Source: Amoeboaphelidium protococcarum X5 (Eukaryota > Fungi > Aphelidiomycota). Taken from it: a stretch of 64,000 nt of DNA. The notes beneath the pieces are model-generated. The model saw only the letters and a list, made by a program, of their open reading frames with translations, did no database searches and was not told where the DNA came from. How positions within the stretch are numbered: the stretch's first letter is position 1; the number at the start of each line of letters is the position of its first letter. Below, one piece after another: positions 1 to 64,000 of this stretch. The stretch is from contig JALDTO010000181.1 in NCBI GenBank assembly GCA_023515725.1, forward strand, positions 186,001-250,000, given 5' to 3'. Both the position numbers and the translations under genes were made by a program.

Positions 1-699
1 TTCACTTCCAGATCCCAGCACTTCACCTAATTGTCTTCCCCGGCACTGAACAAATACGGCGAACGTTTAGATATGCCCAGTGCACGAACAGTAGAGATGT
101 GTCCGGTGAGAGATAACTTTAAGGTACCGGATGCCAAATCCCAAATCTTGATCATTCTATCCGCAGAGCCTGTGGCAAACCATTCATTGGTGTGATCAAC
201 CGCAATGCATCGCACCCAGCCAACATGACCTCCAATGACACGCGCCAACTTCCATGGAGCATGCCACTCTGGTCTAGGTACGTCTCTACGTTGAAACTTG
301 ATTAGAGACTCTTTGGTAGGTAATTCAAAATCCTAAGTGAGAACCCCGCCATTATCGCTCAAAGCATGATCCTGCCAATCTCGATGTACATGCGTTATAG
401 AACGCTCACGGGTGTTATCCTCATTCTCATCATATTAAATGTCAAAAGTCTGGCTCTAAATAGAATCAGTGGATTACAAGGCTCGAAGTATGATGGCATC
501 GACATCTCTACACTAAATCAAATTTGGTCAATCAGTGTGAGTTTAAATCATGGCTTGTGTAAAATACTTACACGCTAAAATCTAAGGAGCTTTCATCACC
601 GTATAATACATCAGTCAATTTGGAATTCTCCTTCAGTAAATCAGTAAGATCAGCCTTATTGAGCTGCTACTCTGTTAAGTACGACTCAATATTGTCCAT
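1..699 (-). CDS. PLRG1: Pleiotropic regulator 1 / Prp46 WD40 splicing factor (5' part; continues beyond the window start)
   Basis: [28 protein letters not shown]...[28 protein letters not shown] is the PLRG1 signature. ATG at 699, GT-AG intron about 508-571, TAA/TAG read as Gln. Confidence 0.93.
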
Positions 700-1073
700 T
701 GTGCGTGTAATTGATCAGTTTTAGAATTCGATGAAAACAGAAACTAAGACGGGCAAAGTCAAGACGCGTTTTCAGATATAGAGATCTTCATTGTAATGCA
801 AGTCTAACACACTCCAAATATTTATATCAGTTTACAATTTAAGTCTGTTTAAGAAATAAGTTGTTTCTATAAATCTTTTAATATGATCATCATTATACTA
901 CTGTTTACATATTTGGGCGCTAAGACACCAAGTGTGCTATTTTTAGAACTTTTAATCACCCCATTATCTCAGGCTCTTGATTAAAAAGATATTATACTTT
1001 CAGACATGGAATTCTCCTCCAAATTTAAATTTACTCTCATTGTTAAGGAAGTCCGTTCAATCGAAGCATAAAT

Positions 1074-3619
1074 ATGGAGTTATAATAATCAGTCTAGGTG
1101 TAAGAGTTAATCATTGTTTCATATTTAACAACAACACTTAAAGATAGCAACTGTGTAGTAGTGACAACTAAAGCTAAAATGTCCTTCCTGCGGTGCAGAG
1201 GCTATCGATGCTGGTCAAAGTTATTCTTCCACAAGGACATACAACTTTAATTCAAGTTACCGAGGATAATACCGTTGAAGATTTACTTTTGATGGTGTGT
1301 TAGCGCAAAGTGTTGGTTGCAACAGATTTTGATGTGCTGATAAAATCGCCGTTATCAGATATTGAAACAATTGCCCCATTAGATTCATAGTTTATCGCTT
1401 TTGGCGTAAAAGAGATAAAGCTTCTAGATAAGAGGGGTTAAGAGACTCCAAATGGAAACTCAGACTCATAATTAAGTACGCCTATTAGTAAAGGTAGAAG
1501 GTAGTCTCAGATTCGGTTGGTGAAGCATGAAGGGGCGCGGATGGCAGCAATTGAAGTCCCTCAATCAGTGATGACGAAAGTTGATGATCAAAGCACTGAT
1601 AAGAGCGATAAGAGCAAGCGTAAATCTAATCCGCTGTAAAGCTTGGCTTAAATATTCAAGGATAAGAAATTTGGCATCAGTCTTAGTAATACTAGTGCCA
1701 GTATACTGCCGATAGTTGAGCGGCCAGATGTAGTTGTTGCTGATGTACCGGACAAGAAGCCATTCTCCCATTAAAGCTCGCGAGTATCTGACGACACACT
1801 AGAGCACGACATAGCAGAGTCTTTCACCACATCTAAACCCGGCTCCACCATTTCCGATAGTCGAAGCCACGTGCCTGCTGATAGTGTAGATGATTTCGTG
1901 GACATGTACGACGATGTCAGCTAAATGGCTCCGACATCGCCCGGACCTGTTAGTCCAGTTGTTTTCGATAGAAAGCGCGCGTAGTCGACAGGCAGGGCGT
2001 CATAAAGTACTTTGCGCAGGAGTCAGTTGCGAACTCCTTCGATTTAAAGCTAAATTTCTGACTCTGATCCTGCTGGTCAACCATAATCTCCTAATGCTGT
2101 AAGAGAGTTTATCCTTCTCCGTGTCCGTCTGGATGCCGAGTTTACAACAATCAAGTTGCCATCATCTGCCACTTTAGAAGATGTTCTGCTTAAGGCCATT
2201 GAAAGATTTACGGCCATGAAAACTGAAGAGGACAAGTTTTAGGTGGATGAATACACATTGGCGAATATCGATGGATCAAAGCTGGAGATGGATCGTTCTA
2301 TCGGTTACGTGAAGTAGCAGTACAATGTACAAGAGATCTAATTGATCAAGGCTGAAAAATGTTACAGTACCATGTGCATGTACGAGAATGGGAAGGAGGT
2401 GATGATCTTACAAAACAATAATGGTACAATGTAAGTCATGGCGGCAACGTAGGAGAAGTTGATTGAGTACGCGACTGATGATACAATGTCCACATGTGAG
2501 ACTGAATTCAGTGATATCTTACTGATGGCTTTCAGATCATTTATGAAGCCAGCGGACTTTTTTGACTGCTTGATTGCGCGATTCAATGCAGAACTTCCAC
2601 CTGATCCCACTTAAGAAGAAGTTGAATATTACAACAAGACTAAGGTAGTTTTGTAATAGAGAGTGGTTGCCATCATGTCGTGGTGGGTGAAATATCATTG
2701 GCACGACTTTGCGACTAATCCGGATTTAAAGTTGGATCTAGAAGAATTTATTGAAGCTCTGTAAACAAATGAAGCGTACGCTAATGCTGTTCATGAGTTT
2801 AGAAGGATTATTGAGGATCAGACTGACAGAGAGGAGCAGATTCAAGATTAGCGTTTGAAGATTATGAAGAGTAACAGAAAGACAATGGAGAGTATGTTTG
2901 AAGAGATTGATCCAACTGTGCTGGCTGAACAAATGTGCATTTATAATTTTCAATGGTTCTGCCACATTCATCCTATTGAATTTCTGAATTAAATATGGAG
3001 GAGGAAAGAGGATGAACCAGAAATTTGGGCTACACCCAATCTGGATTTCTTCAGTGGATGTTTCAATCGCGAGAGCTATTGGGTTGCGACAGAACTTGTT
3101 AATCAAAAGGATCTGAAGAAGCGTGTCAATATCCTGAAAAAGTTTATAGCTCTATCCAAGGCTTCTATGGAGAAGTAAAATTACTTTAGCATGTTTAATA
3201 TCTACGTCGGTCTCAATCTAGGACCAGTGTAGAGACTGAAAAAGACTTGGGATCAATTGCCAGCCAAAGTGCGATAGACTTACGATGAAGTTGAGAAGGC
3301 GTGTGATCCATCGCGTAATATGAAAGCTTACCGCGAGATGCTCTCCGCCGCCGCTCCTCCCATCATCCCGTTCATACCAATCTATCTGAAGGATTTGACT
3401 TTCATGCAGGATGGCAATGAGAAGTACTTCAAGGGTCTGTTGAACTTTGAAAAGTTGCGCATGATGGCTAATCGCGTCAAGGAAATTTAGAAGCTGACCA
3501 ATACTCCATTCACGTATGAATCGGTGCCGGCCATTTAGAATTATCTCACCAAACCACCAATCGAAATGAACCTGACCAAGCTGAAGGAAGAAAGCATCAA
3601 ATGCGAATCGAATGAATGA
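1074..3619 (+). CDS. RasGEF (REM + CDC25 domains) with N-terminal ubiquitin-like Ras-binding/RA-type domains
   Basis: Continuous code-6 frame 1208-3619 containing MAATQEKLIEY, FRSFMKP, WWVKYHWHDF, LAEQMCIY, SYWVATEL..KRVNILKKFI, DPSRNMKAYR, PIIPFIPIYLKDLTF and NFEKLRM. Probable exon 1 at 1074-1099 and 44-nt intron 1100-1143. Confidence 0.88.
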
Positions 3620-3775
3620 ATGAATGTATGAATGAGTACTATATAAATAGAGATCACTAGAATGGGGATATTTTATACAGCCCGGTTGTTTCTCGCGCAG
3701 TTTCAAATTTCTTCTTCCTTTCATCTTTAAACGCGTTATAGTCTCAGTCTGAAATTCGGTCAGTTAGTCAATACA

Positions 3776-4654
3776 ATGTCGAGCAGTTATACAGACAAGG
3801 CGGGACTTATCACTAATGCCGGTTCTATGCCGCAGTCTCAGACAGTGGTTGATATTGGTGGAAGTGGCGGTGGAAGTCCAGTTCAAGGTAAAATGACCTC
3901 TAGCGGTCAGTCACAATCAATGCCAGGTGGTGGAATGGAGTAATAACAATAACAAGATGAGAATGCATTAAGACAGATATTCAAAGCCAGCAGGTAATTT
4001 AAATAATTTACTGCGACTTACTCATCATACCTATATCGTTGTTATATATGTAGTCATCCGAGGATGTTATTTTTCCATCTGTTGTTTAGAAGTGTCGCTA
4101 TACTGTTCTATGTGTTGGCGTCGTTCATCTTTATAGACTCGTTCATCCTGGCCTTTATCACTATAACTATCCTCCTGTCATTTGACTTTTGGACCGTCAA
4201 GAATTTGAGTGGAAGATTCTTGGTAGGTCTGCGATGGTGGAATGATAGTGAGGTGTCCTCTGCAGTTGAATCTACCGGTTCGTAATAAGCACCTGGCCTG
4301 TAATAAAATGATAAGGGACGTTGGGTATTTGAGTCCAGACCTCCTAATCATCCATAGAACAAGACCGATGCGCGGGTATTCTGGTGGTCTTTGTACATTA
4401 CACAGGTGGCATGGATAGTATTTCTGATCGTGTCGATTATAAAGTTGAACTTCACCTGGTTACTGCTGGTCATGTTGGCTCTCTCACTGAATACTGCCAA
4501 CCTGGTCGGCTATAGTAGATGTGAGAAGGATAGGAAGTAGAGATATAAAAATAATAGTTTTTTCTCTGTCAACACTGGACTACTGGGTGATATGATGACG
4601 GGTGGTGGAGGCGGTGGTCAGTTTGGCATGATGGCCAAGATGTTTGGACGTTGA
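3776..4654 (+). CDS. TVP23: Golgi membrane protein TVP23/FAM18
   Basis: SHPRMLFFHLLFRS, FDFWTVKNLSGRFLVGLRWWN, WVFESR, DARVFWWSLY. Intron 3994-4053; TGA stop. Confidence 0.92.
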
Positions 4655-4850
4655 TTTGTTCGTTATTCATTAGTGAAATTTATGAATTACATATCTACCT
4701 ACCACTCTAATGAGATGTTGTTTTAATATACCGATTCAATTGATCGTTCGTATTGACATTATTGCGATTTTTGACTGAATGTTAAGGACTTGACGATGAC
4801 AAAGATCAATTATACAGTTCAAAATCTTTATTTAGTTCATCTGATTAATA

Positions 4851-5885
4851 TCATTAGGCAATATCTGATTTGAAAGCAGTTATAAGCTGAGGGAGCGATA
4901 CGATATTAGGATTCCAGTCCCAAACTTGACGTGCTCTTGTATCATCCAGCGATCGTGGCCATTTAGCAGCAATTCCATCTCTGATCTTGTCACATCCGTA
5001 ATTGATGGGTGGACAATCATTGAATAACTATAAATCTTATTAAATAGCATGCATCAACTGCTCAGGCGTAAATGATAGTCCTGTAATGTTATACACTGGA
5101 TCGTGATTCTACAGATGAGAGTGATCAGTTTCCAAAATCTTTTAAATCCCATCCAGACAATCGTCAATGTACATCATTGGGAGTTCAGAATCTTTACTAA
5201 GCGGACAATCGTAATTAACATCACGTAGCGATCTACCTGAGTAATCTCCGCCATAGCAAAAGTTAAGAATGTCGATCGCATAATCAGTGGTTCCATTTCC
5301 AGCTAGACCAACTGAAGAACCTCGTTCCATTGGAGCACTAATGATCCCAGGCAGTCGAACACTCCTAAAATCCATACCAAACTTATCTCTGTAGTAACGA
5401 CCAAGCTGCTCCATGTACACTTTGCTTATACCGTAGATAGTGTCAGGCTGCTATTGTGCCGCATCAGCCACCCGATGAGCGAGACCTTGTGCAACATCCT
5501 CAGCAGAGAACGCGTATACTCCAATGGTGGATGGGCAAAACACTCGCTGGACGCCGTGCCTGACGGAGACATCAAAAACATTCTTCACGCCATCCAGATT
5601 GAGTTTCAATGCAGAATGGATGTCAAGTTCAGCTTTGTACGACAGGAAGGCAGATAGATGTATAATCCAGTCTATCTTCTAGTCTACCACGACGCGATCC
5701 AAGTCTTGAGCATTAAGAACGTTCAAGTATGAGAAGTTTTAGAATATTCCTGATGCAGACAATGTCGGCGGTTTTCGGATATCAGTCGGCAGCACGAATT
5801 AGTATTTACTTTTCAATCGTTGTGTCAAGCCAACTCCCAGCTAACCAAGAGCACCAGTAATGAGTATGCGCGGAGACTGGACCAT
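4851..5885 (-). CDS. TDH: L-threonine 3-dehydrogenase (SDR type)
   Basis: ILITGALGQLGVGL (Q=TAG), PDTIYGISKVYMEQLGRYYRDKFGMDFRSVRLPGIIS, GTTDYA, LPMMYIDDC. The true start may lie further upstream. Confidence 0.88.
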
Positions 5886-6307
5886 TGGATGCGATGAATG
5901 TTAAAATCTTAGTACACTTTTACTACGTTATACGTGAGGAGAAAATGCGCAGTAGTTTTATGGATAGATTGCGGAGTATCAAAAAGTGTGAGAACTTGTC
6001 ATAGATTTTCGCGCGATAACTGATCATCTCTTAACTGTACTCAAATGTTTATTCGATTGAAACACGCTTTAACGTTTAATGAAATGAAATAAGTTACACG
6101 AATACCGTAGTATGTAAAAAAATTACCACAACAACTAAGAGAAGGATAGGGACGATACAACGATCTTGACGTGGATGACAGCGCCGGGACTTGTTCTAAC
6201 GATGGCACTATCGAAAACAATCTACGCACTGTATGATTTCATATAAAGGAAATTTATAACTCAATTACAAATATTTTATTTATTTACAGCAAATATCCCA
6301 GTTGAAA

Positions 6308-7311
6308 TCAGAACGTTTTTTGTTGAGCGTCATACTGCTTGCCTTCACCTACGCGACTTTCTACATACTCAATAGCACCTAGAGACATCTACCACGGACG
6401 TAGGAATGATCTTAGAACAGAATAAGCTTCATTTGCAGAATTTTAACTGATAAATCTTGGCTCAGGCTGAGACATTAGCGGTTCAGGATTGATCATTGCA
6501 CGCCAAATACGACGATTGTGTACATCAACGCGATTAAACAATGCATCCAAGTGACCTTGAACCAGCTGAATCTTCTCCCTCATTACATCTTCATTCAGAT
6601 TCTCAGGCAAATGTCGACGCAGATCTGGAGACACAACAGCGATATCAGAGCCAATTTACAGCGATTTCTGCAATGTGCTCAGAGTGCGAAACTTGATCAA
6701 TGCCAATGCGAGAACCATCTCAATCTGGGCGTATTTATGAACAAATTCACTGGGCAATTCATCCACAAAGTTATGCTCCTTATAATGCAGATAAGGAAGC
6801 TCCATATTGCCCCAATCGTAGTGATCATCTGAGTAGCACATATACCACTTGATAAAGTCATAGCACTTCTACTCCTTGCCAAGCATCAGAAAGATGGCAG
6901 GCAGTATTTGACGTGCACCAATGTTATCACTACGACACAGTCTCAGCATCTCCATGAAATACTCCTCAGCCTTCTTCAAAGCATCAGCAGTGCCGATACC
7001 TTCCAGGAAATGCATAGCGACTTGATGTTTAGCCCGCATGAACGGAAGCGTCTCCATAAAGCCCCAGAATTTTCCAATAAACTACTCATCCCAATAATTG
7101 CATGGAGTTCCAAGAAAGTCATCGCTATGACACAGCTTCCTTCTTTAGCAGGCGCGTCAGCTAATTACAGTTTGCGCAATGCTCCGACTCCTAGTCTTTG
7201 CTTCTGGTGCTCTACGCCACAGTAAAATACTAGCTTACACTTGCCACGTGTACGCAACGTTGGCTTTATGGTCTTACAAACATTACATTAACGTGTCAAA
7301 TGAGTGTTCAT
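6308..7311 (-). pseudogene. MYND zinc-finger protein (fungal LRLCRSDN family) with a disrupted N-terminus
   Basis: CNVC..GKCKLVFYCGVEHQK MYND remnant (one Cys replaced by Arg; frameshifts at about 7200 and 7130). An intact frame follows: FWGFMET..MLRLCRSDNIGAR..KCYDFIKWY..YDWGNMELPYL, ending at TGA 6308. Confidence 0.7.
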
Positions 7312-7525
7312 CTTTGCGAAGATTGCGATTCTAGAGGATGCCTATACTCTGTGCAAAGTGAAATAGCGTTGAAAAGAAAATGAAACAGGCCGCGCCGCTT
7401 TCAACTTAACGCCCATGTCTAACGCATCACTGTTGAGAACTACGCTACAAAGATGTAAAGAATCACGTAATATACATCATTCTTTATATCATTTCAATCT
7501 TTTACGCACTAAAAACCAATTATAT

Positions 7526-8437
7526 TCAAAACTACTAAATCTCTGCATCATACTGTGTATCTTTCCCCAGACGAGTTTCAAGATACTCAATGGCACCTTC
7601 TGTCCACTCCCACGGGCGAAGAAACGATTTCACTATGGCGTAGGCTTCATTCGCGGTATTCTAAACTATCATCTCTGGCTCTTATTAATTTATCGGTCGT
7701 CCTGGTTCTAGAATTGCGCGCCAAATACGACGATTATGCATGTCAATACGCTCAAACAGTATGTCAAAGTGCTTTTGTACAAGTTGAACCTTCTCTGTTA
7801 GCACCTTATTCAAATCTACAGTACAGGCAAGCGACGCAATGCAACTTGAGGTAAACAAGATAAATTACATCCAAAATTATACTGCTCATAAATTAAGAAT
7901 GGAAGATCCGTATTACCCTAGTCGTATCCATTAACTGGATAACACTGATACCACTTTATAAAATCGTAACACTCCTGCTCTTTGCCAAGCGTAAGATAGA
8001 CAGCCGACAACTTCGAACGGACTCCGACATTGTCACTTCTGAAAAGACGTAGCATCTCCAGAAAATACTCTTCCATCTTCAAAAAGGCGTACACAACGCA
8101 TCTTTTCCATGAAATGAATGGCCACATTGTACTTGGCGCACATGAAATTACGGGTCTCTGTTATATATTTCAAAACTTTCCAGCATACTACGCATCCCAG
8201 AAATTCAAAACTTTACCTGGCCACACTTCCATATGTCGCAACTTATTAGCTTCTACTATACTGCTTCTTTCTTCAGTAGACGCTTCATTTTATTGCAATC
8301 AGCACAATAACCCCGCTCAATGGCGTTTTATTCACACTCAGAATTGCAGAAAACATCAATTTGCATTTTTCACAAGCATACATAGGTACCTCATAAACAT
8401 TGCAGAAATGACAATGTCAATTTAAAGAGATATTCAT
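7526..8437 (-). pseudogene. Tandem paralog of the MYND protein, heavily decayed
   Basis: MNISLN*HCHFC (TGA at codon 7), CEKCKLMF then frameshifts; MLRLFRSDNVGVR..ECYDFIKWY. The C-terminus FLRPWEWTEGAIEYLETR matches FLRPWQMSLGAIEYVESR of the neighbouring copy. Confidence 0.75.
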
Positions 8438-8829
8438 ATCTGAAATGGGAGTAGTGGGTGACAATTGACTTATAACGATGCTGAAACAATATCAACAATG
8501 ACACTGAAAGGGAACGGAACGGAACGAGAGAGGGCGACGACACTTTTGAAACAGATCTGAACACTCTCAATGAAGATTGCAGTTAACGCACGCTAAGAAA
8601 CTGTAAAAGTCACTTGTGCAGAAATTCAAATCCCTTCATTGTAGCCAAATTGGTAATGAGCAAGTAAATGAGAAAATAGAAAGTCAGTTTTGAGTAAACA
8701 CAATGTGAGCAATAAGTAATTCATCGACTTTACAAACCCCGCTCTCATGGATCATGCATCGGTATCACAAATCACCCAGTGACACAAAGTATGTACTAAA
8801 AAAATCCACAGAACTCAAAGCTTAGATAG

Positions 8830-10222
8830 TCATGCGGAAGCCAACAACTTATCACTGGTGATCTTCTTGGCCAGCTTGTTATGAATCAAATCGATAAACT
8901 CAAAAGTCTCAACATAATCAGATTCCTTCATCTTGGCACCATGAATAGCCAAAGCCAAATCTTTAGTCATCTTACGGTCCTTGCCGATTAATTCCACACA
9001 AGACTCTTCCAGCAAATCGCACCACTTCTCCAGTCTTGCGGCTTCAGCACCGTCAGTCTCTGCATCCAACTTGGCACGATGCATCAAGCCACGGGTCCAT
9101 GCAAATATTGACGCGACAGAATTAGTGCTCGTCTTGCCTCCCTTCTACCACACTCTGTAGTGACGCGTCACTGTGCCGTGTGCAGCTTCACTTTCAACAG
9201 TCTTTCCATCTGGTGACATTAGAACGGAAGTCATCAAGCCCAGAGAACCATATCCTTGCGCAACGGTATCAGACTGAACATCGCCGTCATAATTCTTACA
9301 TGCCCAAACGTATCCACCATCAGACTTGATACAATACGCAACCATGTCATCGATGAGACGATGCTCATACCACAATTTACGGGATTCAAACTCCTTCTTG
9401 TACTGAGTGTCATACAGACGCTAGAAAGTATCCTTGAAGAGACCATCATAAGTTTTCAAAATGGTGTTCTTTGTGCTCAAGTACAGAGGCATATTCTTCT
9501 ACAAGGCCATCTTGAATGAAGCATGGGCGAATCCTTCAATAGATGGCAGACTGTTGTACATGGACATGGCAACACCAGGTTCCGTAAACTTGTAAACAGT
9601 TTCCTCCTTGACCGAACCATCTTTATCAGATGTGAATACCAACTTGAGAGTTCCAGGCTCATTCACACGCATCTCAGTGGCACGATACTAGTCACCAAAT
9701 GCGTGTCTTCCAATCACAATAGGCTTATTCCATTGAGGAACCAGGCGCGGAATACCATCAATCAGAATAGGCTCTCTGAACACTGTACCATTCAAAATAT
9801 TACGAATAGTACCATTAGGACTCTTCCACATCTTCTTCAACTTGAATTCCTCAACTCTGGCTTCGTCAGGCGTGATGGTTGCACATTTGATTCCAACATT
9901 GCATTTTCTGATAGCCTCTGCAGCATCCACAGTAACCTTGTCATCAGTGGCATCTCTATGCTCCATGCCAAGATCAAAGTACAATAATCCATCGTTCTTC
10001 TCATTGCCAAACTACAGAAATGGAAGCACAAGCTTGTCCTTGATAGCCTTCCAAATGACCCTTGTCATCTCATCGCCATCCATCTCCACCACCGGATTAC
10101 GAACTTGTATTTTCTTAACTACATACAGTAAATATCGAAATTATATCATTCATGCTGAAGTATAATTAAAGAACAATATATTCAAGGTAAATCTTACAAT
10201 TTTTGAGCATCTCTTCAGTCAT
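8830..10222 (-). CDS. IDH1: NADP-dependent isocitrate dehydrogenase
   Basis: [45 protein letters not shown] (Q=TAG), [22 protein letters not shown]. One intron near the 5' end (about 10119-10197). Confidence 0.97.
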
Positions 10223-11015
10223 TTCTTATGTGATGGTGATAAAACTATCAAATTTTAAAATCGCTTCAAAATTATGAAAATTGTTACAGAGCGTTGGTTG
10301 AATCGAGTGAAGAAATAAATAATAGTAACACTCCTTAGAACGAATGAACGAGTGAGTGAGAATACTCTATAAGAGCCTGGCATTGAACGCAAAGGCGGGC
10401 GGTAGAGGAACGCGCGTGTATTGGTTGGCTCACGTCTGGTCTGTTTCACCCCGCTGAGAGTATTCCGCGCCTTCTACTGTTCTCATAATGGAAGGTTATT
10501 TCGAAATGACCCTTTCCTATACACATTCAGAGCCTTTACATCGAAACTAAAGATTAAAACAAAAGAACAGAATTGTGCGTCAAAGAGAGATTCAAAGCTA
10601 GCTTATGAGATAAAGTTATGGAGAGTGAGTGCGCTAGACCAAACAGTTCAGAGATAATGACGTGATCGAAATTTATGAAAAGCCTCCTCTGAACATAGAG
10701 TGCGCGTACGCGATGAAAAATGGAAAAGTGGCTGGCCGACTAACACTAGCAATAAAAGCTTATCGCGATTGAGAGATTGCCGAAAGTCAACCGACGCGCG
10801 CTCAAATTTGAAAAAATCAACAAAAGCCTCCTCCGTCAGATGCAATGGCGCGCCAATGCAAAAGAGAGGGAAACAGAGAGAGAGAGAGCGATAAAATTTG
10901 AAAGAAAGCCTCCCGCCACGCGCTCTCATTTTCTTCTTCTCTTTAAGAGCTCAACACGACTCACATTTAAAAACTTATGCCTGCTGCCGTATAGCAATAA
11001 TAGTAGAATCTGCCA

Positions 11016-12281
11016 ATGACCCAAGAGAATAACGACACGTTCTTGTTCACTTCTGAATCTGTCGGTGAGGGCCATCCAGGTAATATACATATTGTTTTTA
11101 GCTTTTTCGTTGCTCACCATCTCATTATTAAATACTCTCGCGTATGAATGAATGTAGATAAGATCTGTGACCAGGTGTCTGACGCCATTTTGGATGCTTG
11201 CCTGAAGCAGGATCCTCTCTCCAAGGTTGCTTGTGAAACCTGTACCAAGACTGGTATGGTCATGGTCCTCGGTGAAATTACCACCAAGGCATCTCTGGAC
11301 TACCAGAAGATCATCCGTGGTGTGATCAGAGACATTGGTTATGACAACTCTGACAAGGGATTCGATTACAAGACCTGTAATGTGCTGGTGGCCATTGAGC
11401 AGCAGTCTCCTGACATTGCTCAAGGTCTGGTGCAAACCTCTACTGCAGTTGAGGATATTGGTGCCGGTGATCAGGGTATCATGTTTGGTTATGCCACTGA
11501 TGAGACTCCTGAGCTTATGCCTGCCACCGTCACCATGGCTCACCGTCTGAACCAGAAGATGACTGAGCTGCGTAAGAATGGCACTCTTGGCTGGCTGCGT
11601 CCTGATAGTAAGACTCAGGTCACCATTGAGTACCGTAATGAGAATGGTGCCATGGTCCCTCTGCGTGTCCACACCGTTGTCATCTCTACTCAGCACGCTC
11701 CAGAGATTGACAATGACTCCATGAAGAAGGCTCTGAAGGAGTAGGTGATCAAGGCTGTTGTGCCTGCCAACATGCTGGATGAGCGCACCATCTATCACTT
11801 GCAGCCTTCCGGAAGATTTGTTATTGGTGGTCCTCAGGGTGATGCTGGTCTGACTGGTCGTAAGATCATTGTTGACACGTACGGTGGTTGGGGCTGTCAC
11901 GGTGGTGGAGCTTTCAGTGGAAAGGATTTCAGTAAGGTGGATCGTTCTGCTGCATACGCTGCCCGCTGGGTTGCCAAGTCACTGGTGAGTGCCAAGTTGG
12001 CTCGCCGTTGTCTGGTGCAGCTGAGTTATGCCATCGGTGTCTCTCACCCACTGAGTATTTTTGTCGATACCTATGGCACTTCTGCCACCAACCCAAAGAC
12101 TGGAAAGACTTACACCAATGGTGAGCTATTGCAGATTATCTAAAACAATTTTGATTTGCGTCCTGGTTTCATCGTTCGTGATCTGGACTTGACTAAGCCT
12201 GTCTATTAGAAGACTGCCAGCTATGGTCATTTTGGTAGAACCGATTTTACTTGGGAACAGCCAAAGCCATTGAAGCTGTGA
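11016..12281 (+). CDS. MAT: S-adenosylmethionine synthetase
   Basis: [13 protein letters not shown]|[52 protein letters not shown]. Intron about 11080-11157; LKE(TAG=Q)VIK. Confidence 0.98.
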
Positions 12282-12456
12282 GTCTCTGGACTTGATGTCG
12301 CCTTAATATTTATTGATCAACTGACATTTGAACGTATAATACAGTACGTCTCTCATTTATTACTCTCTCCTTTTGTTACACTTTTGACTATCCTTCTACT
12401 ATAAAATTATAATCAAGAGAGTTAAAATCATAAAAAAATAGATACGAATTGAAAGT

Positions 12457-15399
12457 TCAATTTAAAGTCTATTAGGATCCCCCTTGATCATTCATTATTC
12501 GTAATAAAAGACGAGGATAATACGTGTTAACCCAGTCAATCAACTTGAAATCAGCTATACTTTGCAGCAGAGGATACACCTTGTCGAAATCCACTTTGGG
12601 TGACGATAAAAGTTTCTTGTATTACTGCATTTGCTTAATGACATCATCATCTTGATACAGTGTTGCATCAAATATCCATCGAGCGTACGGGAACTAGCTC
12701 TTATAATCCTTAGTACCATATGAAGATGGCAGCAGTTAATTAAGCATAAAAGAGTCAGCTGCATGGCCAAAATCAACTTTACGAGCATCAAAAATTCTCT
12801 AATTAAATACCAACTGAGCCATCAATTTAAGGTCAGGTAACATAATCTTGCGCGGATGTTTACTAGCCAGAGGAAACTCTATAAATCGTTTACTGTCATT
12901 TATCAACTCTCCAACTCCAGCGTATGGACGCCTATTAGCATTGCTGTTAGATTGAGCCTACGACTGGATGGGCAGAGACCTCTTGATGAATCCAACAGAA
13001 TTAGCCAGTACAGTGGCCAAATAAATCTCATCAACAATGAAGCCAAACTCCATGAAGGCAGCAAGATACGATGCAGTTGGACTATATTGTAAGTGACGAA
13101 CCACATCACGTCCAAGAACCACCCACTAGTGATGTTTGTACAGAGACCAATGAGAATACGGGAAAGCTATCCGTTATGAACCAGGAGATACAGGAATCTA
13201 TAAAACTTAGGCCATGGTGTCAACAACGTTCTATGGTAGGCCTTTGGACTGGACGTTATTGGTGATAATCCTCTAATTCTCTTACACATCTTCAACATCC
13301 AACATCGCCTTTTTCATATTATAATGTACGACGGTAGACTAAGGTGCCAACATAGGAGCATCATAAACGCGAGCAATCGCATCAATTGAACTCCAATAAC
13401 CCATAAAACTGCACTGACGAATAGATGAGTTCCGAGCCAGACAGTCCGACACCAAATCATCATAAATCACATCATTTGATCTTAGCATCAAATCATTGGC
13501 ACTCAAGTTTATAACATAATCCCATTCGGAATCCATTTCAAGCAATTCAAAAAAGCCAGCTAGCTGTGCAAACACCAGCGATGATTATCCCCACATTCCG
13601 TAGAATGATCGCTTCATGACTTTCGTCTTTGCATAGAGAGAAGGATTCTATGACATCTTCTGCTCAACATACTTTACAATCTATCCTTTGAGTACAGGAT
13701 TCTTGGCATCGACGTGAATAAGGATTACCGCGTGCTTATCAATTATGGATTCCAAGAGCTTGACAAAATTAGTAAAGCCTTTATGCACCAACACGAAATA
13801 GGCCAATTTATGAGGTCGGTCGAAAGCTTTGATATCACGCTGACGTATCTTGTCCGCGACTTTAGACAACTATTGCAAGGAGAACTGCTCCAATTTAAAA
13901 ATTTTCTACTCACTTATGGAAGCGGCCGCAGAAGAATGAGAAGATAATGAAGCCATATGATCAAACTGTGATATACCATCTCGTCTATAACGTTTACCAA
14001 TTTGACCATTTCTAGCGGATTACTCCAACTACTGTTACTCTTTAGTAGTAGTAGTAGTAGTAGTACTGCCAGAGGAAGTAGATGACGAAAGAGCAGCATC
14101 AAACTTGGAATCTTGACGCTCATGAGAGATGAACAAATCTTCATCGGAGTAAACATCATTAACGTACTTTTATCTCCAATCGAAAGCAAGAGCATCAGCC
14201 TCATATTGAACTAATTCCAAGTCTAATGGTGCATAATTAATAGAGCCATCAAAATACTTTCGCGGATCTATGTACCGCAGAAATTTCCTGTCACCAACAA
14301 TCAATGGGGAAGCCGATTTGATCTTCAAAGGATTACTATCAGCATCATTATACCGAAATTACTCAGAAGCCACGTACTTCAAGTGAGGATTATTACCATC
14401 AGCCGCTTAGAAGCAGGCAAATCTCAAACTAGAATAAAAAGCATCATGCGAACTCTTCATGAAAGGACTTGAGCGATCCGAAGCAGATTGATTCTGACTG
14501 AGTTACTACTATGAGGAGATTCTTGTAAATGATGCTCGAATTTCCTATTCAGATAATCCATACTGACGCTGTAGTAGAGTTTAATACAGAGCAATAGCAG
14601 CAGTGTCTATAACTTAAACCGCTTTTTCAATGCCAAACTCTTTCAGTGATGTAATTCCATTCATATCAAATCCAAGCCTGTCTTTAGTTTAATAACTTTC
14701 ATCTTGAATAACCACAAGAGCACTTTGCAAATCCACCAAAGGACTAAACATCTTTTCAATCTTTTTATTCAACTTCAGACGGAATAGCAATGGCGTAGAT
14801 TTAAGTTGATCCAAAATCTAATCATAGTCTTTCTCTAATGGTGCCACTTAGTAAATAGCTTCCAATATAGATTTATAAAGCGGAGCTTCGGCGTCGAATA
14901 CTGCCCCATTCAAATGCTGACAGAATCTAAATCCATTCAATGGCACTAAAGTACTCTAAATCTTCTCATCCTTCTAAGGCTCTTGATAAATAAAAGATTC
15001 TTGTTTATTGGATGAAAACCACCATTACTTTGCAATTGAGAGGAGGGAAATCTAGCTAACAAAACTAAATACTCGGCCTGTATATTCGCCAGATTAAGAC
15101 AGATTGGCACTTTTAAATTGTGAAATGTTAACATAGTCGGCGCTTGTCAAAGGTTCAGATTTACTACTGCTATCCTCAACATCAGACGGACTGTCGTAAT
15201 AAACTTCACTATGATTCTCATCATTTAAGACAGCCGCAAGTTAAGGCATTGACGACGCGGCCACTTATAATTGCTAATCAGTAATAGACTTTGCACCTTC
15301 AGAGGCAGGAGCCACAGATCTAGAGGATACATCTATTGAAAGAAGGCAAAACACTAAGAACAATTCCAGCGAAAGCCATTACCTTTATAATATTCCCAT
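12457..15399 (-). CDS. GT14 (core-2/I-branching / xylosyltransferase-like) glycosyltransferase with a long N-terminal extension, about 980 aa
   Basis: Single code-6 ORF with an N-terminal hydrophobic segment. KLAYFVLVHK, ILIHVDAK, WGISSLVFAQL, WDYVINLSANDL and PDESFY are GT14 motifs. Confidence 0.8.
14043..14064 (+). repeat. (TAG)n microsatellite encoding poly-Thr in the minus-strand GT14 gene
   Basis: tagtagtagtagtagtagtagt. Confidence 0.85.
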
Positions 15400-16218
15400 T
15401 TCTGCTCACTCAAATCTAAATATAATAAAAAAGATCTTCGGTATAATTAGTCAGATCTATCTATCGGCACCTTGTTGATGAATGAATACTATCGGCAGAT
15501 CAGATCAGCAGCAGTCACACTGTATAAATAAACCCAATTGGTTCACTAAATAGAAATAAGCGCAGATGGAATAGCGGTCGATAGCTGCTTAAATAAAGCA
15601 ACAACTTGAATGCAGAGAAGAAATAAAAAGAGGCACCTTCAGGGGCTTGGTGAATATAATATTTCCTTGCGGGGCGAATAGCTTTTTTTGTTTCAGCGAG
15701 AAAAATTCACAAGGCGATGATCGATCGCTCCTCCCATTGGCCGAGACTGAAATTACTAATTTGGTGGTTGCCAAGCAATTCATTCATCATTTACTAGGAG
15801 ATTCAGTTAGAAGGCTGATATGATGATGATCTATTGTATATAAAAACATGCCTTCTTAAATATTATAAGCCAATATTTAAATGTTTGGCAGCTTTGAATG
15901 TTGTTAATCTCTCGTTTGCATTCTTAAAACTTTGCTGTGTCTCACACACTATGTTCATGCGCGTTTATAGATTATGTTAACTGTGTTTTATCTCATAGTA
16001 TAGGTCGAGGCTTTTACTTTGATGCTTTCAGACAATTATTAATCATATTAGCAGTCAGACACACGGTTAATAATTATCATGTTTTTCACAAATCCGTTTG
16101 CAAGAACCGACATTATCAAAATCATCTGGTGTTCGAACAACCCAATAAGAACTGTTTCAGCGTTTTCGTGCTCTATAAAGCTTTCGATGTCAACATTAAA
16201 ACATCCATAAGAGATAAT

Positions 16219-19200
16219 ATGGAGGTGCTTTACACGTCAGATACGCATAAGAAGAACAAAGTATGGCATGATGGAGTAATTAAGGAAGTATAATCTAGCA
16301 ATTCACGGAAGAAAATGTATGAACTGCGTGACAGTGCTGGAGCTGTAGTGGATCGTCACGCTTTGACTTGTGCCATTGGGTAAGCTGTTACAAGTGATCA
16401 AGAGCTGACATTTGGAAGACATCTGGTGATGATCACCTAAATAACCGATTAGAATACCAATGCTGCACAGTAATAAAATTCTTCCTACACCTAGCCACTG
16501 CGTAATAACAAGAAGAAGACTTTCAGAGTACCGCTTTCTCAACGTCCCGTGGTTGAAACGTCAGTCTCGAACGTGTAATCCTCTTAGGTAACTGAAGATA
16601 AGTAAGGAGAGACTTTAAAATGTTTATACACGGATTAAATTCATAAAAAGTAAAAGATTTGGCTGGATGGAACTATAAAATTGAATTAGTCTGTAAAGTC
16701 ACTTAAATTGTTCAGCGAGTCTGGATAATAAATCTCGTCGGTAAAGAACCAATATGTGGTGTCAGATACTGATATTTTCAGCAAGGATTAAGTAGATGGT
16801 GAACTTACGATTGATGGCAAGTATCTGGTCTAATTCGAACGTGCTAATGTCCCCACTTTATCATAACGCGTCAATAAGTTTCATTCAGCCTTCAAGCGGC
16901 CAAAGTTCATGGTACCAAAGTCTACTCAGAATGTCGATCAGAACGTTGAAGCTGTCATAGAGATCGATCTTACCGAAAATGTATAGGAATCGGAATCTCT
17001 TGTGGATCTGAACAATGAAGATGACCGGATATTGAACATCCCAGTAGAGACTCAATAAAGCTCTATCATTAAGGTCGAGCCTTCTAGGCCATCTAAGTCG
17101 AACCTTCGCGCTAAGTTCAAGCCCCCTCTAAAGCAAGCTGGTTCAGTACCTACCACTCCATTGGCCATATCTGTTTATCCATGGAAATAAGCAGCCGTTA
17201 GAACATCTAGGTACAATGGAGCAAAGTTTAAGCGAGAGTACAAAGTCCCTACTCACTTCAAATCCGCCGAGACATATCTTATGACTTTGTTGAATACGCA
17301 ACTGGAATGCTTGTAAATCCAAGTCAATGAGCAGTTTGTCGAGTTGTACAAGGTGCGTTCCACGCTGGCAAAGAAGATGCAATTGAATAGTGCGGACGCT
17401 TGGCGGGCTAAAGGCGTGAAGATGTCTTTTGGCTGTGAATTAGCAGAAGTTTCAGTGTATGATTAACAAAATCAGACTTATTCTCTCACCTTGCCAAAGG
17501 TTGGGGACTTGAAGCTTTACTCAAAAGATGATCTTTGGGTGGTGAGTAAATCTATGTAATTTGAGTAGTCTGAATCAGCTTTATTCCGAGCTAATTGGCA
17601 TGCTCCTCGTAAGTTATCAGGCACAACTGGGACTATGGAATTAAAGCCTCTGGAATCTCAGAGTGTAGGCCGTAAATTCTTCAAAGATTTATTGTCGTCA
17701 GATGCTGGTCCGGATTTAGCGACTGTCAAACGACATCGATCTAAATTGGAAATGTTTGATGAGCGATTTATTAAGTAAAATAGCACTAAATGCCAAAATT
17801 TAGTGGCAGTAAATCTATTTAACGCGTCATCTGAATTAAAAGTGATAGAAAAGCTGAAGGATTTGTAGAAATGCGTTGTGGGTAGTTCGCTGCTGGACTA
17901 TATCTAGTCGTTCCCCCTTTGTCCTTATATTGTGGGAGACATTGCGCAAAGTAAAATTAAATAGGTGGTATCTAATAGTCTTTTCCATCAGTCACATTTA
18001 GAGGAAGCATTGGCCCTTTTAAAGTAGTACCATATGAAATACAAACTTAATGATGACCAGAAGGAGGTCTCAGTTGCATTTACCAAGAACTTGATCTAAT
18101 CTTCACAAGAGGGTCACCATCCAATCACTCTATGTCATGGAGTATTTGGAGCGGGTAAATCGTATCTCCTGGCCGTGCTTGTAATGTTCCTTCATAAATT
18201 TATTGAATTAATTGGACTGGATTCTAAGGACTTTAAAGTATTACTTTCATCGAATACTAATGTTGCTGTTGATAGAGTTCTGGTTGTGCTCAGAGAATTG
18301 GGATTTGAAGAGTTTACTCGAATTGGACCTATTAACAAGGTTGATAAGCGGATTTTGCAATATCGCTTGCAGCAAAAGGCAAGAGATGATGCGAATGACC
18401 AGAATGATGAAGTCAAGGTACTTGCCGCAATGATGGATAACTGTCGCGATGATCGGGAGCGCCAGTATCTAGAGGATGCTCATTATAAATATTCTCAAAA
18501 GCTCAATATAGATCTTCTTAAAGACACCTTTCTGGTTGGCACTACTTGTCTATCTACTTTGAATCCTGTGCTGAGTAGTCCATTGAATAACGGACATTAA
18601 ATCAAGTTTCCTGTGGTGTTTCTGGATGAGTGCAGCTAAATGACTGAGGCTCTAAGTCTTTTGCCATTGGCTTCGTTTGATACTAAATGTGCCCTTCTCA
18701 TTGGCGATCCTTTACAACTACCGCCAACGCTTCCACCAGCTGCTCCGGCTCTTGCTAATGACCGCGATGCGCATGGATCAGAGAGAACGCTGTTTGAACG
18801 TGTCAGAGATATGGGCGTTCCTGCTGTTATGCTTCGTACATAGTACCGTTGTCATCCCGAGATATCGTCTCTATCGAATGAACTCTTTTATGACTCCAAA
18901 CTGGTTAATGGCATCACGGCTGAGCATAGACCGCCTCTGATCAATAGCAATTTCCCTCCCTTAATGATGGTCAACATGCCAGTTGGTAAAGAAGAGCAAA
19001 CGTACTCCGGTAGCTACATCAACTAATCTGAGAGCTAGTGTATATTGAAAATTGTTCGATCTATTTTAATGCAAAAGTAATCCGACGGCGACCGTCTGCG
19101 TGGAAGCCAACTGGGCGTTATATCATTGTACAAGAGCTAATCTGAGCTGTTGTCTTAAATCATAAATGTCGGAGATTGTCAGGAGACTGTTGAAGTCAGC

Positions 19201-19488
19201 ACAGTGGATGCATATCAGGGTGCCGAGAAGGATATCATTATTTTATCAACTGTGAGATCTGGTGGTAGTTCAGTTGGATTTATTGACGAGCCTCGACGCA
19301 TTAATGTTGCATTGAGTAGAGCACGATACCATTTGATAATTGTTGCCAATGTTGATACCGTTAAAAGTAATGATTTATGGTAGAAGCTCATTGCGAAATG
19401 TGGCAAGAATATATTCTCTCTCGAACAGTCTATAAGTTTAATGAAGGTTACGAATCCTGCGAATGGTGGCGATGATGAGTTTGTGTGA
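16219..19488 (+). CDS. ZGRF1: ZGRF1/Mte1-like protein: two DUF2439-type repeats plus a UPF1/DNA2-like SF1 helicase
   Basis: LYTSDTHKKNKVWHDG and LYTDQIHKKQKIWLDG; HGVFGAGKSYLL, SNTNVAVDRVL, LDECSQMTE, IGDPLQLPP, LRTQYRCHP, STVDAYQGAEKD, RINVALSRAR. Confidence 0.85.
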
Positions 19489-19673
19489 TGATAATCCTGT
19501 CATGTTTATAGTACTGTATAAGGGGACATCACTGACAAGCTGTGATGTGTAAAATACTGAAATAAGTAAAGTCAGTAATATTCAATCTCTTTCAAATTTC
19601 CTAAGCATCACACGCTGCATGCCACAAGCAAAGTAGCACCATACACACATACACACACCATTACACATATAGC

Positions 19674-20976
19674 TCATAAAATTCCCTTTGGAAACACGCC
19701 AATGGTGATGAATTCATTGACAACTTCCCGCAGCTTGTCTTCAGTAACCTGCGGAACCTTGTACTTGTATCCCACAGCAGACTCAACCTTGCTGCCATCC
19801 ACAGAGAGGGAGTTGTTGTACAACAGCTCCTGGTCCAAGTAGGGGGTCAGAGGACTGTTGCTCACACCATGACGCTTACACAGATCACTCCATGGCTACA
19901 GATGTTTATCGTTAATCTCTTCCGTAATGTCCTTCAGATTCAGACGAGCCAGATTACTGATGATAGATCCCTGGTATCCTGTGGTGATACCAAACATAGA
20001 GCGCAAATGAGCATTCACAGACTCTTGGTCAGAGTCGCTCTTATCAGCCAGATTGAAAGTCTACTTTAACACCTTGGCACTGGTAGCAGAATTGACGGCG
20101 GCCTAAGCAATGGCAACCAGAGCACCAACCACATCATCCACGTGCACAGTATTAATACGCAAATCCTTGGTCCACAAGAACTTCATCTCCTCCTTCAGCT
20201 CCTTGTACACTGCAGCGATAACAATACGAGGGGTCAGACCAGCCATATCGCCGACACCGTAAACGATAGCTGGACGAACAATGACATAATTCAGACCCGA
20301 AATCTTGGCAATCTCCTCCTCAGCCTTCAACTTATACTTGGCAATAAGAGTCCATGGCTTCACCTTACCACTCTCATCACTTGACTTCTTGTCAGCATCA
20401 TAAACCTGAGCAGTGCTCGTCTCAATGAACACACCAACGTTCATCTTGGCTGCCTACTTGGCACAGTTGACACTCAACAAAAACACCTACATGATACATG
20501 AATACATAGTTCACTTACAACGTCGATGGATACTCAACAGTATTGTGCAATAATTACCTTCTCGTTATAAACCTCATCAGTTTGAGAGTACTTGGTCTCT
20601 CCAGCAACATTAAATACCCAGTCCCACTTGGTGACTCCATCTTCGAATGCAAAAGCCTTTTCAATAGATGCTACACAAACAATAATTTAAGTCACCACTC
20701 CGTCTCAGTGGACGCAGTGTTTACTCCAATGTAAACCAAGTTAAAGAGATGCCAAGTTAAATATGTAAAAGACATACCAGGATTGACTAGATTTCCCTAG
20801 CGAAAGTCCACCTTATCGAATGCCTTCTACTGGCGGGCAGTGAGATAGGCAGTTGGCAGTAGAACCTTGTCGACCACTCTAATCTTGCTACACAGATCAT
20901 TCTCCACCAGGAAGGTGACCAAGTTCTTTCCAATGAAACCAGCTCCTCCTAATACCAATGCAGTTGGCTTGCTCAT
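19674..20976 (-). CDS. NAD-dependent epimerase/dehydratase family (extended SDR)
   Basis: LVLGGAGFIGKNLV, AGETKYSQ, PWTLIAKYKLKAE, IVRPAIVYGVGD, INTVHVDDV. Two introns (about 20487-20557 and 20670-20777). Confidence 0.85.
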
Positions 20977-22999
20977 TATGATGAATATTCTAAAATTAAG
21001 TGTATGAATCAACTGTGAAGATGAAGGGCGCAAATGTAAATTTAAATATGATAGACGATGCCCAGTTGTTGGTTGTGTTAAACAGGAAAGGAAGACGCTC
21101 TCACAATTTATTTTGTTTTAGGAAACCTTGATGGAACGAACTGAGGCCGCCGTGGAATAGTTTACTGTAACTCGTTGAAACTGCCCGAAGAGAGCCAGCC
21201 TCTTTGCTGTTTCAACGTGGAATCTTTTGTGTTTGAGATGATTATGAGACTTGCCTACCGCAGCAGTGAACGAAAAGACTATGATAAAGTCTGACTTTTC
21301 TATTTCATTTCAATAAAATGATGCTTCCACTAATTCTTACTCTCTTTATATACAGTATAAGGCAATCAAAAGCCATGCTTCCCAAAAATTGGGACAAAGA
21401 TGTCAAAAAATGTTCTCCATCACCTTCATCGACCATTTCGCGTACTTGACACCACTATCGACTCCGAAATATTCAGTGCAGCTTCCATATCCCTTTCCAG
21501 AAGAGGAATTTGATGCAATCTCAGAATGACCGCGTCTGGTTACAGCAATGAAACAGCTTATGCCGCCGAGATTTCACGCCGCAGTTAACAACGATATCAA
21601 ACCTCAGCCACGGCTCCACCCTCAACCGTCCACCAACGAATAAACTATTAGGTTACAATATTTCAAGAAATTCAAGCTATGAAACTTAATCAAGTAAAGA
21701 ATATATTTGTAACCATAAAGTCCGATAACTATCAAATCACAATAAGTACCCCTTAGTCTATCATAAACTAATCGACAACCAAACCCACTAGTTTAGTGCG
21801 ACTAGTAACCAGGAACTGTCGATACTCTTTATCGACCAGATCGACCGCTAAAGCCGGTAACGCATTACCACTAGGAAGGTGGATACGTTTCAACGCCTAT
21901 TTCTTCTATATACGCTCCAAGCGCTCTCTCTCTCCTCGTGCTCCGCCCTTTCAGCTGCTGTTAATCGATCAAGGACATCATCTTATTAGTGCAAAGGAGA
22001 CTGAATAGGAGTGGCCGCTTGTGGTCGAGATGAACTCCCCTTTCGGCACTAAACATCGCCGAGAGTAAACTCGTACACGCACTCAAACAGGCACACCAAG
22101 TACCCCACCGCCTTATCCTCCTGGCCGCTCATTCTCACTTTTCTAACGTGATCAGATAGGCGAGATGCAAGCACATCAACGCCATCAAATCTGTCAGAAG
22201 GCACTGAATGCGCCACACTCTGAAGCACATCATCAATTTGCATCGCCTGCACAGCACCAACCACAGCAGCATCAGCACAACTTGGTTATCAAGCACCATC
22301 ACCAGACATTGCAATAATTTTTAAATCACTGTTTTACAATATTTTTACTAACAATAAGGAAGGAATGCAAAGTCTAGGTGAGAATGTAAACAATTATAAA
22401 AGCGATAACCAAAGAATCACCTGAGTATTTCGGCTCAACGCTGTCGGTCTAATTGGGTGATTAAGTTGGTACAGGTGCAGGGATTCTCGATCATCTTGCA
22501 TAAGGACGACAGTATCTAGAGTTTACCGGTAATACGCACAGTAGCTGCTACGAAACCATCCTTTGAATGTATCTGATGAATTACAGTTCGTTTCAGTAAA
22601 ATGTCCGATCACGGAAAAGTGTTTTGGGCACAAAAAATAATGACGAAGTTTTAAGCACGATACTTCCCTACAACAGATAGTATTAGAACTCGTAATGCGA
22701 AGCATACGTGTAATTTGAACAATTATAAGTAACTTATGTGACGTCTTCTTAGATAATGCCGCAAAGTTCTCTATTTCATTCTCCAGTGATGGAAAGTGCC
22801 AATTTCAAAGCCATCGATTTTAGATTTAAGTAATCAAGTGATGGATTGTAGTAATAAGAATACTTTTCCTATATATTATGTAGTTTTTGACTTTAGAAAT
22901 TTTCAAACAGTGCCAAGTAATGAAATTCAATTTCATCGTTACTAAAAGCGGCTCTTACAGCGGCTAGCAAACTCCAATTACTGACTTGTTGAAAAGGCC

Positions 23000-23007
23000 T
23001 ATAAAAG
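23000..23007 (+). promoter_or_regulatory. Candidate TATA box of the Fanzor gene
   Basis: TATAAAAG lies 70 nt upstream of ATG 23070 and is followed by a pyrimidine-rich tract. Confidence 0.45.
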
Positions 23008-23069
23008 CGCCAGACAGTTCACTATTTCTTCTTCCTCTTTCTTATCTAACTTCTCATAGATAAGAAGAT

Positions 23070-25387
23070 ATGGCAAAGAAAGTAATACGTAAATGCAAAC
23101 TAAATACTGTCTTGAATGTTAGCGATAGTGATAAAGAGAGATTGATACCACAGATTCGACTGAGCTCAGTGCACCTCACCTTTGCATTCCGTCTGATCTA
23201 TCTCAGTCTTAATGTATGGAATGAAGCCGGCAAGGCACTACCTGAGCTATCTCATTAGCAGTATTTCGCGTCAATGCTGGAGTATCTCTGCAACTCTGCG
23301 TTTCATCGTGACAATGAACACACACGAATGCTGGCTGAAACTATCGCTCCTGAAGTGCGATAGAGATTGAGGCACGAAAGCCTGATTGGTCCAAATCCTA
23401 ACCTGTACGTGTTTCAAGCGCGTAAGATTATTTAAGCTATCACCTGGCATCTGACTGAAACTATATGGGTCTACTAGAAGAAGGTGATTAAAGCTTAAAT
23501 GGAGGCCTTTAATGTAAAGCCCGAAGGCTTACCGTGTTTCTATAGCTGCTCAACTCTTTGCTGACTGAAGAAGCTGTTAACACGATGGAACACTTTGGGG
23601 GCGAGTACTTGGAGATTAATCCCGCGACTCAGATACATTTGCCTCCTGATTACGATGCTGGTGAAGATGAGGAGACAATTGCGCAATAAGATGCTGCTAT
23701 TAAGGACGAGTTTCTGCAATTGTTATAAGTTGAAGAAGTTCGGCACTTGGTCTCAATGCATCGTCACCATTTATTGGATATTGTCACCACTTCTTTTAAA
23801 GACAGAGCTCCAAGAAGGCGATACAGTAAAAGAAAAGCATAATCTCCTAGTCAGCTGCATGGACTCATCGGTTTCAAGCGATAGAAATCGGGTAAGCTGA
23901 AGTAGCGTGATACCCATCACACATACTGTACATGCCATCAAGAGCACCATGCATTTCAGAATCAGGAGGGCTAGAAAGTTTTGGTCCAATATCTGATGTA
24001 TTTGCGTTAAACTCTCAAGGAGCTAGGCTTGCCATCATTCAAGGTTTTCCCTACTGGTACCGATGTTCCGCGCCACATCTGCTTTGACAATATAGTTTTG
24101 GCTCAGCGGGGGTTTTAACAGTATCGCCTGGGCAATCAGTTGGGGGAGGAGTCGGAAGAGGAGGAGGATCAACGGTAATGTATCCTAAGGCTTAAAGTTT
24201 TGAGTCTTTAACAGCGGATGGCTAAATCTAAAAACGTCAGTGTCAGTATCACGTCTGATGGTTTTGCGTGCTCCGTGTCTGTTTCAGATTAAGGTGGGAA
24301 AGCGTATGCAAATGAAGCTTCAGACCTGCAGAGAAAAGCACGAAACATTGACGTGTCTCAAGTAATTGTTGGGGCTTTTGCTTTGGAAAACTGTCGGAAT
24401 CTCCAACAAAGATTAGATGGCTCTCGATTGATTGGCGTTGACCCTGGTAAGAAGAACGTACTGGTGTGGGGCGACGACGCGGACGTCGATGGTGCAATTA
24501 CGCTAAAAGAAGCCAAGAAGGAGCTAAAAGAAACGGGCCACATATCTGCTGGATACTGGTAACGTCTTGCATTGACTACAGAGTCTGAAGCCCATCTGTT
24601 GCATATCAAACCAACTGAAATCACGCTGATGGAGTAATATATGGCCTAATCAAACACTTGCCAGTAGTATCTCGATGTTTACATCAGATATTTTGAGGAC
24701 GTCTAGGCCTTCTACTCAAGATCATTCCATCGTAATTGGAGATTCCGACGATTTTGCGCGACCAAGTCTGCGTTTGGTAAAGTCATCAACATGATGTATG
24801 TCAGACCAAAGCCACCAGTGCCTAAAATCAACGATCGGCGCCGAGGTAAAGCTGCAAAGAAGAGGAAACGCGAACTGCGTAAATCTAATGGCAAGTTTTC
24901 ACCTCCAGATAAGCCTCCGGTAATTGCGCTTGGTGACGCTGGTGTGAAGCACGTGCGTGGTAATCCTCCTGTTCCGGTGAGAAAATTCGCGTTTGAATTC
25001 AGTCGTCGGGCATTGGTAGTTATAACGCCGGAGTTCCACACTAGCAAGCAGCACTCATTATGTCATGCAGATCTTCAATGGGAGCATGAAGTGGTGATGA
25101 GGTGCCGACACAAGAAGGCAAAGAAGATACTGCCTGGTCGTCGCCGGGCTTAAACTGTCTGCATCAAAGCTGATGGTCCAGAAATCCTATCGCACGAATG
25201 TCCTGATCGTTTTAACCGAAGAGTCCAATCAAGATTTGGAGTTTGCCCAAACTGCCAAAACACTGGATGTGACGTCTTTGTAGATCGGGACGTTAATGCT
25301 TACAGGAGTATGGCTCAAATAGTCCGCCATTACGCGATGCATGGTAGCAGACCTTAATGGAATTGCCGCGCCGAAAGGCGCGCCTGA
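23070..25387 (+). CDS. Fanzor1-like (TnpB-family) RNA-guided endonuclease, about 760-770 aa; one frame break near 23460-23565 (intron or 1-nt deletion)
   Basis: Code-6 translation gives PSFKVFP..PRHICFD, SITSDGFACSV, RuvC-I LIGVDPGKKN (D at 24440), FYS..HRNWRFRRF, IALGDA..GNPPVP, RuvC-II PEFHTSKQHSLC (E at 25031), CPNC, RuvC-III VDRDVNA (D at 25289) and terminal GSRP. Confidence 0.9.
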
Positions 25388-25876
25388 TATATACAGTAAT
25401 GTTTGTCGGACAAACCGATGAAATAGACTGTATTCCACTGAAATGCTTGTTGAGAAAAAGTAGAAATTGTGACAGTTTCATGACACACCGCGCCGAGGTC
25501 TGAACTGGTTCTGACCTGTTAGTGATTGAATCATTGTAGTTATAAAAACGATGTAAACTGGCGTGTTTCTTCTGACAAAAGGTGAAGAGTTTGAGATTAT
25601 TGTTGTGAAATATGAGCGAGTGATTACTACAACATTGTATCTACATGCTTGGGTTGTCTTGGATGCTTTTTTTATTACACTTTGCAGAAACTCCGATGCT
25701 CTCATCAACTCTCCGCCGGGATATGAAGCGCGAAATCGTTCAGTGTTGCAAATATAGAATCTCTAGCTTAGTACGGTGTATGCAATTATAAACCAGGAAA
25801 TTTCATCATCGCACACGTTTCCTGTCTCTGTGCTCCGCGTTTAGTCCTGATCGCGGCACAAGTTATAGAGATTTAG
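25365..25876 (+). ncRNA. Candidate Fanzor omegaRNA region / right end of the element
   Basis: Non-coding gap between the Fanzor stop and the convergent Aladin gene. Visible stems: CGCGCC-GAAA-GGCGCG (25367-25382); ATACAGT/ACTGTAT enclosing GTTTGT/ACAAAC (25391-25433); AATCTCTA/TAGAGATT enclosing two hairpins (25758-25873). Confidence 0.5.
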
Positions 25877-25972
25877 CTTCTTGTCTGGTTGATGAAACAA
25901 CGTTATCCTAAAATTAAAAGAGCCATTGAAACAAAGATTTTAATTTACAACAATATAAGCTGAAATTTAGCT

Positions 25973-27370
25973 TCACTAAAATACAAATGGGAAGAAGGAC
26001 ATTGTCAAGTCATCCCAAAGAATGCATAATTATTAGCCTTGTGTCGATTCCACAAAGGACATTGTTAACGCGCGAGGAGAGGATGCCGACTCAGTAGTTT
26101 AATTCTACCTCTGCATTGGTAAATTAATAAAGCCTTGAAGAGATACAATATCTGCATAGCCTCCCCTGTAATTCAGTACGGCAAGATATCGTGAGCAATC
26201 AATGGCACCGCTTTCAATCTGCTTCTAAACTTTGAATGACGCGACAATTTTCTGCACTGGTTCTGTACACACGGCAATTTTATCAATCTACCCGCAGCAT
26301 TAAATTTAACCATAATCAACAACTTGATATGTCTGCAGAGGAAGTTAGGCAACAATTTCCATGTGCATCTTTAGTCCTTCTATAGTTACCAGTATGATGT
26401 CGCATGTTCCATCCAAGTTAAATATAAGTTTATTATCGCTCAACCATACAATATTCTTGGGCTCCTTTTAAAATGTCAATGAACTTGATTACATCAAGTA
26501 GTTGAACATCTTCAATTTAAATTTAGAGAATAAGGAATACATTGCAGCAAGATACTCCTAAGTGGGCGATGGCACCATACACTTCAATGCTCCCAAACTG
26601 CGACTATTGCCCACCAGTCCTACTTGACGTTCATTTAAAATCGATTCCAAGGACAATCTAGAATCTGAATCCATGATATTTTAATCAACTTTCAGCAACT
26701 AACCGCTTTGATATCCAATTAAAACTTACGAGTCAATTATATTCCAGCGATAGTCTACAACACTGGCACCACCAATTTTCAGATCGCATTACTCTGCACC
26801 CACCTTCTCTACTTTATCACCAACGCGGTAAAAGCAAACTTTATCTGCATATACAACAGCCAATCGGTCGCCGCCAGAATTCCATCTGATGGACTTCAAA
26901 CAATGCACTTACTGCGGCGGATTAATTGTAATGGTGAGCCATTTCTGTGATTACAAATTAAATGCAAATACACAGCCGTTAACAGCCAGAGCAATCAGTG
27001 CCTTTGTGGGATGAGGTTCAACTTATACCAAGGGGCAATCATCCTACACGGAACTGGATTCCAGCAGAGAAATGACTTAGTCCACTATATTCTGACAAAG
27101 ACTCAGCACAGGATACTAAGCCATTAATTCATAAATTGAGTCAATAAATTTATTATAGAGCGGCTTAGATCTAACCAATGGTTTAATCATTGTACTTTGA
27201 CTCAGACCTATAGTGGACGGGACTTGAACATCTTGTAACAGAGACACTCTTTCAGCAAAGTACTAAAATTGCTACTTACTCTGAACATGATGGAGCTGGG
27301 ATCCATACTCACATATAGTAAATTTATTTGGTGGAGGAGGTTATTAATGCTCTTACATGCGTCTCATCAT
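25973..27370 (-). CDS. AAAS: Aladin-like WD40 nucleoporin
   Basis: N-terminal PPPPNKFTICEY, EPHPTKALIALA, IRWNSGGDRLAV, PSPTQEYLAA, SLQGFI, LCILWDDLTMSFFPFVF. One intron about 27233-27279. Not in the supplied ORF track. Confidence 0.7.
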
Positions 27371-28284
27371 TATTACCGTTTAGGAAAGGAAGTAAGACGC
27401 TTATTCGATAGACAAAGTAAATACAGAGTGTGAAAATGCGTTAATAAACAATAGTATCCATTTCAGAAAGAAAATAACGCGTCAAGTGGTTGAAACAATT
27501 TTTAAAACGAGATACTTTATGACTCTTTCTGTGCGCGACCCTCGAGAGAAGGTCGATAGGGTCACAACGTCACTGCACAAGGGCTGAGTCAACTGTGGGT
27601 GTTGAACTGTCTTTTTTAGTCCGAGTATACTCGATACTTAAGAGATTGCACGCGTGACATACTTGAGCATGTGTCTTATGTTAGTCTCAGATTTACTGGA
27701 ATTGGTCACTTTCACGTTTTCACCACTGTGCTGGTTCGCTTCAACACCAGCGCGCAGGCCGTAGAAGAGTGAAACGAAGATGAAACAGTGACTACCATCG
27801 AAGACTATACATGTAATAAGTATTGATGTTCATTAAATGTTATGGTTAAGCATCTAAAACGTGAAATATATAAATTTTAATCTTCTGCCTTCCGTATATC
27901 TAGTTAACCGTAACGTCATTCAATCATAGCGTCCAAACAGTGCCACCTAAACAGAAGCTTGAAGGTGTTGTGACACAATCCTGCGCGTCCTCCAATCAGA
28001 TCGCCCTGCGTAATAAAAGTTGATCAACCAATTGTACTCCCAATTTGCTTTTATTATCAACCAAATCGTCAAGTCTCTTGTCATTTCTTACCATTTCTTC
28101 CTCTTATATTCCTGGCTAATAATAATAATAATAATTCGTAAGTTTAGCTTTTTATTCACATCATTGACACGTCAACTGATTTGTTTTGTAGGTATTACTC
28201 ACTCGATTTGGCATAAATCCATCCTCATACAATAAGTTATTTCATTTCTCCACAACTAATATTTACTGACACTTTAATATTAGT

Positions 28285-31200
28285 ATGAATAGTAAAGACA
28301 GAGAATAAAGTAATAGTAATTAGGATAATAAAGAGAATAGCAAAGCGACTGTAAATGCTAATAAACGAATGCCGTAGTCTGCTGCTGACACTCCGCCGCA
28401 AGCGCCTGCCAAAGATCCTCCCGTGAAAAGCCTTCCATCTCGGGAGTCTTCAATGTAAATATTTGATTCTACCGATTCATACCTGCCTAGTAATGGTTAA
28501 TTAAGAGCGGATAGGCCTTATCAGCCGGCCTTACCTTAGTCTATTGCCACTCAGGCAGTAACACCGACCACTGTCTAGTCTGATTATAATAGCAAACCTC
28601 TTCCTCTTCCACAAGAAGATATCGGACACAGTAACAAGTCGAGACCATTAAGTTAGGCGGTAGACAACTCAAAGTTGAAGAAGATGAAGTTGGCACCGCG
28701 TCAGAGCTCACTCTCATCCTCCGTTAATGAACTGCCAGGCCTGGTGACGTCTGGTCTTGGCCGGTTTGTGTCCAAGTTCAGCTCCCTAGGCCGTCCAGCT
28801 TCCTCTCAGTCTCTGTCTGCTGATAGCCAACGTGGTGATGCTGAACATGCTGATAATGATGACGTGAAATCTTACAATTCTTTTGATGATAGCGATGATT
28901 CTGGTGACGACTTTTCCATTAATGGTGCTCGCAATGGAGATGAAGCTGAATTTTCATTGGATCATCAGTCATTGAATTCATCATCATCTAATTCTCAGGT
29001 GCTTGGACCTCGCGTGTCTCCTTTTGTTGATGGACCCATCCCGCCAAGGAAGCAGGATATTGATCCTGTTCAGCTTGCCAAGAGTAAGAGAGCATCTACC
29101 TACAGACACAGTAGCCTGGCATTCACGTCTAATAATGCTGCCAGTAATTCATCTACTCTTGGTCCGGACGTGTCCAATGTCAACATCAATGATATTCCAT
29201 AAGTCTCTCTTCCCGGCTACACTCCTCATAATGAATATGATGCTTAAGCAAGAACAAGCACTGATGATGGGAATAATGTCACTGTTGGTGGTCAATCTAA
29301 TCGCTATAGCTAGTATCTCGCCCCTCCTATGAATTCAGCATCCAATCTGATGCGCCGTTTATCACAATCTTTCACTGGTTTCGGTAATGGAGGTGCGAAT
29401 AGTAGCCAATCTATGAACAATCGTCCTCTTAGTTCCATCTAGCAAGATGTTGAGGCCAGTGATATGACAAGACGTCGCTCTTTAGTCAGACCAGAAAGAG
29501 CTCGAATGTCTTCCAATGTCCGTCCAAGATCAGTGCTACTTGCTGGCGGTGGAATAGGTGCAGCTGCTTATAGCTCTCAGCCACCCACTCTTGGTCGTTC
29601 AGTTGCTGTGTACAATCACTCGAGAAAGGATCCATACCAGAACACTTGGTGGACGCGTTTTTCTGATGTTGTCACATTTTATGCTCCTAATTTTATTCTT
29701 GCCGGCTGCTGTGGTAAAAAAACTGTTGAAGTATAGCGCGCATGGAGAGAGAAGATGGGCCTTGTGACCATTATTGTATTTCTCATTATTTTGCTGGGCT
29801 TTATAACGTTTGGCTTCCAGTACTTTGCATGTAACATCTTTCAAAATGTCAAGAGATATCCTGTAGATTAGTTCGATTCAAGCTATGTCAGAATCCGTGG
29901 TGATTTATACGATATACGTGGATTTAATCATCCTGGCAGGTCGATTTAAATGTACCAAGTATCTGGCAGAGATGTCAGTTGGCTCTTCCCAGTATCGCCT
30001 GACTCAATCCCTGGTGGTAGTGCTTGTGCTAAAATACCCGGCGTCTCTTCTGTGAACACTAGTTGTACTGTCGATGATGCTATTGGAAATGTGTCAGGGT
30101 ATTGTCATTCTGCTTAGTAGTTTGCCATCATGTAGAACAATTTGAATATTGTGGGTTAAGCTGCGTTTGATTGGGACACTGTCAAGGACGGAGATAATTA
30201 CATCGTGTATAGTGGTCAAGTTTTGGATTTGAAGCGGTACTTTTAGTTGAATAACAAATTTCTGGGTTAGGATTTTACTTAGCTGCTCAATGAGTATATT
30301 GGTAAAGACATTACTCATGTTGTTCAGAGGAGTACTGCGTCTCAAGAGAGAATGGCGTGTCTTTTGGAACAATTTCGTGCAGGATATCTCGACTCGATTC
30401 CTATTGGTTGTTTTGCATCGCAAGCCTTTACCTTTGTATCATTGGGCACGATCTTGGCTGTCATTGTTGCCAGATTTGTCTTGGCTCTGCTATTTCTGTG
30501 GACTGATGGTAGAACTCTTGGTAAGTATCCTCCTGGTGGTGCACCTTAGTAGCTGAATAAATCTACTGCATCAGCTCAAAATTCACAGGATGAGACCTAT
30601 AACAAGCTGAAATAAGAAGGCATTGAGTTGTCTCCTGCTGTGCTGGCTGCACTTGAGGCCAAGAAGAACAACACTTTCCGCAATAGTCTGATGCCTACCA
30701 AGTCTCGATATAGTCATTAGTACAATTTGAACACGCCACAGTCAAAGTCTAAGAGCTATCGTCCATCCCCGTTGTCGAACAAGAAATCAAACATTTCTGT
30801 TCATTAGGACTATCCTGGAATTCTTAGGACGATTATGCTCGTTACCTGTTACTCTGAAGATGAAAAGTCTTTGCGCAACAGCTTGGACTCCCTCGCTTGT
30901 ACCGTATTTCCTGATACTCACAAGATGCTTTTCATTATATCTGATGGTCTCATCACTGGAAGTGGTAATGCCAAGTCTACCCCAGAGACTCTGATTGACA
31001 TGATTGAGTTGGATCAGCAATTTGTTAATCCACCTCTTCCGTATTCGTATGTGGCTATTGCTGATGGTGCGAAAAGACATAACATGGCCCAGGTTTATGC
31101 TGGTAGATACCGCGTTGATGGACATGTTGTGCCTACAGTTTTGGTGGTGAAGTGTGGCACTCCTGAGGAGAGGTCTGATCGTAAGCCTGGTAATCGTGGT

Positions 31201-32577
31201 AAGAGAGATTCTTAAATCTTGCTGATGAATTTCCTACAGAAGGTGCTCTTCAACGACAGAATGACTCCAATGGAGTTTGACTTGTTTACCAAAATGACTG
31301 CAGTTACCAGCTCTGTCTATTAGGATATTCCATTGAATCATTTGGATGTAAAGATCACGCCTGACATGTATGAATTGGTGCTAATGGTTGATGCTGACAC
31401 TAAAGTATTTCCTGATGCTCTCACTCCAATGTCGTATGCCATGGCCAATGATCCTAAAATTATTGGTTTGTGTGGTGAGACGCAGATTGCGAACAAGGGC
31501 GAAAGTTGGGTGACCGCTATCCAGGTGTTTGAATATTATCTCGCTCACTTTCTATCCAAGTCCTTTGAGTCTGTATTTGGTAGTTGTACATGTCTGCCTG
31601 GATGCTTCTCTATGTATCGTGTTCGAGCTCCGAAAGGCGAGAGTGATGCCAAATCTGGTCTTCAACATTTCGTCCCTATCCTTGCGAATCCTGACATTGT
31701 TGAGGCTTACTCTGAAAATGTGGTTGAGACTTTGCACGCTAAGAATCTACTTCTACTTGGTGAGGATCGTTACCTGACTACTCTGATGTTGAAGACTTTC
31801 CCCAAGAGGAAGTTGGTATTTGTTCCAAGAGCCAAATGTAAGACTGAAGTGCCAAGTACGTTCAAAGTTCTCTTGTCTCAGCGCAGGCGTTGGATCAACT
31901 CCACAGTTCATAATCTACTCGAGCTGGTCTTGGTACGAGATTTGTGTGGTATTTTCTGCTTCTCAATGCAGTTTGTCATTTTTATGGAACTCATTGGTAC
32001 TGCCGTATTGCCTGCAGCTATTTGTTTTACCATCTACCTGCTGATCATCTCGTTCTTTGTCACTCCACCGCCAATCATTCCTCTGGCTCTGTTGGCTGCA
32101 ATTTTGGGTTCTCCCGCTCTTTTGATCGTGTTCACTTCTACGAAGAGATACAGTTTTCTGCTGTGGATGATCATCTATCTGTTCAGTCTACCCATCTGGA
32201 ACTTCGTGTTGCCCGCATATGCGTACATGCATTTTGATGACTTTACATGGGGTCAGACGCGTCAACTCAAAGGCGGCGATGCTAATCACGACTCTGCTGA
32301 GGGTGAATTCGATCCATCCAAGATTGTTATGAAGAAATGGTCTGAATGGGAGCGCGAGCGGTATCAGCAAGAAACTCTGCAAGGTCTCGCTGCTGGTGGA
32401 AAGAGCAGGACGGTGAGCGAGAATTAGAGAAAGTCGCGTTTCAAGAGTTTCATCGCGAGTGAAGTGCCGCTTGAAGAAAGTGATGAGACTGATATGGATA
32501 ACACTGGCGACACTGATTCCATTGATGACTACTCTAGGAGCTGGAATCCTGAAGAATTCATTGCTAAATTGAGATGA
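28285..32577 (+). CDS. Chitin synthase, division 2 (class IV/Chs3-like), about 1430 aa, intronless
   Basis: [33 protein letters not shown] (Q=TAA), [54 protein letters not shown]. Confidence 0.96.
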
Positions 32578-32847
32578 GTATTCAATAATAAAGATTTTAA
32601 TTGCATATATCTCTCTTCTCATTTTCTATAAACTGTAGTATTGAAAATGCACTGAACAATGAGGAAATTGCACGTTTCAGTTGTGATGAAACGCGTCAGG
32701 CATTGGTTGTTTCACATTTAGAAACCGTTCGAAACTCTATTCTGTTAAAAGACACTCATCTATAGGAATTAACTTTACTCTACCTACTCTTTGTGACTCT
32801 AAAATAACAAGAAGTTACCTCAATTGCCCTATAATAGTAAGTAACAG

Positions 32848-34553
32848 ATGACATTAACTTTTGGTTCAAGAAGTATCACAAGCTTCTTCAAAAGGCGCAC
32901 TGATACAGAGGAGTGTAAAAGTGTCTAAACAGAGTCCAAAAAATAAAAGAACTCCCACTCCTCTTCTAGTGATAAAGCTTAGTTATCTGTTAAGTCGTCT
33001 ACTGATAAAGCTTAGTTATCTGATGAGTCTTCTACTGATAAAGTCATTGTAAAATCTGATTCTGATGCAGGAAATGCCGGTAGTCCCTTGGTTGTATGCA
33101 GTGATGGTGAATCCGTAGTTAATGTCCAGACTGAGGACCAGTACTCACAACTGTCTGATGAGCAGAAATTTGTATTGAATGAAGTTGTTAATAATGGCAA
33201 GAATGCGTTCATCACTGGCAGTGCTGGTGTTGGTAAGTCATTTTTATTAAGAAGTATCATCCGTCAGTTGAAAGGCAAGCACGGTGAAGAGAGAGTTGCC
33301 GTGACTTCTAGTACAGGTGTGGCTGCTCTGCTGATTGATGGTTAGACGTTGCACTCTTTTGCCGGCGTTGGACTTGGCAATGGATCCAAAGAGCATTTGG
33401 CCAAGATGATGGAGAAGAAGAATATTCATGCTGCTAGTCGTTGGAAGAACACGCGTGTTATTGTCATTGACGAGATAAGTATGGTCGATGCCGACTTCTT
33501 TGAAAAGTTGGAACACATTGCTAAACAGACAAGAAGTAGCAGCTTGCCATTTGGTGGAATTCAGGTTGTATGTGTCGGTGATTTCTTCTAACTGCCGCCA
33601 GTATCTAAAGACAAGCACTTTCCTGCTCGTTATTGCTTTGAAGCTGAGTCTTGGAAGCGAGTGGTTCAGCATAAGTTTGTGCTCACCAAGATATTTCGTC
33701 AAAAGGATGATGTCTTTGTTCGCGTGCTCAATGAGATGTGCACCAATAGTCTATCAGACGATAGTATTCGTCTGCTAAAGTCTTTGAACAGGCCTCTTGA
33801 ACTTCCTGATGGTATTTAGCCCGCTGAACTGTTTTCATTAAGGTGGTAAGTGGACAAGGTTAATAGTGCGAGAATTAAAGCTCTGCCTGACGAAAGTCGA
33901 CTCTTTATTGCCTCAGACTCATTGGCCAATCCTAATGACGAATTCACCAAGAAGAGACTGGAGTAAGTTATCGCTCCCGTTAAGCTTGAATTGAAAATTG
34001 ACGCACAGGTAATGCTGGTGACTAATTTGGAGCAGACTTAGGGACTAGTGAATGGATCTATGGGCAAAGTGATCGGATTTACTGAACCTGAGGCTAAGCA
34101 AGAGTCTTGTCCTATAGTTTGTTTCCCTCCTACTGCCAATCGTGAGTTGGAAATAATCAGAATTATTAGGAGACATGAATGGACGTTTGAAGATGCCAGA
34201 GGTAGGGAAGTCGGATGTCGTATATAAATACCTCTGATACCTTCGTACGCAATCTCTATCCACAAGAGTCAAGGCTAGACAATTGATTGGTTGAAGATTG
34301 ATTTGGGTAAGGCGTTTGAGTACGGGCAGAGTTACGTTGCCGTCTCTCGTGCCACTACTTTAGATGGCATTCAAATACTCAACTTTGATCTGAACAAAGT
34401 CAAGGCTAATCCTAAAGTTGTATGTAAGTATTCTCTCTCTGTGTGTGTCGACTCTCTGATAAGAGCATCTTAATTGTTTCTGTATGTGTAGAATTTTATG
34501 CCAATCTACCATCGCTGGAAGTGTTAATGAAGGGTGAAGTTACTTATCTGTGA
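32848..34553 (+). CDS. PIF1: PIF1 DNA helicase
   Basis: TGSAGVGKS, TSSTGVAA..GQTLHSFAG, IDEISMV, PFGGIQ..GDFFQLPPV, IFRQKD, LVNGSMG, IHKSQGQT, FEYGQSYVAVSRA. Intron 34424-34491. Confidence 0.95.
32965..33043 (+). repeat. 33-bp tandem repeat (about 2.4 copies) in the PIF1 N-terminus
   Basis: tctagtgataaagcttagttatctgttaagtcg / tctactgataaagcttagttatctgatgagtct / tctactgataaag. Confidence 0.85.
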
Positions 34554-35288
34554 TAGATTGAAATAATAAGAATGTATGATGCTTCATTCATTATGATTCG
34601 ATACTACTCTCTTCCTCTTAAACAAGTAAATTTATAAGTTTAGGCTATGAATAACTTTTTACTTGCCTAAAGATTGTTTCACGCAACTCACGGTCATCTT
34701 ACTCTGATTTCATCTCGTCAAGTGATCGATTAGATTGCTTTAGCCTTAAATACGACGTAAGAAAAAGTCCGGATTTTGATCTAACGCGTCATGTACTTAA
34801 GTGTAAAGCCTTCATAGTTCATAGTTTAATACGCTCATGTTAAGATTTGAGATGCTTTCTATAACCGACGGAGAGTACAATTTACAACAGTAAGCAATAC
34901 TCGCAAAAGCTCGAGTAGTAAGCCCGTCTTTTAACACTACAGTAGATTGACCAATATTAGTTATGCTTGCAGTTTCAAACAGAACCATTAAATGCAGGAG
35001 CTGAATATTCCGTTCACTCATGTTCTTAGTTAAATCTTCGTACTTGAACCATATGAGCTAGTTTATTCTCAATGCTTCCATACTAATAGTCTTGGCAAGA
35101 TCTTTGAACTGAGCCAATCAGTCGAGTGAAACACAAGATCGATCATGTTACACGAACCAATTTACTGTCAATTTATTGGTGTAATCCTATTTCAATTTAT
35201 TCACTTACGTCTAATATTTCTCCTTTTTCTTCTTAATATATCAACTCTTTTAACGATAATCTGTTTTGTAATAATAACTAATCTAAAA

Positions 35289-35753
35289 ATGCACGCGTCT
35301 ACTTTAACTGTATCTGCTATTGCTCTGGCCTCATCTGCAGTGTTTGGTCAGAGTCTGAACATCAACAACAGCATGCCTATCACTGGTATTGCGCCTAATG
35401 TTGACATCAACAACCTGTTTGCCTCCTTCTCTAATCTGACCAGTGGCTTGAATATTTCTAGCTGTGTCGATGCGGCTTAGGAGCTTTCCAAGTGTTACTC
35501 TGAGAAATTCAGCTGTGATGCTAGTGATCTCAAGTGTCAGTGTAAGAATTTCAACGGCGCGTTTGATCAGTGTTATCCTAAGACTAGTGATGAGTGTAAG
35601 CTGTTGTCTGATAGCAAGGAAGATGTGAGAAAGGCCACCATGGAGGCTTGCAAGTCTCAAGGCTACTCTATCGATGGTGTTTCATCTGCTAGCTCCGTCG
35701 GTGCTGGGTTGGCTCTGACCGCTGGCTCCGTGTTGATGGCCGCTCTGGTTTGA
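35289..35753 (+). CDS. Small secreted 8-Cys (CFEM-like) protein with probable GPI anchor
   Basis: Signal peptide MHASTLTVSAIALASSAVFG; C-x9-C-x6-C-x6-CxC-x9-C-x7-C-x17-C; hydrophobic C-terminal tail after SSASS. Confidence 0.8.
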
Positions 35754-36048
35754 TCACTCCTGAAACAATGATCACAGTTGAATATGTCTGAAAATAAAAA
35801 TATTATTTTTCATTTTTGGTCATTTTCACTTTTTACGCAGAGTCCTATTATGATAAATAGGCGCTGGCTTTACATGTTACGCGTCAAGATCTAGTGCTCA
35901 AGAGGCTTTGCATGGCACATTGATCGCGCTGAATGTATAATCCTGTTACAAGTACGTTTAGCAGACTCTCGGCAGCAAACAAAAATCAATTCAGAAACAT
36001 TACAATAATTAGGAGATATTTTATGGCTTTGCAATTATAACATTTTCT

Positions 36049-37023
36049 TCAATAAAGCCATCTTCCTTCAGAAGTGAGAGTCTCTTGAGCATCAGAAGTG
36101 AGAGTCTCTTGAGCATCCAAAATCTCACACTCGACGTGTTCACTCGCATTAGTGGGAAACGAACCCATTGACGTTTATGGAGTTTAGACAAAAGTGATGG
36201 ACGCGAAACAGGACTTCAAATACTCAACATCAACTTTAAGATGCTGCCAAGTATCAGAGTCAAATGCCTCCTCGACGCGGAACGCCGAGACGAGCACAGG
36301 GCCAAAACTCTTCAAACAAGACTCCAGCTCATTACCTCCCGAGCGATACAATAACCTGGGATTGGGATTTTGCGTTAGAATATTCACCAGAAACGCGCGA
36401 GAATCGCCACCATGATCCAACCAGATTCTAACCTCCAGCGCTTTCCCGCTCATGTGATTTTTCATGTACTCAGCCATATCAAGCATTGGAACTTGATGGC
36501 CTAATTTCATTGCCACCAAATAGTGCTAAAGCACCACCGGCGCGTGCATATAGCAGAGGCCGCTCAGCTAAACGCGCTCAACATACGCATGAGGCTTACA
36601 ACTTAATCTCGCATCATCGCGGAAAGTAACAAAGCTATTACCGGCACTCCACTCGGGATGCGCCTGGACAAATGCACTGAACAGATTATTTTCTCCCAAT
36701 TGCTAGCCCACTTCTCACTTTTCCACAATGCGACGAAGACGATCTTGAGCACATCTGAGATTGGCGCGGGCTGCCACTGAAACAAGCGCAGAATCAGGAT
36801 TCAGCAAATTGTGAAACTTTTTCTTTCTGAACAAGGATTCTTCATCACGTAATACTCCCTTAGCATAAAGACAAACGCGTAACTCGTTATCTTTCTCTTC
36901 CTCGGTGCATCCATCTAGCTCCATCAGTCGAGAGGAGGCGTGGATAATTTCATTCGATAGATCCCAAGAATTTTAACGCAATAACAATGAATTCCTTAAT
37001 CTTGTACGTTAACGCGTCATCAT
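36049..37023 (-). pseudogene. Papain-like cysteine protease homolog, disrupted
   Basis: VQLSGLCYMHAPVVLQHYLV (QxxGxC catalytic motif), GGDS, FGPVLVSAFRV. In-frame TGA at 36715-36717. No His/Asn catalytic segment between WQHL and VDVEYL. Confidence 0.6.
36068..36115 (+). repeat. Perfect 24-bp tandem duplication
   Basis: tcagaagtgagagtctcttgagca x2. Confidence 0.9.
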
Positions 37024-37248
37024 ATACACTGGACCAGCCGGGATATCTTCATTTTTTTGGACTGACATTTTATATCAAAGTTACTTTTTCACCTTTGTCA
37101 ATGTAACACGGATCAAGTGATCGCGTGACTAAAACGTTGTTAGGAGGTACCTTCATTTCATTCTCTTACTAAAATTCGATAAATTCAAGAATTATTATCA
37201 GCCAAAATCAACTATATTTACTTAATAGAGAGAATTGTAATTTTTAGA

Positions 37249-37704
37249 ATGATTAAACGCCACATCGTCGTTATATCCTTAATGGCTTTTGCCACCACTG
37301 TCTTTGGCTAAGCCGCGTTGAATATAACTGATTCTCCTCTGGATTTGTACACCTGCTCTATCGGAGGAGCTACGGAAGCTATGAAGTGTTAGCAGACTGC
37401 TACCGGTCAATGCAAGACTAATGATAATGCATGTAATTGCAAAAGCGTGAATAAATGGTTTGATTAATGCTTCAACGTGAACAAGATGTAATCTACTGGA
37501 TAGTGCGCTCCTGTTCTATCAAAAGTGGAAGATTATAGAAAGCATGCTATTGAATAGTGCACTATATATGGTCTAGAGATGGATGGCAATAAACAGCCTC
37601 AAAATCAGAAGCCTAAAGGTAATGGTGCCTCTGCATTATCTCACTCCTCTGCTCTGGCTGTCGCGTCAATCTCTCTCACTTCCCTCCTCTCTTTCATTCT
37701 ATGA
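37249..37704 (+). CDS. Small secreted 8-Cys (CFEM-like) protein with probable GPI anchor; paralog of 35289-35753
   Basis: Signal peptide MIKRHIVVISLMAFATTVFG; C-x10-C-x7-C-x6-CxC-x9-C-x11-C-x17-C; shared VFGQ and FDQC motifs; NGAS plus hydrophobic tail. Confidence 0.78.
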
Positions 37705-37816
37705 AGAAGCATACAGTAGCTGTAGAGTTATTACATCAACAATTGAGTTATCGTTTAGTTTAAATAGAATACGTCCTATATTAATATAACATTATATTCT
37801 TGCACTATAAAAGAAA

Positions 37817-39517
37817 TCATATTCTTACAGATTAACGACTTCTATAACGGTTTATTGCCATAATTGATACGCCGCCAATGAAGACGAATCCACTGACAAT
37901 GCCCACAAGTAAAAATACGGCACCTTCTTTCCACACATCAAATAGTATACCACCAACCTTACTGAGGAATAGAATACCAAGACCACCGAATAAACTATAA
38001 CATCCAGCCACACTTCCCCTAATATCAGCAGGTACTCCGGACGTGGCAAGGGACAGTGAGGTCACAATGAGACCAATCTCGGAAAGCCCAATAAATGGCA
38101 TAAGAATAAAGACAGCCTTCTGCAAGGGATTATCCACAAAAAATAGTGATGAGTACGCAGCACATGATATCAATGCAGCCACAGTGAATACCGCCGACTT
38201 AGAATAACGATCAGCCAAGAATCCAAAAAGCGGCGCACCTACTAGAGCACAAGTCTGCGCAATACCACTATATATAGACGCCTTGGTAAATGCTTCACCA
38301 CACTATTTCAGATCATTCATGAATGGAGGTGTTGATGATGATGCTGAATTAATATTCATTTCATTCGCAGCAGGCTTAACTCCACACAAGTTATTCTACC
38401 TGTAATACTTGTTGACCCAGAGCGGCAGGAAGAGCGTGATAATCATAGAGTCTCCTCTTGCAGTGAATCCTCCAAGATAAGCAAGGAGAATATGCGGCTT
38501 CTTGAGACCAAGTTTGAATCCTTCCAACACCAAGGCCCAGAAAGGTCTCTTCTATAGTGACTCTTATTCTAAAGCGCCAACCATTGTACATCCCAATCGT
38601 TCCTCTCTTATAGTACTGATAAGAGGTTCTTTCGCCGAAACTGGACACTAAATATCTTCATTAGACACTTCTACCTCTTATCGATGTTATAAACTACTGT
38701 CTGCGCCTTAATCAGCCGGTAAGTATATTCTCTTCAAGAATCCAAAATCATTTCTATGAGGCTTTAAAGTAAACATTAGCAGGACTCCGGTCACAAGAGA
38801 TATCACGCCAACTACGAGGAAGCTATACTTTAAACTGTTTGTGATGGCTTCCATTTCATTCCCATACTAATCAGCTTTATTATTATAAGAAGAAGCAAGA
38901 AACTTTTATGGTAGGGCCATAAATACAAACGCGCCCAACATGGCTCCAAGTCCAGAGAATAGGCCAACACAACCACTCACTTTACCTTTATCGCCCTCAC
39001 CTACGTAATCCGCAAGAACACCAGTGATCATTGTACTCGATGCAGATGCTCCAATACCAAACGTCAGTCTTAATAATAATAGAGACGGGTACAGCGATGT
39101 AGCCTGAGGGTAGAGACATATTGCAACACCCATAATTAAGAATCCAAGTGAGAATATAACGCGTCTTCCAATCCGGTCAGATAATGATCCCCAAGTGCCC
39201 AGCATTACAATGGAGAGAATCTGATCATAGAGAACCAGATTGGAATTCTCATTTCCACTCTAATCTTCAGGCACCTTTAATATATAGCTGAGCACGTAAG
39301 GCTGCGTGCCATTTAGAAAAACGAATATTGCTATAACAAGCAATGATGCAATGAGGAAGGCGACAAAATTCAGCGCAGTTGTATCCGAGGATAGATTTAT
39401 AAATCCAAGAAATTTTCTGCCAGGCTGGCTCTCTTCATACACTGTAGATTGTTAATCATCACTGCTCTAACTATCTTCCACATCACCGCGAATATTTTTG
39501 TCAGTTTAAACTTCCAT
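37817..39517 (-). CDS. Major facilitator superfamily transporter
   Basis: GTWGSLSDRIGRR (motif A), GFLADRYSK, DIRGSVAGCYS. Many TM helices in one code-6 frame. Confidence 0.9.
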
Positions 39518-40252
39518 TTTTAAATTATAGTATATATCTTTTAAGACAATGATCACGGTAGCTTTCTCCAAAGATAAAATAAGCTGTAATTGTTCGGCGA
39601 CGAAAGAGATGAAAATTTGAATTTGATAAGCATTCGTGATTGCTCAGACTACGATTGGTTAATCAGGTTCAAAGTCTCGCTTCTCATCGATATCATAACT
39701 ATCGATCTTTAAATATTCCGCATTCCTATTGAATTATAATCATCTAGTATCAAATATCAGTCTATTATGTTCCCAATTAGTGCAGGTGTTGCAAAGAACG
39801 AGTTCTTCATTCGCGGTTGACGCGTCACAGAACTGATGATCCGACAAGTCTTGGCTCTGCGCGGTAGAGCTATGGGAGAAATTTGTGTTGATTTCATCTT
39901 TTCTTGTTGTTGTTAGAATAAACTTTTAAAAATAGTCCGTAGTCTGCTAATAGTTCATCAGTCAGAAATAGCGAAAAGGATATATAAGCAGATGCATAGA
40001 TTACAAGTGCAAAGACGCAGAGAGTGTCTCAGGCCATAAAAAGCTAAAGTTTAGCAGGGCAAACTAGGCGCGACGAGATGATGAATGCTTGTTGTGAGTG
40101 AGAAAACTATGATGATGATTGCCCCTGAACATTTAATAACGAGCGAGCGTTGATGAGCAGGGACACGCGCGTAATTGTCAGTCAATTCACTCGAAACGTC
40201 ACAACTTTTATTTATACGTCGAACTTCATCATTATACGCTATCAAGTAAAGT

Positions 40253-41891
40253 ATGGTGTTCTTGTCCAAGCTTATCAGAGGAGAGTAAAGTCAGCTGAGT
40301 CCTAATGATTAGGATTTCATTAATACTACAGTGTATGGGTCTAGATTTGCTGTGAGCGATGTGCCCAAGTATGAGATGCCGGCCACGGAAATGCCAGCGA
40401 ACGTTGCATATAAGCTGATCAAGGATGAGTTGGCTTTGGATGGTAATCCTCTATTAAATCTCGCCTCATTTGTCACCACTTATATGGAAGAGGAAGCTGA
40501 GATGCTGATGACTGAGAATCTAAGCAAGAATTTTATCGATTTCGAAGAGTACCCAGAGACGGCTGATATTCACAGTCGCTGTGTCAACATTGTGGCCAAT
40601 TTGTTCAATGCACCGATCGACACGGCTGAAGGGCATGAGGCTGTAGGTACCAGCACTATTGGTAGTTCTGAGGCTCTGATGTTAAGTGTTCTAGCATTGA
40701 AACGTCGCTGGCAGCAGAGACAAGAGAAGCTGGGTAAAAGTAAAGATAAGCCGAATATGATCATGGGCGCTAATGTTCAGGTTTGTGTTGAGAAGGCTTG
40801 CCGCTACTTTGAGATTGAGGCGCGTCAAGTTCCATGTGAAGAAGGTCAGTTATGCTTAGATCCTCACAAGGCTATCCAGTTAGTCGATGAGAACACTATT
40901 GCTGTTGTTGTGATTCTGGGATCCACCTACACTGGCCATTTTGAGGATGTCAAATTGATGGATAAACTGTTGTAGGAAAAGGCTTAGAAGACTGGTTATG
41001 CAGTTCCCATTCACGTAGATGCTGCTAGTGGTGGATTTGTTGCACCTTTCACCAATCCTGATTTAGAGTGGGACTTTCGCGTCAAATCTGTAGTGTCTAT
41101 TAACGTTTCCGGTCACAAATATGGGTAAATCTATTCTATTTTATATATGATATTTTAGTATACATTTATATCGTGTGTAGGTTAGCTTATCCTGGAGTCG
41201 GATGGTGTATTTGGAGAAGTAAAGAGTATCTGCCGGAAGATTTGGTCTTCCACATCAATTACCTTGGTGCTGATTAGGCGTCGTTCACTCTAAACTTTTC
41301 AAAGAGTGCCTCCAATGTCATTAGTCAGTACTACACTTTCATTAGATACGGTCGCGAGGGGTACAAGTTGATTTTAAATAATTTGGTTATTGTCGCTGAT
41401 CACTTGGCCAAATGCTTAGTAGATATGGGAATATTTGAGATTATGTCTCCAGAGAAATGTAAAGGTTTGCCTCTAGTTGCCTGGAGAATCCGTCCTGATG
41501 TAATTAAGCACTGGAATGAATTTGATCTGGCTGCCAAGTTGCGCGAACACTCTTGGATCATTCCAGCGTATACCATGTGCGATAATGTGAAGCATATTAA
41601 GTTGTGCAGAGTTGTTGTGCGTGAAGATTTCACGATGAGTCGCTGTCACATCCTGGTTAAGCATATTAACATGTGCGTCAAATAGCTGGTAAGATTATTA
41701 TCGGTTCCAACATCTGTTTGTCACTATTAATGTTCACATTTGTATTTTTTGTGTAGGATGAGACCAATAAGGAGGCTCTAGATGCAGTACAGCGTAAAAT
41801 TGCAAATAAATGGAAGTTCAATGCCAGTTCTTGGCGTCATAAAGATGTAAAAGCTGTGGTGGACGTTGATGGTGGATCTTCAGTATGTTGA
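40253..41891 (+). CDS. GAD1: Glutamate decarboxylase (PLP-dependent)
   Basis: [53 protein letters not shown]. Introns 41125-41180 and about 41689-41756. Confidence 0.96.
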
Positions 41892-42380
41892 TCAATTTGC
41901 TCGGACGTTATAAGAAAATAACGAATTATGCAAGTCGTGCTCCAGGGAATTTAGATTGTAACTTTTATAATCTTACTGTTATGGTAAAGCTGTCCCGGCT
42001 TACGCACTTATATTGATTTGCCTTTGTAATAAACCGTTTTGAGTGAGAACTCCCTTTCAACTTTGATTTTACAGTACAAAGATATTTATTTGCTCACAGC
42101 TTGTTTCAAAGTTCAAAGAATTCAAATATATATATATTTATCACGGAGTGTCTATAGGTAGATTGCCAATTGAAATCCTTATATAATGTTAAGACTCGAA
42201 TTTTTGCCTATTTGGTCTGATCGATGTAAATGAAACTTGTTTTATGATTAGCGTTAAGTTACATGCCTCTCCAATAGGTACGTTTCAGTGAATATACTGC
42301 GGTTTCAACATAGGTTACATTTAATTTGAGTTAAACATAATAATGACAACTTTCACGTGCATCATCCATATTTTGACTAT

Positions 42381-42434
42381 GATACTTACAATAGACATTT
42401 CGTCTACGATACTTACAATAGACATTTTGTCTAC
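42381..42434 (+). repeat. 27-bp tandem repeat, 2 copies, intergenic
   Basis: gatacttacaatagacatttcgtctac / gatacttacaatagacattttgtctac. Confidence 0.85.
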
Positions 42435-42548
42435 GATGTTAACTTTACACAACTATGCGGGATAGAGATAGGGACATCAAGAGATTGAAATAGGTAAAGA
42501 AATGATTGAAAGCGCGTAGTTAACAAATTTAATGATAGTAGAATATAG

Positions 42549-42974
42549 TCACTATCTATTGATACTATTCTACGACTGCATTATATTCTAGCGACTGCCG
42601 TTGTACGCAGACTTACTTATATATGGCATTAGCGTCTGCCTCTTGTTTTCCATCATCGCAATGAAACTGCTACCGAATCCACGCTCTTTAGTAGCATTCT
42701 GATTCTGAGACGGGCTAAAGTCATCGTACACGTTGTCTCGAGCACGGCGCGGCCTCTAATCTTCAGCATGTTTCACAGCCAGCTAATGTCCAACTATGGC
42801 ACCAACAATTGAGAATACCACTATCAAAGCAACCGCCGTGCCAATGAAGCCAAATGAACCTATATCAAATTCAATAGATCCCAAGTACACGGTTGAACTG
42901 GTTGAATTTGAGCTTTGTGCGTCAACAAAATTTGATGCGCACAGTATGCTCAGCACCGCCAAGAGATTATTCAT
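42549..42974 (-). CDS. Small single-pass (type I) membrane protein of unknown function, 141 aa
   Basis: Signal peptide MNNLLAVLSILCASNFVDA, S/T-rich stalk, TM FGFIGTAVALIVVFSIVGAIVG, polar tail, TGA stop. Confidence 0.65.
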
Positions 42975-43251
42975 TCTAACAGTATTGTGGCTTTATTTCA
43001 GCCTTTAATCATGCATGATTAATAAAAAAGAGAAGAACGCTGTAGTAGGAAAAGTGATAATTTATTTATAGCCCACTATTCAGCCGCATCATGCTAGCAT
43101 CAATCAAGTCGACGGTGATCAGTCAGGACCACAATGAAACAAACGAGACGAGGCGTGGCTTTTAACTTCAAGTACAGCAATAAACATACAAGTCATCGAA
43201 TTTAACTATTATAGGTTTTTGTATGAAAGTAATTTTTGAAACACCACGATA

Positions 43252-44853
43252 TCACTTTTTCTGACACGAAATGAACTCCTTCTTAAAAGGAGTGCTAGAT
43301 AGGCCTAAAGACTCTACCACGGTGTAGAATTCATCTGTTCTCTTATTGAGAAAGAAGCATACTCTTGACTTTAATTCTCTCAGCACCGCCTCCACCTTCT
43401 TTACAGATTCTTCATACTCCAAGTCACTGCCCATTTCTTATTGCGCGTATTGATCGTAATCTGTACGCAGTTATTCTACAATATACTTTCGAATGTGACG
43501 CGGGTGGAACTTCTCAATTAGATCCTATTAGGCAGAGACACCGTAAGTCAGTTTAATACCGACAAATTTCAGTACTTTACTCACACCATTCCAGGCATTG
43601 CTTCCATCGATGGATGAAGCTGGTAAAATAAGCCAGTTTTTAGGATTTGGGAAAAACTTTAGCCAAAGTTTTATCTAATCAGCATAAATGGACCGCCCCA
43701 GATAAGCACCTTCTAACGCCATATGCAAATGGATAACATCATGCTCCATCAGCTTAGAGTCGGCATTTATCTTTAGAGATTGAGGTAACATACATCGAAC
43801 TGTGGTGTCTTTCATCATGTCCTAGACCGAATCTGGCGTGGGAACACCACTTAGAACAGGTCTGGCAATCTGATAACATTTCTCCAACTCTAAAGTCTCT
43901 TTTATGAACACATCTCTCATCTTTTGAGCAAAATCCATGGCCAATTCTGCCACTTTACGCCGTCTGAGCTATACTGACTCTCCCGCAGCTTCAACCAATT
44001 GATTGAAACAATCTTACGTGCTCCATGCAGACTGGGTGTCACATGTGGTCGCCTACCACTTCATGTTGAATGCTGAAACTGCTCTTTCGTACGGATCTCT
44101 TACCAACACTATAATCTTCGCTGATGGCACAAAGAGAGATGCAAAGAACGGTGCTAATGGATTAGCCAAGTAATTAGGTACAGCTTCACCGCGAATTTGT
44201 TCATCACCATTTAAGCAACTCACGAACTAGGAATCATACCATTCAAACATGCCATTTAAATCATTCACACCACCAGGTACCCAGTAGCCGTCGTGATACT
44301 TGCTGTAGTTTTTCGCAGTAAGCATAAGCGGTAGAATAGCACTGAACACGTCCAACTCTTTACGGAATTGCGGCATTGATACAACACTGCCACCTACGCT
44401 ACTGCTCCTCTCAGACTAGTACTTCTGGACGTCTTGCAGGTAAGCGCTGATAGATGATGTTCCGCTCTTCTATGCGCCAATGATCAGGAAACGTGTCGGA
44501 CATTGCATATGATAAGACATACTGCTGTGGTTCAACATTAATGCAAAATTCTGAATTAAAGGAGGCAGATCTTGACCTGTGCTTTATAAGCTATTCTTAA
44601 ACTACAGCACCTTCTAGCGGTAATATTCATCACCATCATCGCTCATACGAAAGTTTCTCCTTTCAAAAGCTTTTCTACTACTCTAGACAACACGGTCGCC
44701 ACCCTCAGAAGTTCTATATTGATCCACTGCGCGACCATGAAACAAGGCCTAACCATACTGACTGAGAGAGCTCCTACCGACAAGTAGCACCAGGAGAAAG
44801 CTAACAAATAAAACTATTTTAATAACCGTCAAAGCTCGTCTTTTTAAAGCCAT
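43252..44853 (-). CDS. Type II membrane (Golgi) sulfotransferase, heparan-sulfate sulfotransferase-like fold
   Basis: N-terminal TM; 5'-PSB PTRFLIIGAQKSGTSS (Q=TAG); KELDVF; GEAVPNY; 3'-PB KIIVLVRDPYERAVSAF. Confidence 0.85.
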
Positions 44854-45077
44854 ACGGTAATTTAATGGGCGAAAGTGTCTCTATGTACTAGGAAAGGTGG
44901 CGATTGGAAGTAAACTACCTGAGAGCCACGCACGCATGATCTGAAGTTTCAATATTTGTTCAGCCACACTTCAGTCCCTCTTACAATTGGAAAGTTGTAC
45001 TAATTAAAATATAAAGCTTATCAAAAGACACGATTTCTATTTGTGACGAGGAATCAAAAAGCACAATTGTAGATAAA

Positions 45078-46208
45078 TCATGAAGTGTATTCAGAGGGCA
45101 TAATGTCACCTTCAATGCCAGTGATAAGGTTTCTCACAGCCAGATCTGACATCATCTCGCGCGTCTCAATCGTAGCACTACTAATATGTGGTAATACTAA
45201 GACTTTACCTCTATCAATCATATCGATTAGAGGATGATTACGTGGAAGAGGTTCAGGGTCAGTAACATCCAGAGCAGCTCCAGCAATAGTTCCCTTTTGC
45301 AGAGCTTGTACCAGACTGTCAGTGTCCACGATTCCACCCCTTGCGCAATTGATCAGAACAGCACTTGATTTCATGAGGGAGAAAGCCTCACTGTTAAATA
45401 CCTGGCAAGTTTTATAATTGAAGGCACTAGTAATAATCACCACATCTGATTTCTATAATAACTCAACAAAGTCCACTTTTCTCACTTCATTCAACTGAAA
45501 ATACTAGCCGATAGTCTTGAGTCGTTCTTCGACATTCTACTTGCTCCATGTCGTACATTCATCAACTTCAGTTGAAGATTGATGGTCAGCATCAACACCG
45601 AAGCGAGAGCCAGCAGTAGAGTCGCTGTTTAAAGACAATGACGATGAAGAGTCCGTGTATAAGATACTACCCACGCCAAAAGCCAGCAATCTCTCAGCCG
45701 CAGCTTACCCAATTCTTCCCATACCAAAGATTCCAACAGTGATACCAGTCAACTGATGACCACACATCCAAATGGGATCAAAAGAGCTAAATGACGCGGT
45801 GGTAACACTCTTCACAGCCTCCATGAATCGACGATAGTGAGCAAGTAGAAGAGCGACACACAGGTCAGCACAAGCATCTGTCAGAACATCAGGTGTATAT
45901 CCAACTCGAACATTTTTATTCGGTCCATTATCGCCACGCTAAAACTGAATATGGTCAACACCAACACTCAGGGAAGAGACAACCTTCAATTGAGGACCAC
46001 ACTCGCGTATCAGCTCATCATCAATCTTATCGTTGATTACACACAAAAGACCAGCAGCCCCCTTCACCTGTCTGAGTAGTTCACTTCTGCTCATTGCACA
46101 ATTCGCCGTGTGTTAAACTAAATCATACCGATCCCTCAGCGATTCCAACTTCTTCTAAGCATATGGTGTAAGCTTACGCGTAACCACAATTTTCTACTTG
46201 GATGACAT
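45078..46208 (-). CDS. GRHPR: Glyoxylate/hydroxypyruvate reductase (D-2-hydroxyacid dehydrogenase)
   Basis: SLSVGVDH, VGYTPDVLTDACAD, VGIFGMGRIG, INCARGGIVD, AALDVTDPEPL, LPHISSAT. Confidence 0.92.
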
Positions 46209-46419
46209 TATTACTTTATCTCTTGTAGTTAGTATAACGAATCTCTTAACTAATAAATCTCACCAAGCCAATCTCGCTTTCTCTTTTCCCTTTGAAAGAT
46301 CCTTCAGCGAGATCAGTGATTACTGAGAGGGGCACTTGGTGGATATTCTAATCTATCTCATTTTAGTATCTTATTTTACTCTCTGCATTATAAAATATAA
46401 GAAAGCGGCGAAAGATTAA

Positions 46420-48213
46420 ATGTCAGGACATCAATTGCAGTAATGGAGGTAGAGTTGTCTCGCTTGTTAGAATATACCTGGTGTTGGAATAGCCACTCTC
46501 TGGCCGTGTCTCTTTGGAATAGACTTGAAGCAGAAGCGTGCATAATACCGTAAAACTAAGAGCGAACTTAACGACAAATTATCTAATGATAGTGATGCTA
46601 ATGCTATCGATGATCCGCTATCTGATGACATTTCATCTAAATGGAATATGCAACATCAGCATGATCAACTCCGTGAGACTATTCTACTGGACGTGACCAG
46701 GACATTTCCCGATTTCAATTTCTTTAGGCTGGATTAAACTCATTAGTTGATGGTGGAGATTCTATTTACATGGTGTATATTGCGATATAGTAATAATGAT
46801 AAGGATATCGCTGGTAACAATAACAATAGTGTTGTTGACAAAGATTTCGGATATAGACAAGGTATGCATGAGATTCTGGCCCCAATATTATTCCATCTAG
46901 ATTTGGAGCAGCGTGTCGCGGGTGAGGGAGACGAGGCTTTGGATTTAGAAGCTGATGGTTTTGTTCTATTTGATTAGTTGATGCAAAGTCTATCTGCTCT
47001 GTACAATTATCATTGTAATAATAACAGTTAGACATATCCAGCGAATGCCTCATTCTCCACTAGAAGTAATCATAATGCTTTGAAGGGAGACATTGAAGTT
47101 GAACAGTTACCCTTTTAGAATTAAAAAACTGGCGGTGGTATTAATAAATAGAAAACTTTGTTATTAGAGACGTGTGATCGAATTTAGAAATAGTATCTGC
47201 GTCTGCTTGATCCAGAACTTTATCAAGTGATAGTTTAGAATTAGATTGAACCTTCGATATATATGATTCGATGGTTGAAGTTGCTATTTGGACGTGAAAT
47301 CTCGTTTGAATTGATTCCCATTCTATGGAGTGCTCTGATAGCTGATAATTGCTCTAATCTTTTGAGTCTTAGTGAATGGATTTGTATCTCTTTAATACTG
47401 ATTAATCGAGATGTATTGATTTAGTTTAAAGATGATCAGATTATGGTTATGCAGATTTTGATGAAGAGTAAAGAAGTGTTGGATGTCGAGTTATTGGTTT
47501 AGAATGCTCTGATGTACAGAGATTAATACTTATCACTTGACATGACTAAATTTAAGCCTATAGATTATAAACCGGCCGCTGAGAGACGAAAACCGGTGTA
47601 ACAATAAGAATCGTCGTAGAATAGAACTGATGTTTGGCAAAGTACATAAGAATTGCTGTAGAATGCTGTAAGAAAGACATTGGTAGAGCCGCTGCTACTG
47701 GGAGGCTCACGAAAAACTGTGACTGGTAAAGCTACGTTGTCAGATGGACGCGCATCTGCTGCCATTGAACGTCTCTAATTGTAGCCATCGCCTCCGATAG
47801 ATGCTCGAACTACACACAATATCAGAGTCATAGATCCAGTAATTGTGTAAGATAGCTGTGAGCAATTGCGATCGTAGATTGTAGCAGTGGAGTAGATTGT
47901 TCAGGATATTCGAATTGGTTCTGATAAAGAGTAGATCATTGCTGCTTTAGAAAGTCATTGTACATCATTGAAATCAATTTTGCGTAATTTATCTTCAGAG
48001 GGAGACAATGATAGCGTTAGTGAAGATGTATCACATTAGAATGGCAGTGTTGGATCTTCAATGCCATTCAAGACTGCTGCATCTTCTCCAAACAATGGCT
48101 AAAAGAAGTAAAATGGCGGTATCTATCCAAGTTCTATTGAAGATATTACAAGAGAAGTGAACAGCAAGAGTAGCAACTCTCCTGCCAAATCAAGGCTGTT
48201 CAACTTACTTTGA
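46420..48213 (+). CDS. TBC1D5: TBC-domain RabGAP, TBC1D5-like
   Basis: DDPLS, ILLDVTRTFPD, YRQGMHEILAP, LEADGFVLF, IRWLKLLFGRE. Confidence 0.85.
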
Positions 48214-48280
48214 TAGTAGCCATATTACATACATTTTGTAGAATAGAGATACAAACTTTATTATGTCATTCACATTATTC

Positions 48281-51200
48281 TCATTGTTAACATGACCGCT
48301 TGTGCTTTAGAATATCCACAGGTTTCAAATAGAGAAGTTATTGACAACTAGAGCACTGATACTCTCGACATCCTTTCGGTACACCAGTAATAGGTGGCTA
48401 TTATTATGAACCTGTCTAGGATACAATTTACTAATCATCAGCGTACGTCTCTGGCTATTAATACTGCTTCTGCTAAAGTTATTAGTTTAATTGACACTAC
48501 ACCAAGTGCTTCTTAACAAACTTTTCTTAAACCATATAATCTTTACAGCATATGGGACAAGTCCACGCAGATCGAGTGTTTGCCATTTGACCAATTTGGC
48601 TCGTCGTGCCAACCTTTGCCTTGGCGCGTTTACCCTTCTAGGATGATTACTACTAGAATTAGGACCCGTTAGTATCCAAATCATCGCTACCACCACTAAC
48701 AGTGCGAGGAAATTGAAGTGTGCCATAATTAAGGTATTCTGTCACACGGTATCCATATTTCAGAGCTTCAGGATTAGAAATCTGTTATAAAACTTAAACC
48801 ACTTCCTTCGATGGACAATCAGATGGATAAAGAAGATCGACATCTTATGGCCTTAGAATATCCACCGAGTACTTGACCTTCATTCTCTCCATTATTACGT
48901 CCATTGCCATAAATCTATCCAGTATAGACATTAAATCTTGTAATTGTACTCTGCTCAGATTATCCCAAAGTTTCAGGTGAACATCCAACAGTTGTTATGG
49001 TAGATATTGGTACATCTCCTGAGGAATGGGATCAATTTATGAACGCTTTTACATCGAGGATGTACCACTGTAAACCTAGTTAATCTTGATTTACGACAAC
49101 TTCTCATCTGTCAAGCTCTATAAACAGGAACGAGCCTCAGCAGTCAATTGCAATAGTTTCAAGACGCATTCACGAATGTTCAATCGATCCTACTATAATT
49201 AATCCACATCCACTATAGATTGGACATTCATGCGACGATCATTCGTAAAAGTGACGACAATCCATTCATCAAATACGACATGAGATAGGGCGGTATTAGG
49301 ATCAATACTCTGACAGAATAGGAGCAGAGTTTATAACGCGGCAGCTTTGTATACATTTACCAAAAACGGCCGCCTAGTCTCCAGGACATTGAGATAACAT
49401 AGAATTTCATGTTGCACTTGCTGATTAGGAAACTACTACTAAATTGATGACCCTTCTGAAGAGCGCTTATCCAAACTATCCATCAGCTAAGAGCGATCGA
49501 AATCCATTGCAGCCATATCGACGTTGTCCTCTTCAAGATTCATTGGAGATAAATTACTATTACTATTGACACTTTATTATTACTAATAGGACTTACCAGT
49601 ATTAGTAGGAGCACTCAACCGCATGAGAGCAGTATTATCTTAAGCAAATGTTCCACCAGGATGCATGACTAGCCGCTTTCGATGCTGCGAGTGATAAACG
49701 CGATTCTGCAAACCTCTTGCTTAATTCCCACTGTCTGGAATGGCAACATTGGGATACAATCCACTTGATAACACAAACTTCAATATATTCACACTCTCGT
49801 CAGTGATAGTATTCTTATCATAAAGATTCAAATCTTGAGCATACTTGTCCACATTTAACTTGTACGCGAATTCTAGCGAATGATAATCTTCAGCCTCAAG
49901 CTCAGCATCTACATCAGAGGAGGTGTCGTTCTACTGTTTATTATTCTGACTATCTCCGACTTCTCCTTCGTCCTCCTTTGCCGCAGACTGCTATACCAGT
50001 GAGGAAGAAGACTATCAAGAAGCATATTTCTGCCTTTACATCAAACTCTGCAAGACGCGCTTCTCCGCATTTTATCGCTGATACTTGTCGCGAACATTTA
50101 AATACGTTCTCAGAATCTGTCTATACTAATGGACCAATTTGGATATCTCATACAATCGGTACTCATTAACACCATTGAGCTTACACCATTTCTAACTGGT
50201 GGTAGATGAATTTTAATGTTTTGTACTCAACCACTGAATATAAACATTAAGCAGTGTAAACGGATCCCCATGCAGAGAGTAGAGAGATGATCTACTGGCA
50301 ACCTATTCCGGAGTCAAATCAGCCGCGTTGAGAAGTGGCGACTATTGAAGAGATAGAGCAGCAGCCGTGATCAGCACAGGCTCCACCACGTCAAACACGG
50401 AGCTCATTAGTAGCATTTTACCAATAATGACATCCACGGGTAGCATGGCGAGCATATGTCCGATCGGTGTTAATTGCCCGACTGAATCCAGAGCACCAAC
50501 TCCATGCAGCAGCTTTAATGAATAATCTATATGATCGATAGGCGGTGGCTCTACAAACTAGAAATTATACGGATCAATCCCAAGATCCATCTTTTTCATG
50601 CTCAAAATCACCTAGTCGAGGGATACTCTCATAATCTCTGGCACTGTATACTCATTCAGCCCCTCATACTCTTCCTCAGAGTACAAGCGAAAACAATATC
50701 CACTCTGAGTTCTACCTGCTCTACCTGCTCTCTACTTGGCCGAGGCTTGAGATATCCAAAACTCTGATAATTTAGACAGACGGCTCTGCAGGTCATAATC
50801 CATCTCTCTCGCAGTACCAGAATCAATGACGAATCGCACACCATCAATAGTGATACTGGTCTCTGCAATATTAGTGGAAATGATGCATTTGCGGGCACCA
50901 GGTGGACACTAGACAAACACCTTGTCTTGATCCGAGATTGACATAGCACTGTGCAGCTTCAACGGTATCCACACGCCATTTTCGTCAGCGTACTGCTTGA
51001 CTTTATTGTACAGTTTATTGATCTCCGCCACACCAGGCAAAAATATCAACAGATCACCACTTTCATCAATGGGAACATCTGATTCGATCCATTTAAGAAT
51101 CTCCAAGCAATGATTGGGATCAAATGCTTTATTCTAAGCTGGTATAGATTCTGGAATCCGCTATGAACGTCTTTACTATACCACTTTCCTATCTGTCAAC

Positions 51201-52204
51201 TGCGCGTCCTCAGTTTAGTCACCTGGTGCCAAGTACAAAATATCGACTGGGTGCAGTCGACCAGGAACTTCAATCAATGGCGCACTATCAAAATACTACT
51301 AGAATAGCTCAGCATTGATAGTGGCAGACATCAAAATCACCTTTAGATCCTTCCTCTTCTGACATATCAACTTTATGACACCAAGAAGGAAATCACAATT
51401 CAGGTGACGCTCATGCACCTCGTCTATAATCACAACATTACACTGAGATAGTAGAGGATCACCATACATTTACTTAATCAAGATACCCTCAGTGACAAAA
51501 AGAATCTGAGTAGCCTCCGATCTATCACTCTCAAACCTGATCTGAAATCCAACCTCAGACTATAGAGTGTTCATACACTCATACTAGACGCGTTTACATA
51601 GAGACATGGCGGCAATTCTACGTGGCTGCGTCACTACAATTCTCTCAAATCCAGCCTCGCGGATATACTGCGGTACCTGGGTACTTTTACCAGCAGCAGT
51701 CTGAGCACTTATAACACAGATTTAATTCTCTTTAATCATATCGATGATCTATTACTTGTATTAACATATAGGTAGGTTACGTCTACACTCGGCAATTGAG
51801 TCTCTACTCTCCTGAAGCTGCTCCATCTTGAACTCTTTATATAGATCTAAGCATTACCGGACGCGCCCCATCTCTGTAGGAGGCACATTGACTTTCAACT
51901 CTCCCAGTCCTTAATCATCAGATAAATTGTACAGATAGCGTTCGTAAAACTCTTGAAACTCGTAATACTCGGCAGAATTATATTTAACCTCAGACTGCTG
52001 GGATTAGAATAGTTCTCTATCTATCTGTTGAGACCAAGGCATCTAATCTCCCTTCATCCACTAGCGCTTCCTGCGTTCCCTTTAACGTCCCATGGTGATA
52101 TTAGCTGTTGTTGTTCTACTCCCAGCCTAGCCATCCTATTTCACCTTGATGTACACTTTTGATCCATCTGGTAGATATCTAAATTCTTATTATTAATCCT
52201 CCAT
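48281..52204 (-). CDS. DHX34: DEAH-box RNA helicase DHX34-like, about 1300 aa
   Basis: [60 protein letters not shown]; C-terminal WTCPIC and [19 protein letters not shown] zinc-finger-like motifs. Confidence 0.9.
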
Positions 52205-52401
52205 TCTATTCTTCGAAATATGAAAACTTTCTAATTACTAGAATTTATGGTTTTAACAGTGAGAACAAGGTGAAGATTGGGGAAAGAAGATGGGCAGATC
52301 TCTCTCTGGTCTTTCATAGTAAAAATATGACTCCAAAATCTTATCGATTGACCAATATCTATTTATATAAATAACAGAATATACTAAGCGCTTAGACAGA
52401 G

Positions 52402-53449
52402 TCAAAAGTCTATAAATGCAGCACCATAAGCATCTGAGGAATTGTCACCAATCTCCTGCGTGATATCCATTTCTTCATACTTGTCAAAGTTGCGAGTATC
52501 ACCGGCATGCTAGACATTGGGCCGAAACGGTGCTGCAATTTACCGAGCTTCAAGACGCGAAAATTCGATCGACTTGAACCATTTGTGTTTCTTCACCTCC
52601 TCTGATCCGCCGCGAAGATTTCCCAATCGCTTACTCTTGTCCGTGAGCAGTCGTTTCACCAAATCTTTCGCGTCCCTCTCAATCCAGTCGGTCCACGCAA
52701 TGCGGCCGTCGAGAATCTTCTAGTAAATGCCCATTGGAGAATCGTCAAGGAATGGCGGGAATCCGTTGATCATTTCGTAGATCAACACGCCGAACGACCA
52801 CCAGTCCACAGCTTTCCCATGACCAGAACTTTGGATAATTTCAGGCGGAAGGTATTCTACAAAATCATCAATGATTACATTTGAATGATGATGAGCATAT
52901 TGGTGAATATATCATCAAACAGCAAAACTTACCTGGAGTTCCGCATACCGTCCATGTTCGATCAAGCACAACTTTGGCGAAACCAAAATCCGCAATTTTA
53001 ATGTGTCCCTCAGAGTCTAGCAGTAAATTCTCTGGCTTCAAATCTCTATAGACAATAGACTTTGAGTGAATATATGCAATGGCACTTGCTATCTCTGCTG
53101 CATAAAATCGAGCCACTTCATTACTGAAACGGCCAGCCCGTCGAAGATGAGAGAACAATTCTCCGCCTGGTACATACTCTAGCAGAATATAGACATTACG
53201 AGAGTCTTGAAAGTTGGCCATCATGTTCACTATGAATGGATGTCGCAACATTGTCAGCACACTCTTTTCCGACTTTATATGTTCCACTTGTTTCAGTCTG
53301 ATAATTTCCGATTTCTTTAATATTTTAAGAGCGTAGTATTATGTAGAGTGAATGACAAGCATGACTCGACCAAAAGTTCCTGTTCCCAATGTGGAGACAT
53401 ACTAGAAGTTATAGGGATTAAGCGGAACAGCCGCAGCGAGAATATTCAT
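52402..53449 (-). CDS. cAMP-dependent protein kinase catalytic subunit (PKA/PRKX-like)
   Basis: [39 protein letters not shown]|[21 protein letters not shown]-terminal FIDF. Intron 52857-52932. Confidence 0.95.
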
Positions 53450-53652
53450 AAGCAATTTAAGAGATTTGAATCAATTATATGCGTCTGCAATTGTTAAAAG
53501 AGGTTATAACACTTAGTTTGAAATTGAAACAGAAAACAAAGAGAAACACGCTGAAACAATCTACATTGGAAGTAAGTAAAGGCTCTGTAAATAAAATAAT
53601 AAGTAGAATAAATTTTCTATATATCAAATCAGCAAATCAAAAAAATACGTTT

Positions 53653-56600
53653 TCACTGCTACTCTTCTTATTCGGCGTCTTATGCTGCTGCATCTTCTTC
53701 CATATTCTTCAGTTTCTTTTGGATACGTTCCCACAGGAGGAGAAGCTCATTCTTCTGCTTTGGTTCCACAACCTCAAGCACGAACGTCTCCGTGACCATA
53801 GTTTGTGATACATTGAGATTAGTCATACTGGGTGAGTTGGCATTAGATGATGACGCTAGAGAGGAAGATGGTGCTTGGGTGGATGTAGAGGTGAACGAGT
53901 CAGCGATACTGGGACGCTAGGATAACACTCTATGACCCATTGACATTGATCGAGATAGAGTACCATTCTTACTCGCCGACGGTCTCTTTTTCAATTTAGT
54001 TGGCAGATTACCAATTCTCTCATTATCTGCACCGCCATCCGCTTCTTCAGAATTTGCCTCAGCATTGTCAGCCACGGAATCTTCGCCATTCTCGGCAGCG
54101 TCTTCAACAATCGTTTGTTGCAGACTACTTGTACCAGAATCTACGCTGGCTCTCCCCGAGACTCTTCTGGGAGGCAGTGGAGGCAACGGTAGAGGCGGTC
54201 GTCTAGGAAGCTAACTGGTTGAATCGCCGTCCTGATTACGCTCTTAATCTTAACCAAAGACCTCTTGCGCTGACCTGGCATCGTCACTCAATGACACTCC
54301 CAGTCCGGTAGACGCCACACTGTGAACAACAGCCGGACTCTAGGTGATCAGACCAGCTTCCATTGAGGTTTCAAACTTTATCTGCTCCATCATAGTGGGT
54401 ATATCTGTTTTCGCGGGAACGAGCGAGCTTTATCTAGGCAAAGGGCGGTTGAAATGTCCATGACCAGTTATCGTAGTTGAGCGCTTCAATGATCCCTTTT
54501 CAATTGTCGGTAGAGTGACATTAGACAGAGATTACATGCTTCCAGAGACTTCAGTATCCGCACGGTCAGATTCATTCTTCTGCGGAGATCCTTTCTATTT
54601 CAGCCTCTCCAGAGCCAACTTCTCAATATTGGCCACATCAAGTGAGAATGAATCTGCAGCATTAGCCGATTTGGCCTACTTCTCTTCCACAGTTACATTA
54701 ACGTCGACAGTTTGTTTTACAGGGCTGGTGGGAGCGGATTATGCATTCTCCGCAACGGACGGCATACCTTTAATTACTTGCTTCACAGTCTTGGATCTCT
54801 TGAGTGCATTGGTTCCCAGCTATGCTATACCTGCCTGCTGTGACTTGATACGCGCATTACGCAAGTACTCCTAGTTGACTTCCAATAACTCTGACAAGAA
54901 CTTCTTCCTAGCTATTGGATTCCCGGCATCACTTTATCGAATGACAACTTTCAACAGAGCTTTCTGCTACTTGTTAGAGTTACCAGACAAAAACCCGAAG
55001 CGTTTAGACTCTTGTTATTACTATTACTACCCTGATCCTTAATTCAATTAATCAAGGTCCACAATATCAACATCCTTATTCCAACCAATTCTGAACAATG
55101 TCCATCCATCTTTATCTCGATCGGAGGCCGTGCTGGCAATCTTACTAGACCATTTCTTCTTGCCTTTAGCTTTGGCCACAGCAAACACGTCATTAAAAAT
55201 GTACAGACGGAGCAATGCAGAATCCTTGTCCTTGTTACTATTATCCTTGGAAGATTGAGTTGCATCAAAACCACTGGTAGACATCATAGTGGCGACACTA
55301 GGGACCATAGAGAATCCACTATTACCGACAGTCTAAGGACTGAATGCTTTCAATATATTATCCTTGGTAACATCAAAGCAATCACACTCGAAAGTTAATC
55401 TTCTCTGTGCACTAATGATGGTAGGAGGAATATTCTCAACCAGTCGAACAATCAAAAACATCCTGGTCATCTCCTCTTCATTCCTTTTCACTTCATTAAC
55501 AGTGTTGGCCAACTGGCGAAGCAGATTCAAAGCGGACGCGACATTCTCAAAGTCTGGATGATCAGCAGGCATGTGCTTCTTATAATCTTACAAAAGCAGC
55601 ACATATCTGGTCACTCTCTAAATAGGCAGGATCAAAAAGTCGACTATACCCTGCTTTTAGAAATCCTTATTCTTAAGGCACTCAGCAATAAATACTCTGT
55701 ATGCAGCACTGTTCTCATCACTTCGCCTAATAGCTTCTTTAGCAGCACTGTAATTATCAACAAACTTCAAGTACAACTTCAGACCGTCGTAATGCTCAAT
55801 AAAAAACTTTCCGACACTTTTCACCAGACTAAGCTCTTAATCAGTAACCGTTTCCCCTTAATACACCCTCTCCCATGTCTGTTCACTGTAATCTAGCTAC
55901 TAAACAACTTTGTCCATTTCTTCGCAAAATGTCTTGCTAAATTCAGACAGCTCTTCAATCCACGCGAAAATGATCTTAATGTCAACCATAGGAATGATTG
56001 GCTTTAAGGGGGCAGAGGAATTACTTGCGCCTAAATGCATTGGTCTATGAGAACTGTCACCAGACAAGTGCGTGCCCTTGGTGTTATCCGAATGCTAAGA
56101 GCTCATCGTCGCAAGGGATTCGCCACTGGCAGACGCCTTCACCTCTTTGTCACTTGATAATCCTAAAGCAGCCCGGATTAGAGGAGCCTTGAACTACTTC
56201 AACACAATGGATAAATTGGCAACATAATTTCGCTCCGTCTCATAAATTTCTCGGAATATAAACTACCTGACTTGAATCATTTTCTTGCGTTTATCAGGAG
56301 ATATATCACTAACTGAGGGTCTACCGGATCCTGTGACTTACTGCTGAGCTTAATTTGCAATATAAAGAGCAGCGGCTTATTATTCAGCCATCTAGCGAAT
56401 ATGAGATGTATCCAAATCTCCGCCTGAAGTCAATTAACCACCTTCAATAGCATCAGCAAGTGCAAGAGTATCATCTGCCATCTCATTTATAATTTAATAC
56501 TAAAACTCCGACTCTTCCTGGCCTAGAATCTTGATCGGACTTCTACTCACTACTTTACTCAGAGCTGAACTTTCCGCCTCAGAGCTAATACTCAACTGTT

Positions 56601-57129
56601 AAACTGGCTGTAGAATGGACGATGAATTAAAAGATTGTTGAATCAGAGTCGATTGTGTCGCCACAGATGAATTACCGACTGATTCTCCATATTCATAAAG
56701 TTCTCCCAACTTATCACTATGCTCCGAATCACCCCGGTCCCTTCGAGAAGTGCTGTTACTACTATTACCATCATTCAATTAGAATCCCTGACCAAGAGTA
56801 ATTTTCCGCTCAACATCGTCTCCCCTCACAGATATTACTTACTAATTACTTTGACTGTCCATAGTAAATGTATTTCCTTTATTTTCAAGAAGAGTCTCAA
56901 GAGCATTAACCAACTCATCTTTAGGACGGCCTTATTGGGTATCCCCGCCAGTGCCAATATTCTTATTAAGGGAGGATCCTCGTTTAGGAGGCAGATGCGG
57001 CTTAGATGGTAGTGGCGGAGGAGCAGCTTTGCTATCAGATGATGCAAGTCCATCTTTCATCTACTATGACTGCGACTATTTGTAATGTTATGATGACAGT
57101 ATCGGCTACAAAGTCTAGAATTATTACAT
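53653..57129 (-). CDS. RhoGEF (DH-PH) with long low-complexity termini
   Basis: IFREIYETERNYV, FLILPIQRVTRYVLLL, PADHPDF, VNEVKR, LYIFNDVF. One code-6 frame; start codon tentative. Confidence 0.85.
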
Positions 57130-58481
57130 GGTGGTCCATCTCAAGCAGTATGCAATCCAATCAGTCAGTATCATGTACATCTCTCAATACTCATTTAACA
57201 TGAAGACAGAGATCAAACTAATTTAGAATAATAGATATACAAGTCAGAGACAAATATCATCTATACTAACAGTCTAAAGTGATACAATGACTCAAGGAGT
57301 GATGCATACTGATCTTGAGACATCAATGACCGGTCGGCAACTGGCCAGACCACGACAATGAACCACACATACAAATATAGTGCAAATAAGTTAATAAATC
57401 TATAGAATCTGAAGTATAAATTACGTCTTTATCATTGCCATTCATTGTGGCAGAGTCCATGAAATTATTATCCAAAATATTGAACCAACTGCAGTATACG
57501 TACGTGGTCGATATAACAACAGAAACAAAAAATGGTCTCGGTCTCGCTCAAGAAAGCTTTTGGTTTCACTCTGGGCGTTGTCAAGCACTGTTGCACAGTA
57601 GTTTTTATCTGTTTACTCAACTTTGACACTCCAATGTCTCACTTTACCCATTACTATGTGGTGTATATTATTTGACAATTGACATTATGGAGATCTAAAG
57701 ATAACCAAATTCTTTTCTTTTGCGACATGCATTTAAGTTGGTTGTTTTATCTATGACTTCTTGTGGTCCAACTGTAAAGGACGCGCTTTGATTTTCGTTT
57801 CTTACTCGACCGAGTTATTCCGCCATACAGCTAGCTATTCCCATTTAATCTTTAGGTGTGTGCGATTATTCTCAATAAACAATTAAGCACCAGGATACAT
57901 ATATTACAGAAGTAAATGTTTCCTATAGACTTTGAAGGGTAGAAACTTGCGGATAAAGTCAACTTTTGGATTCTGAATGCATCAGGGGTGGGATTTTGAG
58001 TTTTCACTTTCTGGATGTCTTTGATACTGTTATACTGTGGGTGTGGTGTAGATACTAGCGTTTACACTTGGTTTCGTAACTCAGTCGTTACATGTCATGT
58101 GGTATACACTGTTAGCCGGAATGGTCATTAGTGCTATTGTAAGTTCTTGATTCTCTAGTAAAAGGAGATTATACTTCGACTAATTATGAATGTAGTTGAT
58201 CACTCCACCGTGGCCGTTTCTCAACAAGAATCCGCTCTAATGGTAGAAAGCTGCCGGCCGTTCAAAGTCCAATGCAAAGATCGACAGCTCTAAAACAGCT
58301 GTAGCAAACAACGCGCGTCCTAAGAAGTGAACATTTAGTGACTGTCTAAAATAAACTTGTTGTCTCAGCCATCGTTCTTGTTGAGTGATTTCCTGTCACT
58401 TGGACTTTTTCTTTTGCTGCCATCATTTGTATTTTCAGAGTTTTGTCTCACCTTATCTATCTATACGCGTCATTAGTCATA

Positions 58482-59058
58482 ATGGCTAGTTATTTTAGTA
58501 TGTCTTGGCTTTAATAGTTTACAATTGCACGGAATAATAAATGAACTTGTGGATGTAGGTGATCATAATGTAAAGGAAAGTAATCCGGCGGGCTCATTTA
58601 TGCAGGAGTGGATGAGTTAGTTGGAGGAGCAGTCCAAGGGTATCCCGCCAGCTAACCGTGATTTCATCTCTCACCTGGAAACTGTGACTCTGAAGGATGT
58701 TGATGACTTGAATTGGTGCTGTTACATTTGTCAGTAGGATTTCACAGAGTTTATAGATCCTAACAAGACTAATGATTAAGAGCAGAAAGCCGCCCAAAAG
58801 GTTATCCTGAAGCGATTGCCGTGCTCACATGTGTTTGATGTGGATTGTATTTAGAAATGGCTCTAACTTCACGCTACTTGTCCATGCTGCAGGTACGTTA
58901 TTCTTGATTGTTACAATTGATCTTATAATTTTTTTGCGTGTAGACGGGAGTATCCAAGCAATAACTTCTCCTATAACCAAATGAAGGAGATGGAGCAATT
59001 GGCCAAACGCGATGCCAAAGCTGAAGAGCAAGACCATTTCTCATCAATGTACTCTTGA
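58482..59058 (+). CDS. RNF181: RING E3 ubiquitin ligase, RNF181-like
   Basis: MASYFSDHN after splicing 58499-58558; PPANRDFI; CYIC...[26 protein letters not shown]; second intron about 58893-58943; C-terminal SMYS. Confidence 0.8.
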
Positions 59059-59135
59059 ATGGATTCTATGAAAGTTATGTCAATAATATCAAATTTGCTA
59101 AATTTCTTCGCTATTAAATTTAAATATTCTATTCA

Positions 59136-61190
59136 TCATTTCAAATCAACACCGAAAGGAAAGACGATTGACTCGCACATCTTCATGAATGTGATCTGAT
59201 GATCGTGTTCATCATGAAGAGGGATCAGGGAGAAGAGCAGACTGGCGCAAATCATTTCAATATCTCTAAATTTCGAGATCTTGTACATCTTAGTAACTGA
59301 ATCTCTAAAAGCATCGCGCAATGTGGCCAAGGATTCAACATCTTTACTCTCAAGCGGATATTTGTCGATCAGAACGAAATCATAACCCCACAGCGACTGA
59401 TACACCTTGGCCAGATCATACATGATGTCACCTTGCAGAGTCGGTGTATTGCCTTATAATCCACGCATATCTATAAACTTGACTTCGCCATCGTTGGTTA
59501 GCAAAATGTTGGAAAACACCGGATCACCGTGAATTACACTGGATCGCATCACACGCCCAGATTGTACATAACTGTCCAAGTACTGGCACAAACTACTGAA
59601 CAGATAATCCATGTGCTTGGCATTTTTCCCCAGCTTTGAGTAGGTACTTTTATGCTCTTCATAGCGCTGCCTCAGTTTACTCGTGTAGTTAGACGAGATG
59701 TCTACTTATTGTCCCTGCTCAGGAGAATCCTACGCCTGGTGCAGAGATTGCAACGACTTCATAACCAACTAGAAGCGCCCCTCAGTAAGACAACGATTAG
59801 TCAAAAGATGGGAACAGGTGACGCCTTTCACTCTCTCTACACGGATTTGCATACGCTTAGTATCAGACTTGTCAACGCTCAACACTTTTGGAAATAGATG
59901 CTTGATGGACTCTGGTATGTTCTCATAGTAAAATACTTCGCCAATAAATCTGTCACTTACACTAGACTTTATAACGACATCATCTATAACTTGAATGGTA
60001 TTACATGAACGAGGATGGACCAGGTTCATTTTCTTTAAATCGGCATCCACCTAATTACCTCTGCTCCACCCCAACTCGCGCTCAGTGTCAATGATGGCGT
60101 TCACTGCCAGATCATCAACGTAGACATGAGCGTATGGCTTTCCAAAATGCAACTCATCACATGGAATATTGAACTTATTCAGTGTTTCCAGAGTGATCAT
60201 TCCAACATCTGCAATGATAGCACCCACGTTGCCATTGTGAGTTTTCATGCGACGCGCAGTGGCAATTATGATGTAATGGCCTGCCGCCTTGAGTTCCTGT
60301 ACAAGTTTGATATTTCTATATAGAGGCTAGACTGTAGTGTAATCATCAGCTACAGCAGGTAGAGTCACCAAAGTATTGTCCAAATCGAAACAGAATCGGC
60401 GACTCTTCACCAGTTGTGGATTCAACTTTACATGAGCAAGGAACTAGTCTAGCTACCAAGGAGTCCCAACACACGCAAAGCTATCCACAAAAATTCCCAT
60501 AAAGTGCTCACCATCTGTGATCATCTAACTTATCACATTGGACGTGTAATACTCTCCAGATGAGCCTATGCCTGAGTCCAAAATCTTGACGCAGTACCTT
60601 TCAAGCAGGCGAGCAGAAGCAAACGCGTACGCACCCGTATTAGCATTGGATGATATCTTCACCTTCTCCTTAATCTCTGTTATCTTGTTGTCAGCATCTA
60701 GAGAAATGTAAGAGAACACAGGCTTATCTTGATCATCATTAAAGTAGAAACATGCAGACTGGTTGGTTGCCAAGGCGCGAAACTTGCTTAAAATATCTGT
60801 AAAGTAGATGGTGTCGCAATCAAGAGATATCGTCTTCCTGGCCTTCTCATCTGCAGTCATGGATTGAAGTATAATATACAAAGTCTCGGCAGCACCTCTA
60901 GTATCAAAGTTCAGCTTAACACACTTAACGTTGGGAATATTCTACTTGCGCTCTCTCAGCTCTTTGCGCACCAAATCGGATACTTGAAATTCTTGTTCAA
61001 TGCCAGCATTCAATCCAATCCAGATGGTATCCATCGATGTCAACTTGAGATTATCAATTAGCCACAAGATCATGGGACGTCCCACAATATTAATCAGAGG
61101 CTTGGGATGACGATACCCATTCTTTGCAAATCTTGAACCAATACCTCCCATCGGGATGACAACGTTCAAAGGCTCTCCCTGCTACTCCAT
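59136..61190 (-). CDS. Trifunctional nucleotidyltransferase + HAD phosphatase (capsule-biosynthesis EcbF/BcbF-like) + APH/choline-kinase-like kinase
   Basis: VIPMGGIGSRF..HPKPLINIVGRPMI; FCFDLDNTL, TARRMKT, FGKPYAHVYVDD; IHGDPVFSNILL, FIDMRG, GDIMYDLAK. 684-aa intronless code-6 ORF. Confidence 0.88.
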
Positions 61191-63140
61191 TCTTAGAATT
61201 ATAACGTTCCTTTACTGAAAAGATTCAATTGAACTTTATAATGAGTCGGAATCGCAAAAGTTTAAACTTCAATAAATCGGACTAAGAAGTAGTATCAACA
61301 GCTTATAAATTTCGGTAACCAGCGCCGGCGGTTGTTAGGCAATGGGCTCACCTCACACTATTGCACACAAAAGCTCATTATATACAGTTGTAACAAATTC
61401 GCTTTTTGTTTATTTGAGCCCTTACTGGTATTTCGCGATGCCATGGAAATGAAACTGATCGCGAAATCTGAAATACTGTACCAGTTCGGGAATTTATATC
61501 ATCTACAATATTCAATATTTTAAAGCAACTTTGCTGATCCGCTTTCCGACACACGCCAAACGACCCCTGTTGAAATATATCAATAAAATGAAACAAAGAA
61601 ATATTATCAATTATATACGCCGTGTGGCTTATGTCTATCATTCAAGTATCAAAAGTCATCATAAGGAGTGGCTTCTTGATCCTTCTGAAAAACTTCCAGC
61701 ATCGGTTCAGGGGCAGACGTTCTGAACAACACTTCCAACACCTGCACTGTAGTTTCGATATCTTTACTGCTGCGGAATACTTTCTTCAGCCTTTGCCAGC
61801 CAAAATTTATCTTCTTTTATTTTACTCTCTTGTATGGCATACCTCTTATTCTCCAGCAATTCCAAGTACATATAATACAATTATATATCATCGTCGACAA
61901 ATGTCAAGCGGCGCTTAATCAGTTCTTTCAGCACATGCTTGTCAGCGCGTTTCACCTTGCGAAACTTGAGTTCTTTGTGGATATGCTTCTTAGCTTTATC
62001 CTATTTCTTGATCTTATCTTTATGTTTATTATGCGAATAAAGTCTTTTTGACAATATTTGTTATTAATGCCCTCATCTTAGCAGAAGAAGTCTCATATGT
62101 AAACATCAAAACGGTCTCTGTCCTGAGACCTCAGCTAGCCTTCCACTCCTAAAAACTTCTTTACCATTTGGTGTTGGGTCTACAGTATTCATAATCACAA
62201 TTCTCTCTCCAGAATAGAAGATTTACACGCCAAACCAACCTTTTATGCACAGCAACAGCTCACACTTGAGTCACTGATCTCACACCTGTGACATGCATAC
62301 TTTCCAGCTTACAGATACATCTGAGGAACAAATCCGCCCTCATAACTAATCACGCGATAACTGACGTCGTTCATAGCGATATCTTGTTCTGATATTTCAA
62401 CTTATCGCAATGAATTAAATCGAAACAATCCATTTGCTGTGTACGAGATTTGATCTCCAGTCGATGTTTCGGCCCCTTGCCAGCAGGCTTTGCGGATGTC
62501 TCGTTCCACGTAATTTGTTCAGATATTATTCGTTTTACGGCACCGACCGGCCTTAACCGTCGCCTTTAATAAGGAGAAATTCTGCTGCGCCTCTTTTTTT
62601 ATGCTCCTTGCAACATCAACGCTCCGTTGCGTCGTTCATAAGTATCCAGTTTGACTGTAAGTTAAGTTTTATTAATGTGCCTATTTTAAAATAGGGGACG
62701 GATCGACGAAAGCTTTGAACTCTCTGATGCGTGCTTGAGTGCTAGATTTGAGAATGCCTCAAGGATGCCGCTCATTGTGTTCGCCAAAGGTGGTGCCAGA
62801 CATTGCAAACTAATAGAGTACCATTTGATATACCTGAGTCTAAAGATTTGGACTCTTAAAATCTCACTATTCAATCGACCACGCTTGCTAAGGCTACCTA
62901 AACGTTCATCGGTAGATCACTTATCAATTACAGATGGCGTTAGCATAAAGTTTTTTATAACTCAGACCTTAACTATTGCTATTAATTTTAAATTTTCGCG
63001 TTAGTTTGATATACATGGGTGATAAGATTTATATAATGGCATGATCTAGAGCCCTGATTAAGCTTAACGATCTTCATTGATTGTTGTATTGTTCCGGGCA
63101 AACATTTAGATAATCATCCATTTTAACGCCTATATTAACA

Positions 63141-64000
63141 ATGAGCTAGCTTTATAGAACTTATGCATCAGCGATCGCTCTTGTCTTGGTCCATACAAGT
63201 ATCAATGTAGTGTACAAAGTGGCTTAGACTTCTGGGAGCTATCCTTTTAGCACCGCCTCATCTCTGACAATGTCGGAACTGATCAAGATGTGCATAAGCA
63301 TTGTATCAATCCGGATATTTGACAAGGAGTCTGACATCAGTAATCTAAGAAGAATATTCAGTTGGCGAAGCATAGCATAGTCTATTAGATAACATCCAAG
63401 TGGTCACAGTGTTTTGCCCACGACAGAGGAGTCTGGTCATCAGCATCAGAAAGATCGTCCTCTTCTATTGCTGGCTAAAATTTTTGGATTGGCTGCTCTT
63501 TATGCGCTCAATAATAATCTCTCATTCTACCTATTCAAATTGGTAGATCCTGCCACCATTTCATTATTCAAATCAGTATCATCATTCTCAACTGCTATCC
63601 TAATGTTCTTCCTCCTGAGTCGCCCCATTTATCGAACTTAATGGTTTGCGATTATATTCCAGTGTCTTGGTCTTGTCATGTTCCAATGGGATCCTTGTGT
63701 TGGTAAGCCGCTACACGCTCCGTATCTCTACCTCGCTCTCTGCATGGCAGTATCAATCACTACTATAAGCTCTGTATGGAACGATTTTCTATTGAAAAAT
63801 GTTCCCATCTCACTGAACAGTTTCAATGCCATCATGTACGGCTTCGGGGTGTTGCTTAATTTCTGCTTTTATATACATGACGCATATAAAGGCTGGCCCT
63901 CGTTTTTCACTGGTTATACGGGCGGGGCTTGGCTAGTGGTTTTTTGTAATTCAATTATTGGAATCGTGATCACTCTGGTGTACAAATATGGAGATGCTTT
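63141..64000 (+). CDS. Nucleotide-sugar transporter, SLC35A-like (3' end beyond the window)
   Basis: YPFSTAS..SELIKM, LYALNNNL..VDPAT..LFKS, QWFAI, GIVITLVYKYGDA. Confidence 0.88.

Follow-up and report, generated by a model that had tools for sequence, protein, structure and literature searches.

Location, Host and Genetic Code

The locus described here occupies positions 22584-25430 of the window, the 64,000-nucleotide stretch of DNA from the alga-eating protist Amoeboaphelidium protococcarum that was analysed, and consists of a transposon-like element with one gene, whose product is assigned below to the Fanzor1 proteins, eukaryotic relatives of Cas12 that cut DNA under RNA guidance. We refer to it as the focal copy. 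The window also carries ordinary host genes, among them an S-adenosylmethionine synthetase (11148-11741), a piece of an AAA_11 helicase (18100-18597), a chitin synthase (31324-32424) and a pyridoxal-dependent decarboxylase (40313-40972); in the synthetase ORF, TAR triplets make up 3 of the 19 Gln codons. The best protein matches to the Fanzor gene are "hypothetical proteins" of A. protococcarum itself (locus prefix MIR68), identifying this organism as the host. Since its genome is duplicated (PMC10608142), a diverged second, homeologous locus could be used for comparison.

The earlier note read TAA and TAG as Gln, and this holds up well. Long ORFs run across the window under genetic code 6 and are broken by the standard code, UAR as Gln has been published for A. 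protococcarum (PMC5304391), and TAR and CAR codons are exchanged at 11 aligned positions between Fanzor subfamilies 1 and 2 (described below). TAR accounts for 48-49% of Gln codons in the Fanzor gene, as against 55% in the long host ORFs of the window; translation of the gene in code 6 is of long standing. It had also been expected that standard-code searches would miss the gene, which is true of six-frame ORF calling, where the longest catalytic piece is 148 aa, but not of protein databases. GenBank holds code-6 translations of the focal copy (KAI3636063.1, 753 aa, modelled with a 56-nt intron around a frame break) and of intact sister copies, including KAI3631682.1 (771 aa). As these are deposited as "hypothetical", the gene lacks a name, yet it is not hidden.

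Reading Frame of the Focal Copy

The sequence motifs first noticed at this locus had been located correctly, and all fall in a single code-6 frame at 23459-25384: GVDPG with its Asp at 24440-24442, EFHTSK with its Glu at 25031-25033, HSLC at 25052-25063, CPNC at 25244-25255 and DRDVNA with its second Asp at 25289-25291. The HSLC/CPNC pair had been called a zinc ribbon, and although its position is right, the first zinc ligand is a His instead of a Cys. GSRP, taken at first for the terminus, is followed under code 6 by ten further residues and then by TGA at 25385-25387.

The idea that the pieces join into one protein did not survive closer inspection. The ATG at 23070 and the catalytic half are in different frames, which change over somewhere from 23459 to 23561, and the focal copy is made up of two overlapping code-6 ORFs, 22842-23561 and 23459-25384. 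In an alignment of 11 copies, one A is missing at about 23516 relative to nine sister copies, which marks a one-base deletion in an A run (23515-23520) beside a private substitution at 23520. The 5′ part of the gene (start of WED/REC) extends on the forward strand from 23070 to 23515, where residues 1-157 of the intact sister P0001 match in frame 3 by tblastn, and the 3′ part (REC, RuvC and the zinc/TNB region) from 23516 to 25387, covered by the longer ORF and by the profile and fold matches of the intact sister. The copy alignment also revealed a private 5-base insertion at a TA, giving TA-CTG-TA (23924-23928), followed about 15 bases on by a 2-base deletion (23924-23945 in all); taken together, these two changes restore the frame. 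TA-CTG-TA has the shape of a Tc1/mariner excision footprint, as in Tc1-type repair products.

As assembled, the focal copy makes no full-length protein, and the missing base is either real or an assembly error. Being frameshifted, the assembled focal copy cannot be the active nuclease that was proposed, but the proposal may hold for eight intact sisters. Another reading, which seems to us doubtful, takes the focal copy itself as intact and active, the frameshift being due to faulty assembly or bypassed by splicing. The missing base does fall in an A run, none of the private differences of the focal copy are present in the read contigs, and the downstream +5/-2 pair that restores the frame suggests selection on the ORF in this very copy. 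However, the read contigs collapse repeats, drop rare variants and show the majority form only, so that the absence of private variants from them is uninformative, and the focal copy is a real, older copy because it branches outside the clade of young copies, from which it differs by 1.2-1.6%, and because the subfamily-2 base is retained at 11 of its 30 private substitutions. As for splicing, GenBank models a 56-nt GT-AG intron at 23422-23477, but the ends of this intron are identical in the intact sisters, where its removal would break the frame, and 33 alternative GT-AG pairs would "repair" the frame equally well. We rejected the intron as the cause of the frame break; it is likely an artefact of the gene predictor.

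Identification of the Protein as Fanzor1

Neither the single full sequence nor its stop-free pieces gave a useful match in PDB or Pfam, and the identification came solely via profile, language-model search and fold. Several relatives match PF07282 above the cut-off, and the C-terminal piece was placed with TNB-bearing clusters at 0.95 in the language-model search. Using a profile of 19 relatives, the top PDB matches were PpFz1, SpuFz1 and GtFz1 (E 2e-14 to 7e-8), with TranC, Fanzor2 (E 0.033) and TnpB (E 0.7) far lower. An AlphaFold model of an intact sister (pLDDT 77.7, pTM 0.74) again had PpFz1, SpuFz1 and GtFz1 as its best Foldseek matches (E 1e-15 to 1e-10), and with VIA these three aligned end to end over about 470-550 residues at Z 15-19, compared with 8.5 for Fanzor2 and 9.0 for TnpB. 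Profile and fold are thus closer to Fanzor1 than to Fanzor2 or TnpB, and the REC region is enlarged. The Fanzor1 identity given in the earlier note is borne out by these comparisons, and from sequence profiles and the predicted structure we consider membership of the family well supported. The nearest relatives outside the species are metagenomic, Radiomyces and Amoeboradix proteins at 20-30%.

The catalytic residues D457, E654 and D740 (numbering of the intact protein) lie in the model at the end of a strand (453-458), behind the final strand that precedes the zinc region and at the start of a helix (739-757), and the profile aligns D457 with the DP motif of SpuFz1 and PpFz1 and also places E654. 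Such RuvC placement has been described for Fanzor (PMC11423790), and by secondary-structure context and profile alignment the D-E-D residues appear to occupy the places canonical for Fanzor1. The family motif published in 2013, D-X(125,275)-[TS]-[TS]-X-X-[C4 zinc finger]-X(5,50)-RD (PMC3627910), is found here as D457-X199-T657-S658-K-Q-zinc finger-X10-R739-D740. In Fanzors the catalytic Glu stands six residues before the zinc finger (PMC13565253), and here E654 is followed by six residues and then H661. The zinc ligands are H661, C664, C725 and C728, the first being a deviation from C4; the related family B (see below) has Cys at this place. The zinc/TNB region as a whole (HxxC...CxxC, 25052-25255) includes an insert of about 50 aa with further conserved Cys and His, seen in the sequence and in its relatives. 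Within this insert (25064-25243) a CxH...C...C pattern is shared with the Radiomyces and metagenomic relatives and is a possible second metal site. A basic stretch at 24836-24900 resembles a nuclear localisation signal.

The Transposon and its Copies

Homology among ten full-length copies, 98-99% identical, ends sharply at common points, which define a TIR transposon of 2,847 bp in the focal copy and 2,845 bp in its sisters, with the Fanzor as its sole gene. While the gene had been recognised at the outset, the ends of the element, its target-site duplication, its insertion motif and its family of copies had gone unmentioned. The left terminal inverted repeat (22584-22608) is of the Tc1 type and starts CAGT, and the right one lies in the opposite orientation at 25406-25430. 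They match each other imperfectly (16/25), while each end is 17-21/25 like the TIRs of Tc1 elements in the same genome; the left TIR is identical to those of same-genome DD34E Tc1 elements at 21/25 and 20/25 positions and to the pogo ends of family B at 10-13/25. TA stands on both sides of every recent copy. Its right copy, at 25431-25432 in the window, follows all subfamily-1 copies, and the diverged homeologous site on C137 is empty and has a single TA. Both junctions of the focal insertion are present in the read contigs with 0 differences, and contig depth, a rough guide only, is in the element about 10x that of its flanks. With its TIRs and TA duplication, the element has the hallmarks of a non-autonomous member of the Tc1/mariner class.

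A DNA search of the genome found 12 recent copies, ten of them full-length and two disrupted by an insertion or an internal duplication. We call these copies and their relatives family A, the focal-copy group being subfamily 1; subfamily 2 has 80-86% DNA identity to it. A continuous ORF of 771 aa with 23-24 TAR codons is present in eight copies, and one subfamily-2 copy has 772 aa; overall, these genes contain 23-25 TAR codons. Nine young copies are 0-1% apart, two of them identical, and dN/dS between the subfamilies is 0.16; this divergence and ratio support a family that was recently active. In the second sequenced strain it is subfamily 2 that has expanded, with at least 5 full-length copies and one insertion shared with the focal strain. 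The disruptions seen in sister copies include a 512-bp insertion (L013:3055-3566), an internal duplication of about 890 bp (L011) and insertions of 160-290 bp (L018/L020). Element fragments, without flanks, also occur at low depth in the runs X5 and X7, whose labels name two other organisms; they may stem from co-culture, from contamination or from other strains.

No transposase was found inside the element, nor a remnant of one in the 486 bp preceding the ATG. Ghost loci of family A were likewise not found, as all 14 of 14 right-end matches belong to gene-bearing copies. The genome has 17 DDE_3 matches, but no intact Tc1 transposase with family-A-like ends was among the loci examined. We infer the mobilising enzyme, since both Tc1 elements with the nearest ends are broken, one frameshifted (L036) and one split (L031/L033). 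The latter is a DD34E element in two halves of swapped order, 6.4 kb apart (L031:7094-7524 (-) and L033:1415-2180 (-)), each with an identical 33-bp TIR, and between them lies a tandem array (L032:566-2403) whose repeat unit is about 176 bp long.

Related Families and Ghost Elements

Two sister families were studied using sequences from the public assembly of the other strain, while further Fanzor families in the focal assembly are represented by their coordinates. The family-B element (L050-L052) measures 4.55 kb and has, upstream of the Fanzor, a pogo-type DDE_1 ORF of 391 aa. Its ends, CTGTA...TACAG, are unlike those of family A, it is flanked by a TA duplication, and its Fanzor of 759 aa has 42% identity to that of family A. 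The same gene order is found in the focal genome on C207 (G000:C207:293363-297209), where family B is also located at C249:19-2334, and from its sequence family B is apparently an autonomous pogo-Fanzor1 element. In the other strain, two family-B copies have common flanks and directly follow a tRNA-like sequence. Family C (L053, L054; G000:C98:1401590-1404008, C142:302898-305314) is an element of about 3.3 kb whose Fanzor (802 aa) is about 40% identical to that of family A; a hairpin is present at its left end, where no clear TIR is seen. Both subfamilies of family A retain the D-E-D residues, and families B and C likewise retain the two Asp motifs.

A ghost element of about 465 bp without an ORF (L031:6633-7094 (-) = G000:C98:184632-185093) occurs in at least 9 copies at 86-95%. 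It comprises the last 40 or so codons of a family-B-like Fanzor and an omegaRNA-like end, and at this locus it is inserted at a TA in a Tc1 transposase gene. We had considered the Tc1 half in L031 as the remnant of an autonomous Tc1-Fanzor, and rejected this on finding that its omegaRNA-like end belongs to the separate ghost inserted in that Tc1.

Insertion Motif and Predicted TAM

The focal copy is preceded by ATTA at 22580-22583, and the closing TA of this motif is the left duplication copy. In the two strains, 17 of 19 independent family-A left flanks have ATTA and the other 2 have GTTA, and for one of the GTTA insertions the orthologous insertion in the other strain follows ATTA. The motif is mirrored at 0 of 18 right sides, and ATTA is found at 0 of 16 Fanzor-less Tc1 ends, a set that mixes several families. 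The background has ATTA at 9.6% of TA sites, and the ATTA statistics give a Fisher p of ~1e-8. Spu-1 likewise inserts at CA+TA, and the measured TAM of its SpuFz1 is CATA (PMC10432273). From this parallel and the one-sidedness of the flanks, we predict ATTA as the TAM of the family-A Fanzor1. The motif is strict in the youngest copies, which says that the bias would arise at or very soon after integration. Family B also has ATTA on the left, at both of its 2 independent sites. In this small sample, related Fanzor-omegaRNA modules appear to ride two ITm families and to share the ATTA motif.

Predicted OmegaRNA

The last 90 or so bases of the element plus the TA (25346-25432, forward strand, with a provisional 5′ bound) are predicted to form an omegaRNA-like scaffold with a fold z of about -4, made up of a GNRA hairpin over the last codons of the gene (25368-25381) and a long stem that uses the right TIR and is closed by the TA duplication (25392-25432). 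Fanzor1 scaffolds that include a duplication have been described (PMC10711439, PMC13565253). Both helices are kept in families B and C, and with anchors chosen from the sequence there are changes on both sides at four pair positions across families A, B and C, three in the terminal stem and one in the hairpin. A formal covariation count on families A and B alone was weak, with one covarying pair and 9/500 shuffles. An RNA model built from families A and B without C finds family C at E 4e-7, and has 29 sites in the focal genome. No match to the right-end RNA was found in Rfam. By fold and covariation, we predict that the family-A right end is an omegaRNA-like scaffold. Another omegaRNA candidate, near 25758-25876, was rejected as it lies outside the element end common to all copies.

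By analogy with characterised Fanzor1 (PMC10432273, PMC10711439, PMC13565253), the guide would be the host flank at 25433-25450, which differs per copy. For the predicted guide of the focal copy, the one guide tested, ATTA followed by a 16/17 match (mismatch at position 11) occurs at L031:4863-4882 (-) = G000:C98:182862-182881, within a host ORF of 2,095 aa, and at the matching site C142:79963-79982; about 0.016 such sites are expected by chance. This may be a self-target.

Proposed Mechanism

We consider it probable that family A is a Fanzor1 OMEGA module on a non-autonomous Tc1/mariner-type transposon, which combines cut-and-paste transposition in trans with RNP cutting of element-free alleles. 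A DD34E Tc1 transposase acting in trans would insert the element by cut-and-paste at the TA within ATTA sites. Transcription through the right end would then give rise to an omegaRNA with a scaffold of about 85 nt, including the duplicated UA, and 15-20 nt of host flank as the guide. With this RNA, the Fanzor RNP would cut element-free alleles, recognising ATTA and then the match to the guide. Repair that uses the occupied allele as its template would copy the element back, restoring or spreading it; such restorative homing has been shown for TnpB and proposed for Fanzor. The occupied site would be spared because CTGTA, not ATTA, precedes the guide match there. The focal copy keeps an unchanged right end and could lend its guide to Fanzor made by the eight intact sister copies.

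Support for this explanation comes from the copies and their ends, the intact ORFs, profile and fold, the ATTA statistics, the Tc1-like TIRs, the fold and covariation of the RNA and the likeness to Spu-1. Against it, both Tc1 elements with the nearest ends among the loci examined are broken, excision footprints of the Tc1 type usually would destroy ATTA plus the guide, so that the real substrate may be the pre-insertion allele only, and the first zinc ligand is a His. We found no experimental demonstration, in the literature consulted, of homing by a Fanzor on a DDE transposon.

The insertion motif raises the possibility that it is the Fanzor RNP, not the transposase, that sets site and orientation, by binding TAM DNA and recruiting or orienting a DDE transposase, since the same one-sided ATTA is seen on Tc1-type and pogo-type carriers. 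That the youngest copies are all at ATTA is hard to explain by retention alone, the TA used by the transposase is symmetric but the motif lies on one side, ATTA is absent from Fanzor-less Tc1 ends, and family B is also at ATTA with a DDE_1 transposase and different ends. The family-B sites are only two, though, the Fanzor-less comparison set is a mixture, and the 465-bp ghost copy in L031 follows CCTA. Asymmetric TIRs could also orient a transposase with an ATTA preference of its own, to which the Fanzor adapted as TnpB did to TnpA. On balance we think this unlikely, but if true it would mean TAM-directed transposition by a eukaryotic DDE transposase. More improbable still is a reading in which the protein is no nuclease serving the transposon but binds under RNA guidance, being either cleavage-dead or domesticated (as a regulator, for example). 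HxxC in place of CxxC and the long inserts would fit such a protein, as would the persistence of a near-perfect ATTA-plus-guide site in a host gene and its homeolog. The conservation of D-E-D across subfamilies, and of the two Asp motifs beyond them, argues against it, as does the location of the gene in an element that is mobile, has multiplied recently and has its own guide in each copy. Family A as a probable RNP-homing module on a Tc1-type carrier is the reading we keep.

Significance and Comparison with Known Systems

Identification of the gene alone is a modest result, because Fanzor1 on mariner-type ends has been known since 2013 and thousands of Fanzors are catalogued. The value lies in the complete set: a family that has multiplied recently, with eight genes intact, its ends exactly placed, the predicted TAM ATTA and a putative scaffold with covariation support, next to a sister family in which a pogo transposase, apparently intact, still accompanies the Fanzor. 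What Fanzors do on DDE transposons is described as unknown (PMC10432273, PMC13565253), one reason being that no transposase is known for Spu-1. Family B would have Fanzor, omegaRNA and transposase in one element, each of them removable, and could be used to ask whether the Fanzor restores, targets or does neither. The family-A Fanzor is also a candidate editor with an AT-rich predicted TAM, and is an example of a mobile gene bound to the code of its host, as about half of its Gln codons are stops elsewhere.

In the literature consulted, we found nothing naming both "Fanzor" and "Amoeboaphelidium". In the parts of the Saito 2023 table and the Yoon 2023 files that we saw, there was no A. protococcarum entry; the portion of the Saito table does contain Fanzor candidates from Amoeboaphelidium occidentale (KAI3658238.1, KAI3657820.1), a different species of the same nominal genus.

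Among described elements, PGv-1, PUl-1 and PUl-4 (PMC3627910) are similar in being Fanzor-only or Fanzor-plus-transposase elements with mariner-type TIRs and TA duplications. Unlike these, the related Fanzors of A. protococcarum (86%, 42% and 40% identity) are found on both Tc1-type and pogo-type ends, with matching changes in the terminal RNA stem. PpFz1 of Parasitella parasitica (9CF0) and GtFz1 of Guillardia theta (9CER) resemble the family-A protein in profile (E 2e-14 and 7e-8), in structure (Z 18.5 and 15.0) and in RuvC order, but share 10-14% identity with it, and their measured TAMs are ATN and TTAA. GtFz1 has an Asn at the third RuvC site where family A has an Asp.

The closest comparison is with Spu-1 and its protein SpuFz1 from Spizellomyces punctatus (PDB 8GKH; PMC3627910, PMC10432273), which is the best structural match of the family-A model (Z 17-19). 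The proteins differ in length (771 aa in family A, 633 in SpuFz1), have about 14% identity, and have different TAMs, ATTA as predicted for family A and CATA for SpuFz1. The family-A protein is written in code 6 with 23-25 TAR codons, and has the HxxC first zinc pair and the zinc-region insert, which SpuFz1 does not. Family A also differs from Spu-1 in that its predicted scaffold overlaps the last codons, in that no ghost loci of it were found and in having related Tc1 transposases in the genome. With that said, both elements have a single Fanzor1 ORF, inverted ends of about 30 bp, a TA duplication and no internal transposase, both have two conserved bases 5′ of the TA (CA in Spu-1, AT in family A), and both have a short omegaRNA at the right end, predicted in the case of family A. 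In its plan, family A is close to Spu-1.
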